Of a stretch of DNA of 64,000 bases, positions 1 to 64,000 are shown piece by piece (within the stretch, counting starts at the first letter, position 1; every line of letters starts with the position of its first letter). Source of the stretch: Octopus vulgaris (lineage: Eukaryota); assembly GCA_951406725.2 (NCBI GenBank), contig OX597826.1:13330001-13394000 (forward strand), given 5' to 3'. Position numbers and translations under genes: made by a program. The notes under the pieces were generated by a model. It saw only the letters and a list, made by a program, of their open reading frames with translations. It did not search any database and was not told the origin of the DNA.

Positions 1-585
1 CGTCACAACCATATGTGCGCAACATGGTGATCTCATATCCAGATAAATAGCGCATGGCCCATCAAGGTGACACTGGGGTAAAATATACGAATCCCAGTAT
101 ACCCATCATGACTACTCATCTGATAAAGGTACTCCAGGAACATGCATCACAACCTTATGTGCGCAACATAGTGATCTCATATCAAGATAAACAGCGAATG
201 ACCTTGCAGGTGGGTTCCAGTTAGAATTTTCTTTAGGTCAAGTAGCCCATCCCGCTCAAAAGGTCCCCGAATAAGGGTTGTTTAAAGATAATGAGCGAAA
301 CACCCATATTTCCAGGGGTGAATTATTCAAATCCCAAATAATTTCTCTCAACACATGACTATGATGCTCCACCACTACTCCTGATCAGAGTTGCACATAT
401 CGTCAACCACTTAGAGACATGCTCAACTGGTTAAGGTCAAGCAACTGACAAGCAAATCTGTGATACTGAGCAGAATATTTGTTGTAGCCCATCTTTTATA
501 CGAAGACAAATCAATGTACATGATAACACCTCCACTGAGGTCAGAAGCCACGAGAGCCACTGCCTGGTACTGCATCAGGGCATTT
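1..585. repeat. Interspersed repeat fragment of unknown class with an internal about 145-bp duplication, ending at a TTA-rich tract
   Basis: CACAACC(A/T)TATGTGCGCAACAT(G/A)GTGATCTCATATC occurs at about 4 and again at about 148. The complex sequence ends abruptly into TTA/TAG microsatellites. Confidence 0.35.
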
Positions 586-628
586 ATTGTTATTATGCTT
601 ATGATTATTATAAAGTTGTAGTACTATA

Positions 629-631
<3 letters not shown>

Positions 632-684
<53 letters not shown>

Positions 685-691
685 CAGTAGC

Positions 692-726
<35 letters not shown>

Positions 727-835
727 CAGCAGCAGCAGTAGCAGCTGCAGTATAGAAGTGGATAGTCATATGCTACCTTATTTTTGTTGCTGTTGTGCTG
801 ATGTTGTTGTTGCTGTTGTTGTTGTTGTTGTTGTT
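632..835. repeat. Compound (TAG)n/(CAG)n/(TTG)n microsatellite
   Basis: Direct inspection. It explains the poly-Ser ORF 629-853. Confidence 0.9.
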
Positions 836-1529
836 AAGCAACAAGACGAGTAATGGTGATTAGGTGATGGTCTAGGGCTTAGGGGCGGGAGACCCCAGAC
901 CTTGATGGGGTGGGAATAAAAAACTTTGGTCGTCTTGTTCGAACTTTGGTCGAGGGCTCTTCGTTGACGCCCGACACCACTGGGAGGTGGTCCTCGAAGT
1001 CGCTGGAAATGGAGATCTCCAGGTCCAAATTCGTGAACGACTGCTGCTGCCGCTGCTTCTGATGATGATGATGATGTGGAGGAGGAGGAGGAAGGAGAGG
1101 AGGAGGTCCGAATCTATGCCTTTTCTGACCTAGTAGATCATATGGTCAAAAGCGTGGCAGCCATGATCACCTTATCTTTTGTCAAATACAGAATATATCG
1201 TGGAGCGATTCCTCCAAGATCGCTCGACAATGTTTAGTTAAAATAAAAATATGTAACTGAATAAATAAACTTGTTGTTTGAGACGATCGAGGAAATCTGA
1301 GAAGTAAAACTGGTGGTCAGTTAAATTCCGTGACGTTGTTATCTGTTCTTTGTTAAATCCACTTAACATCATCTACATTCGTTATTAAAGTAGAAAGAGC
1401 ACTTATGTGACCACACGACTTACTAGAAATACCAGCTCAATTTCTCTGAAAATGCTCAAAATACTTCCAAAGACACATCGGATAACATAATTCTAGATTA
1501 TGTTATGTAAACAAAAAATACTGCTTTCA

Positions 1530-2130
1530 AATTTTTCACACAAAGCCAGCAATTTCAGGGAGGGGATAAGTCGATTACATCGACCCAGGAACTCAACTGG
1601 TACTTATTCTTATTTCTTTATTACCCACAAGGGGCTAAGCATAGTGGGGACAAACAAGGACAGACAAAGGGATTAAGTCGATTACATCGACCCCAGTGCG
1701 TGACTGGTACTTAATTTATCGACCCCGAAAGGATGAAAGGCAATGTCGACCTCGGCGGAATTTGAACTCAGAACATAACGGCAGACGAAATGCCTATTTC
1801 TTTACTACCCACAAGGGGCTAAACACAGAGAGGACAAACAAGGACAGACATAGGGATTAAGTCGATTATATCGACCCCAGTGCGTAACTGGTACTTATTT
1901 AATCGACCCCGAAAGGATGAAAGACAAAGTTGGCCTCGGCGGGATTTGAACTCAGAACGTAGCGGCAGACGAAATACGGCTACGCATTTCGCCCGGCGTG
2001 CTAACGTTTCTGCCAGCTCGCCGCCTTATTCTATCGGTCTCGGTGGAGTTTGAACTGCGCACGTGAAGACGGATGAAAAACCTCTAAGCATTTCGCCCGA
2101 CGTGTTAACGATTCTGCCAGCTCGCTGCCC
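1530..2130 (-). mobile_element. SINE group B cluster (multimeric), minus strand
   Basis: Reverse complement of the AAGGCGGCGAGCTGGCAGAAACGTTAGCACGCCGGGCGAAATG head plus repeated GACTTTGCCTTTCATCCTTTCGGGGTCGAT...AAGTACCAG body units. Confidence 0.85.
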
Positions 2131-2474
2131 AATATGAAAAAAAAAAAAATATTAAGAAGAAGACCAAATAAATGGTAAAGAAAAGAAAAACGCCAGTTGG
2201 TACGATTCGACTAAGGTTTGTGCCGGCCGCGACTACTAATGATGGCTAACTTTGGCCCTGTACTTTAATTTATCGATTAGTCAAGAGGGAAAAGCAACGC
2301 CCACAACCTTACTACTGCCTCCGGATCTGATTAAAAAGAAGAAAGGTTCCTTGAAGAGGGAGATCTGACCTGAATGCATGCAGCAAAGCGGATCCCGTGA
2401 CGAACATCCAAGAACATTTGGTGGTGCTGTACTAGGCAACAGATTAACTCTACTCCTCAGATAGTGTATATCTA

Positions 2475-3065
2475 AAGGCGGCGAGCTGGCAGAAACGTTA
2501 GCACGCCGGGCGAAATGCTTAGCGGTATTTCGTCTGCGTTACGTTGTGAGTTCAAATTCCGCCGAGGTCGACTTTGCCTTTCACCCTTTCGGGGTCGATA
2601 AATTAAGTACCAGTTACACACTGGGGTCGATATAATCGACTTAATTCCTATGTATGTCCTTGTTTATCCCCTCTGTGTTTAGCCCCTTGTTGGTAATAAA
2701 GAAATAGGTATTTCGTCTGCCGTTACGTTCTGAGTCCAGATTCCGCCGAGGTCAACATTGCCTTTCATCCTCTCGGGGTCGATAAATTAAGTACCAGTTA
2801 CGCACTGGGGTGATGTAATCGACTTAATCCCTATGTCTGTCCTCTCTGTGTTTAGCCCCTTGTGGGTAGTAAAGAAATAGGTATTTCGTCTGTCGTTACG
2901 TTCTGAGTTCAGATTCCGCCGAGGTCAACTTTACCTTTCATACTCTCGAAGTTGATTAAATAAGTACCAGTTGCACACTGTGGTCGATATAATCGACTTA
3001 ATCCGTTTGTCTGTCCTTGTTTGTCCCCTCTGTGTTTAGCCCCTTGTGGGTAGTAAAGAAATAAG
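2475..3065 (+). mobile_element. SINE group B: one head followed by three tandem body/tail units
   Basis: Head at 2475, then three units of about 170-180 bp running GTATTTCGTCTG...GTTC(A)AATTCC (B-box-like)...TAGCCCCTTGTGGGTAGTAAAGAAATA. The central motif resembles Sauria/Meta-type SINE cores. Other copies: about 24735-24890, 29583-29820, 30404-30825, 49425-49870, 50980-51450, 54380-54955, 58285-58509, 59845-60215. Confidence 0.85.
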
Positions 3066-3169
3066 ATACTTTATATCGAAAGAGCAAAAACCCATGCGTT
3101 CCCGTCACGACACTGATTCTGCAGAACTGGATTGGGTGTGAAAACCAACTTTAATGTATAAATATAGAT

Positions 3170-3651
3170 TTTTTGAATCAGCAATGTTGTGTTTGGTTAA
3201 GTCCCATATGGAGGGAAAAATCAATAAACTTATTCCTTATGGGGTTGTCCATTCTATCAGGATGAAACATCGATAAACCGATTCCTTATAAGATTTCCTA
3301 CAATTGGCTACAACCCATTTTCAACCGTAACTTTTACCAATTTTGAAGTATTTTATTCAAACTTGATGCCCGCATTACTTAGGACTCATAGGATCTTTGA
3401 ATGCTTTAAGTTCTCAAAAAAAAAAAAAAGAGAAAATAAATCAATCAATGAGTGGAAAAATCTATAAACCGATTCTTTATGGGATTTCCCTATCAAATTG
3501 TCTGCAACCCATTTTCAGCCAAACGTTTACCAATTTCAACGGATTTCGCTCAAATTTGATGTCAGTGTTACTTAGTTTCGTTTGAAACAAAGCGCTTGAT
3601 TAGCTTAATAATCCTAACATTATTCCGGGTAACGCCGGGTTATACGGCTAG
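3170..3651 (+). mobile_element. Non-autonomous Helitron-like element (3' end)
   Basis: It ends in a GC-rich hairpin CCGGGTAACGCCGGG followed by CTAG|T (3648-3652) and has internal repeats AAACCGATTC(C/T)TTAT. The 5' end is not defined. Confidence 0.55.
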
Positions 3652-3726
3652 TCAACACTATAGTTGAGCAAAAAAATACACAGGCGAATGGGTCCCAACC
3701 GCATTGCCTACATTTTCCAAAGACTT

Positions 3727-4158
3727 GGATCATTTCGGTTTGAACGGCAGTTTTTTCTTGCGGTGTCATATGAAATTGTCACCCATAATTATGACCCTAG
3801 TATCAATCTATTGCATTTCAATCTGTTCTAGGGTTATGGTTAGGGTTAGGGGTGGGAGGAATAGTATCTTTTTTTCTTCACAAATGTAAATAAACCCAAT
3901 CTGTTTCTTAAACGAGGGACATATTCATACGGCACAGAATGTTTTTTTTTTTCACCTCAATAGACGTCATTGATTGGTTGAAATTGCAGAAATTGAAGAA
4001 AAAAAATCAACAAATATCTTACAAACTATAGAATTTTCTCAATAAAGCCAAGAAAAAAAGATGTTTTATAAACACATTCTACCAGTATACGAAGTTTAAA
4101 AGTGTTTAGTTAACTAGAAATTATTTTTTTAAAACTGCCGTTCAAACCGAAAAGATCC
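3727..4158. mobile_element. MITE with about 30-bp TIRs, 8-bp TSD and internal TTAGGG repeats (copy 1)
   Basis: TIRs GGATC(A/T)TTTCGGTTTGAACGGCAGTTTT and AAAACTGCCGTTCAAACCGAAAAGATCC. Flanking direct repeat AAAGACTT at 3719-3726 and 4159-4166. Confidence 0.85.
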
Positions 4159-4694
4159 AAAGACTTTAATTAGCTACTAATATTTGAGTTAACTCCCTTG
4201 TTTTTAGATTTTTAAACAAACCTAGTGGGAGTCCTTACCTTCTTGGATAACATCAGTTAATAGAAGATTTTTTTTCAACCAATTATATTATTATTACATA
4301 TATCAGAGTCTACAGCATGTGTATAAAGCTTGCGGGCCACTCCCCGGAGGCAACTTCCCTCTGGCTTTGTTGCTAAATAGAAGCACTTTGTTTAGCTGTT
4401 ACGCAATGGATGTCGGGGTTACGTTTGCCGTCACTTGGTTCATTGTTCATCGTTTAGTTCAAACTCAATTTGTTGATAAAATCTTAGCTATCGCCTTTAT
4501 AACGAACATATATTATGTGTCAGCACACGCTTGCGTACGTACATGCATTCATGCATGCATGCGTACATACATACATACATACATACATACATACATACAT
4601 ACATACATACATACATACATACATACATACATACACACATATGCATACATACATAGATACATAGATAGATACATACATACACATATGTGTATGC

Positions 4695-4807
<113 letters not shown>

Positions 4808-4945
4808 TATATATATATTTGTGTGACCACAGTCGCATGGCTGAAACGAATAAAAGAGTAAAAGATTATATATATATGTTTGTGTGTGTGTGTGCATATG
4901 TATATATATATATACATATATATATGTATGTGTATATACATACAT

Positions 4946-4996
<51 letters not shown>

Positions 4997-5925
4997 CAAA
5001 AGAATGTAATTATGTATATACATACATATACATATGCACATACACACATACATGTATGTATACGAATATGTTGGGTGTGCGTATGTCAGTACACACATAC
5101 ACACACACACTTACACACATACACACATACACACACACACTTACACACATACACACACGCACTAACACCAACACAGATATGCACCTGCTCGTGTGAGAGC
5201 GTGTAATTTTATGATCACGCGAGAGCAGGTGTTTATGTTTTGTGTGTGTGTGTGTGTAAGTGTGTATAAGTGTGTGTGTGTGTGTGTGTGCATGTGTGTG
5301 TGAATTCAAACAAAGAAAGCAGGAAAGCCACAAGTCAGACAACAAAGTATTCTCCAGCTCTCGCCCTCAATGGAGGAACGGAGAAAATAAACAGCCACAA
5401 CCGCTTAATCACTGTCTCCTTCGCTCCCCCTTCCTCTCTCTCTCACTCAACCTCTTTCTTACTCTCCTTTCCCCCGCTCTTTTCTTCCATTCTTCCTTTC
5501 TTCTTCTTCTCTCACTTTTTCCTTCTTTGACATACTTATTAAAGCATATATTATTACACATACCTACAAACGTATGTGTCTGTGTGCCTCTGAGTACACA
5601 CACACACACACACACGCACACACACACACACATACACACACATACACACACATATATATATATGCATGTTTATATACGTATATATACATATATTTACAAA
5701 CAATAGTATGAATGAACACGTACACATATACACACACAGATATGTGGGTGAGTGTCTTTGTGTGTGTGTGTCTTTGTGTGTGTGTGTCTTTGTGTGTGTT
5801 TGTGTCTGTGTGTGTGTCTTTGTGTGTGTCTGTGTGTGTGTCTTTGTGTGTGTGTCTATGTATGCATGTATACATTTATGTGTATATACACGCATACGTG
5901 TTTGTGTGTGTAAGTGTGAATGTTC

Positions 5926-5956
<31 letters not shown>

Positions 5957-6103
5957 GTGTGAGTAAAGAAAGAAGGGTAAAACACGACGTATAAAAAAAA
6001 TCAGTTGTATATAGAACTCAATAATAGGTTATAGAAAATAGACTATATATATATATTTTATTTCATGGTGAAATTAAGTCGAATGCGGGAAATAGCTAAA
6101 AGC

Positions 6104-6537
6104 GGATCTTTTCGGTTTGAACGGCAGTTTTTTCTAGCGGTGTCATATGAAATTGTCACCCATAATTATGACCCTAGTATCGATCTATTGCATTTCAATT
6201 TGTTTTAGGTTTAGGGTTAGTGTTAGGGGTGGGGTGAACGGTATATTTTTTTCTTCACAAATGTAAATAAACCTAATCTGTTTCTTAAACGAGGGACATA
6301 TTCATACGGCACAGAATGTTTTTTTACCTCAATAGACGTCATTGATTGGTTGAAATTGCAGAAATTGAAGAAAAAAAAACAACAAATATCTTACAAACTA
6401 TAGAATTTTTTCAATAAAGCCAAGAGAAAAAGATGTTTTATAAACACATTCTACGGATCTACCAGTATACGAAGTTAAAATTTTTTTGGTTAGCTAGAAA
6501 TTATGTTAAAAACTGCCGTTCAAACCGAAAAGATTCC
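6104..6537. mobile_element. Same TTAGGG-containing MITE (copy 2)
   Basis: Near-identical to 3727-4158 including the TIRs. No TSD recognised. Confidence 0.85.
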
Positions 6538-6977
6538 CAGTCAGATGAAGAAATGAAACAATTTTATTTTCCTGTACAGCATAAACTACAAAATTCGTTG
6601 ACTAAGCATTTTAAACAATAGAAATCTCGTTGACGTTACCGGAACGCGACATTATGTAATATCGTCTGCCAGTCGTCGTTCGCTCTCATGTCTTTTTGAT
6701 GTGTGACGAGTAAAAAGAGAATATTTGCTTTATTGCGGATCAATGATGAGTTTTTTTTTTTCCATTAAGAAAGAGATGTTTGTGTTACGTGCATTTCTGT
6801 TTGGATTTTAGCCTTTCAGCAATAAAAATATTTTGATTTGCGACGACAAAAACAGATATCAGTTCTAAATATTTAGGAAAAAAAGAAGGTATATTCATTT
6901 ACTCTCGTTTACACTCCCAAACTCCCAAACGCTCGTAGTCACCCAGACACACACACACACACACACACACACACGTA

Positions 6978-7160
6978 TTGGGTTGGCAAGAATGTAATTT
7001 CAGTTTTTTAGTGTAAAATAAAAGTTTTTTTTTTCATACGTAGGAGTGGCTGTGTGGTAAGTAGCTTGCTTACCAACCACATGGTTCCGGGTTCAGTCCC
7101 ACTGCGTGGCACCTTGCGCAAGTGTTTTCAACTAGAGCCTCGGTCCGACCAAAGCCCGTC

Positions 7161-7236
<76 letters not shown>

Positions 7237-8245
7237 TTGTGTGTCTGTGTTTGTCCCCCCAACATCACTTGACAACCGATGCTGGTGTGTTTACATCCCC
7301 GTAACTTAGCGGTTCGGCAAAAGAGACCGATAGAATAAGTACTAGGCTTACAAAGAATAAGTCCTGGGGTCGATTTGCTCGACTAAAGGCGGTGCTCCAG
7401 CATGGCCCCAGTCAAATGACTGAAACAAGTAAAGAGTATACAAAGAATGAACTTTAATCAATTCCATATTTTCCAGTTTGCTCGATGATTTTTTGCCATC
7501 TTTCTGGCAACTTCATGATTCTGCGCACATCGAACGTCTGGTCCTTACCAGCCCAAAACTGAAGCAAGTGCGAATTCAGGTCATCATCATTATGGAAAGC
7601 TTTACCATTCAAAGAATTTTGAAAACTTCGAAATAAATCGTAATCTGATGGTGCAAGGTCAGGGCTACATGGTGGATGTAACATCACTTCCCAACCAAGG
7701 TCCAATAATTTTTCACGAGCTAGACGTGTGTGGTCTAGCGTTGTCATGGTGGAACATGATTCCTTTACGATTTGCCAGTTCTGACCATTTTTCTTTGATT
7801 GCTTCCTCCACTTTCATTAGTTGTTGACAGTAAACATCTGAATCGATCGTTTGGTTCCTTGGAAGCAGCTCAAAATACACACCAAGTTAACAGCATGTCC
7901 TTTTTTTGATGCAATTCAGCTTTCGATGTCATTTGTGCTGGTTCATTACGCTTGGGCCATGATCGTTTTCGATTAATGCTATTGCAGACAATCCATTTTT
8001 CATCACAATTGATGATTCGTTTCAAGAAAGGTTGATTTCATTGCGCTTGAGATGCATATCGCAAACCTTAATTCGTTGTGTTAAGTGAATCTCTTTCAGT
8101 TTATATAGAACCCAAATATCGAGCTTCTTAACGAGTCCAAGACATTTTAAGTGATTTTCAATTGTTGTGTGTGATACATTTAACCTCTCTACAATCGCTT
8201 GCACAGTCATATGACAATCAGATTCAATTATGGCTTTGATTATTG
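6978..8245 (-). mobile_element. Mariner transposon relic (transposase pseudogene), interrupted by a SINE
   Basis: ORF 7454-7747 contains HPPCSPDLAPSDYDLFRS...LPERWQK (mariner YSPDLAP-D motif). ORF 8022-8210 contains an HTH and KKLDIWV. TIR-like TTGGGTTGGCAAGAATGTAATTTCAG follows TA at 6976-6977. Frameshifted and 5'-truncated at a (TAA)n tract. Confidence 0.9.
7036..7440 (+). mobile_element. SINE group A (tRNA-derived head, internal TA/TG microsatellite), nested in the mariner 3' end
   Basis: AGGAGTGGCTGTGTGGTAAG...GGTTCAGTCCC (A/B boxes)...GACTAAAGGCGGTGCTCCAGCATGG...GAAACAAGTAAAGAG. Other copies: about 9095-9340(-), 9402-9785(+), 19285-19630(+), 19715-20100(-), 22005-22345(+), 22926-23365(-), 27652-28005(-), 31640-31930(-), 61530-61905(-), 63365-63575(+). 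Confidence 0.85.
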
Positions 8246-8247
8246 AA

Positions 8248-8248
8248 C

Positions 8249-8304
<56 letters not shown>

Positions 8305-8625
8305 TAATAATAATAATAATAATAATAACAACAACAACAACAACAACAATCTCATGTTTTAAAACAAACAATTTTCGTATGGGTTTTTAGGCATTCACTA
8401 GTACAACACTAAGTACAAAACCAAATATATGGCACCCTAGGCATAACACCAGCATGAACTTCCAACTTGTTGTCTTTTGAGGTCTCTGGGTGATACTTGG
8501 AGCCAACTTGTGCAAATGTAAAGCAAAAGTCAAACATAGAATAATAATAATAATAATAATATTAATAATAATAATAATATTAATAATAATAATAATAATA
8601 ATAACATCGAAAAATACCTTCGGAA
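8248..8625 (+). mobile_element. Short insert flanked by (TAA)n tracts, probable 3' end of an R4/Dong-like LINE
   Basis: About 200 bp of unique sequence embedded between TAA arrays. TAA-repeat targeting is characteristic of Dong elements. No coding motif was recovered. Confidence 0.35.
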
Positions 8626-9336
8626 TGAGAACCCAGGTTCGAAATTTCCCCCCAAGACACTTGAAGAAGGCTGGAGGGTATATCAGACAAAACGTTGTGT
8701 TAACAAACAAGATGAAGACAAATATCCATCGAATGTAAATAATGTAAATAATGTATGACTGTATATCTCAGAACCAGGGGAAACGATATCCATAGTCGTT
8801 GTTCACTTACGTGGCGATTCATTTCCCCTTGGTTTGTGGGTATTCAGTGCTCCTTACACTCGACGTCATGAAGGGGTTTTCCCTGGATGAAATAATGCAG
8901 CCAAAAAGCTTTTAAACAAAACATACATCAAGTATGTGGCACGAAGAATGATTACATTATCAGAGCTGCTTCTAACTCAAAATTTAACACCCACACACAC
9001 ACACACCCACATGCACACACACACACACAGACAGACAGACACGCGCACACACACGCACACGCACACAGACACACACACACACACAACACACACATTTTTT
9101 TTATTCGTTTATTCTTTTATTTGTTTCAGCCATTTTACTGCGGCCATGTTGGAGTACAGCCTTGAAGGTTTTTAGTCAAACAAATCGACCCTAGGACTCT
9201 TTTTTTTTAAAGCCTAGTACGTATTCTATCGGTTGTTTTGCCGAGCCGCTATATTACGGGGATGTAAACCTACCAGCACCGGTTGTCAAGTGCTGATGGA
9301 GAACAAACACAGACACAAAGACACACACACACATCG

Positions 9337-9405
<69 letters not shown>

Positions 9406-9782
9406 GTGGCTGTGTGGTAATTAGCTTGCTTACCAACCACATGGTTCCGGGTGCGTGGCACCTTGGGCAAGTGTCTTCTGCTAAAGCCACGGGCCAATCA
9501 AAGACATGTGAGTGGATTTGGTAGACGGAAACTGAAAGAAGCCCGTAGTATATATGTATGGATATGTGTGTGTGTGTGTGTTTGTCCGCCCAATATTGCT
9601 TGACAACTGATGGTGGTGTGTTTGCGTCCCCCGTAACTTAGCGGTTCGGCAAAAGCAACCGATAGAATAAGTACTAGGCTTACAAAGAATAAGTCCTGGG
9701 GTCGATTTGCTCGACTAAAGGCGGTGCTCCAGCATGGCCGCAGTCAAATGACTGAAGCAAGTAAAAGAGTAAAGAGTAAAGA

Positions 9783-9833
<51 letters not shown>

Positions 9834-10616
9834 CATGTATATACGCCAGCTTCTTTCATTTTCCACTCACAAGGCTTTGGTCGGCCTGTGGCTATAGGAG
9901 AAGACACTTGCTCAAGGTGCCACGCAGCAGGACTCAATTCGGAACCATGTCGTTGCGCCAATTGTATTTATATACTATATATATCGTTTCACATCTTTGT
10001 TACATAGCCCTTTCTTCCACTCTGTGTCATAATTTTGTCAAGTTGATGTCACATCATTCTTGCTTTCCCTCTTTCTCTCCCTCTCTCTTAATCTCTATTT
10101 TGTGTTCATGCTTTAAAAACAAAGCAGCACTACTTATCCCAATTCTTTCTTCCCCGCCTCCACCACCCTCATTCATCTTCCGATGTTTGACCTCTCTCTC
10201 ATTACACACAGACACATACACACCACAGACAGGTGGATCACTTTCACACCGGTTCATGTGAACTGTTTGTTGATCTTTCGCTGAACGATGACAAGAAAAA
10301 CGACTGGGAACATTCATGGTCTCACTCAAGCTGCTTCGTGAAATGGCTTCGTCCATTTGCAATTCAGTTGCCTCTTAATTGCTTGAAGTACAAATTAATC
10401 GCTTGTTTACTAATCACTGCTCTAATACAGGAATCCCTTGCATTACAGAAGCAATGCAAAAATGTGAAAGATGCCGTCGTAACGCGAAATTCAGTAATGT
10501 GAAATTGCCTTTCTTATTGATTTTAATATAATAAGATCATAATGCATTTCGATGGAATTTTTCATAAGGCAACAAAAGACAAGTAATAATAATAATTTGT
10601 AAAAATATTCATTACA

Positions 10617-10945
10617 ACTAGCACTATGACCCGGCAACGCCGGGTCATAGTGCTAGTTCATGCATATACAGCTGCGTGCGTGCGTGCGCACATACACGCG
10701 AGTACTGTCCAAATCTCCAACCAATCACATACAGCTAGCTGGCATTCAATTGGCATATCAAGTTTCGGGCATTTTGATTTGGTTTTGGATAGAAAATTCA
10801 CAAAAAGTCACTTCTATTGATTTTTTAATGGCTTTGTGAGGTGACTGGGGAAATGTAAAGATGAGCATGACCACCCTTGGACAGTTTTGAATGACCATAG
10901 AAAGTGCGAGCCCTCTAACTGAAAAAATGTGGATTTGTATAAAGG

Positions 10946-10993
<48 letters not shown>

Positions 10994-11016
10994 TTTGCCG
11001 TTTATATATAGAGAGA
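10617..11016 (-). mobile_element. Non-autonomous Helitron-like element with a perfect 20-bp-arm terminal hairpin (copy 1)
   Basis: The minus strand starts A|TCTCTCTATATATAAACGG and ends hairpin-CTAG|T. Palindrome AACTAGCACTATGACCCGGC-AAC-GCCGGGTCATAGTGCTAGTT at 10616-10658. Confidence 0.75.
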
Positions 11017-11059
11017 TATGTATACATGAAAATATATAAAATCTACACTTTGGAGAAAT

Positions 11060-11935
11060 GGTGGAATGAGAGTTCCTGGAGTGAGATGAGGGACATTATC
11101 TTCCAATTCATAGTTCATCAACGTAAATATCTGTTTGAGGTGTGAGGAGGCATCTATTTCATTGTATAGCTCAATGTAGGAACTGAGATCATCCTAAACT
11201 CCTTTGGTAATTTTTATGGTTTTGTAGCCATTATCAAGAAAAAGATTCAGATCTCCCTCTATAAGTGTCAGCCAGTGAGCAATATTCTTTGCTGTCAATT
11301 TAAGAGACGTTTGTAGAATTTCCGTATTCTTATCTGTTTTCTCAGTTTTGCTCTTATTCTAACAGCATCAGCTTCTCTATGGAAATTTTGCGACTCCATT
11401 GCATCACCCGCTTTGATTTACTCAGACTTCATATCATTTTCAAGAATTCTATCTTCCTCGAATTGAAGGCTTTCTGCTTTTGGAACACTTGTAAAGTCAC
11501 GGATAAGGCTCTTCCTCATCCATACTTTCTTATTTGAGTTACAAATAAGAGAATTTTTGGAGTAATACGTGAGTAGGGACTTTAGTTTCATAAGACCAGT
11601 GGCGTTTTCTCACAAGAGTACTGTCAGATAATTTTGGGAAGCTTTGATTTTTCGTTTCGAGAAATAAGTGTTCCAGTCGTTAGGCGTTTCCAGAAAATGC
11701 CTTACGGTTCCATTGACATTCTTTATATATGCTCTGCTGTGTAGCCTTCTCCAGCCATCGTTTTCTTCAGCTACTCAGAATAATATGTTGCTGTCTTTCA
11801 TGCTTTGGTAATTTAGGTGTTATTTTTTTCTTCCACAGAAGAATCTATTAAAACATCAAGTTCAATACTGAGTATAATCTCTTGACGGCTCCTTTTCGCA
11901 CTACTTTCAGTTCCACATGATGGTTTCTCTCCAGA
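11060..11935 (-). pseudogene. Highly decayed pogo/Tigger-like transposase remnant (tentative)
   Basis: Minus-strand fragments such as AKRSRQEIILSIELDVL resemble the basic N-terminal HTH of pogo/Tigger transposases. Many stops and frameshifts. Confidence 0.25.
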
Positions 11936-12528
11936 CATCTTGAACTGTGGGTGAATCCAGCAGCAGTGGCGATCAGCAGTTGTCAGCACCAAATATGTAA
12001 TAAAAATAACAGCACACGAAAAGACATAAACACTTCATACTCTAACCCCACATACACACACACAAAACACACGAACACTCAAAACACATACACATATGCT
12101 GTGTTGACATAAAATATATGTAGCTACAGGCACGGCTATCATGCCAGTTGGCTAAAATTTAGTGCGTTAGTAGTGGTGAGGATGTTACTCGTTTTAGTTT
12201 TAGCGTGGATGATTATAGTGATGATGTTAAGTATTGTCGGAGGTGAGATGTTGATCTTGTTCAATGTATTGCTGTTAGTGTTTAATCTCAACTCAATTCT
12301 TACAGACCCATTAAACACACTAAAATACACTAAATACACGAAAGCATAGCATTATCATACGTAAGTGTATTTATTTGAGACGTATCTGCTTATTTTGTGC
12401 CTATTGCTGTTGATGTTGTTGGTCATTAAGAAATTAAAGGGTTGATACTGGTGGTGGTTTTATTACTTTTATGGTTTAACTGTTGATGGTGGTTATGATA
12501 GTGCTGATGATAGAAAAATGGGAATACA

Positions 12529-12592
<64 letters not shown>

Positions 12593-12751
12593 TTGTGTAC
12601 ATAGATATACACACACACACAAGATAAACAAAACACATTCACACATATATGTACCTGTGTCAATTTGTGCTAGTGTATAAGCACATACGTATATGACTAT
12701 GCATCATATACATAACAAACACACACACGCGCATATATAACAAACACACAC

Positions 12752-12811
<60 letters not shown>

Positions 12812-12868
12812 AGCTAAAAGATGGAAGTGATAGTATTATATTTATTCCTTCATTACGAACATTTAAAT

Positions 12869-13216
12869 CAGTGATTCTCAAACATTTTTTATCCATGGAC
12901 TCCTTTCATTATTAATTCATTATTATGGGCCCACTTAGCTATTTAATGCTTAAAAGCTAGTTTTATAGAAACTTCTTTCAAAATTCCTATTTTGCTTCCC
13001 ACACGTTAACTGCAGACAGAACTATGTAAAATGTTAGAGAAAGAAACCTAGCTGTTTCTTGCAATGCATACCAAAGCATACAACTAACGCAAATCTTTTT
13101 TTCAGGGACCGTTAAAATACTATTGTGGATTCCAAATTTAGTATTTTGTTACGGGGACAACCCAAAATCTTATACGGACCTTCAAGGGCAATATGGAATC
13201 TATTTGAGAGCCACCG
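12869..13216. mobile_element. hAT-like MITE
   Basis: Ends CAGTGATTCTCAA and TTGAGAGCCACCG resemble CAGTGGTTCTCAA hAT TIRs. Imperfect 8-bp TSD ATTTAAAT / GGTTAAAT. Confidence 0.55.
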
Positions 13217-13261
13217 GGTTAAATGGTGCTTGGTTCAGACATATGAATATACACGATTGTA

Positions 13262-14100
13262 GATACAACATATTACATGGGAGCTCCTCTCTTGTAATGT
13301 TAAAAGGATCGTAATGAAGGGAAAAGTATAATAGCATCATCTCCATTCTAGAACTTAACTGCATAGGATTCCATGACTAATAATTTATCCCTGGAATTTC
13401 ACTTCGTATTGGACGATTTCTGCTAGAGAAAATAGTTCAGATGTATGCACTGTTTGTTGGTACATGCAGGAGTGTTCGCTGAGGAAATTACTTGAATTTT
13501 GTAAATATTTGGGGTCAAAATTCACTCCAGAGAATTATTTTCAGCAGAATTATTTCCGGTATTTTTGGCGCGCCAAAACGAAGACTTTTGAAATATAACC
13601 CTAAATGTAATTGGTAGAACTATATGCATCTTCAATCTCATGTGGACGTCCCGTGTATAGTTCTGCAAATTATATTTTGCTATGACGGTCACACTGATGA
13701 ATTGCGGACATTTACGTAAGTGGTAACAATGAAACCGGTTTTGTGACTAATCATTATATTTTGTATCTTTTCATTTGTCTTGCTCGCTTACGTTCTGATG
13801 TTTACTGAATTTTCCTGAGAACAATATTTTCTTAGTGGTCACACCATATGGGGTCTACATCTAACGTAATGATACAACATATTACGTGGGAGTTCCTCTT
13901 GTAATGTTGAAACGATCGTAATGAAAGGATAAGTATAATAGCATCATCTCCATTCTAGAACTTAACTGCATAGGATTCCATGACTAATAAATTATTCCTG
14001 GAATTTCATTTTGTAGAGGAAATAGTTCACATGTATGCATTGTTTGTTGATACATGTAGGTGTGTTCGCAGATGAAATTGCTTGAATTTTCTAAATATTT
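13262..14100 (+). repeat. Direct repeat pair (about 230-250 bp, 13262-13510 and 13871-14100) enclosing a hammerhead-like motif
   Basis: GATACAACATATTAC(A/G)TGGGAG...CTTGAATTTT(G/C)TAAATATTT is present twice, about 610 bp apart. Confidence 0.85.
13688..13747 (+). ncRNA. Type I minimal hammerhead ribozyme-like motif
   Basis: GTCACA-CTGATGA-ATTG...CAAT-GAAA-CCGG-TTT-TGTGAC: 6-bp stem I, 4-bp stem II base, palindromic stem III loop. There is one extra T relative to consensus. Confidence 0.6.
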
Positions 14101-14229
14101 TTCTATTCAGATATGTATATATCTGAATATCCAGTACGATCGCTTCATGCAACTCCATTTTATTGAACAATACAATCATTACATCAATTTAAAATGTAGA
14201 CCAATCTTCAGCTTCACAAAAACATAGAA

Positions 14230-16800
14230 TTTAATTAAATAAGAACAGATGCCCACATTAGAGTAATTATACCTAAAATCTCCAAGAAGTTAAGGAGATA
14301 GACAAAGAACATTCTCTACTTCAGCATAGAAGTTACTAAGATTATCAAGAAGACTCTGTCTGCCACTGATATTTTTTCTTATGGGGTCAGTTTTAATTTA
14401 TAGACTAGTTTATCAAATCCCTTGTATATCTAAGGCTGAGAGAACAGAGGGCAGTATCTGTTAGAGGTAGGGCTGAGGCAGTAGACAGAGATTCTAGTTG
14501 GTATAGTCATAAAAGAATCAAGATTTATTATAAGCAATATCATGAGGTTTAGTAAGGGAAAACTTAAAACAAGATATTAGCTGATAATTAAGGCGGTTGC
14601 CCACTAGCAGACTATTGATAATGAAACAGGGCAAGTCTTTTCATATGGTACTATAGTTAAATATTTTGAGCAATATTGCTATGTATACAGTTAAAGTTTA
14701 GGGTTATTCAAAGGATTATTAAGAAGAATATTATAACAAAAGGATAGAAATTTATGAATACTTTTGAGTATATATCAAACTTCTTACCACAATAATGGCA
14801 GTGCATCAGCATGGCCACAGCTCTGAGCTGAAACTAGAGAGAACAAAAAATAGAAGGAGGAAAAGAAATTATCCAGAAATAGTTTACATATTGTGTACTT
14901 AATTACTAACTCATCAGATGGTGTCTGTGAATATTGATTAACTGGTATATACTGTTATTAATAAAGGAGTATTGGAGTAAAGCAACATGCTAATTATATA
15001 ATAATAAAATTTTAATCTAATCAATATTTTTCTATAAGTAGTGAATATCCCAGTATAGTTTTATATAAGCTAAGTATGAATTTATTGAGGTACAAAAATT
15101 ATATTAATTTATAAATAAATAAAGGCTGATTATAAAACAATAAAGAAATAAAATAAAATAATCAAGTAGGGCAGAACACCATAGAAAAGGAAATAAAATG
15201 GCTTAATTACTAATACTATGGTAAAGTATTTGTAGCTTGTTAACACCAATAGAGAAGATTTTTTAGAAAAAGTATGATAATTCAAAATATATTAAACTAA
15301 AAATTATATATTTACTTATTTAGCTAATATCAGTAAAAGACTGATGTTTGGTATTGCCTAAAGGAATATTTAAGTTATGGAACAATCATATTTTTACACT
15401 AATCTTTTTTTAAAATTAAGAGTTATATTATAGGTTTAAGAAGTTATTATTGTTACTCCCTACATGATATTTATAGTTTCTTAGTGGTACTTGTTTTGAA
15501 GGGTTATTTATATAAAGGCCTTTATAAATACTAAGATCAGGAGGGTAGAACCATTTAAGAAAGAGATTAATCAAGTAATTTCTAAATATCATTTCAAACA
15601 ATATTATTATATAAAGTTAAAATTTAGGGTAATCAAGAAGATTATTAAGAATGACATTTTAATGAAAGGATAAAACTTCTTTGGATATTTTGAGTATATA
15701 CCAAATTTTACCACAATAGAGGGAGGAAAAGAAAATTGCAAAGAAATAGTTTAATATTTATTTACTTATTACTTAACTAAGCATTAACTTATTATATGGT
15801 TTCTATGGGGATTGCTCAATTGGATTTGAATGGTATTTAATAAGGGAGCAACTGAGGTTAAAGAACACGTCAACTATATACTGATTTAATTAAATCGAAC
15901 TATTTTAAGATGTACAGATACCGGTATGACCTTATATAAGCTGAGTACGAATTAATAGGGGTACAAGGATCAGATTTATTTAAGGCTACTATAAAATAAC
16001 AATAATAACAATAACAAAAATGATCAGTTAGGATAGAGCATCATGGGAAAAAGAATAAAAACAGCCTAATCACTAAAAACCATAATAAAATAGCTATACC
16101 TTATTAACTCTAATAGCAAGTATTCATAGAAAATGTATAATAATTTATGAGCTAAAAATTGTTAATTAACATATTTAGCTTATTATGATCAGGACCAAAA
16201 CCCGGTATTGGTTGAAAAAATAATTGTTGTTAAAAGGACATGCTAATCATATACTAATATTAAATTAAGAGGTTTAATATAGATTTCAAAAGTTGTGGTA
16301 ATCCGTAAATGATATTACAGTTTCTTAGGGGTACTTAATTAGAAGGGCTGTTTGTATAAAGCCAATATAAATACCAAAATTAAGAGTACGGAACACTTTA
16401 AGAAAGGGATAGAAAAACTTAGTTACTAAAACTATTTTAAACAACATGTCATTATTGTATAAAGTTAAAATTTAGGGTTACCAGGAAGATTTATCATTGA
16501 GGTGAGACAAAAAATTTACTATAAATTAGTTAAATTATAATTTAAGCAGTTTAATTTTAAATTGTGAAGATACCTCTATTGCTATTTATAAGCTAAATAT
16601 GGATTTATAGGGGTACAAAAATTTAGGTTTTTCTAAAGGTAATTATAAAGTATTAAAATGATCGGGTAGGGTAGAAACACCATAGGAAAGGATATAAAAG
16701 CTTAATTACTGAAATCATGATGAAATATAAATACAACTTAGTAACTTCAATAGAGAAGATTTATAGAAAATATGTAATAATTCAAGTATTTGAAATAAAA
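14230..16800 (+). pseudogene. Fossil intronless coding region with three diverged about 850-920-bp tandem repeats; unknown K/I/N/Y-rich protein
   Basis: Recurrent translated blocks on +: I(K/Q)LKFRV (about 14685, 15611, 16458), FEYI.NF...IEGGKE, A(K/E)Y..I.VQ, YSFL..L..KG.LYK, with many third-position differences between copies. Numerous in-frame TAA/TAG codons and frameshifts. Confidence 0.65.
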
Positions 16801-16933
16801 AATTGTTTATATATATATATATCAGGCATGGGTATATGGTAAGAGGATAGCTTTGCAATCATATGGGTCCTGGTTAACTCCTACTGCGTGGCCCCTTTGC
16901 CAAGTTTCTTCTGGTACATCCTCGGGCCGGCCA

Positions 16934-16970
<37 letters not shown>

Positions 16971-18023
16971 AAATGTAAGTTTTAACTGCTATTTCTAAAT
17001 TTCAGTATGTGGTGAAGCAAATTTTTGCTTAACCCTAATTATAACTATACTCATAATTATAAAATTTTATATATAAGTTTACCGATAATGGTTCTTTTAA
17101 CAAACCGAACTACTTGGTAAAATTATTAATTATTAATTAATTAATTAATTAATTTGACCCTTTATTATTATGGATATATATATATGCGATGGGCAAATTA
17201 TAACCATTTTATGTTTTTAATTTCGCCCATGTCCATTGTTTGTTTTAGATTTTGTTGACTGGACGCATAGTATGGTAGGATCAGTTGGGCACCCTCTGTG
17301 AGAACAACAGCAACATGACACAATTCACTCTGTCAGAAATTTGGAAACGATTTACTGTACTGCTTGGCATGTGGTCCAGAAGTTAGAATATGAACATTTC
17401 AGAGTATTTGGGTGTCACCACACCCTGTGTATATATAATTATATATATATTAACCCATACGTACATGTGTGTGTGTGTGTGTGTGTCTTTGTGTCTGCAT
17501 TTGTCCTCCTCAACCGCTTGATAACCGGTGTTGGTGCATTTACGTCCCCGTGAGACTGATAGAATATACACCAGGCTTTAAAATGTACTGGGTTCAATTC
17601 ATTCGACTAAATCTTCAAGGCTGTGCCCCAGCATGGCCACAGTCTAATTACTGAAACAAATAAAAGATAAAATATATAGATTATATAGGCACAAAATAAC
17701 GTCTTTTACTCTCTCTCTCTCTCTCTCTCTCCCTCTCTCCCTCTCACTAGAAACATACAAACACGATGTAGTTGTTGCACACAAGCTGGCCAGATGGTGA
17801 TTTCAATTCACAGACAGGTTGTGCACCGCATTCTTAAGCAAGACACTCTTTTCCACTTTGCTTCAGTTCATGCAGATGCAAATGGGTATCACTGCAGTGG
17901 TCTGGCGCTCCGTTGAGATGGACTGTTTGCCTGCGGTGTGGGAGCATTCGAAAGTTAAGACGTTAAGACAATGCGAGGAGCCGCACCAGCGATACCATGA
18001 TATCCGATAATCGATATCATGAT

Positions 18024-18077
<54 letters not shown>

Positions 18078-18083
<6 letters not shown>

Positions 18084-18238
18084 GTCTGGGGAGAGTCATT
18101 TTCTTTTTGTACCTTAAAGGTTGCAAAACGCAACGAAAGTTTTTAAGAAAATAAAAATAACAAATAAGTGGAAATTTTACCGGTGAGTGTGTTAAATTAT
18201 AAGGCACAAAAAGAAAATGACTCTCCTCAGACACAACA
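18078..18238. mobile_element. MITE with about 39-bp TIRs next to a (TA)n tract
   Basis: TGTTGTGTCTGGGGAGAGTCATTTTCTTTTTGTACCTTA versus TAAGGCACAAAAAGAAAATGACTCTCCTCAGACACAACA. Confidence 0.8.
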
Positions 18239-18579
18239 GAATACAATATACGTATTATGAAACTATTCCGTATATTACTTGAATCTGAAGTTTTCAAGTG
18301 AAATAATTGAGTTCAATGAAACCAAATATGCTTTTGTCAACAATAATTCTAGATAATTCCTAGCTACTCTTTATCCTGGGCAACGCCGATAAGCACACAC
18401 ACACACACCTGGTCGCGTAGGTAGAAATGTCCATAGGTTGACAGTGAACAGTTGTGAAATCTTGCATGCATTAATTACAGCTTTTATTATTAATTATTTC
18501 TTTCCAGGTAAACTGATATCTCACTGTTCAAAAAATTTTTTAAAAGAGACACCAACAGTAACTAGTTACGATTTCTCTT

Positions 18580-19110
18580 GAAAATGGGCAAAGTTTGGCA
18601 TTGGGTGTAATCAAGTTTTAGCCCCCAACGGCATTCATGCTGACATGGTTTCTCTATTAGGGGATGATGCTTCAGTTTTGTAAGCAGTGCAAAAGTGGGC
18701 AGACAGATGAATATATGAGGGGAAGAGAGAGTCTTGAAATTGATCCAATCTCTGGATGTATGCAACTACCACTATCGAGGAAAACATTGTGTCAACGCCA
18801 TACGGTGATGGATGAACAGGCGATTGACTATAAATCAAAATGAGAGAGTTGAGAGTATTCTGCACAATGGACTTCACATGACGAAGGTTCCTGATCGAAT
18901 GGGTGCTACGTCTTCTGACACCTGATCAAAAATGCACCAGGCTGACCACATCACTGGAAAATCTGAGATTGCTTCAGGCAGATCCTGCTGGTTTTCTTGA
19001 ACGTTTCCTAACCCAGGATGAGTGTTGGCTTCAATCACTTTGAGCCTGAGAGAAAGAGACAATCCATGCTGCGGAAACACCCCACTTCACTTTGCACAAA
19101 AGACTCCAAG
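18580..19110 (+). mobile_element. Second mariner transposase pseudogene (N-terminal half, different subfamily)
   Basis: Frameshifted fragments IHADMVSLLGDDA, VQKWA, GRESLE.DP, WVLRLLTPDQK, FLERFLTQDE.W, HFEPERKRQSM. These correspond to the WVPxxL linker and first catalytic D region. Confidence 0.8.
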
Positions 19111-19635
19111 GGATACCATGTCGAAAACTAATCCTCATTTGGCCACATTTCATGAAAGGATCCTAGTCAGCCTATGAACTTCTCAGCCGACCCGCGTTTG
19201 TATGTATGTATGTACGTATGTATGTATGTATGTATGTATGTATGTATGTATGTATGTATGTATGTATGTATGCATACATGCTCATATGCGCAGGAGTGGC
19301 TGTGTGGTAAGTAGCTTGCTTACCAAACACATGGTTCCGGGTTCATTCCCACTGCGTGGCACCTTGGGCAAGTGTCTTCTACTATAGCCTCGGGCCGACC
19401 AAAGCTTTTTGAGTGGATTTGGTAGATATATGTGTGGGTATCTGTGTTTGTCCCCCACCATTGCTTGACAACGGATGCTGGTGTGTTTACGTCTCCGTAA
19501 CTTAGCGGTTCAGCAAAAGAGAAGGATAGAATAAGTACCAGGCTTACAAAGAATAAGTCCTGGGGTCGATTTGCTTGGCTAAAGGCGATGCTATAGCATC
19601 ATGGCCGCAGTCAAATGACTGAAACAAGTATATAC

Positions 19636-19684
<49 letters not shown>

Positions 19685-20911
19685 CACGCAAACGCACGCA
19701 CGCGCACATTGTTTTATTTATTTATTCTTGTATTTGTTTCAATCATTTTGACTGCGGCCATGCTGGAGCGCCGCCTTTAGTTGAACAAATCGATCTTCGA
19801 ACTTATTCTTTGTAAGCCCAGTACATATTCTATCGGTCTTTTTTGTCGAACCGCTATTTTAAGGTGACGTAAACACACCAACATCGGTTCTCAAGTGATG
19901 GAGAGGGACAAACACAGACACAAACATATACACACATAAGTGTGTGTATATATATATATATGTATGTATATGACTGGCTTCTTTCAGTTTCTGTCTACTA
20001 AATCCACTCACAAGGCAACATGCAGTGGGACCGAACCCGGAACCATGTGATTGGTAAGCAAGCTACTTACCCCACCGTGACAGCCATTCCTTCGCCTATT
20101 TATATTATACATATTTCAAATTCCGCCGAAGTCGACTTTGCCTTTCATCCCTTCGGAGTCGATAAATTAAGTACCAGTTGCGTACTGGGGTTGATCTAAT
20201 TATTAACTGGTCCCCTCCCCCCCAAATTTTTATGTACGTGTGTTTGTGTGTTCATGTAAGTATGCATGTGTGCGTACGTGCGTGTGTATCTCACGCGCAA
20301 AAAATACATTCTTGTTTGTTACATAATCCTCTTTCTAATCACTTTTAAATCTTTTAATTTTATCCTATTTTCTTTCTCTTCTCCTGTTACCCCCCACAAC
20401 AACCCTACACCTCTTACTTTCACTCACTCACTCACTCACTCACTCACTCTCCCTCTCTCTTTACTTCTGTCATGTTCTCACTCTTTGTTTCTCTGTTCTT
20501 CATTCGAATCAGCTTTTTATTTTTATTTCTTTAGCAAATAAATGGTTAAATAAAAAAAATAAACGAATGAAATAAATAAATTAGCCTTATCTCGATTTCC
20601 CTCTCATTTTCCTTCAGTTTTTCCACTGTTTCGCATACTATTTCTTTTATTTTCAATCTGTTAAGCACTCCCTCTCTCTCCCCCCTTCTCTCCCTCTCTC
20701 TCCTCTTCACTCTCTCCCTTTCACTCTCTCCCTTTCCCTCTCTCCCTTTCACTCTCTCCCTTTCACTCTCTCCCTTTCACTCTCTCCCTTTCACTATCTC
20801 CCTCTCTCCCTCTCCTACTTCTTTTTTGTTCTATGTAATTAATTCCCTTTCTTTTTCTGCGTCCTCTTTCACCGCTCACTATCTCTCTCATGTTCTCCTC
20901 TCCCGCTTTCC

Positions 20912-20972
<61 letters not shown>

Positions 20973-21381
20973 ATACAAAAGCACACACATGTATATACTA
21001 CACACACACACATACACACACACACACACTCATACAAAAGCACACACATGTATATACTACACACACACACACACTCATACAAAAGCACACACATGTATAT
21101 ACTACACACACACACACACATTCACGTTTGCTCACACTCGTTCTCTTTCTCTTTCTCCTTAACTCCCTCTTCTCTATCTTTCTCTGGTTCATTCTCCATC
21201 TCTCCTTTCAAGGCCCTTCTCAGTAACCAAACTGCAAGAACAGCATACAGAGCGCACCCTGCATTATCAGGGGCCCCGCAATAAGTGTTTTATTACGACA
21301 AGAATCTTTCGCCTTCAGCATGTTTGAATCTTGATTCAATAGTTGGAATACTTTTTGAGGTTCAAAACATTTTACATAAAA

Positions 21382-21751
21382 ACTAGCACTGTGACCCGGC
21401 GTTGCCGGGTCATAGTGCTAGTACATGCATATACAGCTGCGTGCGTGCGTGCGCACATACACGCGAGTACTGTCCAAATCTCCGACCAGTCACATACAGC
21501 TAGCTGGCATTCAATTGGTGTATCAAGTTTCGGGCATTTTGATTGGGTTTTGGATAGAAAATTCACAAAAATGTGAATTTTTTTATGGCTTTGCGGGGTG
21601 ACTGGGGAAATGTAAAGATGTGCACGACCACCCTTGGACGGTTTTAAATGACCGTAGAAAGTGCGAGCCCTTTAACTGAAAAATTGTGGATTTGTATAAA
21701 GGATACACACACACACACAGACATACATTTTGCCGTTTATATAAATAGAGA
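21382..21751 (-). mobile_element. Non-autonomous Helitron-like element (copy 2)
   Basis: Aligns throughout with 10617-11016. The hairpin loop reads GTT instead of AAC. Confidence 0.75.
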
Positions 21752-22115
21752 TGCTTCTAAGCTATAAATTCCGAGTTACTGATTTTGAATTTTCTCAATT
21801 TCTACATAGCATTATACTGCTGTTGACTTTTATGAAGATCTGGGTGTCCAAGGTGGTTCCTATTCTTGGAATGCTTCTGAGATCCAATATATTTTCATTT
21901 AAACAAATTGCAGTGTTCAAATAAGACGGTAACGAGAGCTGGGTAGATTTACTTCATTTTTGCTAGATGAAACTAAATTACTAACATATTAAATTACTAA
22001 CATACAGTCCAACCGTGGCACCTTGGGCAAGTGTCTTCTACTATGGCCTCGGACCGACCAAAGCCTTGTGAGTGAATTTAGTAAACGGAAACTGAAAGAT
22101 CGTCGTATACATACA

Positions 22116-22149
<34 letters not shown>

Positions 22150-23134
22150 ATGTGTGTTTGTCCCCCACCACTTGACAGCCGGTGTTGGTGTAACTTAGCG
22201 GTTGCGAGAAAAAGAACGATAAAATAAGTACTAGGCTTATAAAAGAAAGTACTGGGGTCAAGTCATTCATCTAAAAATTCTTCAAGGCGGTGCCTCAGCA
22301 TGGCCGCAGCCTAATTACTGAAACAAGTAAAAGATAAAAGAAAATAACGATTCTAATTAACAGCCTTGCGATTATTAAAGCAACAATGAGTTCAAATCCT
22401 CCGAAGGTTGACATTGCTTTCCATCGTTTCGAGGTCGAAGAACCAGGTCTGGGTCGATGTAATTGACTTATTCCAACCCCTTAAAAGTTATGGTCTTGTT
22501 CAAAAATTAGAAAGAATTATTAAGGAGATAATCTGGCAGAATCGTTAGCACCCCGGGCAAAATTCTTCGCGACATTTTGTCCATCTTTACATTCTGAGTT
22601 GAAATTCCGCCGGGCTTGATTTTTACGTCCCACCATTTTGAGGTCGATGAAATAAATACCAGTTGAGCTCTGGGGTTGATAAAATCGAGTTACACCCCTT
22701 CTCTGAATTGGTTGTCTTTTGCCAAAATTTGAAACTGTTATAATGATTACATAATGTCAGGTCAGTGTTAGTGACTTCGAGGTCGACTTTGCTTTTCATC
22801 CTTTCGGGGTCGATAAATTAAGTACCAGTTACACTTAATACCTTTGTCTGTCCTTGTTTGTCCTCTCTGTGTTTAGCCCCTAGTGGGTAGTAAAAAAAAA
22901 AAAATAATAATAATGGTTTCAAAAGTCTTTTACTCTTTTACTTGTTTCAGTCATTTGACTGTGGCCATGCTGGAGCAGCGCCTTTAGTCGAGCAAATCGA
23001 CCCCAGGACTTATTCTTTGTAAGCCTTGTACTTAATCTATCGGATCTCTTTTGTCGAACCGCTAAGTTACGGAGACGTAAACACACCAGCATCGGTTGTC
23101 AAGCGATGTTGGGGGAACAAACACAGACACACAA

Positions 23135-23175
<41 letters not shown>

Positions 23176-23416
23176 TATATATATATATATTCATTTATAC
23201 GACGGGCTTCTTTCAGTTTCCGCCTACCAAATCCACTCACAAGGCTTTGGTCGGCCCGAAGTCATAGTAGAAGACACTTTCCCAAGGTGCCACGCAGTGG
23301 GGCTGAACCCGGAACCATGTGGTTGGTAAGCAAGCTACTTACCACACAGCCACTCCTACGCCTATTATAACTTATTACTAATTACTAAAACAAACATTAA
23401 TATATGTATATACACA

Positions 23417-23570
23417 CGAGTGGCTGCTAAAAAGCTCCTGGCGTTGGGTAAAAGAAAATACATGAGGACCTTCAGTTTTTCTAAGCCCTGTAAAAAAACT
23501 CGGAAGTTTGGGCGTCCAAAGTGGCCTTTCGCGATTCCCTTAAAGTCAGGAACTTTTCAGCATCCCGTCT
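23417..23570. mobile_element. Small mariner-type MITE (degenerate TIRs)
   Basis: GAGTGGCTGCTAAAAAGCTCCTGGC versus GTCAGGAACTTTTCAGCATCCCGTC, an imperfect inverted match. Confidence 0.45.
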
Positions 23571-23819
23571 GAATATTGACCCACATTAGATAAGTCAATA
23601 TATATATTGACCTATCTAATGTGCAGATAGAGCCTTGAAAATAATTTCTAAATTCATTTTAAGATTCCTTCATAATATATGCTAGAGTTCCTGCACAAGC
23701 ATAATCCAGCCTGCAGCTCTTCTAACAAAACCATTTACTTCTTGGTACAAACTCTCTTCCCCTCCCACTCACTTTCACAAGCACACACACAAACACAAAC
23801 ACACACACACACACACATA

Positions 23820-23860
<41 letters not shown>

Positions 23861-24039
23861 AAACACACACAGCCAGACACGCACGTTTAAATGGACTCAC
23901 ACAGAGCCCGCAAAAGGGGGAGTTCTGCTAGTATGTAATATAACTTCATTTTTCACATGATATAATCATCATCATTATTTCTTTAATATCTAAAAAGAGA
24001 AATCGGAAAATCGAGATCGAGCGCGCTTTTACCCTTTTG

Positions 24040-24420
24040 CTCGACGTGTGGTTTCTGTTTGTTTGTTTAGCGAAGCGGTCTTCGTCCTGGGAGAAGTCCG
24101 AAACGTGGTCCTTTTCTATTCGTAAGACCAGCAGAAGAGAAAGCAGGTCAACCACCGACACCGAGAGCATCGACAGATGGATGAATGCGCATCCAAGCTC
24201 AGCGGTTGCATAGGAAGTCGGGGACAAGAAACATGAAGAAAGAGTGAGAGAAAGTTGGAGCGAAAGAGTACAGCAGGGATCACCACCACCCCCTGCCGGA
24301 GCCTCGTGGAGCTTTAGGTGTTTTCGCTCAATAAACATACACAACTCCCGGTCTGGGAATCGAAACCGCGATCCTCCGACCGCGAGTCCGCTGTCCTAAC
24401 CACTGGGCCATTGCGCCTCT
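24040..24420 (-). mobile_element. SINE group C (tRNA-derived head GAGGCGCAATGGCCCAGTGGTTAGG), tail type 1
   Basis: Reverse complement shows A box TGGCCCAGTGGTTAGG and B box GGTTTCGATTCC. Head and core are shared with 48004, 53164 and 61042. Confidence 0.8.
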
Positions 24421-25503
24421 ACTTGTGGTTTCTGTCCAGCTGGGCTCGCTGTGGGACACCTGTTTTAACGTTTGACAGATTTACCAGTCTCATTCAAATT
24501 CCCCGACCGACACTGTTCTCGACTAAGAGTCTATGCTCATATGATATAACCCACCACCATCATTTCCATAATATTAACAATAGCAAAATTTAGTTGATTT
24601 TGCTATTGTTGTTTAACCACAGAGCAACACTGACTGAGTCGACCTATAATAAGAGGCATTCCAGCCTTACCCACAACGTCTTTTAGAGACATCTATAATT
24701 ACTTTATCTAACGTCCACGGGCATATGGCATAGAAAAACTCCGTTGAGGTCGACTTTGCCTTTCATCCTTTCGGGGTCGATAAATTAAGTACCAGTTACG
24801 CACTGGGGTCGATGTAATCGACTTAATCCTTTTGTCGGTCCTTGTTTGTCCCCTCTGTGTTTAGCCCCTTGTGGGTAGTAAAGAAATATATAATTACTTT
24901 ATCTAACGTTTCTTTTCTTACTTAAGAGATAAGCTTGTGGTTTCGGGCTGATGTGGTTGCGATTAATAGCAAATTAAGCAACCACGGATACTTTTATACA
25001 TATTTTTGTTGTTCAATTATTTAAAATCATTAAGCATGGCATTTAAAGATAATCATCTTCTTTCCTTGCTTAATGACAGTAAGTTGTGTCTGAGGGGTAT
25101 GTGGCTATTATTACACGAAGGTCGCGAACTGCCGTTCTTGTTAACAGAATTCAGAGATTCAAAGGTTTCTTTAACTGAATAGGCAAAATCATGTCGAAAC
25201 ACAAGTGTCTCAAAATTTCCCCCTTGTCACTTATGCACATGGATCGTCTAAAGGGCGAATTTTATTCTCTGAAGGTGAAATGCAGCATGGATTAGCATAT
25301 GCATGTTCAAATCCTATGGAATTTGTTAAACATTTATATGCACGTCATTGTCTTGAATTTCACTTTTTGCAGACTCGTAAAAATTCAATTTTTTGCAGGA
25401 GTTTGATTTTGAAATTAATGTTAAGAGGTTTGTAAAATCGATTAAATCGGTCTTAATCCGTCTTAATATCCGAAGAAAACGAATCAGGAACGCCAATAAC
25501 AAT

Positions 25504-25551
<48 letters not shown>

Positions 25552-25556
25552 AACTA

Positions 25557-25588
<32 letters not shown>

Positions 25589-25666
25589 TCTACTACTACT
25601 ACTACTACTTGGCAACCATCTCTTGCAGACTCTCTCTCTCTCTCTATTTGTCTTCCTGTCTGTCTA

Positions 25667-25735
<69 letters not shown>

Positions 25736-26920
25736 GTCTGTCTGTCTATCTGTCTGTCTATATGTCTATATGTCTGTCTATCTGTCTGTCTGTCTGTCTA
25801 GCTGTCTGTCTGTCTATCTGTCTGTCTGTCTGTCTGTCTGTCTTCCTGTTTATCTATCTATCAATCAATCAATCAATCAATCAATCTATCTGTCTATCTG
25901 TCTATCTGTCTGTCCGTCTGTCTAACGTACCAAAAGTTTGTAAAATATCATTTTATCTTTCACTTGTTGCAGTCAACAGACTAAGGTCATGCTGGGGCAC
26001 AGCCTTGACGGGTTGACTTGAGCAAATCGTGTCCAGTCTTTATTTTTCTAAGTCTGGTAGTTACTCTATTAGTAGCTTCCGCTAGTTTCCATCTACCATA
26101 TTTACTTAAAAAGGCATTGGTCGACCAGGGGGCTAAGGCACGTGCCAAAGGTGCCGTGCAGTGAGACTGAACCTGAAACCATGTAGTGGCAAAGCAAGCT
26201 TCTTTACCACACAGTAAAGCATGCACCTATACTTTTGCATAATTGGTAGATAGGCATTTGATATTCCTAAGGGGACCAGCCGAGTCGCAATTAGTTGACA
26301 GGAAACCTACGGCAATCACGCTGCATACGGACATTTATGACTTTACCCATGGCAGAGAAACTTTGCATTGCTAACATTTGCAATTAGATTTTTTTTTTCC
26401 GAACTGCTAAGTTACGGGGACGTAAACAAACCAGTACCGGTTGTCAAGTGATGATGGTGGTGGTGGTGGTGGTAGAAAAACTCAGTCACGTACACACACA
26501 TACACACATGTGGGGCTTCGAACAAATCCACTCATAATGCTTTTGTTGGCCCGGATCTATAGTAGAAGACATTTTCCCAAGGTGTTGCCAATAGGATTGA
26601 AACTGTGACCATGGGGTTGGGAAGCAAACTTCTTGCCACAAAGTGACACCTGTACATGTATCTTTATAGCTTACTTGTTAACTATTTAACCAATTAACTA
26701 ATCGATTGCTTGATTAATCAATCGTCTGATGAATTAATCAATCCGCTACTTTCGTCTGAGCATTTCCGTCGCCGTTCGTGACCTCATCAAATGACATGCC
26801 CTCTTCATCCCAGGTCATTGTTTAGGTCAAGACTGGAGACGAAAGTACTCTGACGAATTAGTTAATAGGATAAATGATTAACTAGTTGACTGTCAATAAA
26901 ATTTTTAAAAAGAAGTGAAA

Positions 26921-27087
26921 TAGGCGCAGGAGTGGCTGTGTGGTAAGTAGCTTGCTAACCAACCACATGGTTCCGAGTTCAGTCCCACTGCGTGGCATCT
27001 TGGGCAAGTGTCTTCTGCTATAGCCCCGGGCCGACCAATGCCTTGTGAGTGGATTTGGCAGACGGAAACTGAAAGAAGCCTGTCGTA

Positions 27088-27164
<77 letters not shown>

Positions 27165-27396
27165 TTGTGTGTCTGTGTTTGTCTCCCTAGCATTGCTTGA
27201 CAACCGATGCTGGTGTGTTTACGTCCCCGTCACTTAGCGGTTCTGCAAAAGAGACCGATAGAATAAGTACTGGGCTTACAAAGAATAAGTCCCGGGGTCG
27301 ATTTGCTCGACTAAAGGCGGTGCTCCAGCATGGCCGCAGTCAAATGACTGAAACAAGTAAAAGAGTAAAGAGTAAAAGAGTAAAAGAGTAAAGAGT
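26921..27396 (+). mobile_element. Full-length SINE group A copy
   Basis: Complete head, CCTTGGGCAAGTG-like core, internal microsatellite, 3' body and (AAAGAGT)n tail. Confidence 0.9.
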
Positions 27397-28721
27397 ACAG
27401 GATTAGTGTGTAGGTTTATTGTTAGCATATTGACACACTCCAAATACCACAAAATCGCAAGCTATTATTAATTTTTTTTATTATTGAAGGCGGTGAGCTG
27501 GAACAATCGTTAGCGCGCTTAACAGTATTTCGCCCGTCGCTATGTCCTGAATTCAAATCCCGCCGAAGGCGACTTTGTTTTTTGTCCTTTCAGGGTCGAT
27601 CCCCCCAAAATTGCAGCCATTATTATTTCGTTATTGCATGAAAGTAAGAATTTACTCTTTTACACTTTTATTTGTTTCAGTCATTTTGACTGCGGCCATG
27701 CTGGAGCTCCGCCTTTAGTCGAGCAAATCGACCCTAGGACTTAGTCTTTGTAAGCCTAGTACTTATTCTGTCGGTCTCTTTTGCCAAACCACTAAGTTAC
27801 GGGGACGTAAACACACCAGCATCGGTTGTCAAGCGATCTTGGGGCGACAAACACGGACACACAAACACACACATACATTTATAGATATATACGACGGGCT
27901 TATTTCAATTTCCGCCTACCAAATCCACTCAAGGCTTTGGTTGGCCCGAGGCTATAGAAGACACTTGCCCAAGGTGCCACGCAGTGGGACTGAACCCGGA
28001 ACCACACAACCAGTAAAATATATTATGTAAAATGTACTTAATATGTGCAAAAAGTAAAAAACAACAACTGGTACTCCGTCGTTTACCACGAGGACTCCAG
28101 TTGATCCGATCAACAGAACGGGTCGCTCATGAAATTAACGTGTAAATAGCTGAGCACTCCACAGGCACATATACGTACCCTTAACATAGATTCTCAGGGA
28201 GATACAGCGTGACACAGAATGTGACAATGCTGCCACTTTGAAACAAAATATGGGTACAACTCATTTTTGCCAATTGATTAGACTGAAGCAACGTGAAATT
28301 AAATATCTTGGTCAACGACAAAACGCGCTGTCAGGTATCGAAATCACGACCTTACGATCGTAAGCCAAATATCCTAAACCCTAGGCCATGCGTATTCACA
28401 TGCAATGGTGTACTATGCAGTACGTACGGTATTTCAAAACAGTTCTTGTAGTACTGTGGGCCAGTCTATGACGGGCAATATCTTTGTCATATGGCCAGCT
28501 GTTAGAACAAAGCGACACACATCCCTTAACAGTAGCACATTGTTTCCCGTACATGCAAGACATATGAGGTTTCGTTTCTCGTCGCTTTGGTTCATTGTTC
28601 GTTTTCACTTTCAATTCGTTGTGAAAAGCCCACGTTTTAAGTTTAAAAAGTGTGCGTGTGTGTGTATATATATATATGTGTGTGTGTGTATATGCATGAG
28701 CATACGTACGTACGTACCTAC

Positions 28722-28782
<61 letters not shown>

Positions 28783-29306
28783 CACTCATATATATATATA
28801 TACATATATACTTCTACATATATACGTATATCTCTCCCCCTCTCTGTCTCTTTCTCTCTCTCATTATATATATATATTTATATGTATGTATATATTCACA
28901 CTCCCGCACACGTACATACATACATATACATATCTATATGTATGTAAATATATATGTGTGTGTGTGTGTGTGTGTATATAAGCACACATACAAACACGCA
29001 CCTGCTTGCATGTAAGAGGCTAATTGTACGCACGGATAGCGTTTGTGTGTGTGCGAGCGTGTGCGTGTGCGTGCGTGCGTGTGTGTGTGTGTGTGTGAAT
29101 TCAAACAAAGAAAGCAGGAAAGCCACAAGTCAGACAACAAAGTATTCTCCAGCTCTCGCCCTCAATGGAGGAACGGAGAAAATAAACAGCCACAACCGCT
29201 TAATCACTGTCTCCTTTGCTCCCCCTTCCTCTCTCTCTTTCTCGCCTTCTTCCTCCCTTCCTTGACATACTTATTCAAGTATATACGATTACATAAACCT
29301 ACACAC

Positions 29307-29352
<46 letters not shown>

Positions 29353-29960
29353 GTGTGCATATGTATCAGTGAATGCGCACACACATACACTTACACGCAT
29401 ACACTCACAAAACATGTTAACATATACAGGCGCGCACGTGCGTGTACACGTACGCGCATGCCTGAGCTTAGGCGCGGCTGTGTGGTTAGGAAATTACTTC
29501 ACAGTTACGTTCGATTCTGTTGCTTAGCATTTTGGTCATGTGCTTTCAACCCATGGTCCCGGGTTGATCATTATGCATGAGTAAAGGCGGCGAGCTGGCA
29601 GAAACGTTAGCACGCCGGGCGAAATGCGTAGCTGTATTTCGTCTGCCGCTACGTTCTGAGTTCAAATTCCGCCGAGGTCAACTTTGCCTTTTCTCCTTTC
29701 GGGGTCGATAAATTAAGTACCAGTAAAGCACTGGGGTCGATGTAATCGACTTAATCCGTTTGTCTGTCCTTGTTTGTCCCCTCTATGTTTAGCCCCTTGT
29801 GGGCAATAAAAAAATAAGAAATAAGAATTTCTTAGCACGGCGGGTAAAATTCTTAGTCTGTCTTAAACCAATGTTCTGAGTTCAAATTCCGCCGTGGTTG
29901 AATTTACATTTCACCCTTTCGGAGCCGATAAAATAGTACCAGTTGACGTAATCGACTTAC

Positions 29961-30013
<53 letters not shown>

Positions 30014-30088
30014 AACTTACTGGCCTTGTGTCAAAATTTGAAACCAGCGTATGAGTACGAATATGTGCGTAGGAGTGTGTGCGAGAGA

Positions 30089-30132
<44 letters not shown>

Positions 30133-30999
30133 GTGGAGGGAGAGAGTGACAATTTATGCTGTTAATGTTCCGCTTCAGTTGTTGCAAGTCAACACCTGTT
30201 GAAAATATCTTAGCAGGGAAAAGGGGCGGGTCGTTGTTCTGTGAAAGAAAAACTAAGTGGAGTGTTTAGTTAAGAGGTATAGTTCGGCGTCGATGACACA
30301 ACATAAGTAATGAGAGGAGGGGAGAAGAGTGGTGAGGCAGTACCTGTTAGGGAGGTGACACGAGTCGAACCGATTCTGAAGAACAGAATAGATCGAATAG
30401 ATTGAAGGCGGCGAGCTGGCAGAATCGTTAGAACGCCGGGCGAAATGCTTAGCAGTGTTTCGTCTGCCGCTACGTTCTGAGTTCTAATTCTGCCGAGGTC
30501 GAATTTGGCTTTCATCCTTTCGGGGTCGATTAATTAAGTACCAGTTAAGCACTGGGGTCGATGTAATCGACTTAATCCTTTTGTCTGTCCTTGTTTGTCC
30601 CCTCTGTGTTTAGCCCCTTGTGGGTAGTAAAGAAATAGGTATTTCGTCTGCCGCTACGTTCTGAGTTCAAATTCTGCCGAGATCGACTTTGCCTTTTATC
30701 CTTTCGGGGTCGATAAATTGAGTGCCAGTTACGCACTGGGGTTGATGTAATCGACTTAATCCTTTAGTCTGTCCTTGTTTGTCTCCTCTACGTCTAGCTC
30801 CTTATGGGCAATAAAGAAATAAGAATAGATCTAATACTCATTTTAAAATCTGATACTCAGTCTATCAGGTTCTTATTACCGAGTTATTTAGCAACGGGGT
30901 TGTAAACAAACCAACACCGGTTGTCAAGCGTTGGTGCTACGTTTTCTGACCGCATGTATTTCGTTTTTATGTGATTCAACTTATTACCTACCGCTGAGT

Positions 31000-31215
31000 A
31001 ATGGGTATCCAACACAGTCACCATGGTCTACAGCTGATCTGTTATTTCAGAAATGTGAAAATTCTTCTGTGAATCGGAGCTATTACAATAGCTCGCCGTT
31101 GATGTTCACACTAACGGTCCAGCCAACGTCTCTGATGACCATTTTTAAACATGAGGTGAAGAGCTTTGGAGAGATGACCTCTCCTTGTTTGACGCTCATC
31201 TCAGTTGGAACTCTT
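31000..31215 (-). mobile_element. RTE-clade LINE reverse transcriptase fragment
   Basis: The minus strand translates to SVKQGEVISPKLFTSCLKMVIRDVGW..VNINGE..LRF, matching the RT QG..SP.LF motif. Confidence 0.7.
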
Positions 31216-32818
31216 ATATATATGACCGGCTTCTACATATTTCCCGCCTACCAAATTCACTCATAAAGCTTAGAAGACATTTGCCTAATGTGCCGCACAG
31301 TGTGACTGAACCTGAATCCGCGTGATTTCAAAGCGAGTTTCTTAAGCACACTTTGACCATGCTTGGTCACGTGAAATCACGTGAATCAGTCGAGTCTCCA
31401 TTCTTTGGATGGGGTTCAGGACGTCTCAACGTGTGTAGTAACAGCAACGTCCCAGATGTGAGGGCAATATTCTACTGAGAATGTCACCTGAGCTTTGTTG
31501 GTTGTCAACAAGTGTTAGAGGCTGAAGTAACTTCAGGGCCTTAAAAGAGGATGTGGTCCTACATGTTAAATAAGTGTTTTCGCCAGGAAAATCCTTGATA
31601 ATCATGATACCTAATACTGGTTTCAAATTCTGGGACAAGTCTCTTTTGCCAAACCACTAAGTTACGGGGACGTAACACATCAGCATCGGTTGTCAAGTGA
31701 TGTTGTGGAGACAAACACAGACACACAAACTTATACACTCACACACACACATATATATACATATATATACGACGGGCTTCTTTCAGTTTCCGTCTCTCAA
31801 ATCCACTCACAAGGCTTTGATCAGTCCGAGGCTATAGCACTTGCCCAAGGTGCCACGCAGTGGGACTGAACCCTGAACCATGTGGTTGGTAAACAAGCTA
31901 CTTACCACACAGCTACTCCTGTGCCTATACTTACCACGCAGCCACTCCTACGCCCGGGATGTATATATACTTTCTTTTTTGTCTAATCACTATTTTATTT
32001 TATAGTATTTTTGTCTGCTCTCCCATTACCTCTTACTGTAACTCTTACCTCCCTCTTTCTCTTCTTTCACCCCCCCCCTGCCTCTGTCTCTCTCTTAAAA
32101 AATCTGTTTATGCTTCTCATTCTATTACCCTCACCCTCCATCTCTTACCCTCCATTTTTTCTCCCCCTGCACCCTCTTTACAGCTGTCTCTCTTACTCTC
32201 ATTTTTAGCCATTCATTTTGTCTGCCCGCCATTTTTCACTCTCCGTCACTATCTCTCTTCTGTTCTTCTTTCTCCGTAACACACATGCACGCACACACAA
32301 ACCCACACATATACACACACAAATCCACCCTTTCTCTCTTTCCCTCCTTCACTTTTCTCTAACATTTTTCTCCATTCCTCCACAACACCTACCAGTGCAA
32401 AACTTATAACAAACACTCCCTCAAACGCGCATACTCAAATATTTACATATACAACCTCTCCTTCTCTCTCTCTCTCTCTCTCCCTCCCTCGCACTCCCTT
32501 TCCCTCTTTCTCTTTCTCTCTCTCTCTCATTCACACGCACAGACACGCGCGCACACGCACTTCTTTGGCAGGTTTTTCTTTGTCCTCCAACTCGCCGTTC
32601 AGTCAAGCAATCAAACACTTTCCTCGACGTACCCGGATATTGAGGACTGCTACCCTCACATGACATTGCTCAAGATCATTTCCTTCTCACTAAACAATGT
32701 AGAATTGTTGCTGTTGCTTTAATTCGGATCCCTCCCCCACCAACTGAGTAGAACTATGATCAAAGTGGTGAAGAAGATCATTTTTCAACCTCGTGATTTC
32801 GAATTCCGTCTTACCGCG

Positions 32819-33258
32819 GGACCTTTTCGGTTTGAACGGCAGTTTTTTTCCAGCGGTATCATATGAAATTGTCAAACATAATTATGACCCTAGTTTCGAT
32901 CTATTGCATTTCAATCTATTTTAGGGTTAGGGTTAGTTAGGATTAGTTAGGGTTAGGGGTAGGGGGAAGGGTATCTTTTTTTCTTCACAAATGTAAATAA
33001 ACCCAATCTGTTTCTTAAACGAGGGACATATTCATACGGCACAGAATGTTTTTTACCTCAATACACGTCACTGATTGATTGAAATTGCAGAAATTGAAGA
33101 AAAAAAAACAACAAATATCTTACAAACTATATAATTTTCTCAATAAAACCAAGAGAGAAAGATGTTTTATAAACACATTCTACCAGTATACGAAGTTTAA
33201 AAGTGTTTAGTTATCTAGAAATTATGTTAAAAAACTGCCGTTCAAACCGAAAAGATCC
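32819..33258. mobile_element. Same TTAGGG-containing MITE (copy 3)
   Basis: TIRs and internal sequence match 3727-4158. Longer TTAGGG/TTAG tract at about 32921-32960. Confidence 0.85.
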
Positions 33259-33969
33259 GGCAAGTGTTTTCTACAATAGGCCTAGACTGACCAATGCATT
33301 GAGAGTTAATCTGGTAGACGGAAACTGTGTGGAGGCCCATCGTATACACACACACACACGTTTGTCTCTAAACCCCACTGCTTGACAGCCGGTGCTAGTT
33401 TATTTACGTGCCCACAACTTAACCACTTAGGCAAAAGAGGACGATTGAATAAGTGTCATACGAAAAAATAATGACTAAACCCTTCAAGGCGGCACTCCTT
33501 CATGGCCGCTGTCCAATAACGGAAACAAGAAACAGACAAAAAATAAAAGATCTCGTCTTATAGGGGTACTTATGACTGCATTATGTAATGTCTTCTTATT
33601 TTTAAGACAGTTTAGTGTTATCTAAGGAATTTGGCTGCTTTAGCTGGCAGATCAAGTAGCAACATAAGGCCCCATTGTTGACTTCTGGGGGAATTCAGTA
33701 GAAGTTTACAATAGTGTACTTCAGAAATCCCCACAACCTCTTATGCGTTGATGCAGAAAAATCCTAGGAAGTTAACAATGCTCCACATTAGGAAATTGTA
33801 ATCAGAAAATGTTCCCAAGTTGTGATCATTCTTAGTTATGTTAACTGTTATGCTGAGGTGGTGTAATAAGAGTGAAACATTTTCTCTACTTTCGTCAATC
33901 AGCTTTAAAGATTACACGCAGTTTTGGGTAAATAGACATCCACAAATAAATTTAGTTCATTACCCACTT

Positions 33970-34013
<44 letters not shown>

Positions 34014-34289
34014 ACACACACACATATACATACATATATACGACAGGCTTCTTTCAGTTTCCGTCTACCAAATCCACTCACAAGGATTTGGTCGGCCCGA
34101 GGCTATAGTAGTAGACACTTGCCCAAGGTGCTACGCAGTGGGACTGAACCCGAAACCATGTGGTTGGTAAGCAAGCTACTTACCACACAATGATGAGTGC
34201 ACACGAACTTGTGCATGATGAGCAAAATGAATAACAACAATAATAACGTAATATAAATAAAATGTCAAATGCCTTAGTGCTTTTTAGCC

Positions 34290-34733
34290 CACCCTGTATT
34301 TAAACTCTGGGATATACTGATACGCATACAGATAGGGAGATCAAGGCTAATAAACCTGATAGTAATTGTTAAGGACCACCTGGAAAAAGAAGTGCCTCCC
34401 AACACACTTATCAGTCTCAACAGATAAAAGGTGTATCTGTAAAACGAACGGAGAAACAGAGTTAATCTGAATGTAGATTCTGAGAGGAAGAAATAATCCG
34501 TGCAATAAATATGTGTTTCGAAAATAATAAAAGAAGCAGAGCCCAAAATGCGGAACTAACAAGTATGCATAATCTACAGAAAATCATGGCACTGCTCTGC
34601 ACTGAACACATATTGCGCGGAGCACTTTGGACGTTGTAATAATAATAATACCAAACAACCCACAGCACATATCCAAGGCACACAGAACGGAGCTCAGCAG
34701 TGCAGTGAAAGCGCGGAATAAAAACATGACTAG
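34290..34733 (+). mobile_element. R4/Dong-like LINE 3' end (restriction-like endonuclease remnant plus 3' UTR)
   Basis: Frameshifted LWD...TDREIKANKPD (PD-D/ExK), NLQK..ALLCTEHILRGAL, then AATAAA and a direct junction into (TAA)n. Confidence 0.75.
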
Positions 34734-35720
<987 letters not shown>

Positions 35721-36439
35721 AACGTTATCATCAGTGATAAGAAAGCATAAAAATAATTGAATGTAGCAGAATTTTAAATTTGTTGCTTGACAAAAAGGAA
35801 AGACATTTTAAACAAAAAAAGTACTTTACACACAAAAGCTGGAAGTAATCATATAGCATTTTATTGCCTTAAAAGTGAGTGAGTTTTATATTAATTTGAT
35901 GTGTTTATGTATTTATTTTATATAATTATTTTTGAAAATTAGTGATCTTCCATTGACGAAAAAGTGTTTAAATATGGTAAAGATTTGAAAATGGCAGGAA
36001 AACGAAATAAAAAGCAGTGAAACAGCAAAGTATTTACAGATGTATCTAGATTAATTGCAAAGCTAATTATTGCTTTCTGGCGTTTGCCTTATTTGAAATG
36101 TAACAACCCCTTTAATTACCTTTTAAGTTTGGTACGTATTGCATTGGTTTTTTTTTTACTGTACCACTAAGTTACAGAGACATAAACAAACCAACTTCGA
36201 TTGTCAAAGACAAACACACAGTTACATGCGCGCGCACGTACACGTAAGACAAGCTTTTTCTTCAGTTTCCGTCTGCCAGATCTGCTCACATGTTTTTGGT
36301 GTCGTACGCTTGGCCAAAGTGTTGCGCAGTGAGACTGAACTCAAGACCACATGGTCGGCGTCGAAGAAACAAGCTTTTTACCCCCAGAGTCCCGCCTGTG
36401 CAAAGATTATAAAATTTTATGACCCTACACCCACCGATT

Positions 36440-37190
36440 TTATTGTGACTAGATTTAGAAGATCAGAAAAGTATTCTTTGTGGGGAGAACTCTAGCTGAG
36501 CTCTTAATAGCAAGTATAGAAGAGTGCTTCTTGTTGCGAAGTCGACGAATGGTTTGCCAGAGTATTTCATTGGACAATTTAAAGTTAAGGTCCATTTTAA
36601 CCCCCAAACAACCCTATGACCTAGCCTTGTACAAAATAATCTCCGTAATATCCCTTGTGCATGCCAATCCAGTTCATAGCAACTATGAAAAATAGAGGTG
36701 ACAATACGGACCCCTGCTGAAGTCCAACACCTACATCGAAAAGCTACGACTTAATACAATTTATCCAAACACAAACATCAAAGAATTTGTATTGCAACTT
36801 CACGGCAACTAAAAGTTGCCAATTAATCTCAAACTCCTGCAAGATTCCCCACAGCAGCCTTACTACATTTGTACGCTTTAGTTATCTGCATGACTTCAAC
36901 ACCTGTGAGATTAGTTTTCGCCCACAGGTGCACCTCACGTCCACCAGAAGATTTCATTGTGACTAGATTTAGAAGATCAGAAAAGTATTCTCTGTGGGGA
37001 GAACTCCAGCTGAGCTCTTAATTGCAGGTATAGAAGAGTGCTTCTTGTTGCGAAGTCGACGAATGGTTTGCCAGAATATTTTATTGGATAATTTAAAATT
37101 AGAGTCTATTTTAACCCCAAACACCTCCCATGACCTAGTCTTGCAACATTTCACTGCCCCTGCAGCAACTTTTTATGCCCCACTGTACCG
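36440..37190 (-). mobile_element. RTE-clade LINE fragments with an internal about 190-bp duplication
   Basis: Minus strand LWGILQEF...VGVGLQQGSVLSPLFFIVAM (RT) and SNKIFWQTIRRLR. 36443-36630 duplicates 36957-37145. Confidence 0.75.
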
Positions 37191-37194
37191 CACG

Positions 37195-37530
37195 CGATAA
37201 AGGGAAACTTATTTCCAAGCCAAGTTTTGTAAGCCTCCCTCTTTGCTCCAATGACATCTTTCTAGTTTTCTTGACTGAAGACGGAGGCCGGTAATGTAAA
37301 CATTTATGGTTGTGGGTAATGTTTATGTTTAAATGCAACCTCTACTGGTTGCATATCCTTGATATTTTGCACACCTCCACCTGTCAACTTTACAATTATT
37401 ACGTAATTCCGAGCCCCCAGAAACAGCTGTCGGACCTGAAATACCATGCCTTCTCTCCTTATTTTCCATTATTTTTTGTACTCTATACAATTCTGTTCTG
37501 TAAATGTATAATTATCTATATTCTTACATA
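37195..37530 (+). mobile_element. Penelope-like 3' fragment with a degenerate hammerhead (long stem II)
   Basis: ETYFQAKF..P resembles the GIY-YIG C-terminus. CTGAAGA-CGGAGGCCGG (37275)...CCGAGCCCCCA-GAAA-CAGCTG-TC (to 37431). Confidence 0.45.
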
Positions 37531-38524
37531 TGAATGTTCATCTTCCGAATATTATCAGTTTTTGTTTCTATCTCCCCCTCCCCCCTCTCTCTCTCTCTCT
37601 GGTTACTGCTTATAGTATCATACTTAAACTCTGGATGGCCCGCATCATTGACAGAGAATAACTATGTAGTTCCAATGGAATCGTACGGCCATACAAGTAA
37701 TATTCTAATAGTATTTTTCATTCATATTTCCTTTAATAAATATCTTTGTTGCTTGTTGTGGTCGTCTCTGCTCAGGCTGACTTATGACCTAGGGCATTCT
37801 AGCCGTGACAATCCCGTCGTTTTAAGAGTATTTCTAACTAAGAGTATTTCAACTAATGTTTCCTCTTCTTAAGACGTAGGGTGTGTGCTTCCTCGTTGGT
37901 ACATCTTTATCAAATTTTTTTTTTCATTGAGTTTCAGAAATTATTTTCATATTTCAACATGCTTATTGCGTTGTTAAGTAGGTAAGAGACCCCTCTAGAG
38001 GTTTTACTCTCTGAGTGTGTGATATAAACAATTATAAATTCATTAAAATTTTAAACACTTCAGTAACGCCCTTGAAAATGACCACTTTACGTACTTAAAA
38101 GTTCAAGATTCTCTACCTTTGGTAAGTTCACTTTTGTTTTCTCTCCACTGCCTCTAAGAGTCATTTGTATCTCTTTCAGAAATATATCTATGAATATATA
38201 TATATGTGCCAACTATAGAATAAGCATTAGTTCTTGGTGCTATTCGTGTAGAATCTGTTGTTCCAGTTTGATATCTGGAACACGCAAGCACATACATGCA
38301 CACACAAACAGGTATTGTGATGCAAACAGGAAAAATAGAACTCAAAATTTGAGTATATGTATATTTTAATCAATTTTTAGCAGTGGCAACAGAGTGACTC
38401 AAGGGCCGATAGTTGCGTTAGCACTTATCAAATTTATATACAATGTATGTGTATATATGTATACATACACGTATATATCCCCACAAATCAATTGATTGAA
38501 ATCCCAATAACTGCTGAACTACAA

Positions 38525-38606
<82 letters not shown>

Positions 38607-38619
38607 ACACGGCAAGAAG

Positions 38620-40479
38620 AAAATGGAGGGGATACAGAAATAGTATACATCAACTGTTAGACATTATATTATGTCTATTTATTTATTCTAAAACATTTAT
38701 GAGAATAACTACATATGTAAAGACTGCGTATTACATACATACGTACCAGTAATTCATAGAATAAAGAACAGTTTCTTACGGCCGTTTCTGCCAAGAGGTC
38801 GCAATACCCCACATGTTATTTCCATCTCTTCAGTCTTCTATAGGGATCGGTAGATAAAATTAGGGTATTGGGTGTGCCTCTAGGCTTCATTAGAGAGTTT
38901 AAAAGGGGGATTAAAAAAGTTCAGAGGGCTAATACATGTATATATAGATATACATATACACACTCATATATATATATATATATTTAAAAAAAGGAGATGT
39001 CGAACACGAGTGGTGATATATAAAAAAGGAAATGAAGAAAATGCTGACAAATAATTGAAGTAATTTAAGTAATTTAATTAGGTGAAAGTTCTTTTTACCG
39101 GTTGCGCATTTGTTATGCTTATCAAAATATAAAAGAGAGATTAGAGTCTGTCTCTTATATGTGAAAAAAAGAGGCTCCAGAGTTGTTTGGGATTTGCTTG
39201 GTTTCGCGCCTAAAATTTTGATTGGTCATTATGAAGGGGTCACGTGAATGTTTGAATGGAAGTTGGTGTTGGGGTAAGAAAAAAGGCTCCGAGAAGTTAA
39301 AATTTGGCTAGTGTCCCGCCTAAAATTTCTTATTGGCCATAATAAAGAGGTCACGTGAATGTTTAGAATTTTCGAAAATAGTGTTGTTGAAAATTCTTAT
39401 TGTTCAGGCTGGTCAGTAGACGTCATGTGGATATTTTAAATAGCTTTTTAGCGCGTAGTTAGGGAGTGTATTTTCCGCTTGACTGGATAAGTAAGTTCGT
39501 TTAGAACAGGGAGAGCTGTATGTATGTATGTGTGTGCGCGCGCGCGCGCGTGTGTGTGTTTATATGTATGTTGGGGCGCGCGCGCGTGTATATATGTGTG
39601 TGTGGGTAAAATTTTCAATATTTATAGTTCTGCTGGCCTTGTGCCTGTATCGGGAAGCAACGTATTTGTGTGAAGTCAATATTTACAGCCATTTCCAAAA
39701 AATAGTGTTGGATGTTTTGCACCCGTATTCAATTATGTGTATGTGTGGAACCATATATTTGTGTGTGTCATGGTGTTAATATCTGGGTAAAGGTGTGTGT
39801 AGGGTGTGTGCAGGTGTAAGTGTGTTTGTTGTGGGTTCGTGTTAGGGGCATGTGTTTAGAAGTGGTCTGTATTTATTAATAAGGTGGGATTCCATGGTTA
39901 TTCGCTGGGTATGAGTGGCATTGTCTTTAAATTTGTAGAGGGGAAAGATTCTAAAATTGGGATGGAGTTGTGCGGCACAGGTATCAATATGTGCACTAAA
40001 TGCTATTTTTCTATATTCCTGTATTTTTATTTGGGATCTGTGGACAGTCATGCGTTGGCGGAGGCTATTTTTTGTTTGGCCTATGTAGTGTTCATTACAG
40101 CCCGAGCAAGTTAAGACATATACTAGGTTTTCTGATGCGCATGTGAAGTTGTGTTTTACTGTGAAACGTTGTCCTTGTTTAAAAAGGAATTCCGGACAGC
40201 CAAATTTTAACTTCTCGGAGCCTTTTTTCTTACCCCAACACCAACTTCCATTCAAACATTCACGTGACCCCTTCATAATGACCAATCAAAATTTTAGGCG
40301 CGAAACCAAGCAAATCCCAAACAACTCTGGAGCCTCTTTTTTTCACATATAAGAGACAGACTCTAATCTCTCTTTTATATTTTGATAAGCATAACAAATG
40401 CGCAACCGGTAAAAAGAACTTTCACCTAATTAAATTACTTAAATTACTTCAATTATTTGTCAGCATTTTCTTCATTTCC

Positions 40480-40490
<11 letters not shown>
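38620..40490 (-). mobile_element. 5'-truncated Penelope-like retroelement with an inverted terminal segment
   Basis: GIY-YIG ORF, an about 290-bp near-perfect inverted repeat (about 39020-39309 versus 40198-40487), a hammerhead-like motif at about 38777-38833, and flanking (TA)n tracts. Confidence 0.85.
39842..40200 (-). CDS. GIY-YIG endonuclease domain of a Penelope-like element (truncated; the upstream Met in the ORF track comes from the inverted segment)
   Basis: NFTCASENLVYVLTCSGCNEHYIGQTKNSLRQRMTVH...H...ESHLINKYRPLLN: VY..CxxC..YIG-T..L.R..H and E..I...LN motifs. Confidence 0.85.
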
Positions 40491-40549
<59 letters not shown>

Positions 40550-40749
40550 CATACACGTATATATAAGAATCAGTTACCAGTAGCTACAGTTTATTATTCC
40601 TATTGAAGAGTGTAATAAGAGTTTGAGAGGAGTACAACTTTGTAGAAATGAAAAGGTATACGAAAGGATATATATATATATGTGCATGAGTGTGTGTGTA
40701 TGTGTGTGTGTGTGTGTGTGTATGTGTGTGTATGTGTGTGTGTGTGAAA

Positions 40750-41415
40750 TACAAATTAGGACAAGAACGTAAAACATCAGACAGTTAGGTGATACAAAAC
40801 AGGGACAACAAAACATCCAGAAAGACGATACAAAGAAAACAAGGACGGGCCATTCGGTGTTTTCTTTCTTCAGTCGAATTCCAAATTATAATTGCAATTT
40901 CGGCTGGTTATACTCGAGATTGCTCCAATCTGGCCAGTCCCAAGGAAAAACTAAGCCAAGAGCGTTAGACTCCTTGGCTGAAAGCAGTGAATGTATACAA
41001 AAAGGACGAAAACAACAACGGACAATGTTACACAAATACAATAAAAATAATAACAGGACATAACAACAGTATCTTTCGACTAAGGACAAATTAAATTAAG
41101 CTGGCGTGTGTGGAGATGAAGCCTTACGATAGGGATACAAGATTCCACAGACAGAGGGAGGAATATAGATGTTGCACGGACAACGGCCAGACCAAGAAAG
41201 AAAGATCAGGCTTAGCTGAATGCCGGTCACGCGGGAAGAGAAGAGAGAAAGAGGCAGAGGGACAGAAGAATTAAGGAGGAGCGAGAACAAATGACAGGGG
41301 CACAGTGAAGTGAAAAGTGGAGGGAAAGTGAGCAAGAAGAGAAGGCAAAGAAATGTGTGAGAGGGGGAACCAAAGAACGAAGAGTGGAATAAACGAATAA
41401 GCGCGAAAGCGCTGA
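40750..41415 (-). mobile_element. Microsatellite-flanked repeat, probable Penelope-derived terminal repeat
   Basis: The minus strand has CCAGCC-GAAA-TTGCAA...CGA-CTGAAGAA and a pyrimidine/GT-rich tail like the elements at 46560, 52150 and 62700. Confidence 0.4.
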
Positions 41416-41423
41416 TACATACA

Positions 41424-41514
<91 letters not shown>

Positions 41515-41554
41515 ACACAGACACACATACACATATATATATATTCAGGGATTC

Positions 41555-42060
41555 TTTGAAATTCCAGAGTTTATTTTGTGCATGACTTCGCCAGTTTCGG
41601 AGAGCTTGTTTGGAGTTGTTCTACACCATCCCTTTTCTGTTGGCATTTCATACTTCTGGTATATCTAAATCCAGATTCTTTCATGTCTGTGGATCCGTCT
41701 ATATATTATTTCTTGGCCAAAACTGAGTAGCTAGATACAATGTTGTTAATTGCTTACTCTTCATTTCCACGTATTCTTCAGTTACTTCATGTATTTTGCT
41801 TCATTATATGCTTTTGGTGGTTTCTGGTGAGGAAGCGTTGATCCTGTGTTGCAGACAAGCACCGTTCTGTTACTGCTTAGAGTCCAGTGTTTCTTAAGCA
41901 GTGTCCTTTTGCTACTTCCGCTCTGTTTAGCTTTAGCTTTTGCAAGATTTGGCCATGCAAGTGCTTTACTTGCCATCGATGGCATTCTTGCTGCCCCAAT
42001 TTTAGCTCAAATTTTAGCTACTTGGATTTCTGTTGTTTCTCATTTTTCCTCATAGCTATA
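41555..42060 (-). mobile_element. R4/Dong-like LINE C-terminal remnant
   Basis: Minus frame with stops: RWQVKHLHGQ...VTERCLSATQDQRFLTRNHQKHIMK...QKYEMPTEKGW. This matches the W..K.LHGQ / E....A.QDQ...TRN region upstream of the zinc knuckle. Confidence 0.7.
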
Positions 42061-43099
42061 TCTTATCGTTTCCGTCTATTTTGCATTGGTTGTTTCCTTG
42101 AAAAGTGAAAACAATTTGTTTTGCATATGTTTCGTAACTATCTATTTTAATTTTCCCACGATTATATTCTTACAATTTCTAGAAACAGACACCAAATAAA
42201 GGAAGGCTAAGCACAGAGGAAAACACTTTTATGGAATTGCTTTTCTATGTAGTACAAGTCACTTTGCAGATTCCAAATTAGGATATTCCCAGCTTCTTTT
42301 TAGCAGCAGAAGACTTACATTAACGACACACACATAATAAATCATTGTAGTGGTTTTCCGGTTTCGTTTTTTGCGGCTAATAATTTTGCGGCTTTCGTTA
42401 TACAATAGGGACTCCGAAGTTTACATTTTTCTTCGCCCCTTTATCCATTGCCGTAGGGACTCTATATAGACTTTACATTCTTTAAGGGAAACCAATGACT
42501 TATCTTGCTCTAAAAATATTACTCCAAAAGTGACAAAGATATGCGCATCTTACAATGTCAGTGATATTTTCTTGACTTTTCCGTAGTATATTCGCCAACG
42601 ACACTTTTGGAAGGCGAAAATTTGTTCTTCGTGAGGAACTCCTTTTACTTCTTTATCTCTCCCAAAATAGTTTTTAAAAAATCGATTGTGAAATCTAAGA
42701 CAGAAATTTAAATTTAGGTGTGAAATATAGTTTCCACTAATAACATAGAAGTGTAAAATATGTCGAAAATCCCTGCCGCATAATGTCAAGAAATATGTTA
42801 GCAATGTTCAGTGGTTCAGTTGTATCATCTAATGTGGCATCTCCAGTCGGCCAAGTTGCTGAGTTTCAATGTATTATGACCTCTGACTCAATATAACTCA
42901 ACTCAACTCAACTCCCAACTTTCATTTGCATCCGAATCGAAAAAAGAACCCTGTACATTATATTGGAGCAATATGATAATATGGCAGTAACCAGTTATTT
43001 GTAAAAGTAGTGCCAATCAGGTAAAACCAATGTAAGTTTTGGATTCAGCACCTACAAATTATTGTAAATTCATTTGAATACTGTTGGTGATTTAAATGT

Positions 43100-44660
43100 C
43101 TTTGTCTTTTGTTGGCCAGTAATATCGCTAAAAAGTTCTGACGTCGGAAGAAAGCAGCTAAAAGAAACACAAAGAACAAGAAATTTAAAGGCAATTAATC
43201 TGCAGTTTACAGAGGTTTGAGCGGGAAAAAATAGATAAAATAGAAACGCTTTCTAAAGAAAATACAAATTATTTCATGAGAAAATCTGTAGAAAGTCAAA
43301 AGGGTTTTGTTAAAGTGTGAAGTGGCTAAGGGAGGTCCAAAAGAGATATCACCGATGTAATGTGCCCAAAGCAGTAAGAATCATTTACGAATCCTTCGAA
43401 CAAGTGATTCAAAAACCCTAGGATAAGAAAGCGGCAAGGAGAGAGTTGGTTGTCAAAAACTGATAGAAAAAGGAATGAAAGACAATGCCTTCTATCGGAT
43501 GTATCTTAGCGACAGTTACCAGCAGGATTTCAAACAAGACATAACCGTACTAAATAGGTAAATACCAGCTAATTGCATGCTAGAATGTTACGTATGAAAC
43601 ATTTATGGGTCCTTTTGAATCTTTTTTCTCAAGAATGGTTCTGATAATGGTTCTATCACAACTGAACAAGTACTTGGAAAGAAAAAAAGTTCGGGGAAAG
43701 TACGGAACCACACTTGATCAATTAAACTGTGGCGTCAGCGGTACAGCGGTACAGGAGAAATTTAGTGTCCGATTGACCGTTTTACAAGAGAGCAGTCGCT
43801 TATGTTCTTCAGTTCAAGATGCTAGAGTCTCTTTTATTTGCTAAGAGAAATTACCATTATCAAGGCCTTAAACAATGCGACATCGACCTGTGTCACGATT
43901 CTGAAATGAAAGTAATGATTTTATCGGAGAGATCGATTTCAAGGCGACAGTCTCTCTATGATGGGTATTCCAATAAAATCTTAATTCCTTTTGTAAAGGC
44001 AATCTGAAAACTCGCGATTGGTTGAGAAGACAGCAACGCAAGCCTGTTTCTTGGATGATCTGAAAGTATGCTGGAAATGTGAATGGTATGAAGAAAAACC
44101 TTAATTTGGTTACAAACATTCTCCAAAGATATACGAATTGAGTTTGACTGATTGCTTTTATTTCAATGTAAAAAAAAAAAAAAAATCAGAAGCCTCTAAG
44201 GGCTCGACGAAAATATTTACTATGATGGTACCACTCACTAAAAACGAATAATCAGTAAATATAATACCAGCACAGAGAATATATAGACTGCTGAGTTTCT
44301 GCATTTAGTCATCAATAGCCAACAATGAGATTGCTGTAAAAGTACTGATACCAAAATTTACGCTACAACATAGGATACAACATAACATCTGGTCTGTTGC
44401 TGTTAAAACTCGAAATTTGTTAGACCGTATCAGGAATTTCCTCAGCAACGGGGATGTAGAACACTTATAAGAGTGACGAAAGGATGGCGGCTGGCTGTAG
44501 AATAACATAGATTCAAAGATCATTAGCATGTCGCATCATATTTCTTCGTCAGGCATTTACTAAACACCAAATGTTGACGCTCACCCGCGGAACAAATCTG
44601 TATATATGAAGCAGACAACATCATGAGATTGGAAAAGGAGATTTTCAGCAAGCATTCTGT
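43100..44660 (+). mobile_element. Very decayed CR1/L2-type LINE remnant (tentative)
   Basis: Fragments DGYSNKIL...I and NLLDRIRNFLSN resemble RT-region motifs (DG....L, LL.WI..FL). Boundaries are uncertain. Confidence 0.3.
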
Positions 44661-45631
44661 GACTGATGACCCTACGTGTGTGTTTTGTGTGTGTGTTTGT
44701 GTTTGTGTGTGTGTGTGTTTTGTGAATAAGCCAACGAAGGCCCCACTTAATGGTAGTTACACCTGACAGGAAATAACAAATATATTGACCTCACATCACA
44801 GCCTGCTACCTTATTTGTATAATTATGACCTGACGACACATCTGGATTGTAGCTAAGTCTGATATAGAAATTATTCCCAAAACAAACTCATCTTGCTTAC
44901 AAAATGTGTATGCTCGTACATGTATGTATGTATGTATGTATGTATGTATGTATGTATGTATGTATGTATGTATGTATGTATGTATGTATGTATGTATGTA
45001 TGTATGAATGTATGTATGTCATTATTCAGTTTTATTTCAAGACTTCTAGCCAATAGAGAAAGAGCCGGATTCTAGCCTAATTCCAAGTCTCTTTCATTGA
45101 AATTTCAACATCAACAGGGTATTTTTGCATGTATATCTGTATAAATGTAGCATTTGGAGTCAGTGTATGTATGTGTGTATGCATGCATGCATGTATGTAT
45201 GTATGTATGTATGTATGTATGTATGTATGTATGTATGTACGCACGAACGCACGCACGCACGGACGGATGGACGGACGGACGGACGGATGGATGTACGTAT
45301 GATCATCTATGGTGTCCAAACGCTATACTCGAGCATCAAGAAATAACTCTGTACATTATATTATACACATCCAGCAAAACAAGTTAAATCAATCTTTCTC
45401 ATTTAACACCAAAATCATCGACACGCCACATATATGTACAAATCTAAATTCGTTTATGCATGCACGCACACACGCCACCCCACTAAAATGCTTGAATGTA
45501 TGTTTGCATGTGTCAGTCTGAATACATGTGCTTTTGATTTCAAGTGTTTAGATGACTGTTTAGTGCCAAATATGATTTTAAGTAATAAATTAATTGAAAT
45601 TCAAACCGTAGTTTTGGTCGGTTAAATCACA

Positions 45632-45683
45632 ATTATGACGTCATAATACTGAAGTCAGAAAAACGCGATATTTTCCCTCATTC
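45632..45683 (+). promoter_or_regulatory. Putative promoter of paralog 1: 16-bp palindrome with full CRE, CRE variant and Inr-like motif
   Basis: ATTATGACGTCATAAT (45632-45647), TGAAGTCA (45650-45657) and TCATTC (45678-45683), about 120-170 bp upstream of the ATG. Identical in paralog 2. Confidence 0.55.
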
Positions 45684-45799
45684 ATTTGCGATACTTTGGC
45701 CATTGCTAACAGTTAACTTCTTGTAGGTTACTTTTACAATCCATTGATTTGCGTTAATATATTTGCTAATAGCTTGTTTGTTTTAATCGATATAACCAA

Positions 45800-46492
45800 A
45801 TGTCCGACGTTCTACACCGCCCGGGCTTCCGTAAACGACTTCGTAAAGGAGCTCGAAACTTTTTCTCAAGATTAATACCCTGCGTACGACGACCGAAACT
45901 TGAAGACCCTTTGGAAGATGACACAGATCTTTCTTCACCGTTATCATCAGACATCTCCTTGATGACAACTACAGAAGAAGATTTCCCGAGAAATCTCAAT
46001 CAATCTGCTATAATTCCTCGTATTGAGGGTGAGTTTTGCTAAAATTGTTTAAAATATATGCATAAAACAAATGAGGTTTGCATTGTTTATTTTTCCTCTA
46101 TATCTAACTATTTTTCTATCTATCTGATTATGTATTTATCAATCTCACACATCTCTCAGTTTCTCTATTTCTCTTTATGTTGCTATAAGTTATTCAACAA
46201 GATTTCTATGTAGTCAAACTTAGACAAGTTATTCAACAAGATTTTCTAACATATCGCCGGTTGACACATGCATATATACCTACATAAGAACAATTAGACA
46301 GCTTAAGGCCGGTAAGAAAATATAACAGTAGGTCAGTTGGAGTATTAAAGAACCGACAAAGGAGATCATTGGTAGACCCTTATCCGGGATCAATATCGAC
46401 AGGAAGAGCTGTTCGTTAGACTTCAGAAAGTCAGATAACAGTCGACTGAATTTAATCCTTGTACGTATGTGTGTGTGTGTATACATACATAG

Positions 46493-46563
<71 letters not shown>

Positions 46564-46825
46564 AGACCTTCGAAACACGGAGTAGACGAAGCAGGGACAA
46601 CTGAAGAAGGGGAATATTCCTTGTGTTGTATGTCTTGTACTCTGTCTTTTCGTTGCTTGAAAAAAGTCCGTTTTCGTGGTTCTGTTTTTATGTTTTCGTT
46701 TCTCATTGTGTTCTACGTTTTTTTTTGGTGTCCTGTACCCATATATGCATATATATATACATATAGATGTAGGTATGTATATATATGTATGTATATATAT
46801 GCATATGTTTTATTTATTATTTTGT

Positions 46826-46892
<67 letters not shown>

Positions 46893-47757
46893 GCATACAC
46901 ACAAGTGTGTACACGTGTGTTACTTTGTAAACGACTGAGTGTGTGTGTCTGTCTGTATGTCTGTCTGTGCGTGTGTAAGCCAGAAGCTGATGCTACGATT
47001 TGAGCCATGTTTTATAAGTATACAATATATCTCATTCAAATAACACCTTTCCGTCCTATCTGTGTAAATATGTACGACAATGTGACGTAAAAAATCTGAG
47101 CGGGGCTAAACTTGCTAGATATAGCAACCAAAATCGCCCTCAAACTTCATCAGCTTCACTCACACATACATGTACGATTTCTATTATTATATTTGTGTTG
47201 GTTTCAGATTTTACCCCCATTGACTACGACCAGTTTGAGCGAACATCTTGTCCAGGTAAATATTCGACCTTCTTAAACTTCAGTTAACAAATTAAAATAC
47301 TCTGTTATGCATTAATATATATTTTCCTGTGTTGGTAAGAGAGTCTGAGTTATCTTTTCTTTTCGTATTTTTTGTTTTTGTTTGTAGTAATAGTTTTATC
47401 CATTGTCTGTTTTCTTTTCCAGACTTACCCTCGATCGACACCGATTCCTTTGATGAAGAATTTCACGAACCATCAGAGTTTGGTAAGTTATTAATGCATT
47501 TTCTCATTTTATTTTACTATATATTATAAACTACCTACTCGATTGTTTTGTATTTTCTGAATATTTAAATATGGTACATAGACATATATACACACTCATG
47601 CATTTGAATATTATATGTATATATACATTTATATATATTTATAATGCATGAAACTCTCTGACCTTGGGTTATTTTTTTACTTCTACTAAATATTTATAAT
47701 AAAGATAGATAGATAGATAGGTAGGTAGGTAGGTAGGTAGGTAGGTAGGTAGGTAGG

Positions 47758-47814
<57 letters not shown>

Positions 47815-48728
47815 GGATGGATATGGATATGCATTTCTTAATCCCTCATGTATTGATTTGCTTTTGGTTTTGGACATGTCAAATGTGTCCCTCTTTTCAT
47901 TAGTTTCACATTTCGTGATATTTTCAAAATGTTAAGGCATGCCAAAATAACGTGAACATGCTAAAAGTTAATTCATTTTGCCTAAACTAGGGCTTACGAC
48001 TATGAAGGCGCCATGTCCCAGTGGTTAGGGCAGCGGACTCGCGGTCAGAGGATCGCGGTTTCGATTCCCAGACCGGGCGTTGTGTGTGTTTATTGAGCGA
48101 AAACACCTGAAGGCTCCACGAGGCTCCGGCAGAGGATGGTGGCGACCCTTGTTGTACTCTTTCGCCACAACTTTCTCACACAATCTCTTCCTGTTTCTTG
48201 AGTAACGCTGAGATGGATTGGCGTCCCGTCCAGCTGGTGGGAACACATACGCCACAGAAATCGGGAAACCGGGCCCATGAGCCTGTCTAGGCTTGAAAAG
48301 GGCGCATAAAAAAAGGGGCTTACGACTACCGTAGCATGGCCGACTCAATCATGAATGTAATACGCCAAGTACTATTTGAGAACAAACTTACAGCTTGTAG
48401 CGAATGATCGGGATATATCTATGCCTTGATAACTTAATGTCGTTGCGATACATATGTTCATGCATACATACTTTTCTCAAAATTCCTTTTCCATGTTTCT
48501 TTTAGTGTATAACATGAATTTTTATTTATTTGTTACTTTATTTATTTATTCATTTTATTTATTTGTTACTACATAGATGATGGGAGCCAGACCGAAGAGG
48601 TCCCTCTTTGTATTCCACTTATTGTATCCGACATCTTCATGCAAGCCAGTTCCGGTTTGCATCAAGTAGTACAGATCATCGTTTATTCTGTAAATGGTCA
48701 TGTGACCATGTCCGTAAAACTTGGCTAG
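45800..48728 (+). CDS. Spliced orphan gene, paralog 1 (162 aa; basic N-terminus, acidic middle, hydrophobic beta-rich C-terminus)
   Basis: Exons 45800-46028, 47208-47255, 47423-47482, 48577-48728. All introns are GT-AG (GTGAGT, GTAAAT, GTAAGT) and phase 1. Spliced frame is open: [31 protein letters not shown]...[91 protein letters not shown]. Structure is conserved in paralog 2. Confidence 0.85.
46562..46745 (+). mobile_element. Short Penelope-type terminal repeat fragment in intron 1
   Basis: GAAACACGGAGTA...GACAACTGAAGAAGG motif shared with the minus-strand element at 52150-52550. Confidence 0.4.
48003..48315 (+). mobile_element. SINE group C, tail type 2, with 13-bp TSD, in intron 3
   Basis: TSD GGGCTTACGACTA at 47990-48002 and 48316-48328. 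A/B boxes and an A-rich end. Confidence 0.85.
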
Positions 48729-48839
48729 ATCAGGTAAGTCATGATTAGATATTATTTATTCATCGATATGTTATATATATATATATACAGGTATGGTGTC
48801 ATTTTCATTTTTTTTCTTTTTTTTTGTGTGTGGTTTCAG

Positions 48840-49140
48840 ATATGCCAAACACTTTGACCGCTGTGAAAATTGTACAGAGAAGCTGCCATACCTATACAGC
48901 ACAAAACACTTGTCCTACGTTCCAATGAACCTGGAAATTCAGCGGAAATCCATAGGAGAACCGCTATACAGAAGAACACCATCAGAGTTATCCGGCCCCG
49001 GGTGCCAAATATGAAGAACACCCTCACCCTTTTTTGCTAAAGTTAAAAAATTTCGTAAATAAAAAAGAAAAAGGGATGCAACTATCGAGAGATAACCAAA
49101 TGACTGAAAAATTATGGACAGTTTTTGTAATAAAAGATTA
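48840..49140 (+). other. Terminal exon 5 of paralog 1 (3' UTR, or coding if the UAG is bypassed)
   Basis: Donor CAG|GTAAGT lies 5 nt after the stop (48733). Acceptor TTTCAG| at 48839. AATAAA at 49058 and 49129. Homologous to 62308-62600. Confidence 0.7.
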
Positions 49141-49319
49141 AAAATCATATTCTTTTTATATTCATTAAATATCATTCGCGGGAAAATAGCATCCGGGTGG
49201 ATGCCAGTTAGTTGCTATAGATTTTGTATTATTTTATATTTTTTGGATATGGAGGATTTCACCTATGATATGCCATTTCCTAAGGTAAATTATTGGGGGT
49301 ACACACACGCACACACACA

Positions 49320-49373
<54 letters not shown>

Positions 49374-52102
49374 TACACACACACGCAGGCGCGCACTTAT
49401 GCACACGCACACAAACACAATAAGTCGGTGAGCTGGCAGAAACGTTAGCACGCCGGGCGAAATGCGTAGCCGTATTACGTTTGCCGCTACGTTCTGAGTT
49501 CAAATACCACCGAGGTCGACTTTGTCTTTCATCCTTTCGGGGTCGATAAATAAGTACCAGTGTTTCACTGGGGTCAATGTAATCGACTAAATCCCTTTGT
49601 CTGTCTTTGTTTGTCCCCCCTATGTTTAGTCTCTTGTGGGTAGTAAAGAAATAGGTATTTCGTCTGCTGCTACGTTCTGTGTTCAAATTCCGCCGAGGTC
49701 GACTTTGTCTTTCATCCTTTCGGGGTCGATAAATAAGTACCAGTGTTTCACTGGGGTCAATGTAATCGACTAAATCCCTTTGTCTGTCTTTGTTTGTCCC
49801 CGTTATGTTTAGCCTCTTGTGAGTAGTAAAGAAATAGGGATTTCGTTTGCCGTTACGTTCTGAGTTCAAATTTCAAAAATTAGATTTTTATGGGCCCTAA
49901 AAGGTTGAAAAGGCAGAGGCAAGCTTGACAAAATCTAAACTCAGAATGTAAAAAGGGACGAAATGCTGCTGAGCTTTTTGCCCGGCGTGCAAATATTAGC
50001 AGCAGGAAAAGGGTATTCGAAAGGATTTCTGTCAGTTACCATAGTTTCTGCATTATTTCGCGTTTTGTGACGTGAAAAAATGCACATCGAACAGGTAAGT
50101 TGCTTGGGAGTATGCACAGACACACACACAGACACAAACACACAGACACACACACACATGCACACACACACAAACACACACTATGCGCGCGTGCACCAAC
50201 ATCTATGTTTAAAAATATGTTTACAAACACATCGTTTTCAATATTTTTATTCCAGTCGTTTTACTTGGAAGATCCATGGTTGCAACCTCATAACACTTCC
50301 AAGGCAAAACACTCTAAAAACGATTTGATAGTTGTTACAATTATATTACTGCTATAATTAGACGAAGAGAGACCGCACAATAAATGTGTTCCTCGCTCTT
50401 TGAGGGTGTTGACTTGTTGGCTGACAGCTGAGTTGACGAACTGGTAAACCCGACTCTGTGATTCTGTTACTTTTTCTAGAAGGTTGATAAAAGTGCAAAG
50501 AATCTTCTCAGAAACCTTAACTAAAAAAGTCGATATGCATTTAAGGAAGAGCGAATGCTTTGTAGAGTTTGTTGCGGACAGCAATAAACGACAGTTTATT
50601 TGCTTTGCTACTAGTCTCAGCATTTATATATTAATGCTTATGTATATCATTCATCCCTGTGCATTATTTAGGTTATAGCTGTTTCAGCTGGGTCGTACAA
50701 AATCCTTTACTCTTTAGAAATAGGCATCAGTCATTAAGAGAAAAATAAATGAGATACATTATGTACCTTCTAGCTGATTGTGTAAGGTGTATTTTCGTGG
50801 TCCCCGTCCTGCTACATAGCAGCCCTCTGACGCTTTTGAGAATAAGCACCAACAATCTACGGAAGCCGCTGATGTAAAATTATTTCTTTAAATTTGATTG
50901 ATAGTTAGGCTTGCATTCTTGCAACGAAATGACTCTCACCTTATACAACTGAGCTCAAAGATATCGGCCACAGCTATACCTATTTCTTTACAACCCACAA
51001 GGGGTTAAACACAGAGAGGATAAACAAGGACAGACAAACGGATTAAGTCGATTATATCGACCCCAGTGCGCAACTGGTACTTATTTCTGCTGTGAGCTGG
51101 CAGAATCGTTAGCACGTTAGTCGAAATGCTTAGCAGTATTTCGTCTGCCGCTACGTTCTGAGTTCAAATTCCGCCGACGTCGACTTTGCCTTTCATCCTT
51201 TCGAGGTCGATCAAATAAGTACCAGTTACGCACTGGGGTCGATGTAATCGACTTAATCCGTGTGTCTGTCTTTGTTTGCCCGCTCAATGTTTAGCCCCTT
51301 GTGGGTAATAAAGAAACAGGTACTTATTTAATCGACCCCGAAAAGATGATAGGCAAAGTCGACCTCGGTGGATCTTGAACTCAGAACGCAACGGCAGACG
51401 ATATACTGCTAAGCATTTCGCCCGGCGTGCTAACGTTTCTGCCAGCTCATCTAAAATTAACACATATCGAGGTAAATTGAAAGTCTTCATGTGGATGACC
51501 GACTGAATAGAAATGGCTCAATGTCGCCTTCGTCACACAACCTGTCGGAGTGAAAAATAAGTACCATTGGAAATTGAACGTATAACCGTGCCTCTAAAAG
51601 TTGGTTTTGCATTTCCCTTGAAGCACATTTCTGTAAGAAAGTGACCAATAAGGTCTATTGCTACGCACAGTACATTATCGTTGTCTGTTATACAAGTGGC
51701 TAGAAAATATTCGAAAATATTATTGCTTCTCCATTTAGCCAAATGCCTAATGCATACATGGTGGGACCCATGAGAAAGTAATTAAAAACCTTCAGAATAT
51801 GTTAATACCAGGAAGTGAGTTGCTGGTGAAATATAACGGAATTCATTTCGGCGGTACCCAGAAAAAATGCTACATTCGTATAGTCAAATAGTAACGGACA
51901 ACCCGAGAAGACTCACTTAATGGTAACTATTCCTGAGATAAATGAGAAATATACATCACTCATTTACCGCCTTGCTTATGTATGCATGTATGTATCTATC
52001 CATCGATTTATCTGCCTATCTCTGTCTCTCTTTCTCCCCCTCTCTCTCTCTATATATATATATATACAAGAATGTATATATGTACATACACACACATATA
52101 CG

Positions 52103-52141
<39 letters not shown>

Positions 52142-52149
52142 GTAAATGA

Positions 52150-52550
52150 AATTAAAAAAATACACATTGCATACAGGACATCCCCAACGAGTGTAAAATA
52201 CGTAAACACACGAAAGAAAAGTACAGGACAAAATACCTTAAGATAACTCCTCATCAGTTGTCGAACTGTTTATTACCCGTATTTCGTGCTTTTAGCGACA
52301 ATATAGGGTAACTTCATAAGACAGCAGCATCCAGAACTTTTAAGAATATAAAGTTTATGCAGAGTTAGAGCTTCCAACGAACAAACAACGACAGAGTGGA
52401 CGTACAGAGTAAACAATCAACGGAGACAAACATTAAGGGTCGTTGGGCCAAGACGAATCTTAATGGGTAACGTCTGGGAGAAATTTTTCAAGGACATGGT
52501 AGAAGAAAAATGTCGGGAGCCGAGGAAAATGGTATCCAGCCCGATGGACG
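52150..52550 (-). mobile_element. Penelope-like 3' fragment
   Basis: The minus strand has a decayed GIY-YIG-like tail (..PTTLN), then GAAATACGGGTA...GACAACTGATGAGG and a GT-rich tail. Confidence 0.45.
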
Positions 52551-52602
52551 TCTGGTATATGTATGTATGTATATATATGTATTCCCCGCTTGCGATATAA
52601 GC

Positions 52603-52680
<78 letters not shown>

Positions 52681-52777
52681 TTTTATGCGTGAGTGTGTGT
52701 GCTTTCTCGTATTAGAAAAAATAATTGAAATGTGAGGCCCTTATATGACACTTTAGTCTTGTATATATATGTGTATG

Positions 52778-52832
<55 letters not shown>

Positions 52833-52869
52833 ATACAAAAATACACACATACATACACACACGCATGCA

Positions 52870-53470
52870 TCTATACATGGCTTAGTGGTTAGGGTATTAG
52901 GCTCGCGATCATAGGGATGTGAGTTGCATTCACGTTGCTCCAGTGCACTCAGCTGGCAAAAAATGAGTTGTATCTGTATTTCAAAGAGCCAACCTTGTCA
53001 CACTCTGTGTCACGCAGAATCTCCTCGAGAAGTATGTGAAGGGGAACGCGTGTCTGTGGAGTGTTCAGCCACTTGCATGTTAATCTCACGAGCAAGCTGT
53101 TCCGTTGATCGGCTCATTTGGAACCCTCGTCGTCGTAAGGGACTGTGTGGCAGTATACATATATGGAGGCGCAATGGCCCAGTGGTTAGGGCAGCGGACT
53201 CGCGGTCGTAGGATCGCGGTTTCTATTTCCACACCGGGCGTTGTGAGTGTTTATTGAGCTAAAACACCCTAAAGCTCCACGAGGCTCTGGCAGCGGGTGA
53301 TGATCCCTGCTGTACTCTTTCACCACTCTTTCTCCCACTCTTCCTTCTGTTGGCCTGCTCGCTTAGCCAGCAGGGTGGCGTCATTCGAAGGCGACAACAA
53401 TGCGAACGCATTGTGACCAGCGATGTGTAACTACATCTGATGGTCTGGTCGGTCACGTGATCAGGTCACG
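52870..53470 (+). mobile_element. Two adjacent group C SINEs with different head/tail combinations
   Basis: 52870-53150 has head GGCTTAGTGGTTAGGG plus tail type 4. 53164-53470 has head GGAGGCGCAATGGCCCAG plus tail type 3. Confidence 0.75.
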
Positions 53471-53472
53471 TG

Positions 53473-53514
<42 letters not shown>

Positions 53515-53831
53515 TAGATAGATAGATAGATATAGATATATGTATGTATGTATGTATGACAGACAGACAGACAAACAGACAGAAAGTGAAAGGAGGTACA
53601 AAGGAAATCCTTGATATCATATTCTTCTGTCAGTTATGTGACTTAGATATAATTTTACATGCACACCCATGCGCACACTTGCGTGCACATGCACACACAC
53701 ACACACACATGGGCGTGTTGTTTGTGTTTGTGTCCATCTTTTATGCGACTACAAAACCAATACCCGCACAAACATAATATTTCCTACTCCAATGGTTATA
53801 GATGGAGCACATATTTGGATAAAGAGAACAG

Positions 53832-54115
53832 CATTTTGTTTAATTTTTTTAATTTGTTTAATTTTTTTCAAATTTGTTTAATTTTGTTTAAATTTTTTCT
53901 TTAATTTTTGTAATTTGTTTAATTTTGTTTAATTTTTTCAAATTTGTTTAATTTTGTTTAATTTTTGTTTAATTTTGTTTAATTTTTTCAAATTTGTTTA
54001 ATTTTGTTTAATTTTTGTTTAATTTTGTTTAATTTTCTTTAATTTTTGTTTAATTTTGTTTAATTTTCTTTAATTTTTGTTTAATTTTGTTTAATTTTGT
54101 TTAATTTTTTGAAAT
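53832..54115. repeat. AT-rich about 10-bp minisatellite (AATTTTGTTT)n with higher-order duplication
   Basis: Direct inspection. Confidence 0.9.
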
Positions 54116-54206
54116 TTCTCTCTTCCAATTGAAGATCTGAAAATTTTAGTGGTCAATTATCTCCTTTCAACACTCTCTAGAGAAAGAATGAGAGAATGCC
54201 AGAAAA

Positions 54207-54258
<52 letters not shown>

Positions 54259-55399
54259 GAAGAAAGTGAGAGAGAGGGAGGAAGAAAGAGATAGAGGGAT
54301 TCATGGAATGTTCTTTAAGCATACAATCACAACTCACTTTGAGCAAACCAAATACAAAAAATAACAACAGTGACAAGAATATTAGTTTCAAGTTTTGGCA
54401 CAAGGCCAGCAATTTCGGGGGAAGGGATAAGACGTATACATCGACCCCAGTGTTCAGCTAATACTTATTTCATTGACCCCGAAGGGACGAGAGGCAAAGT
54501 CGAACTCTGCGGGATTTGAACATAGGACGTAAAGGCGGACGAGATGCCGCCGAACATTTTATTCGGAGTGCTAACAATTCTGCCAGCTCGCCGACATAGC
54601 AGGGACAAGAATATTAATAAGAACAATATCAACTATTGTTCAACAAGATCAATATCAACTAGATCACTATATCAACAAGATCAATGTCAACTATTAAGGC
54701 GGCAGCTGGTAGAAACGTTAGCACGCCGGGCGAAATGTGTAGCCGTATTTCGTCTGCCGTTACATTCTGAGTTCAAATTCCGCCGAGGTCAACTTTGCCT
54801 TTCATCCTTTCGGGGTCGATAAATTAAGTACCATTTACGCACTGGGGTCGATGTAATCGACTTAATCCGTTTGTCTGTCCTTGCTTGTCCCATCTGTGTT
54901 TATCCCCTTGTGGGTAGTAAAGAAATAGGTATTTCGTTTGCCGTTACGTTCTGAGTCGCGATATCCGGAAATCTTCCAAATTTGTAAAACATCCTTACGA
55001 TTCAAAGGATGAACACTTGCACAACAGACGATAACAATTTCCTATTTGTTAAAACTTTGCCACCAGGAATGTGGCCAGTCAAAACTAAACTAAAAACTAA
55101 GGGTAAAAATGAACACACACACACACGGATCCCCCCCACCACCACCATTCAGCATCAGACGTGAAGGCGCAGTGGACTGCTTATAAAATATCTTTGAAAC
55201 ATTTTCTTCTACATTTATGCCGACTTCTCCAGCCTAAAACAGTAACGGGCTTACTTGCCCGATGATACACAAGAAAAACACCTTTTGCTTACCAACGTAG
55301 CGTCGTTATTCAGATCTGATTTTAAGAATACACCATATACCACGTAGAATTTCGCAAACACGATCATAGTTGAAATTAATAACAATACCACCAGCGAAA

Positions 55400-58150
55400 A
55401 CAGCACTACATACTAGTAAGCTTTATAAAATATGTTAAGTATTCCTTTAATTATACTTGGACTCTACATATAAACCATTATTTAAAACAGAAATAGCAAA
55501 CCGTCGTGAAAACTAGCCAAAATCTGCCAGAAGAGACTTCGAAAAATAATGTAAACAAACCGCCCCCATTATTAAATTCTAGTATCTCTCCAAATGTAGC
55601 TGAGTCAATATATTCAAGTAAGAAATATCCTGAAACCATAGCTCGTAGAAAACTTTCCTGCTTTGGCGAAACTATCGTTAAGCGATAGGCCATTCTTAAG
55701 ATTAAGAAAAAACTAACAGCTCTAATGTTAAAAGTTATCAGTGATGTCGCTGAAGAGCACATGGAATCATGTGATATTAATTTCTAGAGTGAGGATATTA
55801 ATATACTCTCATATACACAGCTGCTATCACTCTTAAGGAACACCTAGGAGAAATCTGCAGAATACATGGTAATGAAACTACTAAACGGAAGCAACCTAGA
55901 TGAAAAACAGACCTTGAAGGAAACATCAACATTTTACGCCGCTATATGTGATAGCAAACTATGATAATAAAATGTAAAAGAAATAATGAGTTTACACCTC
56001 ATCAATTACATCTTATGAGCAAATTAACAAAACTCCATAGTAATTCTTCACACCAAGGTCTTGAGAGAAGGTTAATTATACTAAAACACAAACTCAGTGC
56101 GCTGAGCGAAAGTCTTCGGTACTGTAGGCGAATTTTACTTCTAACCGACTGACATTATATAAACATATGAGGAAGGAAAATATTAACGTTGAGAAAGACC
56201 CCTCTCAAGAACATCTTGAATCATACTGATTGAAAGTCTTGAACGAAAAGAGGGAGCTCAAACTCAATGCACCGTGGCTAAATGCAGTAAGGAGAGAAAT
56301 CTGTGCCAACATCAACTGTAAAACATATGCAACTGACCCGGAAACTTTCAGCATTTCAGTAGGCAAACATCCTAATGGGAAGGCACCTGGAAGGGACCTA
56401 ATAGTTGGATACTGATATAAGAGGCTGACATTTTACAGTTAACCACTAATATGTATATTCAGAAGCACAATGGACGGTCAGATTGTTATACCAAATTGGT
56501 TTGCTATAGCACGGACAAATCCCGTATCCAAGAATGAAACCGCCGAGTTGGCTGAAAACTATAGGCCTATTGCTTGTCTAAGTATTATATACAAATTGTA
56601 CACAAGATGCCTCAACCAATTCTTCCAGAATCACTATGAATCAAATAATATAGTGACTGATGGGCAATCACTGTGCTTTTGGACTGATGAGCGGAATGGA
56701 ATTTGGCCTAAAGAAATGTTCATATTTGATTGTTTAACAGGAAAAAATTACTCTCCCAGATCCCACAATGGTCTCATTATCTCACCCGTCCCACAGAAAT
56801 AATGCTATAATTACCCAGACATTGATATCATACGAACGTACTTTAAATAAATATAGAGTGACCCAAGAATATTATATCAGACTTAGAAAAATATGGCAGT
56901 CGGAAGTCTCCTCTAACAGCATGGCAATATTCCACATTTGGGATACTTGACTTGTCTGTTGAAGAAATCCACTCCATAGATGTGAAACCCGCAAGATACT
57001 GACATCAATTTCGAATCTCCACAGAAATAGTAATATCCACAGGATCCTACCTAAGAAGAGATAAAGGAGGTAGGGGCATGAGATCAGTGCAGACACCCTT
57101 TGAATGTCGCAGTTTCTCTCAGACAGATCTTGCTAAATAACAGGAACAAAAATAAACACATTTAATGTGTTTATACTGAAAAGTGAAGAAAATAATGTCC
57201 TTCGTGTCGGCAGCGAGCAACTCAGAAAGTACTCGCTTCCTTAGGACCTCCTATACAAAAGATCCGGTCTAACATAAAAAAAAAGCTGGAGGTGAAATGC
57301 TCAGCATATACACACACACAAACGACAATGCATGGGCATGTTTGCTGTAGACTTGAAAAAAAACACCAACTTTGACATGAAGCGAAGTCTTTCTTTGACT
57401 CGTACCCGCTACGTCATGTCACATTTCCAAGGCTATGCATTTGAAGACCAAAAAGTGGAGATTGTTAATAAATACCTAATAATACAAAAGAGACAGTGAC
57501 GTCCTTGGAGTACCAAGAGGCAACCGAAAATGTAGATCATGTTATATTTCTGTGGGAGACGTGTCACTCATGTGATTAAAATGTCATCAAAGTACTACCA
57601 AAAATGTCATGAAGGTACTACCTCCCTATGGGACACGACGTTGTCACGAAAACGATATACATAACCATCCGGAAAGAAGACTGCCATGGAATAAATTGTA
57701 AAGAATACTCCGTTATTGAATTTTAGCACCAGGAATACTGGTGGAACATTCCTTTCAAAATATCTTCGAAGTGTAATCATAAGAGGCCAGATGTTGTTGC
57801 TTGGGACAGACAAGAAAAAGTGTGTACCATCATAAAGGTCAGCGGTCATGCAGGTGTGAATAGCTCTTTGAAGATCAAAGAGAAAGAAGATAACTATCGA
57901 CATCCACTTCAAAACTTCCAGGTTCTATGTCCAGATTATGAATTTATATTTATACCAATCATAATTGGTTTTGTAAGTAAATGCCTAACTGTCCGTCAAG
58001 ATAAGCTTTCAAGTCTGTAAGCGGAATAGTGAAAATATGCAAGAGTTTTCTCGGGTTTAAAATGTGATATTGCTTTTGTTATCAGCATTCCAGCGATGGA
58101 TCTTTATATCTTTGTCAGAGACCAGCTCCGTCTCGAAAGGAAGAATTTAA
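55400..58150 (+). mobile_element. Decayed R4/Dong-like LINE (RT plus restriction-like endonuclease)
   Basis: NGKAPGRDLIVGY*YKRL and AENYRPIACLSIIYKLYTRCL (RT domain 0/1), YYLPMGHDVV.K.IY, EYWWNIP, HKRPDVVAWDRQEKVCTII and FIPIIIG. Stops, frameshifts and internal deletions. Confidence 0.85.
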
Positions 58151-58674
58151 ATGATTAAAAACAAAAAAGAACACATACACACACCCTATATATATTTTAC
58201 TATTCAAACAAGAAAATTTTGTATGTGTGAGTTTTTGTGTGGGCCATTTCGGTTATATGTGAGTCTGTATGTGTTTTTTTTTTTATTACCCACAAGGGGC
58301 TAAACATAGAGGGGACAAACAAGGTCAGACAAACGGATTAAGTCGATTACATCGACCTCAGTGCATGACTGGTAATTAATTTATCGACCCCGGAAGGATG
58401 AAAAGCAAAGTCGACCTCGGCGAAATTTGAACTCAGAACGTAACGTAAGACGAAATACGGCTACGCATTTCGCCCGGCGCGCTAACGGTTCTGCCAGGTC
58501 GCCGCCTTGATGTGAGCCTGTATGTGTGACTATTGTATCTCTGTGCGTACATGTCTGTATGAATGCATGAGTGTGTTTGAAAGCATGTTTTTTTTTAGCA
58601 AACACTATGTGTCTTATGTTGTTAATAATAAATTAATTGAAATTCAAAACGTAATTTTGGACGATTAAATCACA

Positions 58675-58726
58675 ATTATGACGTCATAATACTGAAGTCA
58701 GAAAAACGCGATATTTTCCCTCATTC
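58675..58726 (+). promoter_or_regulatory. Putative promoter of paralog 2 (CRE palindrome plus Inr-like motif)
   Basis: ATTATGACGTCATAAT at 58675-58690, then TGAAGTCA and TCATTC as in paralog 1. Confidence 0.55.
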
Positions 58727-58842
58727 ATTTGCGATACTTTGGCCATTGCTAACAGTTAACTTCTTGTAGGTTACTATTACAATCCATTGATTTGCGTTAA
58801 CATATTTGCTAATAGCTTGTTTGTTTTAATAGATATAACCAA

Positions 58843-62183
<3,341 letters not shown>

Positions 62184-62307
62184 ATTAGGTAAGTTATGAT
62201 TGCATATTTTGCAGTGTTAAAATACCAATATTTGATCCTATGTGATTTATACATCGATATGTTATACATACACACAGGTTTGGTACAATTATCTTCATTG
62301 TTTACAG

Positions 62308-62600
62308 ATATGTCAAGCACTTTGACCGCTGTGAGATTTGAATAGAGAAGCTGCCATACCTATACAGCACAAAAGACTTGTCCTACGTTCTAATGAACCT
62401 GAATATTCAACAGCATAGCTGAACAGCTAAAGAGAACACCATCAGAGTTATCCGGCCCAGGGTGCCAAATATGAAGAACACCCTGACCTTTTTTGTTAAG
62501 GTTAAACATTTTTTCGTAAATAAACGAAAAGGGGATGCAACTATCCGAATGACTGGAAACTTCTGGACATATTTTTTATAAAAGATAAAAATCATATTCT
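62308..62600 (+). other. Terminal exon 5 of paralog 2
   Basis: Donor TAG|GTAAGT at 62188, acceptor TTACAG| at 62307, AATAAA at 62519. Confidence 0.7.
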
Positions 62601-62794
62601 TTTTTTTTACTTATTTATATAACTTGCAGAGTATGGCATCTGAGTATAGGTGTCTGCTAGTTTTCGATTTTGCATAGTTTTCGATTTTAGGACCAGAAGA
62701 AATATTCTCTCCCTCACTATTTCTCTCTGTACTCCTCATATAATGTGACCGCGTGTGTATCGTCTTCTCTTCCTTGGATTTTTCCTTTTCCTAT

Positions 62795-62828
62795 TTTTCT
62801 GACGAAGAGCTCCGCTCGAAACGTTAAA
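62795..62828 (+). ncRNA. Minimal type I hammerhead ribozyme-like motif within a Penelope-type repeat (about 62700-62932)
   Basis: TTT-CTGACGAA-GAGC-TCC-GCTC-GAAA-CG-TT-AAA: core boxes, 4-bp stem II, palindromic AACGTT stem III, short stem I. Confidence 0.6.
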
Positions 62829-63589
62829 TCTTCCTCCTTTCTTTCCTTTCCTGAGCGTCCAATAACACTATACTTGTTCCACGTCCTCGCGTTGCTGTGT
62901 TTTCTCTTTGTGTTTTCATGTTTGGATTAACTATATATATATATATATATATAGATTCATACACACATACACATACACACGCGCACACACGCAGACACAC
63001 ACATACATACATATACAGATGTAACAGTATCCAGCATTTGAAACCCTATCAGTTCAATAACCGGCGAAGACCACGGCATATGAAGTTTCCGTATTTGGTG
63101 GCGACTGTCTCCATCAGATGAATTTGAGACCCATATTTCAACCGTGCTTTTGTATTCGTGAGGTGTCAAGATTAATGGAAAATTCCTGGTTAGCTGGAGG
63201 CTATGCCGTTCCGACCTCGTGTTAAAAAGATTATCTTTCGCCAAGCACCAACACTTAACATTCTCACCTCTCTCCAAGCATGCATTCTCACACTGTAATA
63301 ACTGGTTTACAGCATTGTAGCGTTTTTTTATAGTAATAACTGTATATAAATCTGTAATGAAAGTGTGTGTGTATATGTTTGTGTGTCTGTGTTTGTTCCC
63401 CTAGCATTGCTTGACAACCGATTCTGGTGTGTTTACGTCCCCGTCACTTAGCGGTTCGGCAAAAGAGATCAATAGAATAAGTACTGGGCTCACAAAGGAT
63501 AAGTCCCGGGGTCGATTTGCATGGCCGCAGTCAAATGACTGAAACAAGTAAAAGAGTAAAAGAGTAAAAGAGTATATATACATAAAAAA

Positions 63590-63835
63590 ATAAATACACC
63601 CTTTTAAAGCCTAGCCAGGCTCATGGGCCTAGTTTCCCAGTTTCTATGGCGTATGTGCTTCCCAGCTGGACGGGACGCCAGTCCATCGCAGCGTTACTCA
63701 TTTTTGCCAGTTGAGTGAACTGGTGCAACGTGAAATGAAGTGTTTTGGAAACAACGCGTTGCCCGGTCCAGGAATCGAAACCACAATCTTACGATCATGA
63801 TGCTGACACCCTATCCACTAAGCCACGCGCCTTCA
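63590..63835 (-). mobile_element. SINE group C, alternative head with tail type 2
   Basis: Minus strand GAAGGCGCGTGGCTTAGTGG...GGTTTCGATTCC head. The tail GGCGTCCCGTCCAGCTGG...CCCATGAGCCTG is shared with 48003-48315. Confidence 0.75.
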
Positions 63836-64000
63836 CACATATATATACATACATATAAATAAATAAATGGCGTTAAGCGCTTAACTCCATTTATTTATTT
63901 ATATATATTGTACGAAATATTTCACATCAACTCGGAGTTTCTACCTTTACAAACAGGGTGTTGCGTCCCTATTGCTTGTGTGATTTTTTAGCTGCCCTGG

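Follow-up and report, generated by a model that had tools for sequence, protein, structure and literature searches.

A decayed copy of a dispersed repeat family with an array of ~375-bp monomers of probable protein-coding origin

What is the repeated, stop-containing sequence at about positions 14230 to 16800 of the window (the whole 64,000-nt stretch of DNA analyzed here), and how did its stop codons arise? An earlier note had pictured a single foreign fossil gene, viral, Polinton-like, or horizontally acquired, in which the TAA and TAG triplets reflected either CpA-to-TpA hypermutation or a donor that reads them as glutamine. The analysis presented here points instead to a dispersed repeat of which this stretch is one decayed copy. 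The repeat is likely a non-autonomous mobile element, and its array of ~375-bp monomers probably arose from protein-coding sequence of the standard code. We place the probability of this reading at roughly 0.55.

Three related units were found at ~14664–15585, ~15590–16433, and ~16434–16812, the last of them incomplete, in agreement with the three diverged repeats of about 850–920 bp described earlier; the protein-like peptide pairs quoted from them are also present. Units 1 and 2 are 73% identical across 821 aligned columns. Tiled self-alignment disclosed a second offset of ~375 bp that the earlier note had overlooked: the 850–920-bp unit consists of two diverged ~375-bp monomers, a and b, and a short spacer. 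Monomers of like type (a/a, b/b) share 67–71% identity, those of unlike type 48–55%, and they are arranged in the order b tail, spacer with SINE, a1, b1, spacer, a2, shortened b2, and a3. The array therefore comprises five monomers in a higher-order unit; an internal tandem array is thus present, a feature that is not specific to Helentrons. Self-alignment and profile matches revealed no further copy of the unit in the 500 bp to the left of the array. The features are listed below.

14126–14292, no strand assigned: left segment of the repeat copy, common to a far more abundant repeat; left edge approximate, loose ends before 14132 being other copies that continue differently; depth ratio (defined below) 5,200–8,500 in bin 14160–14292.
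14293–14657, plus: non-repeated internal segment containing most of a 150-codon frame (openness P 0.21); no homologue; depth ratio 625–1,411.
14658–14790, plus: end of a b-type monomer followed by the first part of the spacer, where unit 1 begins; 77% identity to 15591–15718, profile match E 0.034.
14791–14852, plus: later-inserted host SINE-type 3' fragment, flanked on both sides by AATA and skipped by contigs in 4 of 4 runs.
14853–14931, plus: spacer c, copy 1; match to 15715–15807, E 0.0004.
14932–15304, plus: monomer a1 (~375 bp); identity to a2 67%, to a3 71%, to b monomers 50–52%.
15305–15680, plus: monomer b1; identity to b2 71%.
15681–15809, plus: spacer c, copy 2, from self-alignment and a profile match.
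15810–16175, plus: monomer a2, from the monomer comparison.
16176–16491, plus: monomer b2, right end shortened, from self-alignment and the monomer comparison.
16496–16821, plus: monomer a3, from self-alignment, with a spacerless junction to b2; a3 pairs carry no coding signal, and the right end of the copy lies beyond the 12830–16805 region compared with contigs.
16823–16933, plus: host SINE-type repeat at the right border of the array, with 15 further matches within the window (best E 5e-15).

Just to the right of the array, at 17189–17236, lies an imperfect inverted repeat, possibly the end of a small transposon.

Contigs from four public DNA runs, carrying four organism labels, were aligned to 12830–16805 at 80% likeness. 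Between 8,259 and 15,810 records per run were placed across this 4-kb stretch, SINE parts included, and position 15230 was covered by 12–42 distinct contigs (range over the four runs). We expressed abundance as the ratio of summed contig depth to the median depth of the long pieces listed; summed depth is not equal to copy number. Beyond the two leftmost segments given above (bins 14160–14292 and 14293–14691), the ratio was 101–397 in bin 14958–15755 and 30–75 in 15756–16686, while the left flank was near single-copy (0.5–2.2 in bin 13229–13494). The pattern was alike in all four runs under the four labels. Twenty long pieces differed from the window by 10–17% (median 12%), and no piece among those listed covers the whole stretch. 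The left edge falls near 14126, beyond which other copies continue differently. Contig counts, depth, and divergence show that the stretch is one copy of an interspersed family with many old, diverged copies, a picture that replaces that of a single foreign fossil gene. The SINEs and microsatellites of the window have the look of an octopus genome. For an Octopus host, and at the rate of PMC13282606, a halved pairwise distance of 0.064 would correspond to ~18 million years, an age that both the 80% likeness threshold and the selection of long pieces bias downward. The available part of PMC13282606 dates Octopus repeat expansions at about 18–25 million years.

Segment 14126–14292 has a SINE-like abundance, yet no second copy of it occurs in the window; AATAAA is found inside it on the minus strand at 14158–14163. 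It could form one end of the element, or be a distinct repeat. At the left junction, a hairpin at 14104–14129 has a perfect 11-bp stem and a 4-nt loop, and its right arm enters the many-copy sequence. Further left, a low-depth direct duplication (13262–13509 and 13871–14099, 89–92% identical in ungapped parts) encloses a many-copy piece at ~13495–13890, and a very abundant repeat piece at 12963–13095, for which a search of the window gave no second copy, has a summed depth of ~300,000 in three runs.

Elsewhere in the window, a minus-strand frame at 39842–40285 contains a GIY-YIG domain (E 2.9e-7), and we take it to be a likely fragment of a Penelope-type retroelement. Two open stretches on the minus strand at 7454–8351 resemble a mariner-type transposase that has been broken; weak helix-turn-helix matches (E 0.0003–0.009) were obtained for the second stretch and none for the first. 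At 34734–35716, (ATA)n followed by (AAG)n extends over ~930 bp, which is unusually long for a trinucleotide tract.

The element has a GC content of 26%. Purines make up 54–59% of its plus strand versus 48% in the left flank, and 11 CpG dinucleotides were observed versus 43.8 expected, the lowest among the 1-kb bins scored; the earlier description of a purine-loaded, CpG-poor stretch was therefore accurate. According to the available part of PMC9476566, octopus transposons are mostly unmethylated and satellites somewhat more methylated. Since transposons are so reported, our best explanation leaves the CpG loss unaccounted for. The SINE-type piece of ~58 nt at 14791–14852 weakly matches 10 other places in the window (E 0.001–0.48), and in each of the four runs there are contigs that lack it and pass directly from 14782 to 14849. 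The AATA on either side could be a 4-nt target duplication. The fragment itself and the SINE-less copies bear out the claim that a SINE 3' end was inserted here and that the segment is really integrated.

Evidence that the array once encoded protein comes mainly from units 1 and 2. Their mismatches show period 3 (P 0.002–0.005 by shuffling; this and all other coding-test P values are uncorrected for the number of tests, and a3 was omitted after the data were seen). Periodicity together with the best-frame synonymous share exceeded neutral simulation at matched identity under three gap settings (P below 0.005 to 0.035). Both also stayed high in 300 neutral simulations that started from a real copy (P 0.003–0.007), the share being 0.30 versus 0.23 in the null. 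Taken separately, the a1/a2 half and the b1/b2 half lean toward coding as well (synonymous share, P 0.04). In the conserved blocks of a1, a2, b1, and b2, a plus-strand phase contains 2–4 stops in 312–356 codons versus 9–10 in shuffles (P 0.005–0.035), and the minus strand of the same blocks has no stop-poor phase.

Other tests gave less or nothing. Pairs that include a3 lack a coding signal against neutral simulation (P 0.5–0.8), a stop-poor phase in all five monomers together reached P 0.055–0.14, and another best-frame statistic for units 1 and 2 gave P 0.22. Phases picked from mismatch periodicity alone were not depleted of stops, and no period-3 base composition was seen. Differences in the most open frame of unit 2 comprise 29 synonymous and 110 non-synonymous ones. 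The earlier claim that differences recur at synonymous sites survives as a synonymous excess between units 1 and 2, but not in that frame or in the a3 pairs, and 3-nt periodicity is likewise present between units 1 and 2 but absent in the a3 pairs.

These mixed results leave room for a dispersed element with a satellite-like, purine-skewed array that never coded and whose protein look stems from AT-rich composition, which we judge somewhat unlikely but the most serious competitor. It sits well with gaps between units 1 and 2 that are mostly off-frame (21 of 27 are not multiples of 3), with mismatches spread 70/63/72 over the codon positions of the most open unit 2 frame, with a longest open run of 57 codons versus 59 in shuffles, with the signal-free a3 pairs, and with the lack of a homologue among 1.84 billion proteins (one frame searched). 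It is harder to reconcile with a period-3 pattern and synonymous excess in units 1 and 2 that hold with both nulls used and at all three gap settings (P below 0.005 to 0.035), with P 0.025 across the five monomers, and with the restriction of the stop-poor phase to the plus strand. We conclude that the residual plus-strand coding signal is weak, that the array was probably once protein-coding, and that its frame is not constant along the array.

The upstream frame of ~150 codons with point stops that had been proposed does exist at 14233–14682 (5 TAG, 2 TAA, and 1 TGA), but its openness is at chance level, with 8 stops versus 13 expected (P 0.21, allowing for its being the most open of the three plus frames). 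A 2-nt gap at 14514, within the frame, occurs in 43–58% of the aligned depth. Two minus frames of the region have 8 and 7 stops.

Searches for relatives used protein queries that carried X at stops. In Pfam, the six frames and the upstream frame gave two weak matches (E 0.04–0.05), and ten stretches gave two more (E 0.07 and 0.11). PHROGs, word-based protein searches, viral contigs, and phmmer against 1.84 billion protein representatives (one plus frame) returned no match, and the best PDB sequence had E 0.18. At the nucleotide level, Rfam and phage DNA gave no match, plasmids gave one 47-nt AT-rich match that was taken as chance, exact patterns were absent from metagenome, viral, and genome contigs, and prokaryote DNA held no relative. 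These blank searches carry little weight because the frames break every 15–30 codons. Single-sequence folds had mean pLDDT values of 36 and 43, uninformative and below what a fold search requires. In our view, a short stretch of the a monomer resembles the part that precedes the H-x-x-R motif of Crypton recombinases. A Crypton tyrosine recombinase (R-H-R-Y tetrad) was considered and rejected, with no Pfam match at E up to 10 and no H-x-x-R shared by the monomers. A word-based literature search found no description of the repeat family. The curated Octopus vulgaris library of PMC13282606 could already list it under some name.

Another reading is that an endogenous DNA virus or Polinton-like element of the standard code left this relic, which later spread as a non-autonomous derivative. 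Such a relic would be intronless and could well be AT-rich (26% GC), CpG-poor, and purine-loaded, as the stretch is. AT-rich DNA viruses commonly carry tandem paralogous short genes. The CpG loss may even predate the host, given the mostly unmethylated state reported for octopus transposons in the available part of PMC9476566. However, Pfam, PHROGs, viral contigs, phage records, and protein representatives yielded no match, which weighs little where frames break every 15–30 codons, and no viral hallmark gene (capsid, protein-primed polymerase, integrase, or other) was matched, again at low sensitivity on such frames. No terminal inverted repeats occur among the 25 longest of 232 pairs in region 13900–17450, although the copy may be truncated. 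The viral or Polinton-like suggestion thus finds no support in any search, within the sensitivity that decay allows, and we regard it as improbable.

We then turn to the stops. Their recurrence at the same positions in different repeats had been read as a sign of a special cause. Shared stops are present, but equally so in all frames. Of the 33 stop-holding columns of the most open frame, 12 carry a stop in unit 1 and unit 2 alike; for the two remaining frames the counts are 22 of 45 and 27 of 54. TAA is identical between the units at 23 of 63 places, similar to ATA (23 of 65) and AAA (24 of 67). As sharing is as frequent in the other frames and TAA is kept like ATA and AAA, the coincidence follows from common descent and requires no special cause.

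If the donor of the cargo gene read TAA and TAG as glutamine, as a ciliate might, many apparent stops would be sense codons. TAR triplets are far more frequent than TGA, but this is so in all six frames. Units 1 and 2 agree at 9 of 20 TAG sites, compared with 3 of 20 for the reverse complement, CTA. TAR faces CAR in 7 of 54 columns of one plus frame, and one gap setting placed 4 TAR/CAR in the 167 codon pairs of the chosen phase versus 1 in 335 elsewhere; this excess proved unstable, other gap settings giving 3 versus 2 and 2 versus 5. TAR is also undepleted in the periodicity-chosen phases, yet a phase with ~1% stops exists in the conserved blocks. Translation with table 6 raised the synonymous share by 0.023 versus 0.029 in the null (P 0.66), and the longest TGA-free plus run is 186 codons versus 282 in shuffles (P 0.96), a test that frameshifts weaken. 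When single-base partners of TAR were tallied with all frames pooled, CAR accounted for 6 of 39, the others including TTR (7), TGR (6), and TAY (10), and the chosen phase held an unstable 2–4 TAR/CAR pairs. Recoding of the cargo gene is unlikely, the numbers being small and the frame not fixed, and the earlier proposal of a recoded donor is given very little credence here. Slightly less credible still is the fuller scenario in which an element of an undescribed class spread a gene for a ~125-residue tandem-domain protein, lacking any known relative, in several related animal species, from a donor with TAA/TAG as glutamine such as a ciliate parasite. Should TAA and TAG act as glutamine in many copies, they would record a gene transfer from a recoded eukaryote to an animal germ line.

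The other earlier proposal was that repeat-induced point mutation (RIP)-like CpA-to-TpA hypermutation made the stops. RIP is called at a product index above 1.15 and a substrate index of 0.75 or less in the available part of PMC7882544. The element as a whole has a product index (TpA/ApT) of 1.11 and a substrate index of 0.99; unit 1 comes closest (1.18 and 0.87), and substrate indices range over 0.87–1.20. TG/TA sites differ between units at 36 of 52 places, and CA/TG contexts show an odds ratio of 2.3 (P 0.001); but the excess sits in TG/TA. CA/TA, at 27 of 49, differs little from CT/TT, at 20 of 40, and a similar bias is seen in pairs of host SINEs (odds ratio 2.0, P 0.054). TAG is under-represented (55 versus 70 expected). 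Changes private to the window copy were taken from 40 of 605 differences listed, of which 6 single-contig and 8 flank rows were dropped, leaving 26 multi-contig rows inside the element, with the majority state taken as the older one. A>G and T>C together make up 11 of these 26, G>A and C>T together 4, and one change is CpA to TpA. Three create a stop triplet, none of them from CAR, and four remove one. In this small sample, 5 of the 7 listed A>G changes (14895–16711) follow T and are thus TpA to TpG, the reverse of the direction proposed; a host mutation bias is a possible reason for this trend. With these indices and a single CpA-to-TpA change among those listed, hypermutation is the least credible of the readings considered, and the stops fit ordinary point and indel decay.

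We return to the decayed, standard-code repeat copy as the preferred reading. Dispersal is the ground for calling it a mobile element: searches turned up neither element ends nor a transposase motif or homologue. HINEs, which are non-autonomous Helentrons, have tandem arrays in the oyster Crassostrea gigas (PMC7492417; PMC4067079), and gene fragments interrupted by stops and frameshifts are among the sequences that Helentrons can carry (PMC4067079), both sources being available in part. By analogy with such short tandem arrays and broken gene fragments, we tentatively guess that the carrier could be a rolling-circle (Helitron/Helentron-like) element. A search for sub-terminal inverted repeats gave five AT-rich 11-mers at 1 mismatch, in four separate places and without a null comparison, and the hairpin at 14104–14129 lies mostly outside the high-depth part. 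The element is not filed as a Helentron since the defining ends were not found.

The proposed history would begin with a coding monomer of ~125 codons that was duplicated into the a and b types, after which the a-b-spacer unit would have been duplicated again. The sequence would then have lost its function and been carried to many sites as cargo, most plausibly by rolling-circle transposition. The window copy would later have gained the SINE insertion and ordinary point and indel mutations, while stops at matching positions would have been inherited from the sequence before duplication.

As it stands, one copy of an old unclassified family has little significance, large animal genomes containing many such families. 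The faint coding signal without a known relative and the strong CpG loss in a lineage with reportedly mostly unmethylated transposons are mildly notable. A new transposase or viral protein, if many copies revealed one, would allow the family, possibly hundreds of copies strong, to be classified.

Compared with known systems, the element shares with sequences subject to fungal RIP (PMC7882544, available in part) its AT-richness, slightly raised TpA, and CpG poverty, and differs in a substrate index far above the threshold and in private changes that lack a C>T bias. It differs from Crypton and DUF3504 sequences, as far as the available part of PMC3212892 describes them, in that the a-monomer stretch is tandemly repeated here. 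The sub-terminal inverted repeats (11–12 bp), microsatellite, and 3' palindrome of HINEs could not be assigned in the element, and its monomers of ~375 bp, in an a/b higher-order unit and 48–71% alike, contrast with HINE monomers that are mostly 140–180 bp long and 8–21% diverse (PMC7492417, available part). It nevertheless resembles the Crassostrea gigas HINEs in being a dispersed mollusc repeat with a short array of a few monomers behind a shared flank. The element also resembles the unclassified ("unknown") repeats of the Octopus vulgaris library, as given in the available part of PMC13282606, in being an old interspersed family whose half-distance of 0.064 lies near the ~18–25 million-year expansions, if the host is Octopus.
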